Origin: Amoeboaphelidium protococcarum X5
Lineage: Eukaryota; Fungi; Aphelidiomycota
Assembly (NCBI GenBank): GCA_023515725.1
Contig: JALDTO010000235.1
Location: forward strand, 232,371 to 296,370
Direction: 5' to 3'
DNA: 64,000 nucleotides
Shown: in pieces, positions 1-64,000 of the stretch
Position numbering within the stretch: the first letter of the stretch is position 1
Layout of the letters: every line of letters starts with the position of its first letter
Notes under the pieces: generated by a model
Database searches by the model: none
Seen by the model: the letters and a program-made list of their open reading frames with translations, nothing else
What the model was told of the DNA's origin: nothing
Made by a program: the position numbers and the translations under genes

Positions 1-474
1 CATCTCAATCGAGTGCTCTTCTTCATCTTGACTCTGCGATAATAGATCGAAATGTTTCGAACTGTAAAGTTATTCCTTAATCTCGGTATTTACACGCAGT
101 GTTCCTAGTGGTGTTTTCAGTAGCTAACACTGAGTTAAGGCGCACCTATTCCGTAGATACAAGTAATGAGACGGACCGAGTATGTAGATTGTCAACGGTT
201 TAATAGAATCTACACCACGACAAAACTGAGAATATCCATGAGACGCACATTGCCCAGAATAAGAATATCCTGCATGTGGTCCGATTAATCCAAGCGTATT
301 AACATCTACGCCACTTCCGCTCACTCTCACTTCTGAGTTATTATTATTAGCACCAGCCACTTCAGATTTCTAATTATCCAACCAGCCATTCAACTATGAC
401 GACAATGCATTCTAATCTTTCAAGTACCAACTACCAGAATGACCATCCTACCTAACGCGAGTACTCTAAGCCAT
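1..474 (-). CDS. MEMO1: MEMO1/Mho1-family protein, runs off the window start (3' part missing)
   Basis: With TAR=Gln: MAQSTRVRQDGHSGSWY...IGPHAGYSYSG...ILGPSH...KTPLG...DEEEHSIEM, all MEMO motifs in one frame. Confidence 0.92.
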
Positions 475-611
475 TTTATTTAAATATTTTACTGGAGCCA
501 ATTAAAAAATAGTCCTAATCGGGCGGCGGCAACGATTAAAACGACTAATAAGCGATCAAACGAGTGGTGATTGACTGGAAGAGATTCACCGCTAAAGTGA
601 GAGTAAATTGA

Positions 612-636
612 GTGTGTGTGAGAGAGAGAGAGAGAG
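612..636. repeat. (GT)n(GA)n microsatellite in the divergent promoter region
   Basis: gtgtgtgtgagagagagagagagag seen directly. Confidence 0.8.
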
Positions 637-794
637 CAGACCGCTGTGAGACGCCCGACTCTAAGCTTTTCTTTTCTCAAACCAACTGCCTGTGAGAACA
701 CGGCCAGATAATCTGTTTTAGTTGTACCATTGTATATCATCTTTTAGTCCGTCTGAGCAGAATTTAAGATTATAAAAGTTTTTAAAATAAGATT

Positions 795-2918
795 ATGGAG
801 AAAGATAATAGTACGGAAGATAATTAGTGGTGTTAGTGCGAGGATTCCGTGAGAGAGTTTAGAATGGAGAGTGACGGGTCGGGCGTTGACTGCAGACGGT
901 GCGGATTGCCTATAGAGAAATTGGTCAAGATTGGGGAACATGTGTCATTATTAAAGCAGTAGGCTCAGTTGGACAGTTTGACTGCGAATCGTGTCAAGAT
1001 GGAGAATGATAAGCTGTAGAAATTGGTCAAGCAGTTGGAGAATGCTCTCATTAAAAAGACTGAAGAGTGTGACTAGCTTACGAAAGATTTGCATAATATG
1101 AGTGGCAAGCTGGTGCGTGAGATTGATCTTCGAGGCTAGTTGCAGGTGGAGAAGGATAAAGTGCAGGAGGAGGTTGAGGAGTTGACCAGGAATCTGTTTG
1201 AATAAGCTAATGGCATGGTGGCGGATGAGTCTAGGAAGAGGCATGAGGAGTAGTAGAAGCGATAGACTATAGAGACGGAGTTTGGCAAGATTGTGAATAA
1301 ATATGAAAAGGAGCGTCGAATCGGTGTGTCTCTGCGTCGTAAGATTTCAGATATTAACGTGTATAATAATGCATCGGCGGCTGGTGTTTAATAGTAATTG
1401 AGATCCGAGGTTACCGAGTCTCTGAGTATTAAAGTGCATGGCCTGTATAAATTGGATACTTTTGCAGCGCTTGGTCTTGACTCGATGACAGATGCCAGGA
1501 TGCTGGTGGATTTTTAGACTTTTGTTGAGCTGTGTCATAAGCATGCGGAAATTCTGGAATTTACTCCATATAAGTTGGCGCAATTGAGTCAGTTTATTAA
1601 ATTTGCCCTGGATGAGTTTGTTGAACCTGCTCTTAGAATTACGGGCGGTGCATATGCTGGTGGTAAATTGAGTTGGAAGAAGCTGTTGGATGGTATTGTC
1701 AATGAAACTCTTGTTATGGAGCAGGTGGATTACTCGGATGAAGAATACAACTCTGATAAGTCGAGTGAACCTGTCAAATATTAGTAATAGTAGGCAAGGT
1801 CGTCTATCAATCAAAAAGTGTCTTAATCTGTGGGTCATACGCCATAGGCTTCTATATCTTGGCCTAAGCGATCTGGATCTGCACTTGGTCTGGTGGATGC
1901 TTAGCAAAATTAGCAGATATAATAGTAACAGTCTTAGCATCGAACACCTTCTCCTGCACGATTATGGTAATCGTTCCTCAATTCATAATCATCCAGCAGT
2001 AAAGAGTTGACGACACACGCTGTCACTCAAATCACTCCTGGTGGTGTCAATGATTGCACAGTATGCGCTGCTTGCGGAAGGAAACAGGATCATTCTGATG
2101 ATAATGTTCCCATAGTGTATTCCCTTAATCCTAAGAGATGCACATACCGTCTGACTCTCATTTAACCAACCAGTTCTGCAAGTGCTGCGGCAAGTGCAAT
2201 CTAATCTGTTCTATCCTCATCTTTTGGTAGCAGTAAAATGCTCTCTGGATCAAATTCTACAACCACGACGGCTAATAATAAAGACAATGACAGTGAACGC
2301 GTTAGAAATCGAGCCGGAACAGACTCTAGTCAAGATTCATCGTCTCATGTAAACAATAGTGCCTCGTAAAGACTCTCTTCTACCGGTGGTTAAAATGCTG
2401 AGCATTCTGATTAAAAAAAGGATTAGATTGAGGTCAAGTATTACATTGACGACTGGTGTCATGATCGTATTCTCGCAGTGTAGAAATGGTGGTAGGTGAT
2501 CAGTAAAGTTAGATAGATGTGTCATGAGCACCTTGATGAAGCATCAGAGCATTTGAAATAAAAGATGGACGATGGTGCAAAGACAAAGCATATAAGTCTG
2601 ATTGTTAGCAGTGATGATGATGGTAATAATGCCTATCAAGATGTATTTGATGGATATCAGAGTCCAATGCAGCCGAAGCACAATAGTGAGATACCGGTAT
2701 ACACGCAAAAGAGCTCTGGTACATCATCAGCGTCAAAGAAGAAGGAAGTTGACCGTCTCTTTCTCGATTGCCTCCAGTCATTAAAGTTGATATTTTACTC
2801 GCGGATAGGTGTGTTGTCGTTCTATCTCCGCTCTCAAAACGACGCCCTCTCTCCCGTGTCCACCAGTAACGACAATGTTATCGTCATAGATAATAAGATT
2901 AACAGTGATGATTATTGA
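795..2918 (+). CDS. SEC2: Sec2/Rabin8-like Rab GEF (coiled coil)
   Basis: Single frame with TAR=Gln; EVEELTRNLFEQANGMVADE matches the Sec2 domain; ORFs 1575 and 2565 are in frame; ends at TGA 2916-2918. Confidence 0.8.
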
Positions 2919-3193
2919 AAGAGTTTGTGCATCCACCTTTTGTATTATGATTTATCTTTTATCTTCCTTCTGATAGTTTTCTTTTCTGCATAATCTTTAA
3001 TGTCTTCTTTACGGCGCGAAAGGCACTTCACTTTTCCTTTAGAACGTCTCTTGGTCGTTCTCTTTTTATATCTTCTCTCTATCGCTCGCTGAGTAAAAGA
3101 TACTGTTTTCTGGCTGGGTGAACGAACTAACTTTTCTTCTTTCCTCAATTTACAGTGAAATCGTTACTGTTATTTTAATTTTAATAAATAGAA

Positions 3194-3578
3194 ATGGCAT
3201 CATCATTGAGTAGTAAGAATTATTTATTTTATTAAAATTGGATGTTAATTGATTAAATATTATTTTATCGTTTCCCCTAAATGTGTAGAAGTTACTAGCT
3301 TGGTGTAGAACAAGGCATTGACCGCTTGGTCGTTCTCTAAATTGGTGTACCGCAATGCCAACCTGGCACCACCACAGCTGGGAACGTGGAATTCTGCAGC
3401 CTCTGAGTTTGCCACTCTGATCAGACAGGGATTGTTTGCTAGAATGGCGCGTGATGGTATTGGAGGATATACGCTCCGTAACGTGTGGGATGCTGCTAAA
3501 TTGACTGTGGAAGTTGCCGGCTTCTTCACTATCGGTGAGATCTTGGCCAGACGTTAGATTATTGGATACAAGTACTGA
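3194..3578 (+). CDS. ATP20: Mitochondrial ATP synthase subunit g, one intron (3213-3288)
   Basis: LAPP...EVAGFFTIGEILARRQIIGYKY* signature; GT..AG intron restores the frame. Confidence 0.9.
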
Positions 3579-3795
3579 ATATTTCATAATTCACTTGACT
3601 TTATAAAAAAAAGCATTTGAAAACTGAAATTTTACTGTATCTCTCCTTTAAGAATATATTGATCACTTTATTCATATTCGACATTATCACTCTTCATTCA
3701 ATCAGATTTACTGCTCGCGTCACTTCCACTCTCTGACTATTATAATGTCTTTTACTGCAACTACACATTCAGAATATCATGCAAATACCATAAGA

Positions 3796-3813
3796 ATATA
3801 TATATATATATAT
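3796..3813. repeat. (TA)n microsatellite
   Basis: atatatatatatatatat seen directly. Confidence 0.8.
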
Positions 3814-4410
3814 AATTTTAAATATTAATCTTACACGTTCATTTTTTCGTGCTGTCAACGTTGTATATTTGTGATACATTCCAAGACTAAGATTCACCGT
3901 GCCAAATGCACATCCAACCGCTAGAATCTACATCGCATTTTACAATCGGAATGAGTTGATTATCCGAAAGCATAATTCATACAGTAACGATTCCTTTGTG
4001 AAAATAATCTGCCGATTTCGCTCCAATACTTTGCCACCTAGAGTTTATCATTCCTATTGATTGATTGCTTGCTTGATGATCGTGACGTTTTTTTACTAAA
4101 ACAGGCGAAAAGCCAAAGAAGCGACAAAGCTTGCTAAATAGCATCTGAAGTCACTCTGCGTATTTAGCATTGATAATGAACCAGCAACTATATTAACTGC
4201 AGACTAAATGCAAAAACTTGATATTTTGTAAAATCAATAAACGCTGAGCGTGATCACTAGTATAAATTACGGTCCACTGGGATTGATAAGTTTATTTTTA
4301 TCACCATAACTGAGTTCAAGCAATCTAATTGATTGCCTATCAACTACTTTGATTCAAACGCGAAATTGAAACAACACATCAGTGATAACTTGTTCAATAC
4401 TTTCACCGTA

Positions 4411-5889
4411 ATGAGTATGTAAAAGAGAGCAGAAGAGAAAATCAACAGGGAAATTAAAGAGCAGCAAAAGCTTGAGCATAACAAGTTTTGTGCAGAGTGC
4501 GATAAGTAGGGTGTTGCGTATGTTGACGTTATCACGTACACTTTCATCTGCGCTACATGCGCTGGTGCTATTCGCGATTATCATCGAACCAAGTCTCTGA
4601 CTGCTGCAACATTCACCCAAGATGATGTCACCCAACTAAAAGCGAATGGTAATAAACGCGCCAAGTCCATCTGGATGGCCAAGTTTAATCCATCTGTCCA
4701 AAGACTGCCTGATCGAAACAATCCTGTAGAGTTGAAAGATTTCATGCGCAGAAAGTACCAAGAGAAGAAGTGGTATGATGCTACAGTAGCAGTTGACGTG
4801 GTAGAGGAATCTATTCAAGATGGAGATCAACATCAAAAGTCTAGACTTACCGGCAGTTTGTCCAATGCTGCGACTGCTGATTCGATAAATGACGCTGCCT
4901 CAGTGTTGAGCTTTTAGTCCGCTGCGACAGCTGGTAATACGGCTGCAGTTGGAAGACGTGACAACTCTGGCAGATTGACTACGCAAAAGTCTGGCGTATC
5001 TCTTGAGTAGTAATTAGATGCCTTTGCTGATAATACGAGTAAGCCTCTGCCTTCTGTGAGTGACAATGCACCCAAAGCAGCATCATAGAGCAAGCATCTC
5101 CATTCTCCATAGGCGACTTCATCCAACTAAAAGTCAATGTAAAAAACTCCATCAGCTGCCGATGATCTTCTGGGGCTAAACTCGCTTGACTTTACTGCTG
5201 GATCGGTACCACAGAATCAGTTTTTCAGCAGCGGTATGGGGCAGACAAGTAATAATTTCGGCCTTCAAGCAATGAATACTAGCTATCAGACTAATCCATT
5301 CTAGATGAATGGCGGTGTGGCATAATAACAATAACAAATGAATCCATTTGGTAATTCACAGTCTTTTGGTAGTATGCCCCAGCAGTAATCGGCCATGTTA
5401 CAGAACAACTTTAACAACCAGCAAGGTCCACAACTGTCTCAGTTTGACGCTAATCCCTTCGGAATCGCAGATAATCCGTTTGGTATCGTGTCACCTCCAT
5501 AACAGAGTCAGGGCTTCTAGTCAATGGGAGGAAATATGGCCATGAACAATAATGTGTATGCACAGCCACAGATGAATGGTAACTTGATGAATAATCCATT
5601 TGGTATGTAGCAGCCTTACTAGAATTAGCAAAATGTGGCAGTATCTCAGGACTAGAATCCATTCATGTGGCAGTAGAATGTATCAGCTGGTTATGCAAAC
5701 AATGCACAGATTCCAAGGTAGAATCCATATTAAACTCAAAGCAATACGGCGCAATTTAATCCATAGCCATAAGTTGTAGTTGGCTCTTGGTAATCATCTT
5801 AACAGTCGTAGAATCCATTTCAAGCAGTCCAGAATGATCCATTTGCGTCCATGTACAGCGGCTTTTAGAACGGTGCAGTGTAGAAGTGA
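4411..5889 (+). CDS. ArfGAP-domain protein with Q/N-rich NPF-repeat tail (AGFG/Gts1-like endocytic adaptor)
   Basis: N-terminal CAECDK...FICATCAGAIR...GNKRAKSIW zinc finger; many NPF motifs (aatccattt/aatccattc) in the C-terminus. Confidence 0.85.
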
Positions 5890-5924
5890 GAAATAGCAAT
5901 ACAAATCTTATAGACTTGAAACTT

Positions 5925-8900
5925 TCACTATTTCAATTACTTGGCTTTCATCTTGTTGTTCTTGAATATCAATGTCTTGAACTCGCCTTAATTTTGAGCC
6001 ATTTAAACGCGAAGCCATTTGGAGTTATCAACTGTACTTTGCATAGAGATATTATTAAGTTATGAAAGATCATCCGCAACTTATTGCAATTATTTATAGC
6101 TTTATTAAGCAGACAACTACTAATTTTCGCTTGAATCTAAACTAGAGAAACCTTTATCAATAAGTTGATAAATGTCCAAAGTCTCACCGAATACCGGTTA
6201 ACCATCAGGAGAGGAAGGAGTTATGCATGGATCACTAGTCTCTTTGCGCAAAACGTGATCAATATCCACACCAGAAAAGAAAGCTACAGACAGCGGCAAG
6301 TCATAAATACCGGCACTATAAGCAAAGTAGGAGCGAGTCCAAAGGTTTGAAATCTGCAAAGCTAGCGCAGCACGATACTAATCCTTCTCTGCCACTAGAA
6401 ACCGTACTTCATCATGTATGGTGAGCAGCAATCTGCAGTCAATCTGATATTACTTGCTCAAGTACGATATGGACACTAGCAGGAGATGTAAGTAATCAAC
6501 TCCAGAAGATTAAACTACCCAATTGACGCAACTCATTAAATACTTCCGCCTTGAGCTGGTAGATAACAAAGAGTCTGGTAATTATACTTTACACACGGGA
6601 GTTCGCGGGTCATCCGACAATGCGATATCCTCAAGAGTGTTAAACATAAATGACTCGGTGCCGCCATACCAAACAGATCTAGATAACTATTTCTTGTGCC
6701 CCTTAGCCTCGTCATTTAGCTGCCAATCTGCAAAATTTCTAGGCGGGAACCATTTGATGCCTTTAGTCTTGTTATACAGCAACTGTGCTTTGTTCTTGGC
6801 ATCCTCTTCACTCATAGATGGATTGTACTTGGAGAGAAGCGTCGATGCAAAATTAAGGCCAGAGCCATAGATGCGAGCATAATTGAATACCTTGGCTGCA
6901 TCTCTACTGAGGCCCAATATCTGAGCAGATGAAGAATGCAGGTCAGTCTTATCATTCTTATTCCCCTATAAGCACATCCACCCAAGAGCTGTCCCGCCAT
7001 GTATTCCAAACTGAGCATCCCCTAACAGACTGGAGATCCACAGCTCTTAGCTATCAACATCTGCACCGACAATCTTATATCCAGGAGGGGCCACAACTTG
7101 ACTCTTCAATTCAGAGCCAATCTTGGTAGACTTGGCGTTAGATGCCGTTAACCAGGTAGGCTCAACAGCGCGCCGAGTAACAGTGCCCATAGTGACAATT
7201 TGTGGTAGGATTACATCGAAGTCCTATTTGGGAATAAATCGTGACGAGTCAATGACAAATTAATCAATTATACGTTCCCTGGAGCTGATCCAGTACGAAC
7301 AAGACGCATTGGCATCGATTGCCTCCCGAGCCAGACCATCTTGTGATGAGATACTTCCCTCAGAGAAGTGACGTAGGAACGACTTGGCAAAAGGAGATCC
7401 ACAATTCTTTGAAGCTTTGGGTCCGAAGCTATTTACAGGTAATCGAAAGTATACACCTTCAAAGTCATTCTCCACCAAGTTCAAATAGAATTACTGAACA
7501 GATACACCAGACTTTGACTTCTCGACCAATCTTAAGACAGATTCACGAAACTCTTCAACATTCACCTTCTGAGACATGTCGAAGTTATGGTCTTCCTTCC
7601 AAGGGACACGGAAACACCAACCATACGATGTACCAAGATAATACAACGGATATCCCATCCAAGTCATACGAAGAAGAAGAGGAGTTATTCGGGAACGAAT
7701 AGTCACCACAGGATCGGTCTGCTTTGACGGAATCAACTACTTGTACCAGCGAGGCAACTTACTATCCTTACGACCAATCATAGTCCAGTCAAGCTATTTA
7801 AAATAGTGGTCGGTGGTGCGCTCAGACTCTGCACTTTTAAGAACAAAGTCAGTCAGTTCAACCAATCTCTGAGCCACATGACTTTACCTCTCATTCAATA
7901 GATTGTCACATCGCTAAATGTAGTCATTCCATCCTGAAGAAATAGGCAAGTATGGCGATCCCATTTCAAGAACTCCTGCCAGTGGTATGAGATTACCTTG
8001 AACCTTCTGTGTCCAAAACTTGGCAAATAGCTTTTAGAAAATCTAAAAAGTGGCCATAACATCTTGAGCGCAATACTAAATGCAATTCTACAAATCCCGT
8101 CCAACGTCTTCAATGTCGCCTTCTACAAAAACGTTCCGCTACTCTTTGTCTAGCTCCTTACCAAAATGTAGCTTATACACAGAACTTAGACTATTCAACG
8201 ACGATAAATTATACCATTCCACGTCAGTTTCATCAAATTTATCTTCGTTCATCAGGTGCATACCACTAGGTGGCATTTACTCCCCTCTCTAATATGCATC
8301 CAAGCTAATAGACTCATAATCAGCTTTAACCTTCTTCTATTTGTCTATACTCTTCCACACGACTCTTTAATCACTTGTCAGTCCACTATTAGCCATATGC
8401 AAACTCATTGTATCAAGGAACCGCCGCTGTGATTACCGAATATCATACTCTTCCATAATTCTGGCACGATCAAACGAGACATTATGGCCAATAATAAGCT
8501 ACTGCTCTGCTGTCTGATTCTTATGATTATTACATAATGGAATAAGATGCTTATACTGACGGTGATCAGCAGATGAAGATTCAAATAAAACTGGAGACAA
8601 CCACGCATACCACGCTTTGTCACTCGCCGCAACAGCCAAAGTAGGATACTTGCCTCGTTTAACCAGTGCCTCAACATCAAATACTAAAGCAGATTCTTCG
8701 GGAAAGTCCACAGGTCGGAACGTTGAACTTTTCGGACAGTAACGCGTCCAGCCAGCTCTCGTTACGGGCCATTGACCGGCTGGAGGCATCGCAGGAATCT
8801 CACATTTTTGCAACTTTAATGCCAATTACAAATAACTGGAAAAGTTGGTGAAAGCCATCTACTTGAAATGCTCATGTATATTCTTGCCAAGCAGAGAAGG

Positions 8901-9266
8901 TACACGAATGTCGGGATGAGGTACATCTATAGTTGGTTTATTCCACAAGTTCTAACGCGTCAGATGCTCAGTGGCAAGTTGTTTCTACTCAGATGTGGGC
9001 GCACTGCTGAGGTTATTGAACACCTACTTATGCATATACTCTGACAGCATTTAAATACCAACATAATTTCTCCTAATAACTTGATCATCATTACACCTTG
9101 GTGCCTAATTGCTCCAATAACGACTCGAAATACAACGTTTCATGTCGTCTCCGTTCGTGTTTTGGGAAAGAAGATTTCCGGCGCTGGCTGATCTCTCAAC
9201 ATACTGTATAACGTTGCGAGTCCTTAAAGGAACTGCCTTACAAGTACAAAGATGGCCTTAGAGCAT
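5925..9266 (-). CDS. POLG: Mitochondrial DNA polymerase gamma
   Basis: RNYVGIQMLS, FDVEALV (ExoI), [42 protein letters not shown]; one frame of 1113 codons; alternative start near 9143. Confidence 0.95.
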
Positions 9267-9364
9267 GACAGTATTCAAGAACCAAATTAGAAACAGAAAA
9301 AGAGCAAATGATATAAAAAGTCACTATATAGATATATTCGGCGGTGTTGGATAGATAACTCTCA

Positions 9365-10687
<1,323 letters not shown>

Positions 10688-11125
10688 TAAATAATAATTC
10701 TTCAAATCGTTTTTTAACACAATTAGAAAGGATTAATCTAGTACTATGTTATCTCTTATCGACAACGTTTCTGAATAACACTTGAACTCTGAAAAGAGAG
10801 AAGTAAAGAGGAAGAGTTCGCCGGAAAGAACTGAGCGCAATTTTCTTGTTTTCTCGTTTGAATTCCTCTTGCTGAGACGGGACGGGTGATCGGCGGACAA
10901 CATCGGGACGGTTTCGCTCGCTCCAGTTTGTCACGCTTTATAAGTCAATGATGTAGTTGTTGTCAAGAGCTTTTCAAGCGGGGATCAGCATTATCATTTC
11001 AATGTTGTTTGCACACATGAATTGTTACAATTCATTTACCTAACACCTAGCGGATGATTTAAACATTATTTTCTTATATACATTGATACAGTTCATTAAA
11101 TATACAGTCGCGTAGTAGCTGGCGG

Positions 11126-12343
11126 TCAGTCGGAGCTTTTACGATGAACCTTGGACTTGTGGAATAGCGGTAAATTAAACACCAGTCCTGGGTATTTGTT
11201 TCCATCAGTAGCATGAGGATGGGACTCTCCGACAGGTGATACAGACGCGGAAGTCTGATTAGACGATACGGCCGACGCATTTCTGTGGAAGAAAGGCACC
11301 ACTGGGAACTTGCTAAATTAATTAGTCATTGCAGCCTCCTATTCCAAAGCTGATGGTGAGACAGGTGAAGTTGATGTACTAGTCTTGATAGAATTGAAGC
11401 CGGCAGACCCTGATATTAATTAAGGATGAATAGGTTTGAAGCTTGCTGGATGACCAACTGGACTATGCTTCAGACTTGATGGTACGGTGTTGTATACGTA
11501 CTAGACAGCATCAATGGTTTCACATGTAACCACGTCAGGAATGCATGGAGTAAAATCGTTAAGATCAACTTAACCATCATCATTGCGGCTCAATTCTTCA
11601 ACTTCAGGTTTTGGGATCAGCCAGCGCATCCAGAAGAATTTCTCCGAATTTCTCATTTCAAACCCAAGCACAATACCAATATACTCTGGATGCTCAACAC
11701 CTCTGACTGAAACCACATTGCCAACTTCATACCGTTCTCCCTTGTGCACGATAGCCGTAGGACCTCTGCTGACGATGCTCTGACTTGAACCAAAATTGTG
11801 AGCATAATCATTACCAAAATTGTGAAAGTTACTGCCCGTTAACTGAGGAATCGGCAAGGGGGCGATCTTGATTTGACGAGGCTTTTTGCATTTAACAGAC
11901 TTCTTCGCGTCGAAGGGAAGATCATTAGATGAACTATCATCGCCACTGTCTTTTCGCTTAGAATTATGAGGATTCATTTATGATGCATTAGAACTTTTTC
12001 TCTGCGGAGGTTTGGTGTCCAGATCAATCGGCCGCATTTTACCCTGTTGTTTCAAGTAGAGCCCGCACTACATAGAGTCAAATCAATGGTGATCAGATCA
12101 GCGAAAATATGAGAACACACCTACCGCATTGCATAAAACTTGACCACACGGACTTTTTCTCCAAATCGGTGTCTGAGAGCGTCCACAATTCTTACAAGTC
12201 TTGACAGGAGGTGGGATCACAGTTCTGATTGGTTAAGTAGCCAGCGGAAGTTAATGATGATGATTGTGATGTTGATGCTGATGATGAGACGCAGCATGGA
12301 GCTATGCAGGATTGTTGTCACAAGCACCAAAGTTAGATTACAT
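11126..12343 (-). CDS. GATA zinc-finger plus BAH-like domain protein (GATAD1-like), one intron (~12068-12124)
   Basis: CKNCGRSQTPIWRKSPCGQVLCNA|CGLY, then GERYEVGNVVSV...YIGIVLGF...WMRWLIP resembling the GATAD1 C-terminus. Confidence 0.75.
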
Positions 12344-13342
12344 TTCAATGTCAAACAAGCAGAATCAAAATTGACAAACTACATAAATAATTTAGAAAAT
12401 AATGAACCAATAATACTGAAATACTTACATTAATGGAGAAATTATGATTATAAAAGAGATAATAGTCAAGACAGACAGACAGGCAGACAGAGAGAGAGAA
12501 ACGGACCACGCTGATGTTGATCATGAAGATTCGGAGGATGTTTTGATCGAAGAGGCGCGCCAGTTTCAAAAGCGGAAAGATCACGAACGGTTTCTGTTTC
12601 AGAAGTTGGAATTTATTCAACGAGGCTGACTGTTTCACTCATTCAATTCATATAGTAATTGCTCATTGAGTAGCAACACGTGTATATTATGGAGATTCTG
12701 CCTAGTTGTGATAACCATCGGAAAATTCAATCTATGCATCTTGAAGCAAGATACACAGAATTATCAAGAATTTTGTAACTTTTATCACCTCACAGGATGC
12801 GAGAGAGTGACTAATTAGTCTTGTGGCACTAATTCTCTTTAAATGGAGACGTCTTTTATGCTGTATTAGTAAGTGATTAGCAAGTAATAAAGTAATTAAC
12901 TTTTTTTCGTAATTTACTGAAATACTCACGATATTTGACGTCATCATTTTCCGCTATTACTCCAACTCGATGCTTCCCCTCGAAAAAGCTTTAGGTAATA
13001 GAAAACGCAACTGAATAAAATCAGTATCATGCTATTCGCCGTCAATAAATGCTAATTTGTTATAACTTTCACGCGTTAATTAGACACTTTGGTCTTGGTG
13101 TCTGAATGTAAACTAAATATTCCGATTCTTTATAACATAGCGTCATGATAAGGGAAGCAAATATACCCCCTGACAGAAGTTTTCCGATCTGAATTGACGT
13201 TCTTTGTTTCAGATCGATCGTCAAATTAAAAATGCTTACGAAATCAGCGCCGATCGCTAGAAAATCCTCTGGACTGTATATCTTATTCTTTCTTACGTAA
13301 TAGTCAGCACAATAGTAATAACAGCATTGCATTTTACTCGAA

Positions 13343-16300
13343 ATGATTGCCGGAAGACCTGCTGATGCTGAATATGCGATGGAGGAGTTTTAGCAGTAAG
13401 GTCAGCATGATCATTAAGCTGAAGCCTCCGCGAAGATGGATACGATACGCTCTGTCTCTGGTAGAAGCCACAAACACGATACTGCTGATGCTTAAAAGAC
13501 CAAGGAACGATCTTTCACTAGCATGCTGCTTCACTTTGCTACCAGAAAGGACAAGATTTTGATGGTTCTTGGCTTGATTGCTGCTATTGCTGCCGGTTCT
13601 GTGTTTCCGCTGATGACTATCGTTTTCGGAGCTTTGAGTGACGACTTGGGCAAGTTTCAAGTCCAACTGATTTCAGCCGACCAACTACAATCGTCTATCA
13701 ACAGTACAATCTTGTACTTTGTCTATCTTGCTGCTGCTACTCTGATTACGACCTATTTTTACATTGCTACTTTCACCTATATCTCTGAGTAAGTTTCGAG
13801 TCGCCTGAGAAAAGCTTATTTGGAAGGAGTGTTGAAGTAAGATATTGCGTATTTTGAATCTGTGGGCGCGGGTCAAGTCTCAACTAGAATCATAACAGAT
13901 ACTTAGCTTTTCTAGGATGGTATTGGTGAGAAGATTCCGCTGCTTGCCATGAACTTGAGCACCTTTGTGGCCGCATTCATTGTTGCCTTCACATCGAATG
14001 CCAAATTGACTGGTGTTCTGTTTGTTATCATCCCTATAATGGCTGTTGTGATGGTCTTCTTTAGAAAGTATATTGTTTTGTACACCAAGAGATCGTTGGA
14101 TAGTTATGCCAAGGCTGGCGATGTGGCTGAGGAGGCTCTGTCTGCTATTAGAACCGTCGTTGCTTTCATGGCGCATAACAAAATGGTTCAGAGATATAAC
14201 AAGCTATTGCTGGATGCTGAAGTGCAAGGTGTTAAGAAATAGCTAGCTATTGGTGGAGTCTTTGCACTCTTTCAGTTTATCATCTATGGCGCGTACAGTC
14301 TCGCGTTCTACTACGGAGGAACTCTGCTGGCGAATGGAGAATTGACTCCAGGACAGATTTTGACTTGTTTCTTCTCTGTTGTTATTGGTGCTTTTGCTGT
14401 TGCCGGTTCAAGTGGTGAGCTGTAGGCCATTGGTTTTGCTGCTGGAGCTGGTATCACTCTTTTCGAACCGATCGACCGTAATCCTGTCATTTCCACATCA
14501 AGTGATAGTGGCAAAGTCTTGGATAAGGTTGTGGGGCGAATTGACGTTTAAAATGTATCATTTAAATATCCAACACGTCCCGACTCTTATGCTATAAAGA
14601 GTATGAACTTGACTATTGAGCCTGGTACAACTATTGCACTGGTAGGCCAGAGTGGTAGTGGTAAATCATCCTTGGTCGGTCTTATTGAGAGATTTTATGA
14701 TCCTGTGGATGGCAAAATCTTCCTCGATGGTGTCGATATAAAAGAGATGAATGTATCTTTCTTGCGTAGAAACGTCGGCTATGTCACTTAAGAGCCAGTG
14801 CTGTTTAAGGGGACAATTGTCTTTAATGTTGCGCATGGTCTTATTGGCTCCGAACATGAGAATGCCTCGGCTGAGAAGAAGCTTGAGTTGGTTATGGACG
14901 CTTGCAAGCAGGCGAATGCTCATAGCTTTATCATGAAGCTGCCAAATCAGTATAACACAGAGATTGGTGAGCGTGGCTTACTGCTAAGTGGTGGCTAGAA
15001 ATAAAGAATTGCTATCGCGAGAGCTATCATCAAGAAGCCTAAAATTTTGTTGTTGGATGAGGCCACCTCTGCGCTTGACACCGCCAGTGAGCGTATTGTT
15101 TAAGATGCTCTGGAACGTGTCTCTCAAGATTGTACCACCATTGTAATCGCTCATAGATTGTCGACTGTGAAGAACGCTGACATGATTGTGGTCATGAGTA
15201 AAGGTGACGTGATAGAGACTGGCACTCATAAATCATTGACTGAGATTCCGAATGGTTATTATCGGTAGCTGGTCTAGATGTAGCAAGTTACTGCGAATAA
15301 AGACTAGAAAGCTATCGAGAATTAATAGAATCCCGATGAAGTGATTATCGCCTAGTAGTCATAGTAGAAAAATGCATCTCTGGAAAAGCTCACTGTGGAG
15401 CAAGTCCAAGATAGCAAAGCAGCGGCTCATTACTCTTCTTACAGAGTATTTTATGAAATCTCAAAGCTTAACTTACCTGAATGGAAGTTCTCATTACTTG
15501 GTCTCGTTGGTTCGATTTTGAGTGGAGCTACTTAGCCGCTATTTGCTTTAATTTTTGGTAATATCCTGTTAGTCTTTTATGAAAGAGGTGCGAAACTGAG
15601 ATAAGACGCCGACTTCTGGGCTTTGATGTTCTTCATCGTGGCAGTGGCTTCCATGATTGCCAATTTCTTAAAGTTCTATTACTTTGGTCTTGCTGGCGAG
15701 AAGCTGACCACTAGACTTCGTGATTTGTCTTTTAAAGCAATGCTGCAGTAAGAAATTGGTTGGTTTGATCAAGAGCAGAACTCTGTGGGAGCGTTAACTT
15801 CTAATCTATCATCTGGCGCATAGTAAGTGCAGAACATGTCTGGTACTATCCTAGGTTCATTCGTTGAGTTGGGCGTCACTTTCTTGGGTACAGCTATCAT
15901 TGCTTTGGCCACTTAATGGAAGTTGGGGCTGGTAACGTTTGCTTGTCTGCCTCTCCTGGTGCTTGCCAACAAAATGCGAGTGGATATGTTGAGAAAGGGC
16001 AATGAGGCTACTAAAGAGTATTATGAAAAGAGTGCCCAAGTTGCTTGTGAAGCTGTCGCTACCATGAAGACTATTGCTTCATTGACCCGCGAGAAGGACG
16101 TGATGAGAATGTACTCTAAAGAGCTGGAGACTCCGCTCAGTATTGGAGTCCATCATGCTATATATGGCTCGTTTTGGTATGCTGTTAGTTAGAGCTTAAA
16201 TTTTTTGGTGAATGCTCTGGCTTTTTGGTATGGTACGCGGCTGTTCATTTTTGAAGGGCTAGACGTTAAGCAGATGTTCATTGTTCTTATGAGTGTGATC

Positions 16301-17197
16301 TTTGCCGCTTAAGCCAGTGGTAGAGTGTTCTCAATGATGCCAAATCTGACAACGGCCCTTCTGTATGCAAAGGATATCTTATCTCTTCTTGCACGTAGAA
16401 CCAAGATTGACTCGTTTGCTGCCGGTGAGAAACTAGACAGAGATCGAATTCAAGGCAATATCACATTCAAAAATGTTCAATTTGAGTATCCAACCAGACC
16501 CGGATTGCAAGTTCTTCGTGGCTTAAATTTTAGTGCTTCTACTGGTCTAACGGCTATCTGTGGTCCGTCCGGAAGTGGAAAGTCGACAGTGGTGGGTTTA
16601 ATTGAGCGATTCTACGACTATCAGTAAGGCAGGGTCATGCTCGATGATCATGAGATTAAGAATGTTGATTTGAGGGATATGAGGCGTATAGTGTCTATTG
16701 TCTCTTAAGAGCCATCGTTGTTTAATGTCACCATTCGAGACAATATATGTTTGGGAGTGGCAGAGGCGGAGATGGTGACTGATGAGTAGATTATGGAAGC
16801 TGCAATGAAGTCCAACATTCATGACTTTATTATGAGCATGCCAGATGGTTACTCCACTATGGTTGGTGGTAAGGGAGGTTCATTGAGTGGCGGTCAGAAG
16901 TAGAGAATAGCGATTGCGAGAAGTCTGGTGTTAAATCCTAAAGTTTTGTTACTTGACGAGGCAACAAGTGCCCTGGACAGTGAATCTGAAAAGATTGTGC
17001 AGGATGCGTTGGACAAGGCTTCAGAAGGCCGCACCACCATTGCAATAGCTCACCGCCTGTCCAGTATAAAACACGCCAATAGCATTATAGTCTTACAAGA
17101 TGGTAAAGTAGTCGAGTCTGGTACTCACGAACAATTGATTAGCCAGAATGGGGTGTACAATGATCTAGTTGCTTAACAGGACTTGAATACTAACTGA
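13343..17197 (+). CDS. Full-length ABCB (MDR/P-glycoprotein) transporter
   Basis: TMD-NBD-TMD-NBD; [22 protein letters not shown] (Q from TAG/TAA), [11 protein letters not shown] twice; one frame; an in-frame upstream ATG exists at 13232. Confidence 0.95.
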
Positions 17198-17571
17198 TTA
17201 ATAAAGATTAATGAAAAATGGGCGGATCAATCATTCGTGCACCAAGTCTTTTTGAAATTTTTTATCCATAAAGTATTTGTATGATAGTTAGTCTTATTTT
17301 AAATACGATTATCAATGAGATTCTATATATTTTTACATACTCTTCAATACAAGTCAATAATCTAATTACTCGTTTACTTTATTGCCAATATTCTGAGCTT
17401 GTCTCAATACCTTAACAATACCAATAACTCCTGAGTGGTTTTAAGCTGCGACCATCCTCATTGATATCACAATGAAATGATGACTGGTCGTGTCACATTT
17501 CATCATTGCATTGTATTCAATGCTTACTGACAGTGTTCTAATTCTTTCATCGCAATACTGATCATTTGAAA

Positions 17572-18241
17572 ATGTAGCCAAGCCAAAAACGTGAATTATC
17601 TGCGGCTGCAAAGACAGCACTAGAAGATTTCAAAACTTAAGCATATCATCAAGATATTCCCGGATTTCTCTCCGTGTGTGCTAAGGTGATCAATGAAGTT
17701 GATATTCGGATAGTCAAAGAACTTGGCGCATCATCATTTGCCGCATTTGCTCCAGTATTTGCCCCTTGGTATAATACTAAATCTGAATGGTTTGGACATT
17801 GTGTTTGGAATGGCAACACAGACGCGTTCAATTAACGACTGTTGTTAAAATGCACTGACAAGGACTGGCAAATACCGTAATCTTAATAAACAGAACACTC
17901 CTTAACAGCAAAGTTCAATCCTAATTTGAATCGTAAAGACATGGGACAAAACGTAAGTGAGAGCCAGGAGAAGTAAAGTTTTAGTCAGGTGCAGCATTAA
18001 ATTGAGAATATCATTGAATCCAAAATGCGGAATCAGTAGATTGCATCAGATACAGACTCTCTAATGGCTAAATGGAAATCTAAGCAGTAATAGTCGTCAT
18101 CTAAGAGTTTGAAGAAGAAGAAGAAGAAAGTGCTACAGCTTTCGGACGCCTACGGGGTCAAGAATATCTTCTTCCTCCTCGTCTCCTCATAATCGTTAAA
18201 GCACGCAAGGCTACTGGAAACTGAAATCTTAATTTTAGTGA
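17572..18241 (+). CDS. Hypothetical protein; 3' end uncertain (possible frameshift in the AAG run near 18125, or an intron)
   Basis: Open frame from ATG 17572 with TAR=Gln; no family recognised; unshifted it runs into MED31 up to 18456. Confidence 0.4.
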
Positions 18242-18314
18242 ATTACTGTTATAAGGCCCAATTCTATTCGTATTGTTTTAGTCAGTATACTATAATAGTA
18301 GGAAACAATTTTAT

Positions 18315-18673
18315 ATGTCTGACATTCTTGACGATAACGCGCGATTTCAAATCGAATTGGAATTCTTACAGTGACTTAGTAATCCTGCTTATCTATAATG
18401 TAAAACTTGATTTTTCTTACTTTGTAACGTATAACCTGGGTAGTTCTTTTTAATGAAGGCTACTTTTAAGACGAGGAATTCATGGAGTACTTACGGTATC
18501 TGTAGAAAACGTGGACGGTGCCAGATTATGTGTAATTTATTAAGTTCCCCGACTGCATTTAATTTCTCTCAATGCTGATTGAGAGTGAAGAGTTTCGCGA
18601 TCAACTGCAGCGATAAGAATTTATGGAACACCTGTAAAAGTAGTAATACTACAACTGGAAAATACAAAGATGA
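18315..18673 (+). CDS. MED31: Mediator subunit Med31/Soh1 with in-frame TGA at codon 20; one intron (18400-18443)
   Basis: RFQIELEFLQ*LSNPAYLQ|FLFNEGYFQDEEFMEYLRYLQKTW...KFPDC...W aligns along its length to MED31. Confidence 0.88.
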
Positions 18674-18739
18674 AAATAAGATATAATTGAAGAATATTCC
18701 TTTCTTCCTTCGTAAGACTATTGTCAAGCTAAGTTGCAA

Positions 18740-19809
18740 TCACAACTTTTTAGTATCCAGGACGATGCGGTAACGGACATCTCCCTTACGCACGCGTTCA
18801 ATCGCTTGATTGGCATCTTTCAAGTCCATCTTTTCAATCCAAGGATGGACGTCGTGCTCAGCTGCAAAGTCCAACATTTCTTGAATTAGAGCAGGAGATC
18901 CGATCAAGGAGCCGGTCAGAGCAATTTGGTTCATACATAAAGCACCTGCTCTAAACTTCAAATCCTCCTCTGGTATTCCCAACAACACTACTGTCCCATT
19001 AGGTCTCATCAGACTGAAATAGACATCCCATGGCTTTCCCTTGTGATTACTGGTAACTATCAAGAGATCCAACTTTTGCGCATTACTTTTAACGTCAGAC
19101 TCCTCTTTGATGTTCAAAAATCCAGTTCCGCCCAACTTTTTACATTCTTCGCGCTTGTTCGCTGAGTGAGACACGCAAACAACTTCAGCGCCCATCTTGC
19201 TGGCGAACTAAACTGCCAGATGACCAAGACCGCCGATGCCGACAACGCCAACCTTCTTGCTTGCACCGGCACCAAATCTTTTTAAAGGATTGAACACAGT
19301 AGTACCAGCACACAGCAACGGCGCCACCACATCGGACTTCAACTTGTCTGGGATCACAAGACTAAAGCGGTAGTCTACACGCACAGCTTCAGCGTACCCA
19401 CCGTACGCGACACCACCATCAGGATAAACTGCGTTATATGTGAAGATTCTACGAGGACAAAGCTAGTTCTCGTTGGTCCTTGAATTACAATACAGACAAG
19501 ACTCGTCACTTAAGACCAAACCTGCGCGCCTACACCCACACGCTGTCCAACCTTGCGATACTTGCCAGCCTGTTCACCTACAGCCTTAACAACACCAGAG
19601 ATTTCATGTCCAACAACGACAGGATACTTGGTAGGACCCCAGCCACTGTCAATAGCATGTATGTCAGAGTAACAAATGCCACAGTAACATATCTCAATTT
19701 CAATGTCATACGGACCCAGAGGACGCGGCTTGTAACTGAACGGTTCCAAAGGCTTTCCTTTGCCATGACATGCATACGCCTTAAACTAAACTTGGTCGCT
19801 ATTAGTCAT
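18740..19809 (-). pseudogene. NADP-dependent Zn alcohol dehydrogenase (ADH6/CAD family) with a frameshift near 19510
   Basis: CGICYSD, GHEI, VGVGAQVWS, then a frame change before ...SCLYCNSRTNENQLC; APLLCAG, GIGGLGH; span of 1070 nt is not divisible by 3 and no intron is visible. Confidence 0.8.
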
Positions 19810-19959
19810 TCTACTGGAAATCGAAGTATAACTTGCGTTAAAGTACAAAAACTATACAGTTTGATGAAGATAAAAGACTAGTGGAAACAAGCGCGCCAAA
19901 AAACTGATGAGAGCGAGAGAAATTCAATTGAGGAACGCGCGTCGGACCGTGAGTGATGG

Positions 19960-19968
19960 ATGAGTCAT
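19960..19968. promoter_or_regulatory. Perfect GCN4/AP-1 site ATGAGTCAT about 150 bp upstream of the ADH gene
   Basis: Exact match to the ATGA(C/G)TCAT consensus; function is inferred. Confidence 0.4.
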
Positions 19969-20363
19969 TCGCGGGTAGGGAGAAATGCACTATCCTTCAG
20001 GCATGGCGTGACTTGTGGATATCGTATCACGGCCATAGCATTCAATGCAAATACTGGCCTGGAGACATTACTGATTCTTGTCTATACAATAGTAAATGAG
20101 ATTTAACAGTTTGAATAGTTTTGATCAAATTTGTACCTGCTGACAGGTCGATAGGTGTTGAGGTGACAAAATAGAAGAGGAAAGATGTACACAGTAGTTT
20201 CAAACGCTAACGGGCGAACAAGGCCCAGCTCCGAAACGCGCCGCGCAACAATAGATCCCTTGCAGATATGCTCTCATGGCTCTATAGGCCAATTCATCCA
20301 AGTAAAAGAAACGAAAAGAAGATCTATAACAAGATGAAATTCAAAACATACCTTAAAACATTT

Positions 20364-22253
20364 TCACTAACAAGCTTACAGCGTGATACTTGGTGGAACC
20401 AAATCACAAGCAACGAAAATTGAGTAGAAGAACTTCCTAAATTGACTTTCTGGAATAGCAAAGACATTATCCTGACCGATGGTTTATGCACCAGGTACAT
20501 TGACTTGCTTTGAATTCGTGGAACCCCAAGGATTGGACAAAATAAACATGCCATCTCTCCAATCTAACAAAGCATAAGCGTGATTCTCAGCCAAATTGGT
20601 CCCACTGTAAAATCCAGCGTCATTATATGTTCCTGCAACAGTCGCTCCGCATATCTGCGGGTTTGCAGCCAAAGCATCGCCAATTAAAGCGAAACTTGGG
20701 ACTTCATTTGTGGGAATAAAACCATATTTTTAGCCAGTTAGAGCTCTAAGCGCGAACCACGGATTATTGCCATTTCTTAAGGATATACCTTCAGGCTAGA
20801 AATGGTCTTATGCGGCTGTTAAGAAGACGCCGGCCCACTTTGGGTACCATCCCAAATCAGGGGAGCTGAGATGATCGTACCATCCGCTGCAGCTTTTGCT
20901 GTAAACTTTAGGCTACAACTAAGGATCATAAAGAGTTATATCACAGGTACTCCAGATACCTCTTGGAGTCCAGTTATCCTTCTTCTTTGCCACATAAGTT
21001 GCGGGACAACGATAAGCCACCGCTGTCATCGAACTTAAAAACCAACAATTGCCCCAACCTCCCTAATTTATGCCGTTTATGTCTTAAAGATCTTTGTTTA
21101 GTAGATAAGAGCTAACAGTTCTCCCATAGTTGACTTGATTAGAATCGCCCGGAAGTTCAGGCAAAGGCCCAGAAACATCAGGAAGCTATCCAATCAATGG
21201 ATACGAGATCTTAGCAGGATCGATTTCAGCACATAGAGCGGCTTATATAAAGCCAGTTTGATTGACAAATATCTTTGCTAAAGCCCAGAACTTCCCCTTT
21301 GACTCATCGTTTTACGCAACTGAGCACGAAATAATATCTTACGATACATTGGCGCTCGTATAAGAATCCTTTACAAGCAAAGGCGACTGCTCAGAGCCAA
21401 CACAGGTAGCCTGCGAAAAAGATCCCAAACTACTAAGTGAGATCTTGGAAAATACTCCATCCATGCAAAACAAGGATTAAATGGACGACTCACCAGCTTC
21501 ATCTTAAGGACGCGACCGTATAACGTTGCTACCGCCACTCATATCCATACCATTGCATTCGACAAAAGGATCTCTCTTTGAAGATAATGCAGTTATAAGG
21601 CCTCTTTAGGAGCAGTCATAATCAATGTAAGATCGATCGGGCGTAGGAGGGGCCTCACACATTGCATAAGCAATGGCGCCAGTGGTAGAATTAATAAAAA
21701 GCTGAGTCACAGCAGAAGGACTAACATTTTGAATCTCACCTGACCATATATTGGGACAGATTTAACCAGGAACAATAACTTTGAAGCCAGGATTACCGCC
21801 TACCATTGTGCCATTAGGGGACTTGATACAGTTCACAAAATCAACCTCTCCTGTACGGGTAAAGCCGTACTCATTTATAAAACCACCATCACATTAATAA
21901 GTAGTCAAGCCAGTATCTTCAACCTTCATAGTTGCATTAGACAAAGACACGGTGGATAGATCGACAGATGTCATACTTTAACCATCTTCAGCACAGACCG
22001 GTAGCGAATCGTTTGTTAGACCTGTGATGAAAGGCGCACAGCGATACTATCCAGAAAGAGGGGAGTTATCATTTCGGAAAGGCAAATTTGTTGATAACGG
22101 GCTTTCAACAGAGACAACCTAGGTGGACTACAAAATTGGAGCAACAGACGCAATTGATTCAATAGTTAAAATCGAGCAAAGTATCAATTGAGGATCAAAC
22201 ATGCACACAAAGCTAAATAATAATGTTCTAAATACAAAATTGATTTGTGTCAT
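20364..22253 (-). CDS. Calpain-like (C2/papain-fold) cysteine protease with predicted signal peptide and Cys-rich N-terminal half
   Basis: INQGGWGNCWFLSS (Cys), NHAYALLD (His), SNPWG (Asn); N-terminus MTQINFVFRTLLFSFVCM; 629 aa in a single frame. Confidence 0.8.
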
Positions 22254-22544
22254 TGTTTATACTGATTCAAATCTATCAATAACTTTCTAGAAAAGACTCT
22301 ACAATGTGGCAAATGGATTAGCAACAATTGAGCGCGTTGGCGTTACCGTTACACTATGTAACGTAACAATGATTGATTGGACCGAATTCTACATCAGAGA
22401 CATTTCTAGTTCTGCTGAAATTCACATGTAATGTTACGGTGTGATATTTATTCATTTTGAGTAAAAGGTAGTACCCTTCAGTATATAAAAGTATAAGTAA
22501 AGAAAGTAATTTACAAATATCATAGGCAAAATGCCTCATAAAAA

Positions 22545-22805
22545 TCACACATTACTTTTCTTTTAACCAATGCTTGATAGCTTGTTCACAAACCGTGTGG
22601 CTGCATCTGTCTGTGCAAATTCATCTGCCCACTCGTCCATGTCGCGACCTTGCCTAAGAGCTTCAAATCTGTGTTTATTCCAATGCCAACTGTACACAAA
22701 TATCGAAGTACTAATGGTGAACAGCGTCAATGATGTGGACCAAAAGAGGAATTGACGCGTGGCAAATGACAATTTACTAGGCCTGTGTTAAATTTAGTCA
22801 CCCAT
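22545..22805 (-). CDS. Small single-TM hypothetical protein (86 aa)
   Basis: ATG to TGA with TAR=Gln; hydrophobic FLFWSTSLTLFTISTSIFVYSW segment. Confidence 0.5.
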
Positions 22806-22907
22806 CTGCATTTTAGATTAGCTACGATCACCTTATATTGCTAATCTTTACGCGAACAAATTCCTCGTATAAATCATATCGAGACTTTCAAGTTTGAAAA
22901 ATTTACC

Positions 22908-25900
22908 ATTCGTGCACTAGTATTTTTTGAAAAAATTAATCAAAAATTCGACGTAAGGAGGAAGAGGAGGGAGAATTATAGAGGAAGATATTCTAATCAT
23001 CTGATTTCATTACAGAGTATCATGAAGTGACGTGAGTCTATTTATAAACTCCGGCATCGGCGAGAATGATCAACTTTAACACTGTTTCGGAACAGGACCG
23101 CCTTCAAGCACGCATTTCGATCTTGTTCCACCGTTACAGCCTTGACTGATTCTGAGACCACAATTCTTACACTTTTTGTCTAAGCGCAGATTTTTGTACT
23201 ATCCTGAGTCCGTTACGGTCGGAGTAAGATCAGTCTGTCCACGCATTTGAGGCACCACCTCATTGCTGACGAATCCAACTTAGCGCACTGTTAAAGACGA
23301 GGATTATTCTACTACAGCATGCTTCTCATCATCAACAATCCCATCCAAATCCAGCTGCTCATCAAGTTCTTCGGCTACAGGATTGGCCAACAGAGTGATC
23401 ATTCTATCAGGGTAGAGCTACTTACTCTCACCAACAGCCGGAAAGTGATAATTCAAGGCTACAGTTGCACTTAGCTGACGTTTCACCATTTACAGAGACA
23501 ATGAGTGGAAGCTGATCGCGTTCTTTTTAGTGAGAGCCTTCAAAAACGTCTTGTAATACGACTCCAAATGTTCTGGAAGCTTGCATGTGATTGCGATACC
23601 GTCAGGCTTTGCCTTCAATCTGCCAGCATTCCAGTCAACAGCAAACAACTTGTAGTCAATCTGCTTAAACGTGCCGCGCATATATTTTGACACGCTGACA
23701 TTGAAACACTTAATCTCTTCGACGCTTTATATTGGCAGATGAGGTATGAGAGTTTTCATTTTCACAGCCAAGTACTTCATGGATTCCGTATACTTCTCAA
23801 TCCTTGGATCAGAGACACTCACATTGACTTGCTAATCAGTGGAGACAACGGGCAAAATACCAAACGATTCGCCATGTAACTTCAACTAGTTGATAGGAGT
23901 CCACCAGTCATGAACAGACAGACCATAAATCTTTTGCGTTATATCCTAAATCTTGTCAATCAAATCATGATCATAATGTCCAATAGTAGGAAATCCAGGA
24001 CGATTCCTCTAAGATGCTCTTACATTATAGCGATGCCTCAGAACAGCAGCTGCCAGATCGGCATACTTTGGTCCAGCATTCCAAGGTTAGAACTTCATTG
24101 CCAGCTTCTAATGAACGGCACCTTCCACACTACTAGACCCACGAATACATCTGTACAAAGTTAGACCATCCTTGTCTTTTCCTTTCTCATTATGAAGGGA
24201 AATGCCTTGAGGATCACTAAGACAGCCCCTGCCAGCGTGGATAAGTAGTTTGGCAAACTCCTCTTTGGCCACAGAATCCAGCAATTGCTTCCCACTATCA
24301 GGGTCCGTATACTTTTCCTGACTAAATTCCATCAATACATGCCGCAATCTTTCAACAAGCACAGGCGCAGGTGGAATTAATCTACGGACACGCTGCAGTA
24401 TATAATCAGGTTTACTATACAGCACGTCGTCGTAATTCAGACCCTTCTAGTTTAGAACACGAGCAACGTCATTCGCATCCTCCTAATTGACAACAAAGAT
24501 AGCGTCACGGAGTTAGGAGCAGAACTCATACTGAAAAGCATGATGCCTTGGAATGCAAATTCTCTTCATAGCATGCCAAGCGTCTAATTTTACTCTAGAG
24601 CAACCATCACCAACAACAGGAAAAGATGCACAGTCAGTCAATTCAGTTTAAGGAGACTAGACTTCAGAATCAATTTCATTCAAAATGGACAGCTGAGAGA
24701 ACTGCTACTAACCAGATACGACTGCTTCATAGATCAACAAAGAGGCTATAACATCTCTCGCTGCATATGTAATCTATAATTCTGTTAGCTTTCTTGCGCT
24801 CCATTTCGAGCCTCTTACACCTTCATCTTTATCAAGCTCAAAACCCAAAAACTACTGAGTGAGAGTACGCAGACTTACTTTAGCAGATGAAATAAGGCCT
24901 TTATCTTTCGCAATCTTGGCAAGATCTTCCACAGATTCAACCACTAGATTATAATCTTACATTAAAAGTCTAGCATCATCGCCAACCTTACGACCGACCT
25001 TCTTTATGCTGGCATCGCGCATAAATAGAGACAGAATAGTTGGTAACTACTTCAGATGGCACAGTTGAATAATCAGCACTTTACTACCAGGAAAACACAA
25101 CTACAATACACTAACTTTACCTATCTTACCGCCATTACCACTCTCCTTTGAATATTCCCATTCACAATCCAATCCAACAGCAAAGTCTCGTCCATCTTAT
25201 GCTTCCTTCATCTCATTGACCATGGAGTTTAATTGAACTTTCAAAGTCTATTCATCACTCACCACAAACACCTTACTCATATCTACGCCAAGCAATGGCT
25301 TATTCAAGATGCCCACCCGCAGCGATGGAAATACAGACTCATAAAACTGACGATCTTGACAGCATATATCAGTATAAACCACTTATGGAGTCTTCATTCC
25401 ATTGCTTTCAAGAGTGTTGTACATTGCCTTAAGAGGCTGAGTAATATGCTGATGTGAGGTGGACTGAACAAAACTCTAGGACCGAATCTCTTCATACTCA
25501 TTTAATACCGTGTGCAGCCCTTCAAAAGTTCTGACACCATTCAACTAGCCCATATGGCGAGTGACTTTGAAGCTATGGTCAGCGCATATAACTTCTGCAT
25601 CTCTTCTTTATACCTCAAAATCAAAATAATCCTTCTTTCTCTCAATATCCATCATCAGCATCTTCATCATATAATTAGATGATGGCACATGACCACAATA
25701 TCCCAGCTTATCCGCAAAGCTGCTAAACTTGGGTACTTCGGCAACAGGATCCAGAATTATCTTCTGAGTCAGGGCAGGCTACCTCATTTTCAGAATAGAC
25801 TGAACCATAGAGTAATACTAAAGCTCCAACTTAGTGTGACGCAACGTGTGCCACTCTTTTAGCATGTTAGAAATCTAAGTGGGCCCAACCGAGGCATCTA

Positions 25901-27147
25901 TCGATGAGTGCAACAGACGAATGATCTTGCTATCAACCGCCAGCTTGTAGCTGAACACAGCAGGAAATTAGATCTGGATCTCTTGAGACAAAGAATGTAT
26001 AAACTCCTGCAAAGTTGGAACGAAATGATGACCATTACCACACATGTATCTGCAAGTAGCGATGAAATAACACTACTCCATATCAATAACTCTTCTAAAC
26101 CTTTCGTGCCAACCTTTCTACACAGCCTCACACTAGCACTGCGGACACTGAACACTAGCGTATGGCCAAGTCCAATGAGGTACAAAGCAGTAAACCTTTG
26201 GAAGATAAAACTGATCAGGCTTCACACTTCCTCCCTCCAACACATGCTGATTACGTGCAGCAACTTCAGGATTTGGTGGCACAATCCATATCTGACCAAT
26301 AACTATTTGCTTCTTCAGCTCCCCGTCGTTCCTCAGACGCCCCAAGATTGAATCAAGATACTGTTTGACAATTCCTTTTGGTTCATCCACATTTTCTTCC
26401 ATGTCATCAGCATCACTTTCGTCTTCAGACTCATCTCCTGCACGGAAATTGTTCAAGGGCACTGTAAATTGATCATTTGACTACCCATTACCACTAGTAC
26501 CAGACTGAGTATTGCCCTCAGCTGGAGCTCTTTCACTAGACACGCTCTAATCTTACTGCAGGGGGTCGCGATTCTCAATATCCATGCCGATGACATTAGG
26601 ATCAATGGCGCTCAAATGCGAGGCGACGTTACCAGTATCAGTTGAAGTAGATGAGACTTATGGCAAGATATCATTCTGCTTCTGCTACTTTTTCTTCTTT
26701 CTACCAGCACCAACTCTAGCTCCGCCGCGATTCTCTGGTGGGACATAGCTACACGCAAACAGTAAAGGGATAATGATATAGGCTGAAACGACTACTTACA
26801 AATTAGGCTGAGCATCACCATTCTCGTCCATTTTTACGCGCTTAGAGCCAGCTTTATTACCAGCACCATTCCTCTAGCCTCCAGCTTTATGATCAACCTT
26901 GTTCTTCACACCAGGCGGCCGTCCGCGTTTGACTTGTTTCGACTCCACAGCCTACTCCTAACTGGCGCCTTCACCACTTTGATTCTATTTAACCGAAAAG
27001 TAATTCTTAAACTTCAATGCTTGTCTAATTAGATAGAGAATTAAAAACTGTATTATTTATAGCTTACTGAGAGGTCATATCTATGACTGTTTTACCAAAA
27101 TTTACGATATTCTACAAAAATTTTAAAAATTTTTAAAGTGTACGAAT
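22908..27147 (-). mobile_element. Putative DNA transposon; boundaries tentative (imperfect 11-bp inverted ends)
   Basis: attcgtgcact (22908-22918) versus agtgtacgaat (27137-27147), 10/11 inverted match with A/T-rich subterminal tracts, enclosing a transposase-like gene. Confidence 0.45.
23070..27078 (-). CDS. DDE transposase-like protein with inserted DEDDy 3'-5' exonuclease (WRN-exo-like) and AT-hook; two introns near the 5' end
   Basis: KRGRPPG, RGGARVGAGRK, ADHSFK, YTDICC, GLDCEW...GDDARLL...YAARD, KLDAWHAMKRI, CIRGSSSVEGAVH, C-terminal Cys cluster; long intact last exon. Confidence 0.75.
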
Positions 27148-27304
27148 ATGAGATCGGCCACATGAATACAATGAAAATTTTAAATTTATTTGTAATAGCT
27201 TCTTTACTCTTATAAAATTTTCGAGTAGATCTCTGACCGCTTTATTTCTTTTACATTTTAGCAAGTAGAATACTCTTTGAGCGCTTGTATACATACTAGA
27301 AATT

Positions 27305-28183
27305 ATGAAATTTAAAATAGTGCCATGGAGAGATTCAGCGGAATTTATATCAGTCTATTAGCAGCTATTTCCCCACGGCGATGATGGTAAAGTGATAACG
27401 CGTGAACGATTATCAAACCATAGCAGAGATATCAGAAAAGGTCTACGAAGAGTAAGTCGCTACCTATTGCATATAATATATGACCTTGATTATGAATAAA
27501 TGATGCTTATCAGTGTGTAGTTACATATTTGGCAATTACGAGGTAGAATTCCCCTTGCAGTACAATCTACTCACGATATTCTATCTGCTCTGCTAAACGC
27601 GATTAGCAGCGAAAGATGCGCTGGTAGTAAATCTACTTCAAGGGATGGTAGTGATAGTAGTAATTACGCGCAGAGAATGCTTTACTCTATGACTATAATC
27701 CGCTTCCTGAACGGCCTTTCGGATTAGAATTAAAATCAGAGATATGTGACATCAATATACTCTCTAGCATCTGGCGTCCTACAACTCCCCAAGTACATTG
27801 TTGATCTTCGACACTCTGCCACACATGCCGACCTGCCGCCACTTGTCACGCTGGAACGCGCAATGTACGAGTGTCTCTAATGGTTGAAAGATAAGTATTG
27901 GGACATCAAAGTTTAGAGTTGCAGAAATACCTGCGACGATATGACTAGTTGTTTAGGGGAGACATCGCTTGAAGCGCAGTCTACCGATGCGTAAAGTGCC
28001 GATCATCAGCGTGATGTTATAAGCTTGGAATATCCATAATAAAAGAGGTAGCGATTGTCACTTGATGATGAAGACAGTTAGGATCCATTGCAAGTGAAGT
28101 GGAAATTTAGAAAAGTTACGCTCCCTCTGTCTAGTCATGCTCCTTTAGGCGCTTTACATCTTGGGTAAAAGAATTTAGAATGA
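27305..28183 (+). CDS. LAS1: Las1 HEPN endoribonuclease, one intron (~27452-27520)
   Basis: VPWRD, WQLRGRIPLAVQST, YSMTIIRFLNGLSD, VDLRHSATHADLP. Confidence 0.88.
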
Positions 28184-28524
28184 AAATATATATGATGAAT
28201 GGTTATAGCTTTGTGCATATAGTATTGTTTTATTTATCATCATTAGCTTCTAGATCATCTGTGTTGATTCATCCTTCAATCAAACCCCTAAGAGAGATTT
28301 ACGCGTCGCGATCGCCTTTGCCTCAATTTGACTCTCAGCGAGATCGTTTCGTTATATCGCCCACCGTTACTTCACGCAGGTGGCCTGTCTCTATCCTAAC
28401 TGTACGTACGTCTTATTTACTGATTATTCAGCAGATAATAATTAGCGCTTCTCATCTTGAAGCTTTATTATACTTTAATTTGTTGGTGTAAGATTAGGCA
28501 GCGTCAGTGAGATCTAAAGCTTAA

Positions 28525-30015
<1,491 letters not shown>

Positions 30016-30098
30016 ATATATAATTCAAAGTCTATGATTATGTTATTTAAATTGAATTCATCATGATTTATATCTCTTATGGCTAAGCATATATCTTT

Positions 30099-31703
30099 TC
30101 AATCGTCAACGGAGTAAATGTTGAGGTGAAATGACTGACTGAATCTTCTTGAACTTTCTCTTAAAGATTCAATTAGCATCGGAATATCATCCAATGAGAG
30201 GTGTGTATGCTATGAACACATTCCCTCCGGTTTTAAATTAAATTTTCCAGTCTACTCATTCTACATGCTCTTCTCAAAACGGTAGAATGACGGAGCGATC
30301 AATTTACACACACGATGTTATTCGTCATTAAGGAATTCTATGACTTGCTCCCAACTATAACCAGTTAAATGATGAATCTGAGTATTATCACGACTTTGTA
30401 ATGCTCGAGAGCTATCATTAAATGATGCATAGTAAACAGAGTGAAGAGGAGGATAAGTCTTGTAGAATGCAAAGCACCTACCAGGTGATGATACAAAAGA
30501 AGTTTAAGAGAGATGTTGCATACATGATATTATGCCAGCCTGGTGGTAATGTGCCATGACAATAGATCCCAATATAGACACCAGAACAAGTACACTTTTC
30601 AAATATATTGACACGTTTATTAGACTGCTTCGACCACCAGCGAACGCTGATTAATTATACTATGCACAGAATACAACAATCAAAGTTGATAATGGCTGGA
30701 GAAATCGCATCTCCTAATGAGGTATCAGAGATAGTACGAGGAGAGGCATTACACAACAAGCAAATGAGAGATAGAACCGCAAATTCCTCGAATACCCACA
30801 ATGAACAGCATTGATTAAACATTCAATAAAAGTCACAGCTAGAGGGCCAAATAACATAACCAAATTCAGTAAGTGAAGATATCGCGGATGAATGCCATGA
30901 AGGGAGAGATTATCATGACTAGAATTGTAAAGAATATTATTCAGTGGAGTAAAGACAACGTGACTCGTGCCAGTATAATACGCAGAATCAAAGCCAACAC
31001 ATACAATTAGACCAGGTAATGCACCACCAATCATTGCCAATAGTCTCATCAAAATGGTCAAAGGACACAACTTGGATGACAGCAGAGGGATAATAACGTA
31101 CTATAGAATTGGCACAGCTGCAAATATGGGAAATGATATTCTAATAAAAGTACCAAACACAGTTAAGAACGCAAAAGTGAACAATCTGATATTCTTAAGG
31201 TCCTATTTATTCTATTACTCACCAGAGACTGTCTATAATAACGCAATAAGCATAGTGAGAAGAAGCTATTCCAGAGTGTTAGAAAAAGTCTTTGTTGAGA
31301 GCAAGAGACTTGACAGAGAGAATGCATACCACAAATACAAACGGCGACGCACTTAAATCTGTGTGAATCCAAGAATAAAGACAAATAGTAGATAGTCATT
31401 AAGGAGCGATAGAAGAAACATCACCATACGCATTGTCATTATAGGATTCCATTAGCAGAATATACTTCTCACCGGATAGAAAAGCACCCACCATCCAACT
31501 AAAGATCGCGCAGGATTATCAGAACTGTATTCCCAAGCTAATTCGTAGTTAATCTGAGGAGAGGGACACAGCTACTTATACAGTGGTTCCAAGGACTACA
31601 CATACTCATCAGGATGCACGATGCCACTTCCCAGCATGTTATAAAAGCGCAACGCAATCCCAATCGCAATTTAAATATTCATTCGATTTATCATGACCTT
31701 CAT
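30099..31703 (-). CDS. SMP3: GPI mannosyltransferase 4 (GT22)
   Basis: VHPDEYVQSLEP, RLFSTKTFSNT, TPLNNILYN...NLSLHGIHPRYLH, PHQEMRF, YHVCN; multiple TM segments. Confidence 0.85.
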
Positions 31704-31977
31704 AGTGCAAGCCTTTAATATACAAAGTCTAGGTACACAAACAGATTATAATAGAGATATATAGCAATAATAATCAAATTTAATTAATTATAAAATCTAT
31801 AACAATGCAGTATAAAAGCGTGATTAAAGCTACTGGATGAGAGCGGGAAGAAACCAAAACGATCAATCGAGCGAAAGTGAAACAAGATTTTATTTCGTTT
31901 CCGCTTTGGGAAGAATCGAAGATCTCTCGGAGATCTGCTTTTACTGCTACTGTTTGGCTGTCTAGTCCTACCGTATT

Positions 31978-33492
31978 ATGATGATAATGATATCTCGCAG
32001 TTATTTGCAGTATTCCCTCAATCGCTTTTGCACTAGATTTGATAGATTTAAAAGTTATGCCAAAGAGACTGGACCTCTTCTGAAGTATAAAGAACTGGTG
32101 GCTGGTGGTGTTCTCAGACGAGATGATAATCAATTGCAATGTGTAGAGTAGTTACAGAATGCCTTTCTCAAGTACTAGCGTTATATTCACTCACCATAGA
32201 CTCAGCGTTAAGATTCTAAGAGTTTCTCATGGTTCTCTAGAGTAGTAATTGGTGGGTTATAGTCTTCGTCGTCGTCTACCTCCAGTGTATTAGAAGTTGA
32301 CACTGTTCCTTAAGGTTTATACATTTATGGTAGTGTTGGCTCCGGGAAGACGATGCTGATGGATATGTTACATCAGTCACTAATTGAGTCAGAAGGTGGA
32401 CATGATCACGCTGGTGTGCAGTCGTAACACTTGCAAGTAATTAAACGAGTGCATTATCACGCCTTTATGCAATCTGTGCATCAAGATCGACATCATAGAA
32501 GGAGGAAATTTCACAACAATAAAAATGATGCTTTGATAAGTAGATTGCACGATTAAGGATTGAAATTGTTATTTTTGGATGAGTTCCAAGTGACTGATAT
32601 TGCTGATGCCATGATTTTGCACGATTTATTGAATACCTATCGTCGACATGGTACAGTCATTGTGTACACGTCGAATAGACACCCGGATGATTTGTATAAG
32701 AATGGTATCTAGCGATAGAGTTTCCTCCCCTGTATTGAGATGATTAAGAATGTTAATCAAGTCATTAATCTGGATGGAGATTTAGATTATCGATCTATAC
32801 AAGATGAGAACATTGACTCTGCTAATACTATTGGGTATACTCGAGCATCTGCCGGGTCTAAAGGCAGTAGTAGCGATGGAGCTGCAATAAGTACATGGAA
32901 TGGTTCTGTGTGGTTTAAAAAGCGACAAGATTTTCTAAACTTGCTCCAGTTGGTCATTTAGAAGAATGGAGACACTCAGCTCACACCATCTGAACTTTCT
33001 GTATGGAGTCGACCTGTATCAGTTCCTGCGTAGAGTTAATAACTAAGACTTGCTCATTTTTCATTCAATGAACTCTGTCTCTTAAATTGGTCTTCATCGG
33101 AATATTTAGAGATTACATCAAAGTACAAGATTATCTTTGTGCGCGATATTCCGTATCTTGATCTTTCATATTTGATGAATCCTCATGGTACTCCTAAAAA
33201 GTCAGGTGGCAATAGTACTGCCATCAATGATGTTGTCAGTAGAGATTAGATTCGACGGTTCATCACTTTTGTGGATTGTGCATACGAGGCATAGTGTGTT
33301 CTAGTCGGTCACTCGGATAAAGTAGAAGATGTTAAAGCTTTGTTTAACACTTAAATGTTCGGAGACGACTTTAAAGACTCCACGGCGTAAGAAGAGATTT
33401 TCGCATTCAGACGAGCCATGTCCAGACTGGTGTAAATGCAAAGTTACTCTTGGACACGGCCTCTCCAAGCTTTGACTAAATCTAAATAGTGA
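31978..33492 (+). CDS. AFG1: AFG1/LACE1 (ZapE-like) mitochondrial ATPase
   Basis: [75 protein letters not shown]. Confidence 0.93.
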
Positions 33493-33569
33493 GACATTAT
33501 AATTTTAAACAACTTATCTTGTATAGATATTTTGTAATCACTTATTATTTTGAATATACAAGTTTCAAG

Positions 33570-36500
33570 TCATTGTAAGACAGTTTACGATAATGCTTGT
33601 AGAAGAGACTCGTATCTACCGGGCGAATGATCCAACATCATACTGTCAGTGAACTTTACCTATGAGAACATACTTTCAATATCATTGATCTTGACCAGAT
33701 TAACTTTCTTTCTATCATCACTAGATGCTGAAGATGTATTAAAAGCAGAGCTAGGCACAAATTTTGTGGAAGTGTTAATTACAGGATCAGCATCAGGCTT
33801 GGTATTAACAGAGGCTTAATCAATCTTCTCGGACCAAACCTTGTACACATCACCTGCAGGATAAAGCTTTAAATAATGGAGGCGCGAACTTATCATTTCA
33901 AATATATCACTCGATCTTTAATCAACCTGATTATCGTTAGATTAAGTATCATTCACACCAGACGAAGATTCTTAAGTAGAAGCAAATGGAAGCTACGAAC
34001 GCAACTTATTGTAAGCATTCTGTAGAAATGATACCGTCAATGGAGATTCAGAGGGATGATCACTATCATTATGAGCCACTGAGGAGGAGAAAGGCCTAGA
34101 TTACGTCGGAGTTGCTGCTTCATCATATACCGCAGTAGAATCTTATGAATACTAATTACGTTGATACTATTCATGGGGTGTAGGAGTGAAGGACGCATCT
34201 TCTTCCAGAACCGAATGAGACACAACGAGATCCCGAATGTCCAATATACTTCCAAGACAAAGACTGCTTGTAAAATCGTCGCCGTGTATAACACTAGTCA
34301 CCAATCCCTTGACGACTTGACTCAGCTCCAGCGACATTGTACACGGGGGACCATACGCATACACATGCAATCTTCTACCAGGCGGAAGTCCAGAATCAAT
34401 TGAAGTTTCAAAGTGAGATTAATTACCATTATGGTTAAAGCCTCCATAACTACCACCACTGAGATTAGACCATATCAAGCCAACCATACACGCTACACCA
34501 GCACCTAGACTATGACCGACCAGGATAACACCATAATCTGGATGCTGCTCCAGTGCCTTCTTGACAACTTTGTGCATCTTCCCACTCTGATCAGCAAGAG
34601 ATTTCGCCCGTCTCCACATTCCACCATGCACGAATCCCTCAGTATCTTATCCCACTCTAACTCGCTGGTACTCGCAGCCCAGGTTGGTAAGCAGATCATT
34701 CAACGTCAATGTTCCACGGATAGTGACAACAATAGCCTTTGCGCCGTGATTGTACGATATGAAATATTCCGGAAGATTCTTCATTACAGGCTGAGTAAAC
34801 TAATTCTCAGCTTGTGCAGAAAACTCTACGTTCTCATCTTTGACGCCACCACCAATATCACTCTGCAAAAGATCATCATAAAACTCAAACTTCTTGCCCA
34901 TTGTGGACGAATTCAGGTAGAAGGACGAAGAGACAATCTCCTCAAGTTCCAATCCACAGTGCCAGGCAAATATCACATCCTTCGAATGGTGTGTGCGTCC
35001 ATCAGAATCAACAATCGGATTGCCAACCAGGGCAGCAGTGGCCGTTGAAGAGAGAGAGGACGCAATCATTGACTCGGTATCAGAGTTGGAATATGTAGAT
35101 GCACTTGGATAATCAGCAATTCCCATCAACTTCATAAATCGCCTACCGTATGCTGCTGTAGCATACTTGGAAAAGTGGGTAAGATTCTCCAACAGTTCCT
35201 CGGCACTCTCATGATACGGTTCAAATCTTGATTATCTGCCGTTATCACTAGGTAGTACGCTTTCTTATTCATCCTCATCCGCAACAAAGAAACCCTTCTC
35301 GTTAATAACGCCATCTAATATCTAAGGACTTAATAAATCAGATTCGCTTTCACTGATACCAAAGTCCATATTAGTCACCGGCATGGAATATCGCTCAACA
35401 GGAGAACGTCTGCTACCAAGTTACTATATGATTTTAGACGGCAGCGTGGCATATGATGAAGCCATCGAATGTGCGCTTCTCTGATCCCAATGTATTTCGT
35501 ACGTGTTCTTATCATCAGAGTTGCCATTAAGAATCTCTAACGCACTCAATCTATTGCGTGCCGGCAAAGTCTAATACTTTCTAGCCGAAAAAAACTCATC
35601 ATTTACATCACCACTGTTGAAACTGTTATGCTTTTGGTTCTTTTGCGCGATGCCAGGCTGCTCAACATCGTCATCTTCATATACCTAGGTAGACTTTTTA
35701 TCTCCAGCAGTATTATCTTCATCTGTATCTTGATCATCATCATCATCACCAGATTTCAGATAATCTTGTACTCCATGCAGTAAAATATCAATCTACTCAC
35801 CGTCAGTTGCTTTAGACGTGTAAGCCTTACTTGAAGCTTCATCATTCAGCACGACACTGAATACAACTTCAGGATCGGATCCCAAATACAGCTGCCGGGA
35901 CCTCTACTTCTACCATTGGCAATATTTCAGAAAAGATAGCAAAGACTTAACGATACCAACACTCAACATTGTATATCCCTCAGCCTTAAACTGTCTGGGA
36001 TTGTGTATTCTGTCACGTAAAGTATTCAATGTTAAAGCAGACAACATGAGAGCATTCGAATCAGCTGGAGATTAATCGACCAATTGCTAAACATTAGTGG
36101 GAAACCTGAGCTCATGGTCAACCAGGGCAAGAAATGAACTAAGCGCTCTGCTCGTGTCTGTATGACCAAACACGCTATTTAGTAGGAGCAGAATATCATC
36201 AGCAGCCCGTATCGAGTTAAATGTGAAATAATACCACCACTAGATACAGGAAAGAACCAGAAGTTTAGTCCACTAAGAGGCACCACTCAGCATTTACACC
36301 AATGATTATTATGCCTCAATACCACCACTACCACCATATGAGAATGGATTACATGTACCAAGAGTGTTATTAGATATTCTGTCCAATACGTAGAGAAGAA
36401 AGATGAGCGTATCAAATGCCAGACTCGTGCCACCAACCACCGACTTGAACCACACCCAGCAAAACTTGTCCACCAGAGACAGTGATGAATGAGACAACCG

Positions 36501-36710
36501 TGCCAGGGCAGACACTGTCTTTGCAACTGGTCTCGGTAAGACATGTTTCACCGCGACATCGGCAGACTTGGACATTACGGATTAAGAAGTCTAACTCTAA
36601 TCTCTATTTATGCGCATCAATTCCTTGACATTATCATTATGAGTTGTTTTCTACTGCTGAAAGAGAATGTTAAAATCAAGTGGCTCCAAATCAACATCAT
36701 CCAAATCCAT
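33570..36710 (-). CDS. Class 3 lipase-domain protein (DAG-lipase-like), 1046 aa
   Basis: YATAAYG, VTIRGT, HGGM, GHSLGAG, YAYGPP, DHSPGRY; a single frame. Confidence 0.85.
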
Positions 36711-37157
36711 ATCGTACTGCAGTCAATTAATGTTAATGCAAATAATTTCCAAGAGTTGAATGCCAAAGAAAAGAAATCCGGTGGCTGGTTTCAGATTAAT
36801 TGAATTCAGGATCGATTTAAAGTTTGAAGAGACTTTCTAGGCAGGCAGACAGACGAAGACTTTAGTTCGCTTGAATCAGATCGGCTGACATTTCTTCCGT
36901 TGCTTTCCAAGCGTGTGGACAAAGCATCCGACCATTTATGATTGGCGATTCGTTTCACTTCAAGTAAGTCATTTGACCAACTCTACTATGGCCTCACTCA
37001 TTCACTTGTACTGACTCTTCCGTAAACATCCTAATATAATTCAAAAATAATTTTGCACAGAATAGTTTAAACTTTTTTCCAAGCTGTTTTCCAAACTCTT
37101 TCTCACACATAGTGTGATCGTCAAATTTCTTGATTTACTGTGACAGGACGCGAAAAA

Positions 37158-37745
37158 ATGGCAGATTACATCAAGTTTTGTGAGTATGTTGAGAACTTAA
37201 AAGTTACCAGGCGCACTGGTTGGCTCAGGAACGGTATTGCACCGGCTGATGCGGAATCTATCGCTGATCATATGCATAGAATGGCGATTATAGCAATGAC
37301 TATGCCCACTGACCATGTCCACGCAATAACTAAAGCGACGTTCAGTGTCAACAGAGACAAATGCGTATAAATGTGTCTGGTGCATGATCTAGCTGAATGT
37401 ATAGTGGGAGATATTACTCCACACGACAATGTGAGTAAGCAGGAGAAGGCCGCCATGGAACTGGGCGCCATGTAGAGATTGACGCGACTTGTATTAATTG
37501 ATGATAATGATGGTGGTGCGTCATCCAACATCATGTCCCTCTTCCAGGAGTATGAAGACCACTAAAGTAATGAGTCTATAGTTGTGCACGATATAGATAA
37601 ATTGGAGATGGTGATGCAGGCTGATACGTATGAAAGGCGACATGGTATACAGTTGGACGCGTTCTTTGAGAGTACTCGCAATGTATTCAGGACTGAGTGG
37701 GCGCTGAGTTTATATCAGACTCTTGTTGATAATAGAGTAAAGTGA
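37158..37745 (+). CDS. HDDC2: HD-domain 5'-deoxynucleotidase (HDDC2-like)
   Basis: LKVTRRTGW, ESIADHMHRMA, LVHDLAECIVGDITP, DIDKLEMVMQA. Confidence 0.9.
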
Positions 37746-37778
37746 ATAGATTTAATACATTGTATTTTTATAGATTAT

Positions 37779-39731
37779 TCACTCTGAATGTAAAATGTAT
37801 TAGTATGTTTTGAGGTACGTGTACAATGGTGATGTTGTTGTTGCGTTCCAGCGCATCTTGGAGGCTTATGTGTGCCATCGCCGCCTATTATATTCCATGA
37901 CATCTTCATTTACATGCAGGTAATCATCAATCATTAAATTAAAAGTGGACTCTAATGAGGCATCAGAATGGTAGTCATAGACATACGCATTGAAAGTTAA
38001 ATCTTCTGACATTGACAACTTTAGATTACGATCAACCAGGAACTCTTTCAATCCACCAACTGCTGTTGATAGAACTGCAGATCCAAACAAGAGTCCTTCC
38101 AATGCCACCAGTCCAAGTATCTCATTCCTAGAGGGGACTATGACTACATCTGCAGCCATTCTAGCAAGCCCGCCATAATTTTACTGCAACTCTCTGCTGT
38201 CTAACCATATAACGTGGTCCTTACCAATGTCCTTCAATTTTCTATCTGGATAATCGTTATGGGAGCCCATTAGTACCATGAATACTCTACATTAAAGAGA
38301 CGCTTAATTGCGCTTAATATAATCTGCCATTGTGCGAACATCTTCCATACCCTTCTCATATGAGAATCTGCCGATGAATAAGACTACAATTGATGGTAAG
38401 TTATCATACACAGCTAGAGAGTGTAGAGAAAGTAAGGCAATTTTAGCTCTCTACTTGGCACTGGTGAATTCGTAGGGCTATGATGTATTTTACACGTAAG
38501 CAGACAACCTTGTCAACAAATCACCATCATTATCATCAAACTCGTGTCCATCCAAATTGTTCGGCTTATACGGAGAGATTAAATGACCGATGCCATTAGA
38601 TATTCCAACTACACGACCTTTAGAACACTTACTTAACAGTTCATGTTTCATGAGGGCAAACTCGGTAGATTTTAGCAAGGAAGTACTTCTAGAATCTTCA
38701 TCTTATGCACGCTCTTGAGTCAGAAGTTAGCTAAACATGTACTAAGAGGCAACTGATACAAGATCCGCCAAATTAATACCAAGTGCAGAGGGATAAAGTT
38801 TACCCGAGAGAATATAGCGACTCAACATAGCATCATCAATACCATCGTTTTGATAAAAGTAGTCAACATTTTACATACGTAAAGAATGTCGCGGCTCAAA
38901 ACCATAGTCATGCACAGTATACAATGTCTTAATCGTGGCATTAAGTAGGGACTTGGCGAACAAAATAGTCGGCGCATTAGTAGCTCCATGAACATGAGCT
39001 ATGAGATTGTTGCCGTGACTTTAACTCAACAATTTCAGCAGATGAGCAGTAGCGACATTAAAATACAAATCTTAAACTTCGCCAGGTATTTTAGGATGCG
39101 AATAGTATATATCTTGAGAAGACTCAGCACCAAACGCGTAATACAATTAACTCTTTTGTTCTAAAGGAGGGCCTATCAAGTACTATTTGACATTGCCAAC
39201 TGTATTAGTGTACACCGGAACGTTAAGCACAAAGTTCAAACCTCCGCGACGATTACGACTCCAAAAGCAAAACAAGCCTTGACATAAAGCAGACTCAGAG
39301 ACGGGCACTTGTAAAGTGTAATACAAAAGGTATTTGGACTCACCGCTGTCGTACGGCCGCCTCAAGTACGCGTAGAATGGAGAGACAACACTGACAGAGA
39401 TGCCTTCAGCCGCGGTGCTTTAACTCAGGTCGGTAACCACCCGGCCTATTCCACCAAAACAACTCTCCGGACCTTCTTTACTCACATGAATTACGTGATA
39501 ATTTTAATCCACTCTGTTCAATTTAACTTAATTAATGACATCGAGTGGTCCGTACCGACATTTAATCTCATTCAAAGTTTCGGGTGATGGTACAATGTTA
39601 GAAGTCTAATATCTGTCCGCATTCCTTGTCCAAAACACTTCGACTAGCAGCTTCCAAATCAAATAAGCACTCAATAATACTAGACAATAAATAATAAAAT
39701 TTTTTCTAAACTTGATCACAGATTAACCCAT
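37779..39731 (-). CDS. GT-B glycosyltransferase resembling GlgA/starch synthase (GT5), with an N-terminal TM anchor
   Basis: VIHVSKEGPESCFGGIGRVV...VVSPFY, YTVHD, GISNGI, FIGRFSYEKG, ADVVIVPSRNEILGLVALEG...GGLKE; N-terminal FIIYCLVLLSAYLIWKLLVEVFW. Confidence 0.75.
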
Positions 39732-39870
39732 CGTTGCAATTACTCACTCACCTTGATAATTCAGCCGCGAAGATCTGCTTAGATCAACTCCTGCTTTTGA
39801 AATAGAAAATTCAGCGATATTAGCCTTTAAATCAATCTAACAAATATATATTGTGGGAACGTGCTGGAAT

Positions 39871-40767
39871 ATGTCGGAATAGGGAAATATAAAATAGAAA
39901 AATCCTGTAACTACTGAATAGAGAATTATTGCTGGATCTTTTGGAGGATTCTGTTCGGTGCTAGCCACCCATCCTTTAGATACATTGCGCGTTCGCATGC
40001 AGGCCGGCCAGAGTATAAAGGCAATGTCGCTGCGATCGCTTTACTCCGGTCTTTTGCCTCCAGTCATTGGAGTATTGCCAGTGGGAGCGTTATCATTCCT
40101 AGGATATGATATGGGCATAAGATTGTCAGACCAGCTATAGACTGGTAACCGGACCACGGATCTGATTAGGCGATACTCGTTATGCGGAACGTTCTCCGCC
40201 CTCCTGGCAGCTGCCATTATTATACCGGGCGAACGTGTCAAGATTCTACTTTAAAACTCGCCAGCTCCTAGTTAATCTTTAAAATCTCCTATCCAGTCAC
40301 CGCTACCTGGGCAAAGGAGTAATAACTAATCAGTCTTTTACTGGATCGGACACATTTATTAAACTGGTGGACTGGCTGGTCTGTACAGCGGAACTACAAT
40401 CACTCTGATGCGAGACATCCCAGCGTACTTTATATGGTTTGCATCATACGAGTTATCTAAGCAGTACTTTTAAAGTTGGTTATAGGATGACAAATCTCTG
40501 AGTGCGGTGCTTATGGCTGGCTCCGTCGCTGGCGTTACACAATGGTCCCTTTGTATGCCTTTAGACACTATAAAGACTAGAATATAGACTGATACTTCAG
40601 CCTCTGCGCGTCGCCACTCTCTCATTCAATCATTCACTGATCTATATCGGTAATAGGGTCTTAAAGGATTCTATCGAGGATATCTACCTGCTGTCATAAG
40701 GGCGATTCCATCGAATGCCATTAGTTGGCTTGGAACTGAGATTGCTCTGTCATACTTGCGCAAATGA
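39871..40767 (+). CDS. Mitochondrial carrier (SLC25; carnitine/amino-acid carrier-like)
   Basis: Three repeats PLDTLRVR, PGERVKIL, PLDTIKTR; also RDIP and RAIPSNA. Confidence 0.9.
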
Positions 40768-40877
40768 TACACCTACCTACTTGATGGTATTTGTTTGTGA
40801 ACTCCTAATAATAATAAAAGTAAAAATGAGTCAACTAAAAGTCATTTATATTTCAATCAATTTTGTGTCTGTCGACT

Positions 40878-42527
40878 TCATTAACGATATTAAGAGGTAT
40901 TACCACCATTGTTATTACCATTCGTATTGCGCAAATCAACACCACCAGAGTGGAACATTTACTGCGACTACAACTACTACTATTACTGCAGCTACTACTA
41001 TTGTTACTACTACAGCTGTTGTTGTTTCTGCTGCTATTGGCTAAACTAAAAATCAAAAGTAGCCTTAAAATCATCCAGCATGTTCATAGTCTGCAGCCAT
41101 TAGACAACACGATCTTTCCACGCGCGTAACTGATGACACTCCACCTCAATCTACTTGTACACCAGTTCTCGCTCCTCCAACTCTTTCAGGCGCACTTCCA
41201 TCTCGTTCATGCGCTACTGACGCCTCTATCTACTGCGGCGGGCAGAATCTGTATTCCTAATGCGCTTCAACACGGTCGGGTCCAACTGATTAGGGTCAAT
41301 ACCATGCTCCTTCAGAGTCTACAGAGTAACACCAGGCTCTGAGCGGGCACGCTTACGTGGATCCAGGTTGACTTTAATGCCGAGATCAGAATTTGGCGAA
41401 TCTGAGCGTTCACTCTTCTTGGAGCTGTGATAATCCTCCAATGACTGCTGACTGGTCTCTGTGTTGATTCTGACTCTTCTATTGTTGCCATTACCATTAA
41501 AATTATTGCCAACATTACCAGCTAGGCCCATGTGCGGATCGTCCAAGGATTAAAGGCTATTGTCAAGATCATGATGGTGATGGTTACTCAACGAGACTGA
41601 CTATTCAGTACCAATTGTGGACTATGAAGGGAAACGAGAACCAGCAGCTGACAATCCAGCACCAAGATTGGTATTAGTATTGCTCTTATGCAAGTTTCCA
41701 GAGTTGTTAAGGGTATTGAGTAGCAGCTGGTTGGAGTCCAAGCCAAAGAAATCACTGTTATTCAAGGCGGAAAAGTCAATCGCGGGAGCAGTCATTGTCC
41801 TAGTGTTACCGTTGCCACTAGCAATGCCAAGCCCAGTAAGACTATTCTACCAGTCGTTGATACCACCGGCCAGAGAGGACGCCCACTGAGAGTTCAAGAA
41901 GTCACTACCTCCATTCCCATTGTTATTAAAACCATTCAGAGACGACTGATCAGCCATAGTGGACGGAGCTACCAATGGATTACTACTACTGTTGAGATCC
42001 ATGTTCACAGCATTCAGCCACTGACTACCAGTCTTTCTTCCTAACATATTGAGGCCATACTAATGCCGCTGCTGTTGTTATTACAATTCAGCTAGTGATG
42101 TCACTCCAGCAGCGTTATTAGGCACAGTGGAGCATCGCTTTCGCAGCGCCAACTCTGGATCGAGGAAGGGGTTCTAGAGATTACCACCACCACCACCACT
42201 AATAAGGCTATCAGCGAAATCAACGCCAGCATTCTATTGCTGTTACTGCAACAGCTGTTTATACAGAGCATCGCTGGACAATCCAATGAGATCAGCCTTG
42301 TCATCGGCAGCAATCAAACTGGTCAGGGCATCAATATCATCACCGTCACCAATAACGCGGCTCCCCGAGCCATCAGCATAATTCATAGTCTACATCGGAT
42401 GTCTTTGATTTGTAGGCAGCTACATCCCTAATTACTGTTATTACTACTACAACAGCTGGGAGGACTGGGACGATTGTTGTGAGGCGTTGTCAGCACCGCC
42501 ACCGTTAATGTAGTTTCCAGATAGCAT
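40878..42527 (-). CDS. GCN4/CPC1-like bZIP transcription factor with poly-Q tracts
   Basis: LKRIRNTDSARRSRQRRQQRMNEMEVRLKELE basic region and zipper; Q/N-rich low complexity. Confidence 0.8.
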
Positions 42528-42822
42528 TGACAATTGAAACTTTTTTCAGCAGATGGATAATCCAAGGTGTAAACACTGTATGTAGATATATTACCGAATG
42601 TTCGATAGCGAGAGATTCAAATTCACTATAGTAGAAACTTTTTTAATTTTTGTTACCAAAGAGGTGAACAGTTATTCAAAAGTTCCGGGGGTGTGTGAGT
42701 TGGCAGCGGGATGAGGGAAGAGATAGATAGATATAAAGGGATGGATGGATAGATGTGTGTGAGTATAATTACTGTCGATATCTTTAAGGATAGAAGTGAT
42801 TCACTGTGAACCGCGGGCCGGG

Positions 42823-42829
42823 TGAGTCA
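42823..42829. promoter_or_regulatory. TGAGTCA (GCRE/AP-1) site about 300 bp upstream of the bZIP gene
   Basis: Exact heptamer; autoregulation is an inference. Confidence 0.35.
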
Positions 42830-43350
42830 GAAATCAAATTTGATCGTTTCAGGGGTGGAAAGGAAGGAACGAGATGATGCGCGTCTGCCAATCATATGGG
42901 CTGTCACTACAAACGAGGTGATGGATTAGCTTGGACAGTACCATGAGGTTTAGCATTTCTTAGGCTTTTCATTCGTGTTATAGACTTTACTGTCCTATCA
43001 ATGAGTCCAGATACTTTTATTTTCTGATTTTGGATAGTTTAGAAGAATTTCCCGAATTAAGAGGTTGACGTTCATCGATCGCTGATTACGTGCACAAAAC
43101 TCCTTAAATTTCGCTGCATATTCACGATTGAAGTGACTAACATCAAGCATAGTGGGAAAGTTTAACACTATGTTATGAAGACGGGGTTCCCACAAGATAA
43201 CACTTAACAGTGCCCGAAGATGATTCATTGATCCATACTGATCATCGATCGAGTTTCATTCAAAATACAAAGTATAGAAACCCCCAAGTATCCAGTAGGA
43301 AAGTATTACAAAATTTCTCATTAATTCAGGTGTCAAAAATTAAACAGATC

Positions 43351-46107
43351 TCAGTTTTAGATAGTTAGCAAGGGAGCAGTATCGGTATCCAGACGTGACC
43401 ATGGAAATTTCAAAGTCGCGCACTTCTATGGAAACTCCTTGGTCTTTTCTTTAAACAGTTGGAATCGCTTGGTCCAGGCACGTTCACGGCCCCAAGGGAA
43501 GCCACAAGGCAAACGCCTTGGCTTCTGGCACCAGCGAATCTTACGGAATTAGACAAAGAGCTAGAATGCACCATCAACTGCTTTCTAAGTGAATCCAACA
43601 TTAGTGCATAGGGACGGTTGCATCTTGGTAACATTTCCCTCCATAGAAGATCTAATGTCAGCGTTCACCACTTTGGCATTCACTCTCGCTCCAGATCTTA
43701 CGACAAATAGATTGATAGATGCTTCTCCCAGAGCACTAATAGACAGTGTAGGATTAAAGTGCATTTAGCCTTTAAATGGCACTAGGCAGCCAGATGCAGA
43801 TGCCGACGCGTACCCATTAGCCACAAATTACTGTTTTAATCTAAGCCCAATTCCCACAATCAGAGGTACATCGAAGTTCACACTGAACAGCACAACGTTA
43901 AAGTTGAACAAGTCTCTCTCTACCTCGTGGCACTACTTGAATTTTCTTGGAAATGGGAATTACGCCTACTTTAGCAAAGACTAACTCTCCACTCCAGTAA
44001 CTTGAGATGGAATTCTATTCTTATAACAGGCCTACCCAAACAAATCAATACACTCATCCCAGACGGATCCAGCTATTGCAATGTACATGAAAGCCTCGAC
44101 TGGCTGCTAGTCTCTCTGTGGCATCAAATCGCCCTAAAGTCTAATTACGCCACGCAAAGCATTGAAGCGCTTCTTAAACGCCATCACGTCTACAAAGGTC
44201 TCGCCATTAGAAATCACTTTATGCTCATCAGCCGGCTGCAATGGATTATGAACAGTGAGCTTGTATCCCAAGATGGTGCCCAACTTTTCATTCCCAATCA
44301 CATCAGTCTAATTGGAAAGTTCGATCCACGCAGGATTATTGTTGACTTCCTCGGCAGAAGAAGGTCCAAACTTGGCCCAAACATAATCCTTTACAACTTG
44401 ATTCTCCTCCTTCAGATTATTAGTCAAAATAGCATCAATTTCCTTCATATTCAAATGTTCGGCTGCAAAGTCAAGAGCCATTATACGCAACTCGGCACTC
44501 AGATCAACTCTTTTAAACGCAGTGAGTAACAAATCCTTACCGTAGCCAGTCATATGACGCAGTGAGAAGATGGCGGCATAAACTACATCTGCATTCCCGT
44601 CATTAATAAATGGTGTAATCTTGGGTATGGATGGCTTCTGCCCAGCATTACCAATAGCATGCAAGTACATAATCTTGTCGCTGTCCACGGTGCTCTTCTT
44701 CAAGAACTGCTCCAATACCCACACGCAATGCCATGCATAACGATACATCTTCCACTGGGTGGCAATCTATCTCACTGTAGATCCGAGACTTAGCGCAGCA
44801 GTTTTTTTAATCTCCAGCGTGATTTACGGATTCTCTACAATCTTCAAACTAAAATCCAACATATCACGATGACTTGGCACATATCCGAGAGCTACTAGCA
44901 CACGCTAGACCAGAGGCTGATCGTTAATACTCTTATCTTTCAAAATGAAGTCTCTCACGCGTCTAAACGTATCTTCAACGCCGGTAGCAATAAGAACATC
45001 CACCATGACATTCTAAATGTCCAAGCGATCGATCAAATCAACACACTACTAAGCCAACTTCTTGTCACTTTTAAGCAATTAAACCAACTAGAAGAATTCC
45101 ACAGATGAATTACGGCCATCTTTGACAATAATTTGGGCAAGTCGAATAACTTCCTCTCTCTTCTCTTAATTTTCCTTAGTGTAACCATCGTCCACGCTGA
45201 GGTTCAAATGATCAAAAGGATCTTCACCATCTCCCAAGTCAGCTAGTTTTATGTCAATCTTGACGTATTCAACATCAGATGGAACTGAATACTTTTCTCT
45301 GATAAAGTCGATGATACAATTGATCTCTAGACACCTTAAATCCAAATCAACAGACTATTTATACTTAAGATTCAATTTCATCTCCGCTTTAGTATCGACG
45401 CTGTTCAAATCATCCAATTCTTACGAGTAATCAGATGTTGCAGTGAGAGAGGTGACTGACATATCGGTAGAATCTACAGCGGTCCAAATAGAAACACTAC
45501 CATCAATGGTATCAGACACGTTATCATGTCGACTTTTCTAGATATAAATCATCTGACTACCCTCATCCTGATCTCCCTACGAATTAATCACCTCATAACG
45601 ATACTCATTCTCCCCCGTAACATCCTACTCCATGACGGTGTAATCTTCACCAGGAGAATTATGACCATATTGAGCCAATCTAGAATCTGATTACAGCGAG
45701 GAGACAATACCACGCTTCAAATTGGCAATCCATTCCGGCTCAGACTTACCAGCATATAACTACGCAATCTATCCAATATCATCAATAGAGAACACAACGG
45801 GGTAATGTGGCTCTTCGATTCCATTTCTATTCACGCGCAGATCATTCATTTATAAAGAGTAAATCTTACTCTGATCATTCGAATATCTGATGATATCCAA
45901 TTTACTATCAATATTTACGCGTTACTTCTTGACCATCTACTCAAAATCATTATCGTTACTGAATCTAGCCTTTCCAGTAGAATACTCTATCAACAGATCA
46001 TGACTGTACTCAAACTGTGTAAATTATTACTCCTGCTCGACAGCATGCGATAGACTAGCCATCAAAAGCACGCACACAAAACTTATCACTTTATAAATCA
46101 TTATCAT
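43351..46107 (-). CDS. Large lipid transfer protein (vitellogenin-N/MTP-like), secreted, 918 aa
   Basis: Signal peptide MIMIYKVISFVCVLLMASLSHA; EPEWIANLKRGIVSSLQ, VMEQDVTGENEYRY, AALSLGS, YLHAIGNAG, AELRIMA motifs of the LLT module. Confidence 0.8.
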
Positions 46108-46567
46108 ACACCTATACACGCCCTTACACTGTTGAGAACGAAGAAAAGAGTATCAGTTGACCGACGGATTACAAATCACTGTTGTTTGTTCTGAGTGAAA
46201 GAATGCGGAGAGGAAAGAAAACGCGGCGTATGGGCGCCACCGAGCCGTTATTCTAACACACCAACATTGCGCGCGTTAAGGACTTTTCCCGTTGAATGAG
46301 GAAAATAAGGGGTAGCTGTAATTTGTCTGCTTCAAGATACAGTACAGTAGATATTCTTTGGTTTTAGTGACATTTATTATTTTTGCTGTCTTACACTTAA
46401 GTTTCAAAGATAGATGTGAGTAATATTGTTCGTCAGTCAGCCATTAAGTTTGCAACTGTACTGTTCTTCTCTTCTTTTTTTTGATGACGTGAGGAAAGGG
46501 AACGGTTGATCAACCAAGAGCGTTCGTTATTCTTCATTGTCAGGACTTGGCGGAAATTAATATCACA

Positions 46568-47044
46568 ATGAAACTCACCAATTCTGAAGTATTAGAAAGC
46601 TCTAAGCGATGTAATGAATGATTGTTAAGGATATATTATTCGCTTTCATCAACCTCAATATGTGTAGTGTACTTGATGGGATTCGCCCTGCTGCCCATTC
46701 TGTGGATGTTTAATCTCTTGTATTTTGGACCTCTGCTCGTTCCAAGCCGTTTTAAATCTGATGCAGGTCGCGATGTTGTCATCTCTGCCGGGAAATAGAT
46801 CAATCCAGATTATGACCGGAGCTTATTAGATTCCAGAGTTAGAAAGTGTAAGTATTTATTCATTCGTACCAGTGATTTAAATGCCAATTTGAGGGATGAT
46901 CATGTAGATTTGATTTATTCATCGGTGGGAATGTGTGTGTGGATCGTTATACTAGCAGTGTGGATATCGATTTTTGTTTAGAGGCGACTCGACTGGGGTC
47001 TCACAGGCGATCAGTTAACTGTTGTTGTTCCCAAAGGCACTTGA
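46568..47044 (+). CDS. PSENEN: Gamma-secretase subunit PEN-2, two introns
   Basis: LYLMGFALLPILWMFNLLYF...YLIYSSVGMCVWIVILAVWISIF..RLDWGLTGDQLTVVVPKGT*. Confidence 0.88.
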
Positions 47045-47154
47045 TTGTCACTTTAGAATTAATTAAAGCGTGTTGCCAATTTAATGATGATAAAGTATAA
47101 TATTCGCCTTAGTTTTTATTATGAATGCGCAGTTATTTATCAAGTACAATTTCA

Positions 47155-47784
47155 TCAGACAGTCTTGCTCATAAACTCTGCACACCGACCACTCTGGAGG
47201 AGACCAACGATAAGACCGAACAATCCAATGGCAGATCCGAAAATCTCAATCACCAAAATCTTGACAAAGAGCCGCGAGTCTGAAGCATCTGCTATAGCTG
47301 CACCACTCCCAGTGACACCGATACAGATTCCACACGCCAGGTTACTGAAGCCGACAGTGAGGCCACTCCAGAACAGACCGAACCCGCTAAAATAATTATT
47401 GAGTGGAATAGGATTCGACAAGTCTTGATAGTCTTGCAACTTGGAACTGAATACAATCGCAATAATAATACCGTAGATCGCCACAGCTTCACAGAAAATG
47501 ATGCTGATCAGATTCTTAGTGGTAATCCTAGGCGCTTACACTGCGGCACCTAATATACTGGCGCCTATAATAAAGATGCCCCACGCAGCACCGACAACAC
47601 TCAGAGCGAGACTAAATCCAACACCCATCAGAGCCCACATGTATGGCGATGTCGATAATAGATAATCTCCAACGTTAAACACTTCACCTTGACCGGTGAA
47701 CACCAAATACAAAATATATATAGTGAGAACTACCGATATAAATCCACCCAAGCCATAGCTATATGTCTACAGTGGCTTGTACAT
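47155..47784 (-). CDS. VMA16: V-ATPase proteolipid subunit c''
   Basis: [62 protein letters not shown]. Confidence 0.95.
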
Positions 47785-48032
47785 TTTGTCAATTCGAATT
47801 CACCTTATTTTCTTTATACGGTGAAAAATAGAATTATGGAAGGTAACTCTAAGCGATATTTTACAATGGACAGAACGGAAGAAGAGACGCGATTGGACTG
47901 TTTTAATCTTTATGAAGACAAGAACTTAAGGAAATAGTACTGAGTTTTATTTACAAGACTGAATTTTAGATGCAATAGCATAAAACCTAAAAGACAATAA
48001 ATGGATGAATTGTAAATTTCGGTTTAGTGATA

Positions 48033-50141
48033 TCAAGTGTCATTCTAATAAACCTTCATCTTCTTGCCGAGAGCCTGTTTCCTGTACCTGCCGCGACCTC
48101 TGCCGCCACGACCGCGAGAGTTGTTCAATCGTTGAGCGGACGATCTCTAATCATGACGATTAAAGCTGCCAGTTGCATCCTACTATGACCTCTCTGACAT
48201 TTCTACATCTTCAATTCTGTGACGTATTTAATCCAGAAGTTGCTGCTTCTTCGGATGTCTGTCAAACATAATCTTCCATCCTTCCAGCTGTTCATCTGAT
48301 AATTTGGTGTCTTGTCGCAACTGGGCGCGTTCTTTAGACTTGCGAATTTCAGCATCATTCCGAGATAGAAGCTGCGGATGGTTGACATAGACATCCAGCA
48401 GGAGTCGAAAGTTGACATCATCCAATAGAGTATTGATAGATATAAAACTAGTGCTCTTGTCATCGATCTCGCCAACCTGCACTTACTACCTATCTATATC
48501 ATCACCATCAATTTCATCCGCTGAATCTTCTCCATTGATTTCTTTTGGCTGATATAGTTGTAAGTTGACCAGATCATCTTCATCCACCTCATCTTCATAC
48601 TACGCGTCCAGGATAAACTACTTATACTTGGCATAATCACCAACTTCAAATTTTTTACTATCTAGCACTTGATCGACTTGTTCAACTTTATCCTAAATCT
48701 TTACAAGATTATCATCCACTTTGAGCCTCTTCTCCAACATTTCTCTCAATTGAGCGACTCCATCTTGATCTTTATTATTATTACCCACGACAAACCCATC
48801 AGGCGTCTACTACTACTCTAAAGAATGACTAGATACAAACTTTCTAGGCATATTTACATCAAGTCGCTTCAAAACTTCGGGCAGACGATCATACTCGCAA
48901 AGCTGCGAAATGGTCTCCTCCACACTGTCATTAAAATGTATCAAGCACGCCTCCAAGAATCCTTCGCCGTACAATGGGAATAAGTCCATTACCTGGCTAA
49001 TTTTGAGCGTTCTATCAACATACTGTGGATCGTTGACACTATACTAAGACTGTGTCATCTACACGGGGCTATTTTGACGAGTTATTACGAGACCATCCGA
49101 GCTACTACCATTAACGACGGAATGATGCAAAGTCACGTTCTCTACATGCTTGTTAACAAATTCAACAATGTCCAACGCCTTCTAGTTACCAGCTTCAATC
49201 TCAGCTTACAACAGCTAGTCAATTGATGGAGAGATATGATTCAAGTCCAATAGAACATTGGCATTGATCATAAACTTGATGCTCCTCCCAGACTTATGAT
49301 CCGATATTGAACAATACTAATGGAGCAGCTGCAATGTAGAGACTCTAAGCTCGTCATCTGCTGCCAATTACCATTTAATGATACTTTGCACCAGGCGAAT
49401 AAACTTGGACTTGCATTTAAGAATCACACTCGTGATAATATCATCCATGCCAGTAACATACCCGCCATCAGATTCAACTTAAGAAATAGAACTAGGATAC
49501 AGAAAATCTTGATAGTAAACTAATAAATGTCGCAAAATATCATCCTCATCGTCTTTGAGCATAGCAATTACAGACTTTTAATTAGCATTATAGCAACAAG
49601 TCAAGATCTAATTCAATATTGAAGCTTTCTATGCCAGCTCCAGGTAATCTACTTTAACACTAATCTTACCTTTAAAATATTATCGACTCATGTGCTCAAA
49701 CTCTGCCAGTACATCTCTGCTTAGATCAACGCAATTCTATATTAATTCAGGCTTAGAAGGTAGAAGATTATAGAGTAGCCTTGATATCTGCACTATCAGA
49801 TGCGCATTGTCAATGAACAAACGATACACTTTGAATACAAAATCTGGCGTTATAAGCACATGAAATCGATCATCCTTTATTATAAAGCAGTTGAAATAGA
49901 ATAAGAACTTATGACGATTCTTAAGATGAGTTTAACCTTCTTAGCCAAGAGTTTAAGATACCAATTTATCGCATACCTAATACATAGACTACGTGTCAAA
50001 CTGGAGACTTTCATCAACCATACAGCCAGCCGCGTCACTCACCAACTCAGAAATTAACTGCTCGTCATAATAAAAAGTACCATTATCCAGTGCATCAATA
50101 TATCTATCATAGTTAATCATTACTCCGCCTTAATTGATCAT
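48033..50141 (-). CDS. ASCC2: CUE-domain protein, ASCC2/Cue3-like
   Basis: ISQVMDLFPLYGEGFLEACLIHFNDSVEETI (CUE), YEDEVDED, LSDEQLEGWKIMFDRHP, RG-rich tail. Confidence 0.75.
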
Positions 50142-50303
50142 AAAGGACGTGAATTATGTTGTCCAAGTCCCAAGAAGAAGAAAATGAGAAACAGTGGAGA
50201 CGGGCGCTTTCTCGTTTGTAAAGAAACTCGTCTGCTTTGATCAGCGATAGTAAAATATTTCACAATTTTGTCATCTCAGGTGAACAGTAAAACGATAGAG
50301 AAT

Positions 50304-50718
50304 ATGTATAATAACGTCTAAATAGTAAATGTGAAAGAAGATGAGTAGCAGACAGTATCGAAATTCAACAAGGAACTACGATTGATGATGTATGCTTTTG
50401 GAGATGCACAACAGCCACTCGATGAAAGTGTGCAATTAATGGATCAACTTGTGATCGATTACATTACTGAACTCGTAAGTTTATTACTCCGACATGAATA
50501 ATTTATCGATGATAATAATAATGATCAACGCACACAATGTGTAGGTGTCAGACTCATTGAAAACTAGTGGTAATAAGACGCGTATTAGAGTGGATGATGT
50601 GCTGTTTGCCCTCAGACGGGATCAGAAGAAATTGGATCGCGCCAACGAGCTCCTCCTCAAGTTTGACGAATTGAACAAGGCTCGGAAAGCATTCGACACT
50701 AAGCCTGAAGATTACTGA
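50304..50718 (+). CDS. TAF13: TFIID subunit TAF13, one intron
   Basis: FNKELRLMMYAFGD..PLDESV.LMDQLVIDYI...VDDVLFALRRDQKKLDRANELL...LNKARKAF. Confidence 0.92.
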
Positions 50719-51029
50719 TATGAATTCTGTGAATGTATATACTATTTGCTATAATGATTCTAGTCTTTACTTGAATTGTAACACTTTCACTCATAAAAGT
50801 AGATTCTCGTTTTGGATTTTTTTATATATAAATAAAAAATGAGTCGTCTCATGCAGTGTTGTCTTCTTTCATACAGACACGACATCAACCAATCTGTTGA
50901 AGCAATCGTCGCGTGACGCGTTTCTGTTCCGTTTCATCGTTTCTATTTCTCTCTTCTGTGTGAACTGCCTTTCTCTCTGTAAATCTTTACTGTTTTACGC
51001 ATAACTGTCGTTATCAAGTAAGAATAGAT

Positions 51030-54000
51030 ATGAGTGTCATTTAGAAATCTGTATGTTGTATAGTTTGACTTTCCTGAGATTAATATTAATTTCCTGACTA
51101 TGTATGTAGGTGAAAGATAACGCAAGTCTGCAGAATGAGCTCAATAAGCTGGTGGTTCTGTTTAGTAAGAAGGAGGATGAAACCACCTGGAAATAGTTTG
51201 ATGAAGCAATTACAGTTCTGAATTTATGGTGTGGTGATGAAAATTTATGGCGGTTGTCTGGTTTTAGAGATGGAATGAAAGCTATTGGTGGTGGACTGAA
51301 GCAGTGTCTGCTGAGTGACCGGTCCAAGTTGAGTGGAAATGCATGCAACCTCATAATGAAACTAAGCCAAATATGGCGTTCTGCGGGTGACGCTAGCGAT
51401 GGAGATAATGATGATTCAGAGTCTTTCTAAATTCTGAATGATATCAGTTTTGATGCTCTATTAAAACTTTGTGCCAGGGCGAATAAGATCATCGTTGTTC
51501 GTGGATAGTCTACTTTGTAAGAATTGGCCAAGTGCTTTAGCGCCAGTATTGGATGGCTGATCAGATTTGGTGACCCTGCATTGTGCAAACATCCTAATAA
51601 AAATGTTCGTAACGCAGTAGCTCTCTGTATATTGGTGATTATATCTCAGTACGGGAAGCTGTTATCAGCGAAGTTTGAAAGCGTCATGTCCACTCTTATC
51701 TCTGGTTTTATTGCCGACGCAGATGGCGGTGTCAGAGATACAGCAAAGAGGTGTTTACAAGAATATTGTTCATATGATCTTTCGTCGTGTCAGACTATCG
51801 TAGCCAACCTGCCACCACAGTATGCCAAGTCATGTCAATAGATTTTGAACAGTTACTCTGGTGATGCCTCCTCTGCACCTGTAAGAAAGGCTAATGCTCC
51901 ATCCTCTTAGAAGTAAAAGATTTAACCACAGACTAGAGTAGTTAATGACACTCTTAAAGTTCAAGTAGATGCTGTTACAATAACTCCTTAGTAAGAGGAA
52001 ATATGTGTCAATGCACCAGCTAACTCTGTCATTGGTAAGAATGAAATCAGAATGCGGTCCAGAAAATAGAGAATGACTTGTGCTGTTCTGATGCGTTTGG
52101 ATGAATTTCAAGTCGCTTAGAGTATTACTGATGCACCATCTGTTGTAAGTAGAAGTGAAGTTCAATCTCTGGCACCGAGAGATGATTCAGAGATTGGCAG
52201 AAAGCGTAATATAACTGAGGATTTTAGAGACTTTTTAGAGTTTAAGAATAGAAAGATCAAGAGTGCCCATGCAAGTGATGAGGAAAAGTTGAAGACTGTA
52301 GATGACCTTAATGCTGCTCCTGCTCCTGCTCCTAAGCCTATACTCAGAAAGTTTAAATCAATGAAGTAACAGGCTGCCAAAGATGTAATGTTTGCTCCAG
52401 AAATTGCATCTGCCATATCAATTAATTAGGTGAATGTGGGAGAATTGGAGTAAAGCACCGCGGTGTTAAAAGAGGATTCTATTCAAACCTTTGATGAAAA
52501 GATTAAAGTGTAATGTGAATTGGCGTAATCTAATGAGAGTGATGTTTAAGCTCAGCGCAATGCTCTGAATAAACTGATGGAATATGTGACTGAACACCGG
52601 TCTATATCTGATGAATCTAAATAGTTAATCACTCAGAGTGTATTGCATTGCCTTAACAGTAGCCACCCAAAGGTACTGCATTCAACGCTCGATTTATTGT
52701 TGATGATTTTGAGAAATTAGCCTGCTATTTTGGCACTGAGTTATTCTGAAATCTATGTCAGCCTGTTAAACTTGAGAGTCAAGTAGAGTCACATGCATTC
52801 ATTCATTGATGAAATTATGAACGATATTAAAAATAATCATTTAAAGCCGAATGTGGTCGTGACTCTACTGATAGAGTTGTGTGAAAGAGCTCAAGGAATA
52901 GCCGATGGTGATAGTCTATTATTGTATGGGTGCACGAAATTGATTGAACATGGTGTTCATTATGATTCTGCGTCTCTTTACAAGAGAGTAGTATTGTTTT
53001 GTGTTGAGCTTATCCAGAAGGTTCCGGATGATTAAATGTTGAAGAACTTGGCGGACCATCTACTTAATTTGCAGAAGGAACATTAGAAGACTTTTAAAGC
53101 ATTGTTTCTGCAAATGCCTGCTGATGTCTAGAATTTTTTATTACAGCATGGCGTACAATGTCAGCTATCATCATCTACTGCAACTATAAGTGAGGATTCC
53201 AAGTCTACGCATACACCTCGCAATTAGAACTTGCAGACCTTATCTTAATCTAAAGTCGTACTGTCTAGCAAGGTTGAATATCGCAGAAAAGAGTATGAAG
53301 TAGATGTAGCTTCACCCGTTTAAAATGATGAAGATGTTAACAATGATATGATTGATGTGACGCCTATTCCCTCAAGCAGTATTATTATTGTTGACGTTGA
53401 AAGTATAGTTGACAGTACTCCGACTTAGGCTAGTGTGCTAAAAGGCCATGATGGCATTTAGTTATTCTAATTTTGGGACATTCTGGATAATTGTATTTGT
53501 GATGCTGTGTAATAGTCTCAAATCAGACAGTAGAAATAATTCACTGCTGATGATACTCTTCAACGATTAGTAGAGTGCAAGATTAATGCGGAACAAGCTG
53601 CGGATTTGATACCCCAGCTACTGCTTAAAGACTCCACAACAAATCTGAAGAGGGATCTGGTTGAGGCTTTGATTTGTTTTGGTGGGCATTGCAATGATAA
53701 TATTCTAATATGCAAGCAGTATATATTGTACTTGCTGTTAGATTTGACTTTGCAGGACATCTTCTCTGTTGTACATAGATTATCCGCTGATTCACATTGT
53801 CATCAGTTGTCCATATTTGCTCTGCATGAAAAACTTTTTAATTGTAGTTAAATGAATCTGGCCTCGGAAGACTTATGCTATCTTATGAGATTACTGTTTC
53901 GATAAATCAAATCTGAAGATTCCATCACGGCCGTCAAGTCCCGGGATTGTCTGCAAATGCTCCGCAAGCTTTCAATGTCTGATACAGAGCTTAAGTAAAT

Positions 54001-54124
54001 GTTTAATCAAGAGTCACAAAGCTTCTTTCAGAAAGATGATGGCTAGCAGATGGATGTTGAAAAATTGATACTTGAACAAAAGTTTCACGAACTGGAACTG
54101 CATCGGTCAGGGGATGAGATGTGA
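51030..54124 (+). CDS. CLASP/Stu1-like TOG/HEAT microtubule protein, one intron (~51051-51109)
   Basis: KEDETTWKQFDEAI, LLSDRSKLSGNAC, LLKLCARANKI, HPNKNVR, IADADGGVRDTAK match CLASP-N. Confidence 0.75.
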
Positions 54125-54162
54125 AAATTTTTCAACTTGATATAATGCTCTTATTGTTAAAA

Positions 54163-56845
54163 GTGCAAAGTGCAAAAACGGAAACCGTTAAGGTTGACGT
54201 TGGAAGAATGCGCGAGCGATCGAGCGCGCGACGGTGATCTCGCAGAAAACAGACAAGTCAGTTGTTTCAAACAAATCCTCAATGATTTTGCATTAAACTT
54301 TTTGTATTAAATCCACTTTCAATCTCAGTCTCCATATTATCTGTCTTGTTCAAATACTACACTCATCCATGGTACCAGAGCAATTGTTTGTCTTGAAGCT
54401 AGTTGGTTTGAAGTTCCCCCAATGTGCGATGAACTTATCCAAATCACCGCCAAAGTGCTTTCTCAGACATTTCATGATCGGGCAGTATTGCTTCACGTAG
54501 AATGATTTGGCGCCAGCTGATAACCCGACGGTTGAGCCAGGATCATCCACTGCAAGAATGGCCTCCAACTTCGCCATGGCAGTCTTCGCTTTTCTCACTT
54601 TCTCTCTCCCAGGCATATCATTCACAACTTCATCCTACTGAACAGCTGTGATGGCAGGTACAACATCAGCTACGTCAGTGTCTTCTTCATCGGATTCATA
54701 GAGTTCATCATCAGAGTGAACCGCAGCTTGTTCACGTAACTATCTGGAAGAAGATTATTGAGAAGTCAGAGTAGATTTTGGCTACTTCAACTTAGCTGAT
54801 TGAGTGGCAGCAATCAATCCATTCGCATAAAGCTCAAGCATCCTACGCAGCTCATTAATCTCCTCCGGAGTGGCATTAGGTGCAATTTCTTTCAACTTTG
54901 CCTCAATAAGCTGCAGCACAGTCTCTTTCTTCTGCAACTGGAGAAGTGCATCGTAAATCACTCTAGGTCCACCAACTGCATCAACATCAGATAATCCACA
55001 TAAGCTACGAACAATCTCTTGACTCACCTGCTGCAGACAAAAATTGCCTCTAGAATGGGCAGCATTCAGACTGCGAGCCATCTATAGCTACTCACAGTAG
55101 GCTGATCTGAATTTGCTTACCACGGAAGACACGTCCAAACGTCTAGTCTTCGCTAATTCTAGCAAATAGCTAGCATCCTTCTTATACAATGCGGCATTAG
55201 CGGACGAAGCGTGTCGCGCACTCTTAGTGATGTCAATCTCTGATCCCATTCCCCAAACAGCAAGCAAATAGCCAGTCTTCCTACTAGTGTGCGTACCAAA
55301 TTTACCATCGGGATTGCCGGTAGCAATCTTACAAGCTTTCTGATACTGCCTATGATAAGATACGTAAGAGATGTTGTACGCCGCATGCCCAACTTGCTTC
55401 ACAGCATCCAGTGTACTCTCTTGAGGGAACAAGAATCCAGTTCTAATCCCAGAAATAAAAATCCACGTCAAAAGCGCACGAACCGGGCACAATTCGGGCA
55501 CATCATAATCCGTCCAAAGAGTCAAGCACACTCTAACACGATCAGACTTGCCTTTAATGTAGAAAGCAAGGGAAGATATACTGCCATCACTTTGAAAGGT
55601 CGCAAGATCCTTGTTGAGACAATTTTCCAGCCTAGGATCATGAATTTTCAAATCGGTGACTTCATCATTGCGCAGAAATAGCTTGATACTAACGATAATC
55701 ATCGTCCACATCATGAATGACTTCGCATCATTTTTCGAGATGAAATACTCGCGGAGACGTAGTAATTCCCAAGGTGTGAGCGGCTAGCTGCCTTCGGACA
55801 CGTAGCTGCATCCATCGCGGGAGTTCAATCTCTACATGTTAGTCATGAGGGAAGAATTCTTTGGATCTCCACCCAGCCAAATACGAGGAGCCATCGGATG
55901 GAACCGACAGCCAGATCTATCACCACGCTCAGAACGTTGGATGCACTCTTCGCAGATATCTCTGTACTCCCCCCTCTAATTACGACTATCATGCAGCACA
56001 GAGACAGCCGATAACAACTGGTCAACATTCTGTGGCATATTCCAACCACCCTAGCACTTGATATCGTGCCCATAGACACATTTCACAGCGTTGCCATTCT
56101 CGTCTTTTAGCAAAGAACCCTTCTCATTACGCTTGAACTTGATAAACAAAATGATGCTCTTGGCGTTCATTGACGGTGTGTACTGCGGGGGGTTAGGAAG
56201 CAGCATTAAACTCGAGCTGTAGTCACCAATTAGCGCAAAAAAGTACCGCAATCCTCTGTAATGCTTCTAGTAGGCTTACATACTATTCACAGCCAAAGGC
56301 CTACCGCCAGTGAGTGGCACAGATACGTCGGATCGAGTCAACCTCAGCAGCTTCAACGTCTCTCCAATGCCTTCATCCAGCTTATACTTGTACGCCGCTT
56401 CAATGCGATACACATGGCTGTTCTCCGACTTCTTGCGTCTCTTCACCTTCTTCGCCAACTGCTCATCATCCAGACCATCATCAGAGTCGTAATCGTCGTC
56501 GTCATCTTCATCTTCATTCTCCAGCTACCTATTGAAAGCAGCACTGACTTGAGCAGAACTTTGTGAAGTGATATCAGCAGTTTGATTCATGCTAACAACA
56601 CTTGTTTCAGCCTCGCACCCAGCCAGACCAGAACTTGAGGAGGCGGATACGCCGACACTACTGCCAACACCAGCACACTCATCAACGGCTGGGATGCCAG
56701 TACTACTGTTGGAGGTGGTGATACCACCTCCAGATGGCTACGAGTCACTCTACACTGCTCTAGAACGCTTCCTGCCAGACATGCGAGACGGTCGAGATTG
56801 TAACAAAGCGAGTTCGGTGCGTTTCTCCGGGTGCAAGGTGCAAAA
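54163..56845 (-). mobile_element. Crypton-like tyrosine-recombinase DNA element flanked by 15-bp near-perfect direct repeats
   Basis: gtgcaaagtgcaaaa (54163-54177) and gtgcaaggtgcaaaa (56831-56845) bracket a single YR ORF; no RT present. Confidence 0.6.
54350..56782 (-). CDS. Tyrosine recombinase, 810 aa, apparently intact
   Basis: LFLRNDE (R), IKGKSD (K), CPVRAL, GTHTSRKTG (HxxR), SARH...ALYKKDA (H, Y); five track ORFs share one frame. Confidence 0.85.
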
Positions 56846-56896
56846 CACTACCGGTGCAAAAGAAAACAAGCGTTTTATTTGTTTTAAAAGAGTCAG

Positions 56897-56938
56897 ATAC
56901 AATATCTTACTGATACTAACATTTTATTAATTCTTACA
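56897..56938 (+). repeat. 5' LTR remnant (last 42 bp)
   Basis: atacaatatcttactgatactaacattttattaattcttaca is identical to the 3' LTR end. Confidence 0.9.
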
Positions 56939-56949
56939 TTTTATCCTCA
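56939..56949 (+). promoter_or_regulatory. PBS position, complementary to the element's own LTR (putative self-priming site)
   Basis: ttttatcctca is the reverse complement of tgaggataaaa at 61899-61909; no TGG tRNA-type PBS. Confidence 0.7.
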
Positions 56950-56959
56950 GTATTTCATC

Positions 56960-59900
56960 ATGGCTCAAGATTATGATGGTGTTAAATTTAATGGAAATAA
57001 CTTGCTATCGTGGGATAATTCTCTGAAGATCAATGCAAACGCTCGTAACCTTACAGCTATAATGACTGAAAAGGGATGTAAGCAGTTGAAATAGCTTATG
57101 ACTCCTCAGTAGATAATCGATGCCAAATTGAAGTGTTTCAACAAGTATGGAAAGAGAATTGATAAGAAAGGGAAGAAGAAGAAGGTGAAGCGTATGTTTA
57201 GCAAGGAATATGAACAGATGGTTGATAAACTGCATGAGCAGAATAGTGCTGCTTTGTCCCTGGTTCAGAAATCAGTAGAGTCACGCTTCGTATTTCACGT
57301 CCTAGATTGTGTATACGCGTTCGATGCGATCGAATAGATTAAAAAGTTCTGGAATCAGAACTCTACGGAGCATATTCTCGAACTTCGCGATGAGATCCGC
57401 ACTCTGCCATTTGCAGATGATTCGGTGACGTTCATGTAACGTCTCAAGCAACTTGTGGCTCAGCTAAATGATCTCGGAGATAAAACGTACACTTTGGAAA
57501 CGCTGCCCAGCCTGGTGATTGAGAGATTGCCAGATACTGCTGATTATAGTGATCTGAAATCATTGTTGAACATCAACTCTACTGTGAGTGGTAAATCATA
57601 CACTACTGAATAGTTTACGCGAGTTCTCACTCTGCATGAGTCTAAGCTGGTTCGTACAAAATCTTTAAAGGCTCAAAATCTTAAAGTGGTAGAGGCGCGT
57701 GAACCATCTGCTGTGAATTCTGAGTTGATGTAGCTGGCCACGGCTGCGGCGGCTGCAGCCATTGAAAAAGAGAAGAAGACCTCTCCGGTTGCAGGAGTCA
57801 AGAGAAGCTTTGATAAAGTTGCCTATGGAGATAAATGCTCTAACTGTGGTGCTAAAGGTCATGCTATTGAAAGCTGTTGGTATGATGGAGGCGGTGGCGT
57901 GAGTAAAAGACCACCCGGGTGGCAAAAGGAGAACCCCTATCGTTCCAAGCAAAGATCCAAGATCACGGCAGTAATGGCGAAGATTATTTCTTGTGCCACA
58001 GCGTTGGATATTCAAGCGGACTCAATGTCATGGGTATGTGACAGTGGCTCCACGGCGTTTGTCACGTGCAGAAAGGACTGGCTGATTGACTACGTCGAGG
58101 AGCCTGGTTTGTGTCGCACCGCCGATGCCGCAAATCGGGTGGCTATCGTCGGAAAGGGACGAATGTTCTTCGAGTACGACGTAGCCAATAATAAGAGTTA
58201 TGTCATGGCGTCCGAGGTTTGGTACAGCCCAATGTTTGGGTATAACCTCTTCCCCGTGAATAAGTTCAGTAAGTCTAAGGAAATGTCCGCCCTCTTTAAT
58301 AATGGCTAGGTGGTGGTGAAGAATTAGAATGAAATCATCGCTACAGGTGAATTGCAGGCTAATGGAGATATGGAGGACCTTTTTGTGATGGATATTAAGG
58401 TAGTACCGCCCGTTGAAGTGGCACGTTTGGGTCTTATGGATTAATTTACTTAAGAATCTGAGCCGAAAGTATTAGCCGCGGCGCCTATCTCTGTCCTTGA
58501 GCTGCATGAGTTACTTGGTCATTCTAATCCATGACTTTTGAAGGAGTTGATCAAGAATGGTGTCTTGGGAATTGATATTGAAGAGAATGAAAATGACTAT
58601 GAGAAAATAAAGTCATGTAATCCATGCATTTAAGCCAAATCCACTCGCGCATCCTTCTCTCGCAGTCAAGACTTCTATTAATCGGATGGGACATTGTTGC
58701 TTAGGTCAGGACGTGTTTTAGAATTAGTTCACATGGATCTCATCGGGCCCATCGGAGTGTAAACGCCATCCAAGTAAAACTATATACTCACAATTGTAGA
58801 TGACTACTCCGGTTACTGCTGGGCAGGTCTCCTACATTCCAAGGATGAAGCAATGAGTACTTTTGAGAATGTGTATAGTCGGATGAGGGTGGAAACTGAC
58901 TAACGCATTAATACGATTCGCTGCGACCAAGGTGGTGAATTTATTTCCAATGAGTTTCTCAGACGATGTCTTTAGAATGGTATTCTGCTCCATCTAGTGC
59001 CTCGATATACTCCTCAGCTCAATGGTGTCGTTGAGCGGTACAATCGGCGCATAGTCGAAGGTGTTACAGCTATGTTACTAAGCTGCTCACTTGCCAGAAC
59101 ATATTGGGGATATGCAGTTGAGACCTTTGTGCACGTGGCTAATCGTACCTACACTAAAGCCAGAAATAAAGCAGGAGTTGCTCATGTTAGCCCATATGAG
59201 GTATATCATGGTAAAGCACCATCGTATGATCATCTACGCAGGTGGGGAAGCAAAGTTGCATATTTCATTCCCAAACAGGCAAGAAAGGACTCATTCAAAT
59301 TCTCTTCCAAAGTAGGATTCGGGCATTTTCTTGGATATGCGACTGGTGGCTACTTTGTACTGACTGAGTCTAGAGCAATAATCGTTGTGCCTTGGGATGA
59401 GGTGAAGTTTCTTACAGATAATGAGACACTTGTGTCGCCTGAACGATAGGCTGAGATTGATGCGCTGTGGAATGACATTCGTGATTAGTCCCTTGGTGAG
59501 CCATAGACTGGTGGCTATGGATTAGGCGAAAGCACAGAGTCTACTACATTGGGCGAAAGATAAGGATTAGAGCAATGTAGTAATGAGCATGTTAATGAGA
59601 TAGATGGAGAGTTATCAACAAGTCTGGAGCATTTGTAATAGATTTAACCAGGACCGAACGGTAGAGAGAGTACTAAGCTGCTTACTACCAGGGAAGAATT
59701 AGAGCAGAGTTTAGAGAATGAGTTAAGCGCTTAAAGCGTTTAAGATGAGGGGAGTGAAAGTAATCAGAATGTAATGATTACGCATGAGGTGGATAATTTG
59801 CACGACGTTGATGAGAGAGTGTTATCGTCTGAGTCGAATTACGGAAGTCCGGTTGAAGAGGAGGAAATGTCGAAACTGTAGGAGAGCAGTAAGGACAGTT

Positions 59901-61780
59901 TAGAGTATGAGTTGAGAGACATTAAGGTGTCTAGGAGGTTGCGGCGTTTAGCTAAATAGCTCCATATTGATATGAATGGTAACACACCAATGATGAGCTT
60001 ACTTGCGCTAGTGCTGTAAAAGAATACAGTTTAGCAGTAAAAGCTTGATGACACTATTATTGAATACTTGATTGACGATGTATTGAAGGACCTCGCAAAC
60101 GTTGAAGCTGATGAGTGTAAGGTAACATCGTGTTTTAGTAGTTTAGTGGGAATGGTGCAGGACATGCCAAAAACACCGAAGAGTATTAAGGAGGCTATGG
60201 TGTTGCCAGAATGGCCGTTGTGGAAATAGGCTATTGCAGATGAGCTGGCAAGTCTCATTAAGAATTGCACTTGGAAAAGGATGCCTCTGCCGAAGGATAA
60301 GAAAGCGCTCCCTTGTAGGTGGATCTTCAAGATCAAACTGAAGTCCGATGGATCCATTGAACGATACAAGGCGAGGTTGGTGATTCAAGGATTTCGTCAA
60401 GTTAAAGGAGTTGACTACTCTGAAACGTTTGCGCCAGTGGCTAAGTTCAATACGATCAGACTGGTCATTGCTCTGGCAGCTTATCTAAATTTAGAGATTC
60501 ACCAGATGGATGTAAGCACTGCGTTCTTAAACGGACTATTGGAAGATGAGGTTTATATGAAGGGACCTGAAGGGACTGAATTTGAGGGATAAGTCTTGAG
60601 GCTGCTGAGAAGTCTTTATGGTTTAAAGCAAGCGCCTAAATGTTGGAACAGCACTTTGAATAAGTATTTGCGAAAGATTGGATTTCGACGCTGTCGGGCT
60701 GATAATTGTTTATATATCAGATCCAGTGGTGGGTTTCTCTCACTAATTGTAGTCTATGTGGATGATCTACTGATAATTGACCAGGACATTGAATAAATTA
60801 ACAGAATCAAAAAGGAGCTTTCTGATCAGTTTGACATGAAAGACCTGGGAGAGACTGAACATATCGTCGGGATCAAGGTGTCACGCAATCGTTCTAAGAA
60901 GCTTATTAGTCTTGACTAACAGTCTTACTTATAGAGAGTATTGGAAAAGTTTGGCATGGATGGTTGCAAAAGTGTCAGTACTCCATTTGTTGAATCCGCT
61001 GATAAGCAAACCCATTAAGCTCAAGCAGATGTAAATCAGTATCCTTATAGAGCGGTTGTTGGGAGCCTGATGTATTTGATGGTTGGGACGCGTCCTGATA
61101 TCGCGTTTGCCGTGAGTTAATTGAGTCGGGATTTGGAGAAGCCAACCGCGAAATCGGTTGTCGCAGCTAATCGTGTGTTGAGGTATTTGAGTGGTACTCG
61201 CAGTTACTCGTTGATTTATGATGGTCGTTCTGATCTCATGCCGGTAGCATATGCTGACGCTGATTATGCTAATGATAAATTGACCAGAAGATCAACTACC
61301 GGGTATGTTATTGTAATGTGCGGAGCTGCAATTATCTGGAAATCTAAAGGTTAAGCATAAGTGGCATTGAGCTCAACAGAGGCTGAATACTATGCAGCGG
61401 CTGCGGTGTGTTAAGAGATATGTTGGATGCAAGAGCTTATGTCTGAGATTTACATCAATGTTAAAAGTCGTGGCACTTTATTAAATGAGTTGTAAAAATC
61501 GCTGGAGGTAATTGCGACTCATCCAATGACTCTGATGGAGGATAACTAAAGTTGTATTAAAATTTGCAAGAATCCTGAACACTTTGGTAGGACTAAGCAT
61601 ATTGAAGTCAGGTATTTCTTTGTAAGAGAGTTAACTGAGAGTGGTAGGGTAATTCTTTAGTATGTATCGACTAACGATTAGCTAGCAGATTTACTCACGA
61701 AACCGTTACCAGTTGGAGTCACTGAGCGGCTGATTAGTGGGCTTGGATTGAGAGATTCGAAGTCTATAGAGAATGAGTGA
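56960..61780 (+). CDS. Copia Gag-Pol polyprotein, single frame with one internal TGA (58532-58534)
   Basis: CSNCGAKGHAIESC knuckle, WVCDSGST, VHMDLIGP/IRCDQGGEF/NGVVERYN, YKARLV, LYGLKQAP, YVDDLL, ADADYA, SSTEAEY, EDNQS, RTKHI. Confidence 0.93.
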
Positions 61781-61800
61781 GATCCGACAGTAGGCGAAAG

Positions 61801-61950
61801 TGTGAGAGTGTACTGAAACGGATCGTCTAAGGTTGAAAAATGATCAAAAATATCATGATTATGAGTGATAGATCTCAAAGGTGATATCTCTTCACCTTTG
61901 AGGATAAAATACAATATCTTACTGATACTAACATTTTATTAATTCTTACA
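61801..61950 (+). repeat. 3' LTR, 150 bp
   Basis: Starts TGT directly after the PPT agtaggcgaaag and ends ACA; contains an 11-bp hairpin at 61874-61902. Confidence 0.8.
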
Positions 61951-62450
61951 CAAACTGAGCAATACTTGGATTATTCAGACGATCCATCATAACGATAAAT
62001 TCTTCGTCATCAGCTAGTAGATATGTTTCAGCCATCTGTTTTAACTTTGACACTTGAACTATACTTGGATTATCATTCAAGACAGTTGCACTTTGTGTCA
62101 CATCACAAGCAACAGGCTTGGCATCTTCCGACTAAGGCACCTTTGGGGTATCATCATGAGCGACGCGAGACTTTGTAAAGGCTTTTGGCTTATAACGAGC
62201 CTTATCCTGAACCAATACATCCTTCAACAGCACCAGCAAATTTCCATGCAATAAAGAGATTTCATGCTTCGCTCCTCTAGTTTTAGTAAGCTTAACACGC
62301 TTTGCTTTAGTTAATGCTGCTAACTCACACAATATTTTAGGACCATCTTCCGCTGACATGCGACTTAGGCATTCCATTAAGACTTCAATCAGTTAGGTAG
62401 TGTTTTTGTCATCATGAATTTCAACAATGTAACTCCGGCTAATAAACTGT
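61951..62450 (-). pseudogene. Degenerate coding-like fragment abutting the copia 3' LTR
   Basis: About 120 open codons including track ORF 62132-62377, apparent frameshift near 62075, cut at the LTR; no family recognised. Confidence 0.3.
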
Positions 62451-62581
62451 TATCCATAATTATAAAAAATGTATTATTTTTGTAATGTAGTATATACTAA
62501 AACTTAGTAATGAAAAAGAGAGACGAGTAAATAGACTACCTAAAAGATGAAACCATTACAGTATTGTTGAAACAATGGAGA

Positions 62582-64000
62582 TCATTTTTTCTGTTTCGCT
62601 TTTGCTCTCACTTTCCTGACGCGAACTTATTTAGCAGTAGGTGCAGTTTCTGGCAGTGTTAGATCCTAGACAACGATGGGTGCAGACGCTCTAGCTCTAA
62701 ATTCAGTATATTCAATTGGTAACGTGATAGAGACTTTCTAAGGAGGCGCATGGAAAGGAGCTCTTGCATTACCATCAGCAATCGCTCTCAGTAGCCCTTC
62801 ATACTCGTGAACATGAGTCTTCAACAATGAAATCAGATCCACCATTCTAGGATGGCCTTTAAAACCTTTATTCAATTTTCTATTATAACTCTCAAGAGGA
62901 TTATTTGTACGATTGACCAAGACCTATCCTTCTAGTCTAGAAATGTTCCAAGTAGATATATCATATAGACCAAACCAAGTTTTCTCAAAGTACTTCCAGA
63001 AATCATTAATAATATTCATCGGTGTACTCAAATTACGGCACTGCAACTTTGCAAATTATAAAGCCACACCTCGTACTTCACTCTCTTTTACGATGCAAAG
63101 CAACTCGATTACCAACGGGCCAAGAATAAAAGTTATGTCAGGCTAATTGACTTTCAGATCAATCAGTTTTTTGCGTATGGCCTATTTAAAATGGAAGTAA
63201 CACCCAACAACATTTACCCCAGGAAACTCTTTAGAGACTGCATTTATAAGACCTTACTCAAAGTCGCAGGAAATTTTATCGGGATTCCATCTAAAGCGGG
63301 TCAAAGTTTTGATATTATACATTAGATTACGATATGTTATCTCGAATTTATTTTTTACCATCGCCCAAGCAACAGGATTATACAGATCGGTTTCAAAATC
63401 ATAAACCATAATTGTTAATAATTAATAGTAGCCACTGGGAACACAGTGAAAGGTGCCGTCTATAAACACGGTACTGCCTCTCTGAAGATGATCATAAGCG
63501 TACGTACTCCCCAGATTATATATCTGTCAACATTATCTGATCCAAGGCCATTATTTTTATACTACAGAAATTGCCTGCTGTCAATCATACTTAATGGAGG
63601 GATTTCTAATTTACTGAGTTCATCTTTAAACAATTTAGCGCGAACGTTCTCCACTTTATTGATAACTTGCTTTCTCTTCATCATCTGAATCACATGATCA
63701 GGATACTCTCTCAAATACTTATCATGTAAGGTGTTCCATATAGACACAGATGTCTTTTCTAACTTAGTAGCAGCAAACTCGATGGCCAACTCCTCCATCT
63801 CTTTTCGAACATCAACGACTCCGTCTTACAAAATCACACCTTTCAACTGACCGTCAGTCATGCTTAGTGTATAAGTTGAAGTCGGGGTAAAATTTGGAGG
63901 TGCAGCCATTATAGTATTAGCCACAGCGAAAACTTTTGGAGCCATTTTTGTAATAAGATATCCCATGTATAACGATAGTTTTAGCCCAACCAGTGGTATC
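62582..64000 (-). mobile_element. Mutator/MULE transposase, frameshifted, 5' end outside the window
   Basis: VFIDGTFHCVP..YYQL, SCDFEQGLINAV..FP...GCYFHFKQA, RTNNPLESYNRKLN; frame changes near 63500 and 63850. Confidence 0.9.

Follow-up and report, generated by a model that had tools for sequence, protein, structure and literature searches.

A clade of Ty1/copia retrotransposons in Amoeboaphelidium protococcarum and metagenomes with predicted Tf1-like self-priming

Half-tRNA-Met molecules are the primers of Drosophila copia, yeast Ty5 and plant Osser, while plant Bianca uses a half-tRNA-Ile with inosine. To our knowledge, self-priming has been demonstrated experimentally only for Tf1, and among copia elements it has so far been a sequence-based prediction in one plant lineage. 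The reverse transcription of Tf1 in S. pombe is self-primed (Lin and Levin 1997; Butler et al. 2001; both as cited in PMC6317226). For the plant TAR lineage of copia elements, which includes Houba and Osr-1, Neumann et al. (2019) predicted self-priming in 89 % of 203 elements (PMC6317226); for these two families, the same paper credits the proposal to Capy (2005). In fungal GalEa copia elements, Donnart et al. (2017) described a 'conserved hairpin site' in place of a primer-binding site (PMC5445492). The initial annotation of the locus described below proposed a self-priming copia lineage and knew of no description of self-priming for Ty1/copia. Covariation in eight families, the lack of a match among the scored tRNA genes and a tRNA control strongly support such a lineage, but the claim of novelty fails, given the earlier prediction for TAR (PMC6317226). 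The aphelid clade is a new probable case of self-priming, not a new principle.

The element in question (family F1) occupies positions 56897-61950 (+) of the window, by which we mean the whole 64,000-nt stretch that was analysed from the genome of Amoeboaphelidium protococcarum, a parasite of algae. Its 3′ LTR is complete (61801-61950, +; 150 bp, TGTGAGAG..TTACA), with boundaries set from solo LTRs and from the second copy on contigs C169/C134, and its ends have the TG..CA form (TGTGAG..TTACA). This LTR is adjoined by the polypurine tract GTAGGCGAAAG (61790-61800, +); similar tracts, of the form (A)GGCG(A/G)AAG, also precede the LTR in families F3, F4, L080 and L084. The 5′ LTR is represented only by its last 42 bp (56897-56938, +), which are 100 % identical to 61909-61950. 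Because of this truncation, the target-site duplication of the window copy is unreadable; 5-bp duplications are seen in the sister families F2 (ATGCA) and F6 (GGGTA).

The gag-PR-INT-RT-RH polyprotein is encoded by one ORF (56960-61780, +) when translated in code 6, with TAA/TAG read as Gln. In the host, A. protococcarum, both TAA and TAG encode Gln, and the abundant TAA/TAG codons of the ORF are not decay. The otherwise open frame contains a single internal TGA at 58532-58534. Pfam matches include Pol_BBD (57734-58306), an integrase SH3-like domain (58976-59446) and RVT_2 (60230-60793; 248 bits), so that the integrase precedes the RT; Retrotran_gag_2, rve and RVT_2 are all present in full-length relatives. 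The gag-PR-INT-RT-RH order, the TG..CA LTRs, the polypurine tract and the 5-bp duplications of the sister families are those of Ty1/copia (Pseudoviridae), and with integrase upstream of an RVT_2-type RT, the copia placement in the initial annotation holds. The Tf1/sushi lineage (Ty3/gypsy chromoviruses), in contrast, has the order RT-RH-INT and a chromodomain integrase. The window element, though predicted to prime as Tf1 does, thus lies outside the Tf1/sushi lineage.

The LTR ends with ..TTCTTACA at 56938, and the primer-binding site, TTTTATCCTCA (56939-56949, +), starts at the next nucleotide; between it and the gag ATG there are 10 nt. It is exactly complementary to TGAGGATAAAA (61899-61909, +), a putative self-primer whose distance from the 3′ LTR end is 41 nt. 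A C/T-rich tract precedes this segment, which would be the start of R. The coordinates agree with the geometry first proposed for this complement: if the LTR-final A is paired with T61910, the duplex has 12 bp and the loop 39 nt. The LTR end and the presence of TGAGGATAAAA in the 3′ LTR had also been correctly recognized, but the 42-bp 5′ LTR of the window copy itself does not contain TGAGGATAAAA.

By analogy with Tf1, transcription of a complete copy would start at or beside the TGA of TGAGGATAAAA in the 5′ LTR. The first 10-11 nt of the RNA would then fold back over a loop of 39-66 nt onto the site after the LTR, a pairing demonstrated by the covariation described below. A cut past the duplex by the RNase H of the element would free a 3′ OH, from which a minus-strand strong-stop DNA of about 40 nt would be primed; this DNA may in turn be transferred to the copy of R in the 3′ LTR. 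Among public sequencing runs, a search found none recorded as RNA, and the only ones that contain the element (X6-X9) are stored as Logan contigs. These stop at a repeat edge, 30 nt inside the LTR, and so do not inform on transcript starts or ends.

The same layout is found in seven further related families, four from this genome (F2, F3, F4 and F6), one from another strain (F14) and two from metagenome contigs (L080 and L084). At offset 0 past the LTR, each has a site of 9-11 nt that matches an LTR segment 40-66 nt upstream. The primers are TGAGAATAAA, TGAAGTAGAAA, TGAGGATAAAA and TGATCAATAGA in F2, F3, F4 and F6, and TGAGAATAAA, TGACAATAAA and TGCGAATAAA in F14, L080 and L084, respectively. 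Over the eight families there are six distinct site sequences, and each fits its own LTR: covariation links the primer-binding sites of the other seven families to their homologous TG(A/C)N.. segments. The pairing of site and LTR that had been noticed in the window copy is therefore kept among its relatives, with Watson-Crick pairs at positions 2-11 in 8/8 families and compensatory double changes at 7 of these 10 positions (two to four pair types, no broken pairs). Position 1 (T) is unpaired in two of the eight families and a wobble in one, which leaves the exact 5′ end of the primer uncertain. However variable the primers are, a C/T-rich tract followed by T|GA is present in all eight families, and pairing is reliable from the G onwards, two indirect hints of an mRNA start at the primer. 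The LTRs of the clade are very short (120-217 bp), and the loop between primer and site measures 39-66 nt across the families.

Theoretically, so short a match in an AT-rich LTR might be a chance event. In shuffles of the LTR of the window element, however, a complement of at least 11 nt within the first three post-LTR offsets appeared in only 4 of 20000 trials, and for each of five families the observed match length was reached in no more than 20 of 20000 trials (range 0-20). Moreover, the real match is always at offset 0. The shuffles and the compensatory changes refute the chance reading, to which we assign practically no probability.

It may also be asked whether the site is bound by a host tRNA or tRNA half, or by some other host small RNA, and resembles the LTR only incidentally. 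Half-tRNAs are common primers of copia elements and are used within this very genome, where the copia families F7, F8, F11 and F9 carry half-tRNA-Ile or half-tRNA-Met sites. Against this, TGAGGATAAAA occurs at 44 sites in the genome, all outside the 63 tRNA genes that were scored, a partial list drawn from 1171 candidates, while the tRNA-Ile-type site of F7, F8 and F11, used as a positive control, maps to four tRNA genes. The sites of the clade are not of the GGTTATGAGCCC-like type that complements the tRNA-iMet anticodon stem-loop, nor do they complement that of tRNA-Ile, and the LTR segments do not fit the anticodon-loop pattern; the initial annotation was right that TTTTATCCTCA is not of the half-tRNA type. 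Finally, true tRNA-derived sites here are constant across families with unrelated LTRs, whereas the eight families have six site sequences that follow their own LTRs. We therefore regard a tRNA or other small RNA as a very improbable primer. In short, the clade shares with half-tRNA-primed copia elements the superfamily and the position of the site directly after ..ACA, but differs in a site that matches no scored tRNA gene, varies by family and tracks its own LTR.

In an RT-RH tree of 34 rows, all eight families fall into one clade with support 98/96; an earlier RT tree of 11 families was unresolved. Outside this clade, every element of known site type in the RT-RH tree has a half-tRNA site. 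These site-type counts leave aside F5 (no second LTR), F10 (contig too short), F12 (LTR copies only) and L079, L085 and L088 (5′ LTR junction unreadable). The outgroups L076, L086 and L087 carry the half-tRNA-Met site GGTTATGAGCCC, directly after ..ACA. The only grass protein in the tree, from Lolium, is placed outside the clade, and the elements of known site type nearest to the clade are half-tRNA-Met ones. We consider it probable that the clade replaced an ancestral half-tRNA-Met site by a site complementary to its own LTR, and that the element is an intact, recently active copia. Since the nearest neighbours of the clade are non-plant elements with half-tRNA-Met sites, this tree, which holds no confirmed TAR sequence, suggests an origin of self-priming separate from that in plant TAR.

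Could the conserved stem be real without being a primer? It may hide an AAUAAA-like signal in the 5′ copy of the LTR, or act in packaging, dimerisation or translation control, in which case reverse transcription would have another primer. Retroviruses are known to occlude their 5′ poly(A) signal in a hairpin, and AATAAA is found inside five of the eight primers, with ATAAAA in that of F1. On the other hand, F3 and F6 pair perfectly without a canonical AATAAA in the segment, and the complement sits at the exact place of the ancestral half-tRNA-Met site of the outgroups, directly after ..ACA. In addition, all five families of this genome have their gag ATG at 13-49 nt past the LTR, so that hardly any space, if any, is left for a further primer site. 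A stem without any priming function is, in our opinion, unlikely. The two roles, primer on the one hand and poly(A) occlusion or another function of the stem on the other, are not mutually exclusive.

A different possibility is that the same LTR segment primes in trans, supplied by another genome packaged alongside or by a short RNA derived from the LTR. The RNAs of LTR retrotransposons are packaged as dimers, and covariation alone does not distinguish pairing in cis from pairing in trans. Nevertheless, the loop is short and limited in size, 39-66 nt in all eight families, the intramolecular folds are favourable, and cis pairing is the established mechanism for Tf1. Priming in trans thus appears distinctly unlikely. 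For RNAs that begin with the primer, primer and site are paired in the minimum-free-energy fold of all six families tested. Directly upstream of the self-primer, and overlapping it by 1 nt, is a hairpin, AAAGGTGA/TCACCTTT (61877-61899, +), that enters the minimum-free-energy fold only if U3 is included and then competes with the primer/PBS stem; RNAs that include U3 show such competition from an upstream hairpin in both F1 and F3. The stems of F14 and of the aged F4 copy are no more stable than those of shuffled sequence.

Taken as a prediction from sequence, Tf1-like self-priming in this copia clade is well supported: a complement of about 11 nt to the element's own LTR follows the LTR, the pairs change in a compensatory manner, and the 63 scored tRNA genes contain no match. 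In Tf1/sushi elements, likewise, a post-LTR primer-binding site of about 11 nt is complementary to the LTR-derived 5′ RNA of the element and to no tRNA, and the pairing is kept by covariation among related families. However, Tf1/sushi elements belong to Ty3/gypsy, whereas the present clade belongs to Ty1/copia and has LTRs of 120-217 bp and a gap of 40-66 nt between primer and site; moreover, the identity of the primer with the mRNA 5′ end and the RNase H cut are here predictions. The plant TAR lineage is similar in that self-priming of a copia element is predicted from sequence, by computation in both cases, but its hosts are land plants, in contrast to an aphelid (a fungal relative with TAA/TAG = Gln) and the hosts behind the metagenome contigs. 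GalEa elements resemble the clade as non-plant copia elements with no tRNA-type site and a conserved structured sequence at the position of that site. Theirs is a local palindrome and hairpin for which the authors found no LTR complement (PMC5445492), whereas the partner of the clade's site is in the LTR.

A bolder proposal joins three claims. First, the aphelid-associated clade, with its half-tRNA-Met ancestors, would be a third independent origin of self-priming, after Tf1/sushi and TAR. Second, the primer would be the exact 5′ end of the transcript, beginning with the G of the Y-tract-T|GA motif. Third, the primer would in most families double as the poly(A) signal (AAUAAA) of the 3′ LTR. 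We put this combination forward tentatively, as a possibility rather than as the expected outcome. If it is true, one short LTR segment serves as transcription start, primer and polyadenylation signal.

The clade, known from a protist related to fungi and from environmental DNA, offers eight primer/site pairs that differ naturally and whose changes compensate each other perfectly. As its closest relatives are still half-tRNA-primed, it is a clean comparative case for a primer swap in retroelements, and RNAs of 60-90 nt would be compact substrates for an in-vitro test with RT/RNase H. There is also a warning for annotation: site finders based on tRNAs will report no primer-binding site in these intact elements, and ORF finders using the standard code will read them as decayed.

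The window copy keeps only a 42-bp stump of its 5′ LTR, which is abutted and truncated by a putative tyrosine-recombinase element of 2.75 kb (54147-56896, -), with an ORF of about 800 aa in code 6. The name of this element comes from the initial annotation and from an HxxR-like motif seen by eye; three pieces of the ORF gave no match in Pfam. On contig C135, a 99.7 % identical copy of the recombinase element lies between LTR positions 1-110 and 103-150, and the same junctions between this element and the LTR are found in L003, L009, L015 and L018. The truncated 5′ LTR was also considered as a cleavage point of the self-primer, a reading that we reject in favour of an insertion of the recombinase element, as two LTR halves flank the copy of that element on C135. 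Likewise, the left flank of the latter (54040-54146), with one other genomic copy only, is unsupported as another copia LTR. Since the primer segment of its 5′ LTR was lost to the recombinase element, the window copy is probably no longer autonomous. A 100 % identical copia copy on contig C169 has a 5′ LTR that extends upstream through the TGAGGATAAAA segment, and the existence of two 100 % identical copies argues for recent copia activity.

The Ty1/copia element at 56897-61950 (F1) carries, directly after the end of its 5′ LTR (..TTCTTACA, ending at 56938), a putative primer-binding site, TTTTATCCTCA (56939-56949). The exact reverse complement of this site, the segment TGAGGATAAAA, lies inside the LTR at 61899-61909. 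Including the last LTR base, the duplex comprises 12 bp and closes a loop of 39 nt, in agreement with the initial annotation. The full LTR (TGTGAGAG..TTACA, 150 bp, 61801-61950) was delimited by a genome-wide search with the element ends and alignment of all matches, and the polypurine tract GTAGGCGAAAG is located immediately 5′ of it. In the same alignment, several related solo LTRs are 71-87% identical to that of F1, and the TTGAGGATAAAATACAAT stretch is well conserved among them. A second copy (C169, 5049 bp) matches the window copy at 100% identity along the whole contig, which argues for recent activity of F1.

A search of the genome with RVT_2 returned 35 copia reverse-transcriptase domain matches, sorted into more than 10 families, and the 5′ junctions were compared for part of these families. 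The F1 layout is present in F2 (contig C162; site TTTATTCTCA, LTR segment TGAGAATAAA), F3 (C314; TTTCTACTTCA, TGAAGTAGAAA), F4 (C192; TTTTATCCTCG, TGAGGATAAAA) and F6 (C146; TCTATTGATCA, TGATCAATAGA). It is also found in the F14 family of another A. protococcarum strain (L078; TTTATTCTC, GAGAATAAA) and in two metagenome elements with standard-code ORFs, L080 (TTTATTGTC, GACAATAAA) and L084 (TTTATTCGCA, TGCGAATAAA). In all eight families the site stands at offset 0 after ..ACA, with its partner 40-66 nt upstream of the LTR end. Shuffled LTRs matched the observed complement length only 0 to 20 times in 20000 per family, except for the mutated 5′ LTR of an old F4 copy. With the families aligned at the TG, 8/8 have Watson-Crick pairs throughout positions 2-11. 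At seven of these ten positions two to four different pair types occur and no pair is broken, which is the kind of covariation that the initial annotation had proposed to look for. Two families lack a pair at position 1 (T), and one has a wobble there. Separately, C264:1502322-1514110 (L031, L044, L045) contains nested elements, with F2 insertions within an F8 copia element, and one F2 copy in this nest has a mutated site, TTTATTCTCT.

The segment TGAGGATAAAA has 44 copies in the genome, and not one of them is located within the 63 tRNA genes that were scored out of 1171 candidates. As a positive control, F7, F8 and F11 have unrelated LTRs and a common site, CGTTATCAGCACTGC (C264:97275, C98:122797 and C235:124106; L067-L069). 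The complementary sequence carrying a wobble-position A, GTGCTAATAACG, has four genomic copies, all at positions 29-40 of scored tRNA-Ile(AAT) genes (C146:144860, C150:3085, C207:655101 and C212:403762). This makes CGTTATCAGCACTGC a half-tRNA-Ile site in which C faces the wobble A, implying inosine pairing; the same device has been reported for the plant Bianca lineage (PMC6317226). At least four further LTR junctions also have CGTTATCAGCACTGC. The F9 site, GATTATGAGACC, is half-tRNA-Met-like. In this genome, then, tRNA-derived sites stay constant from family to family, whereas the F1-clade sites vary with their own LTR.

In the RT-RH tree (34 rows; IQ-TREE, ultrafast bootstrap and SH-aLRT), all eight self-type families and three families without an assigned site type form one clade (support 98/96). 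Outside it, every element of known site type has a half-tRNA site, namely F7, F8, F9 and the loci L076, L086 and L087, the latter three with GGTTATGAGCCC. This topology fits a single change at the root of the clade, in which a half-tRNA-Met site gave way to a self-complementary one. Given covariation in eight families, no scored tRNA match and a single clade, the self-priming proposed in the initial annotation is well supported for the F1 clade. L080 and L084 are full-length relatives with ORFs of 1485-1497 aa lacking TAA/TAG, and they nest within the aphelid families. This suggests either related hosts with a standard code or element transfer between hosts.

For Tf1, self-priming is established, and for the Tf1/sushi group of gypsy elements it has been inferred. 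The initial annotation knew of no description for Ty1/copia, but self-priming was already predicted for 89% of 203 elements of the plant copia TAR lineage (Neumann et al. 2019, PMC6317226), where Capy 2005 is cited as proposing it for Houba and Osr-1. The fungal GalEa copia elements have no primer-binding site and form a local hairpin that has no partner in the LTR (Donnart et al. 2017, PMC5445492), unlike the F1-clade site with its partner inside the LTR. In the literature searched, we found no paper on aphelid retrotransposons and no description of self-priming in non-plant copia elements. The F1 clade is a new, and probably independent, case of an already predicted mode of copia priming.

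In minimum-free-energy folds of RNA begun at the TG, segment and site are paired with each other in 6/6 families; four of these give z-scores of -2.4 to -4.0, whereas the values for F14 and the decayed F4 copy are weak. When U3 is included, an upstream hairpin in F1 and F3 is predicted to compete with the putative primer. In F1 this hairpin (61877-61899) lies directly upstream of the segment, overlaps it, and wins in such folds. If transcription starts at the segment, the F1/F3 hairpin would exist in the 3′ LTR copy only. The same-placed F3 hairpin (L058/L034), also overlapping the segment, holds in its loop a second near-copy of F3's own primer-binding site (TTTTCTACTT). Segments in all eight families follow a C/T-rich tract and start T|GA. 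This pattern is compatible with an inferred pyrimidine-purine start site and with the loose pairing at position 1. No sequencing run in which the element was found is recorded as RNA, and the four runs compared with it consist of contigs that break off at repeat edges. Because five segments hold AATAAA and that of F1 holds ATAAAA, the segment may double as a poly(A) signal.

With TAA/TAG read as Gln, F1 is one open frame (56960-61780) with a sole internal TGA at 58532. Its stop-free pieces match Pol_BBD, then an integrase SH3-like domain, then RVT_2, which indicates the Ty1/copia order, and its close protein relatives are annotated Amoeboaphelidium protococcarum proteins. The TGA (58532-58534, context TGACTT) separates the protease part from the integrase part of a frame otherwise open over 1606 codons, and is identical in the C169 copy. 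It could be subject to read-through/recoding, or be a defect common to both copies.

The 5′ LTR of the window copy consists of its last 42 bp only (56897-56938). Upstream lies a 2.75-kb minus-strand element (54147-56896; ORF of ~800 aa), labeled a tyrosine recombinase in the initial annotation. The stump was considered as a primer-cleavage product. This was rejected, since a 99.7% identical recombinase element on C135:60455-63361 (L009, L018) is flanked by F1 LTR positions 1-110 and 103-150, and both junctions, left and right, are found again on C179 (L003) and C164 (L015). These data point to truncation by insertion of the element beside ..GGATAAAAT/ACAAT.. In C169, the 5′ LTR extends upstream across the TGAGGATAAAA segment. 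The putative recombinase element sits repeatedly inside F1 LTRs at ..GGATAAAAT/ACAAT.., just past the putative self-primer, which may reflect site-specific LTR targeting or later recombination between copies. In the window, LTR sequence is present only on its right side, and the sequence flanking it on the left (54040-54146) occurs once more in the genome. An isolated 43-bp fragment at C98:1791411-1791453 (L016), without an adjoining recombinase element, corresponds to the terminal 43 bp of the F1 LTR and begins where the window stump does. Finally, in run X9, the word depth is 955 for a contig over 56500-56853 of the recombinase element versus ~20 for the copia body, suggesting either a high copy number or strong expression of the recombinase element in that sample.
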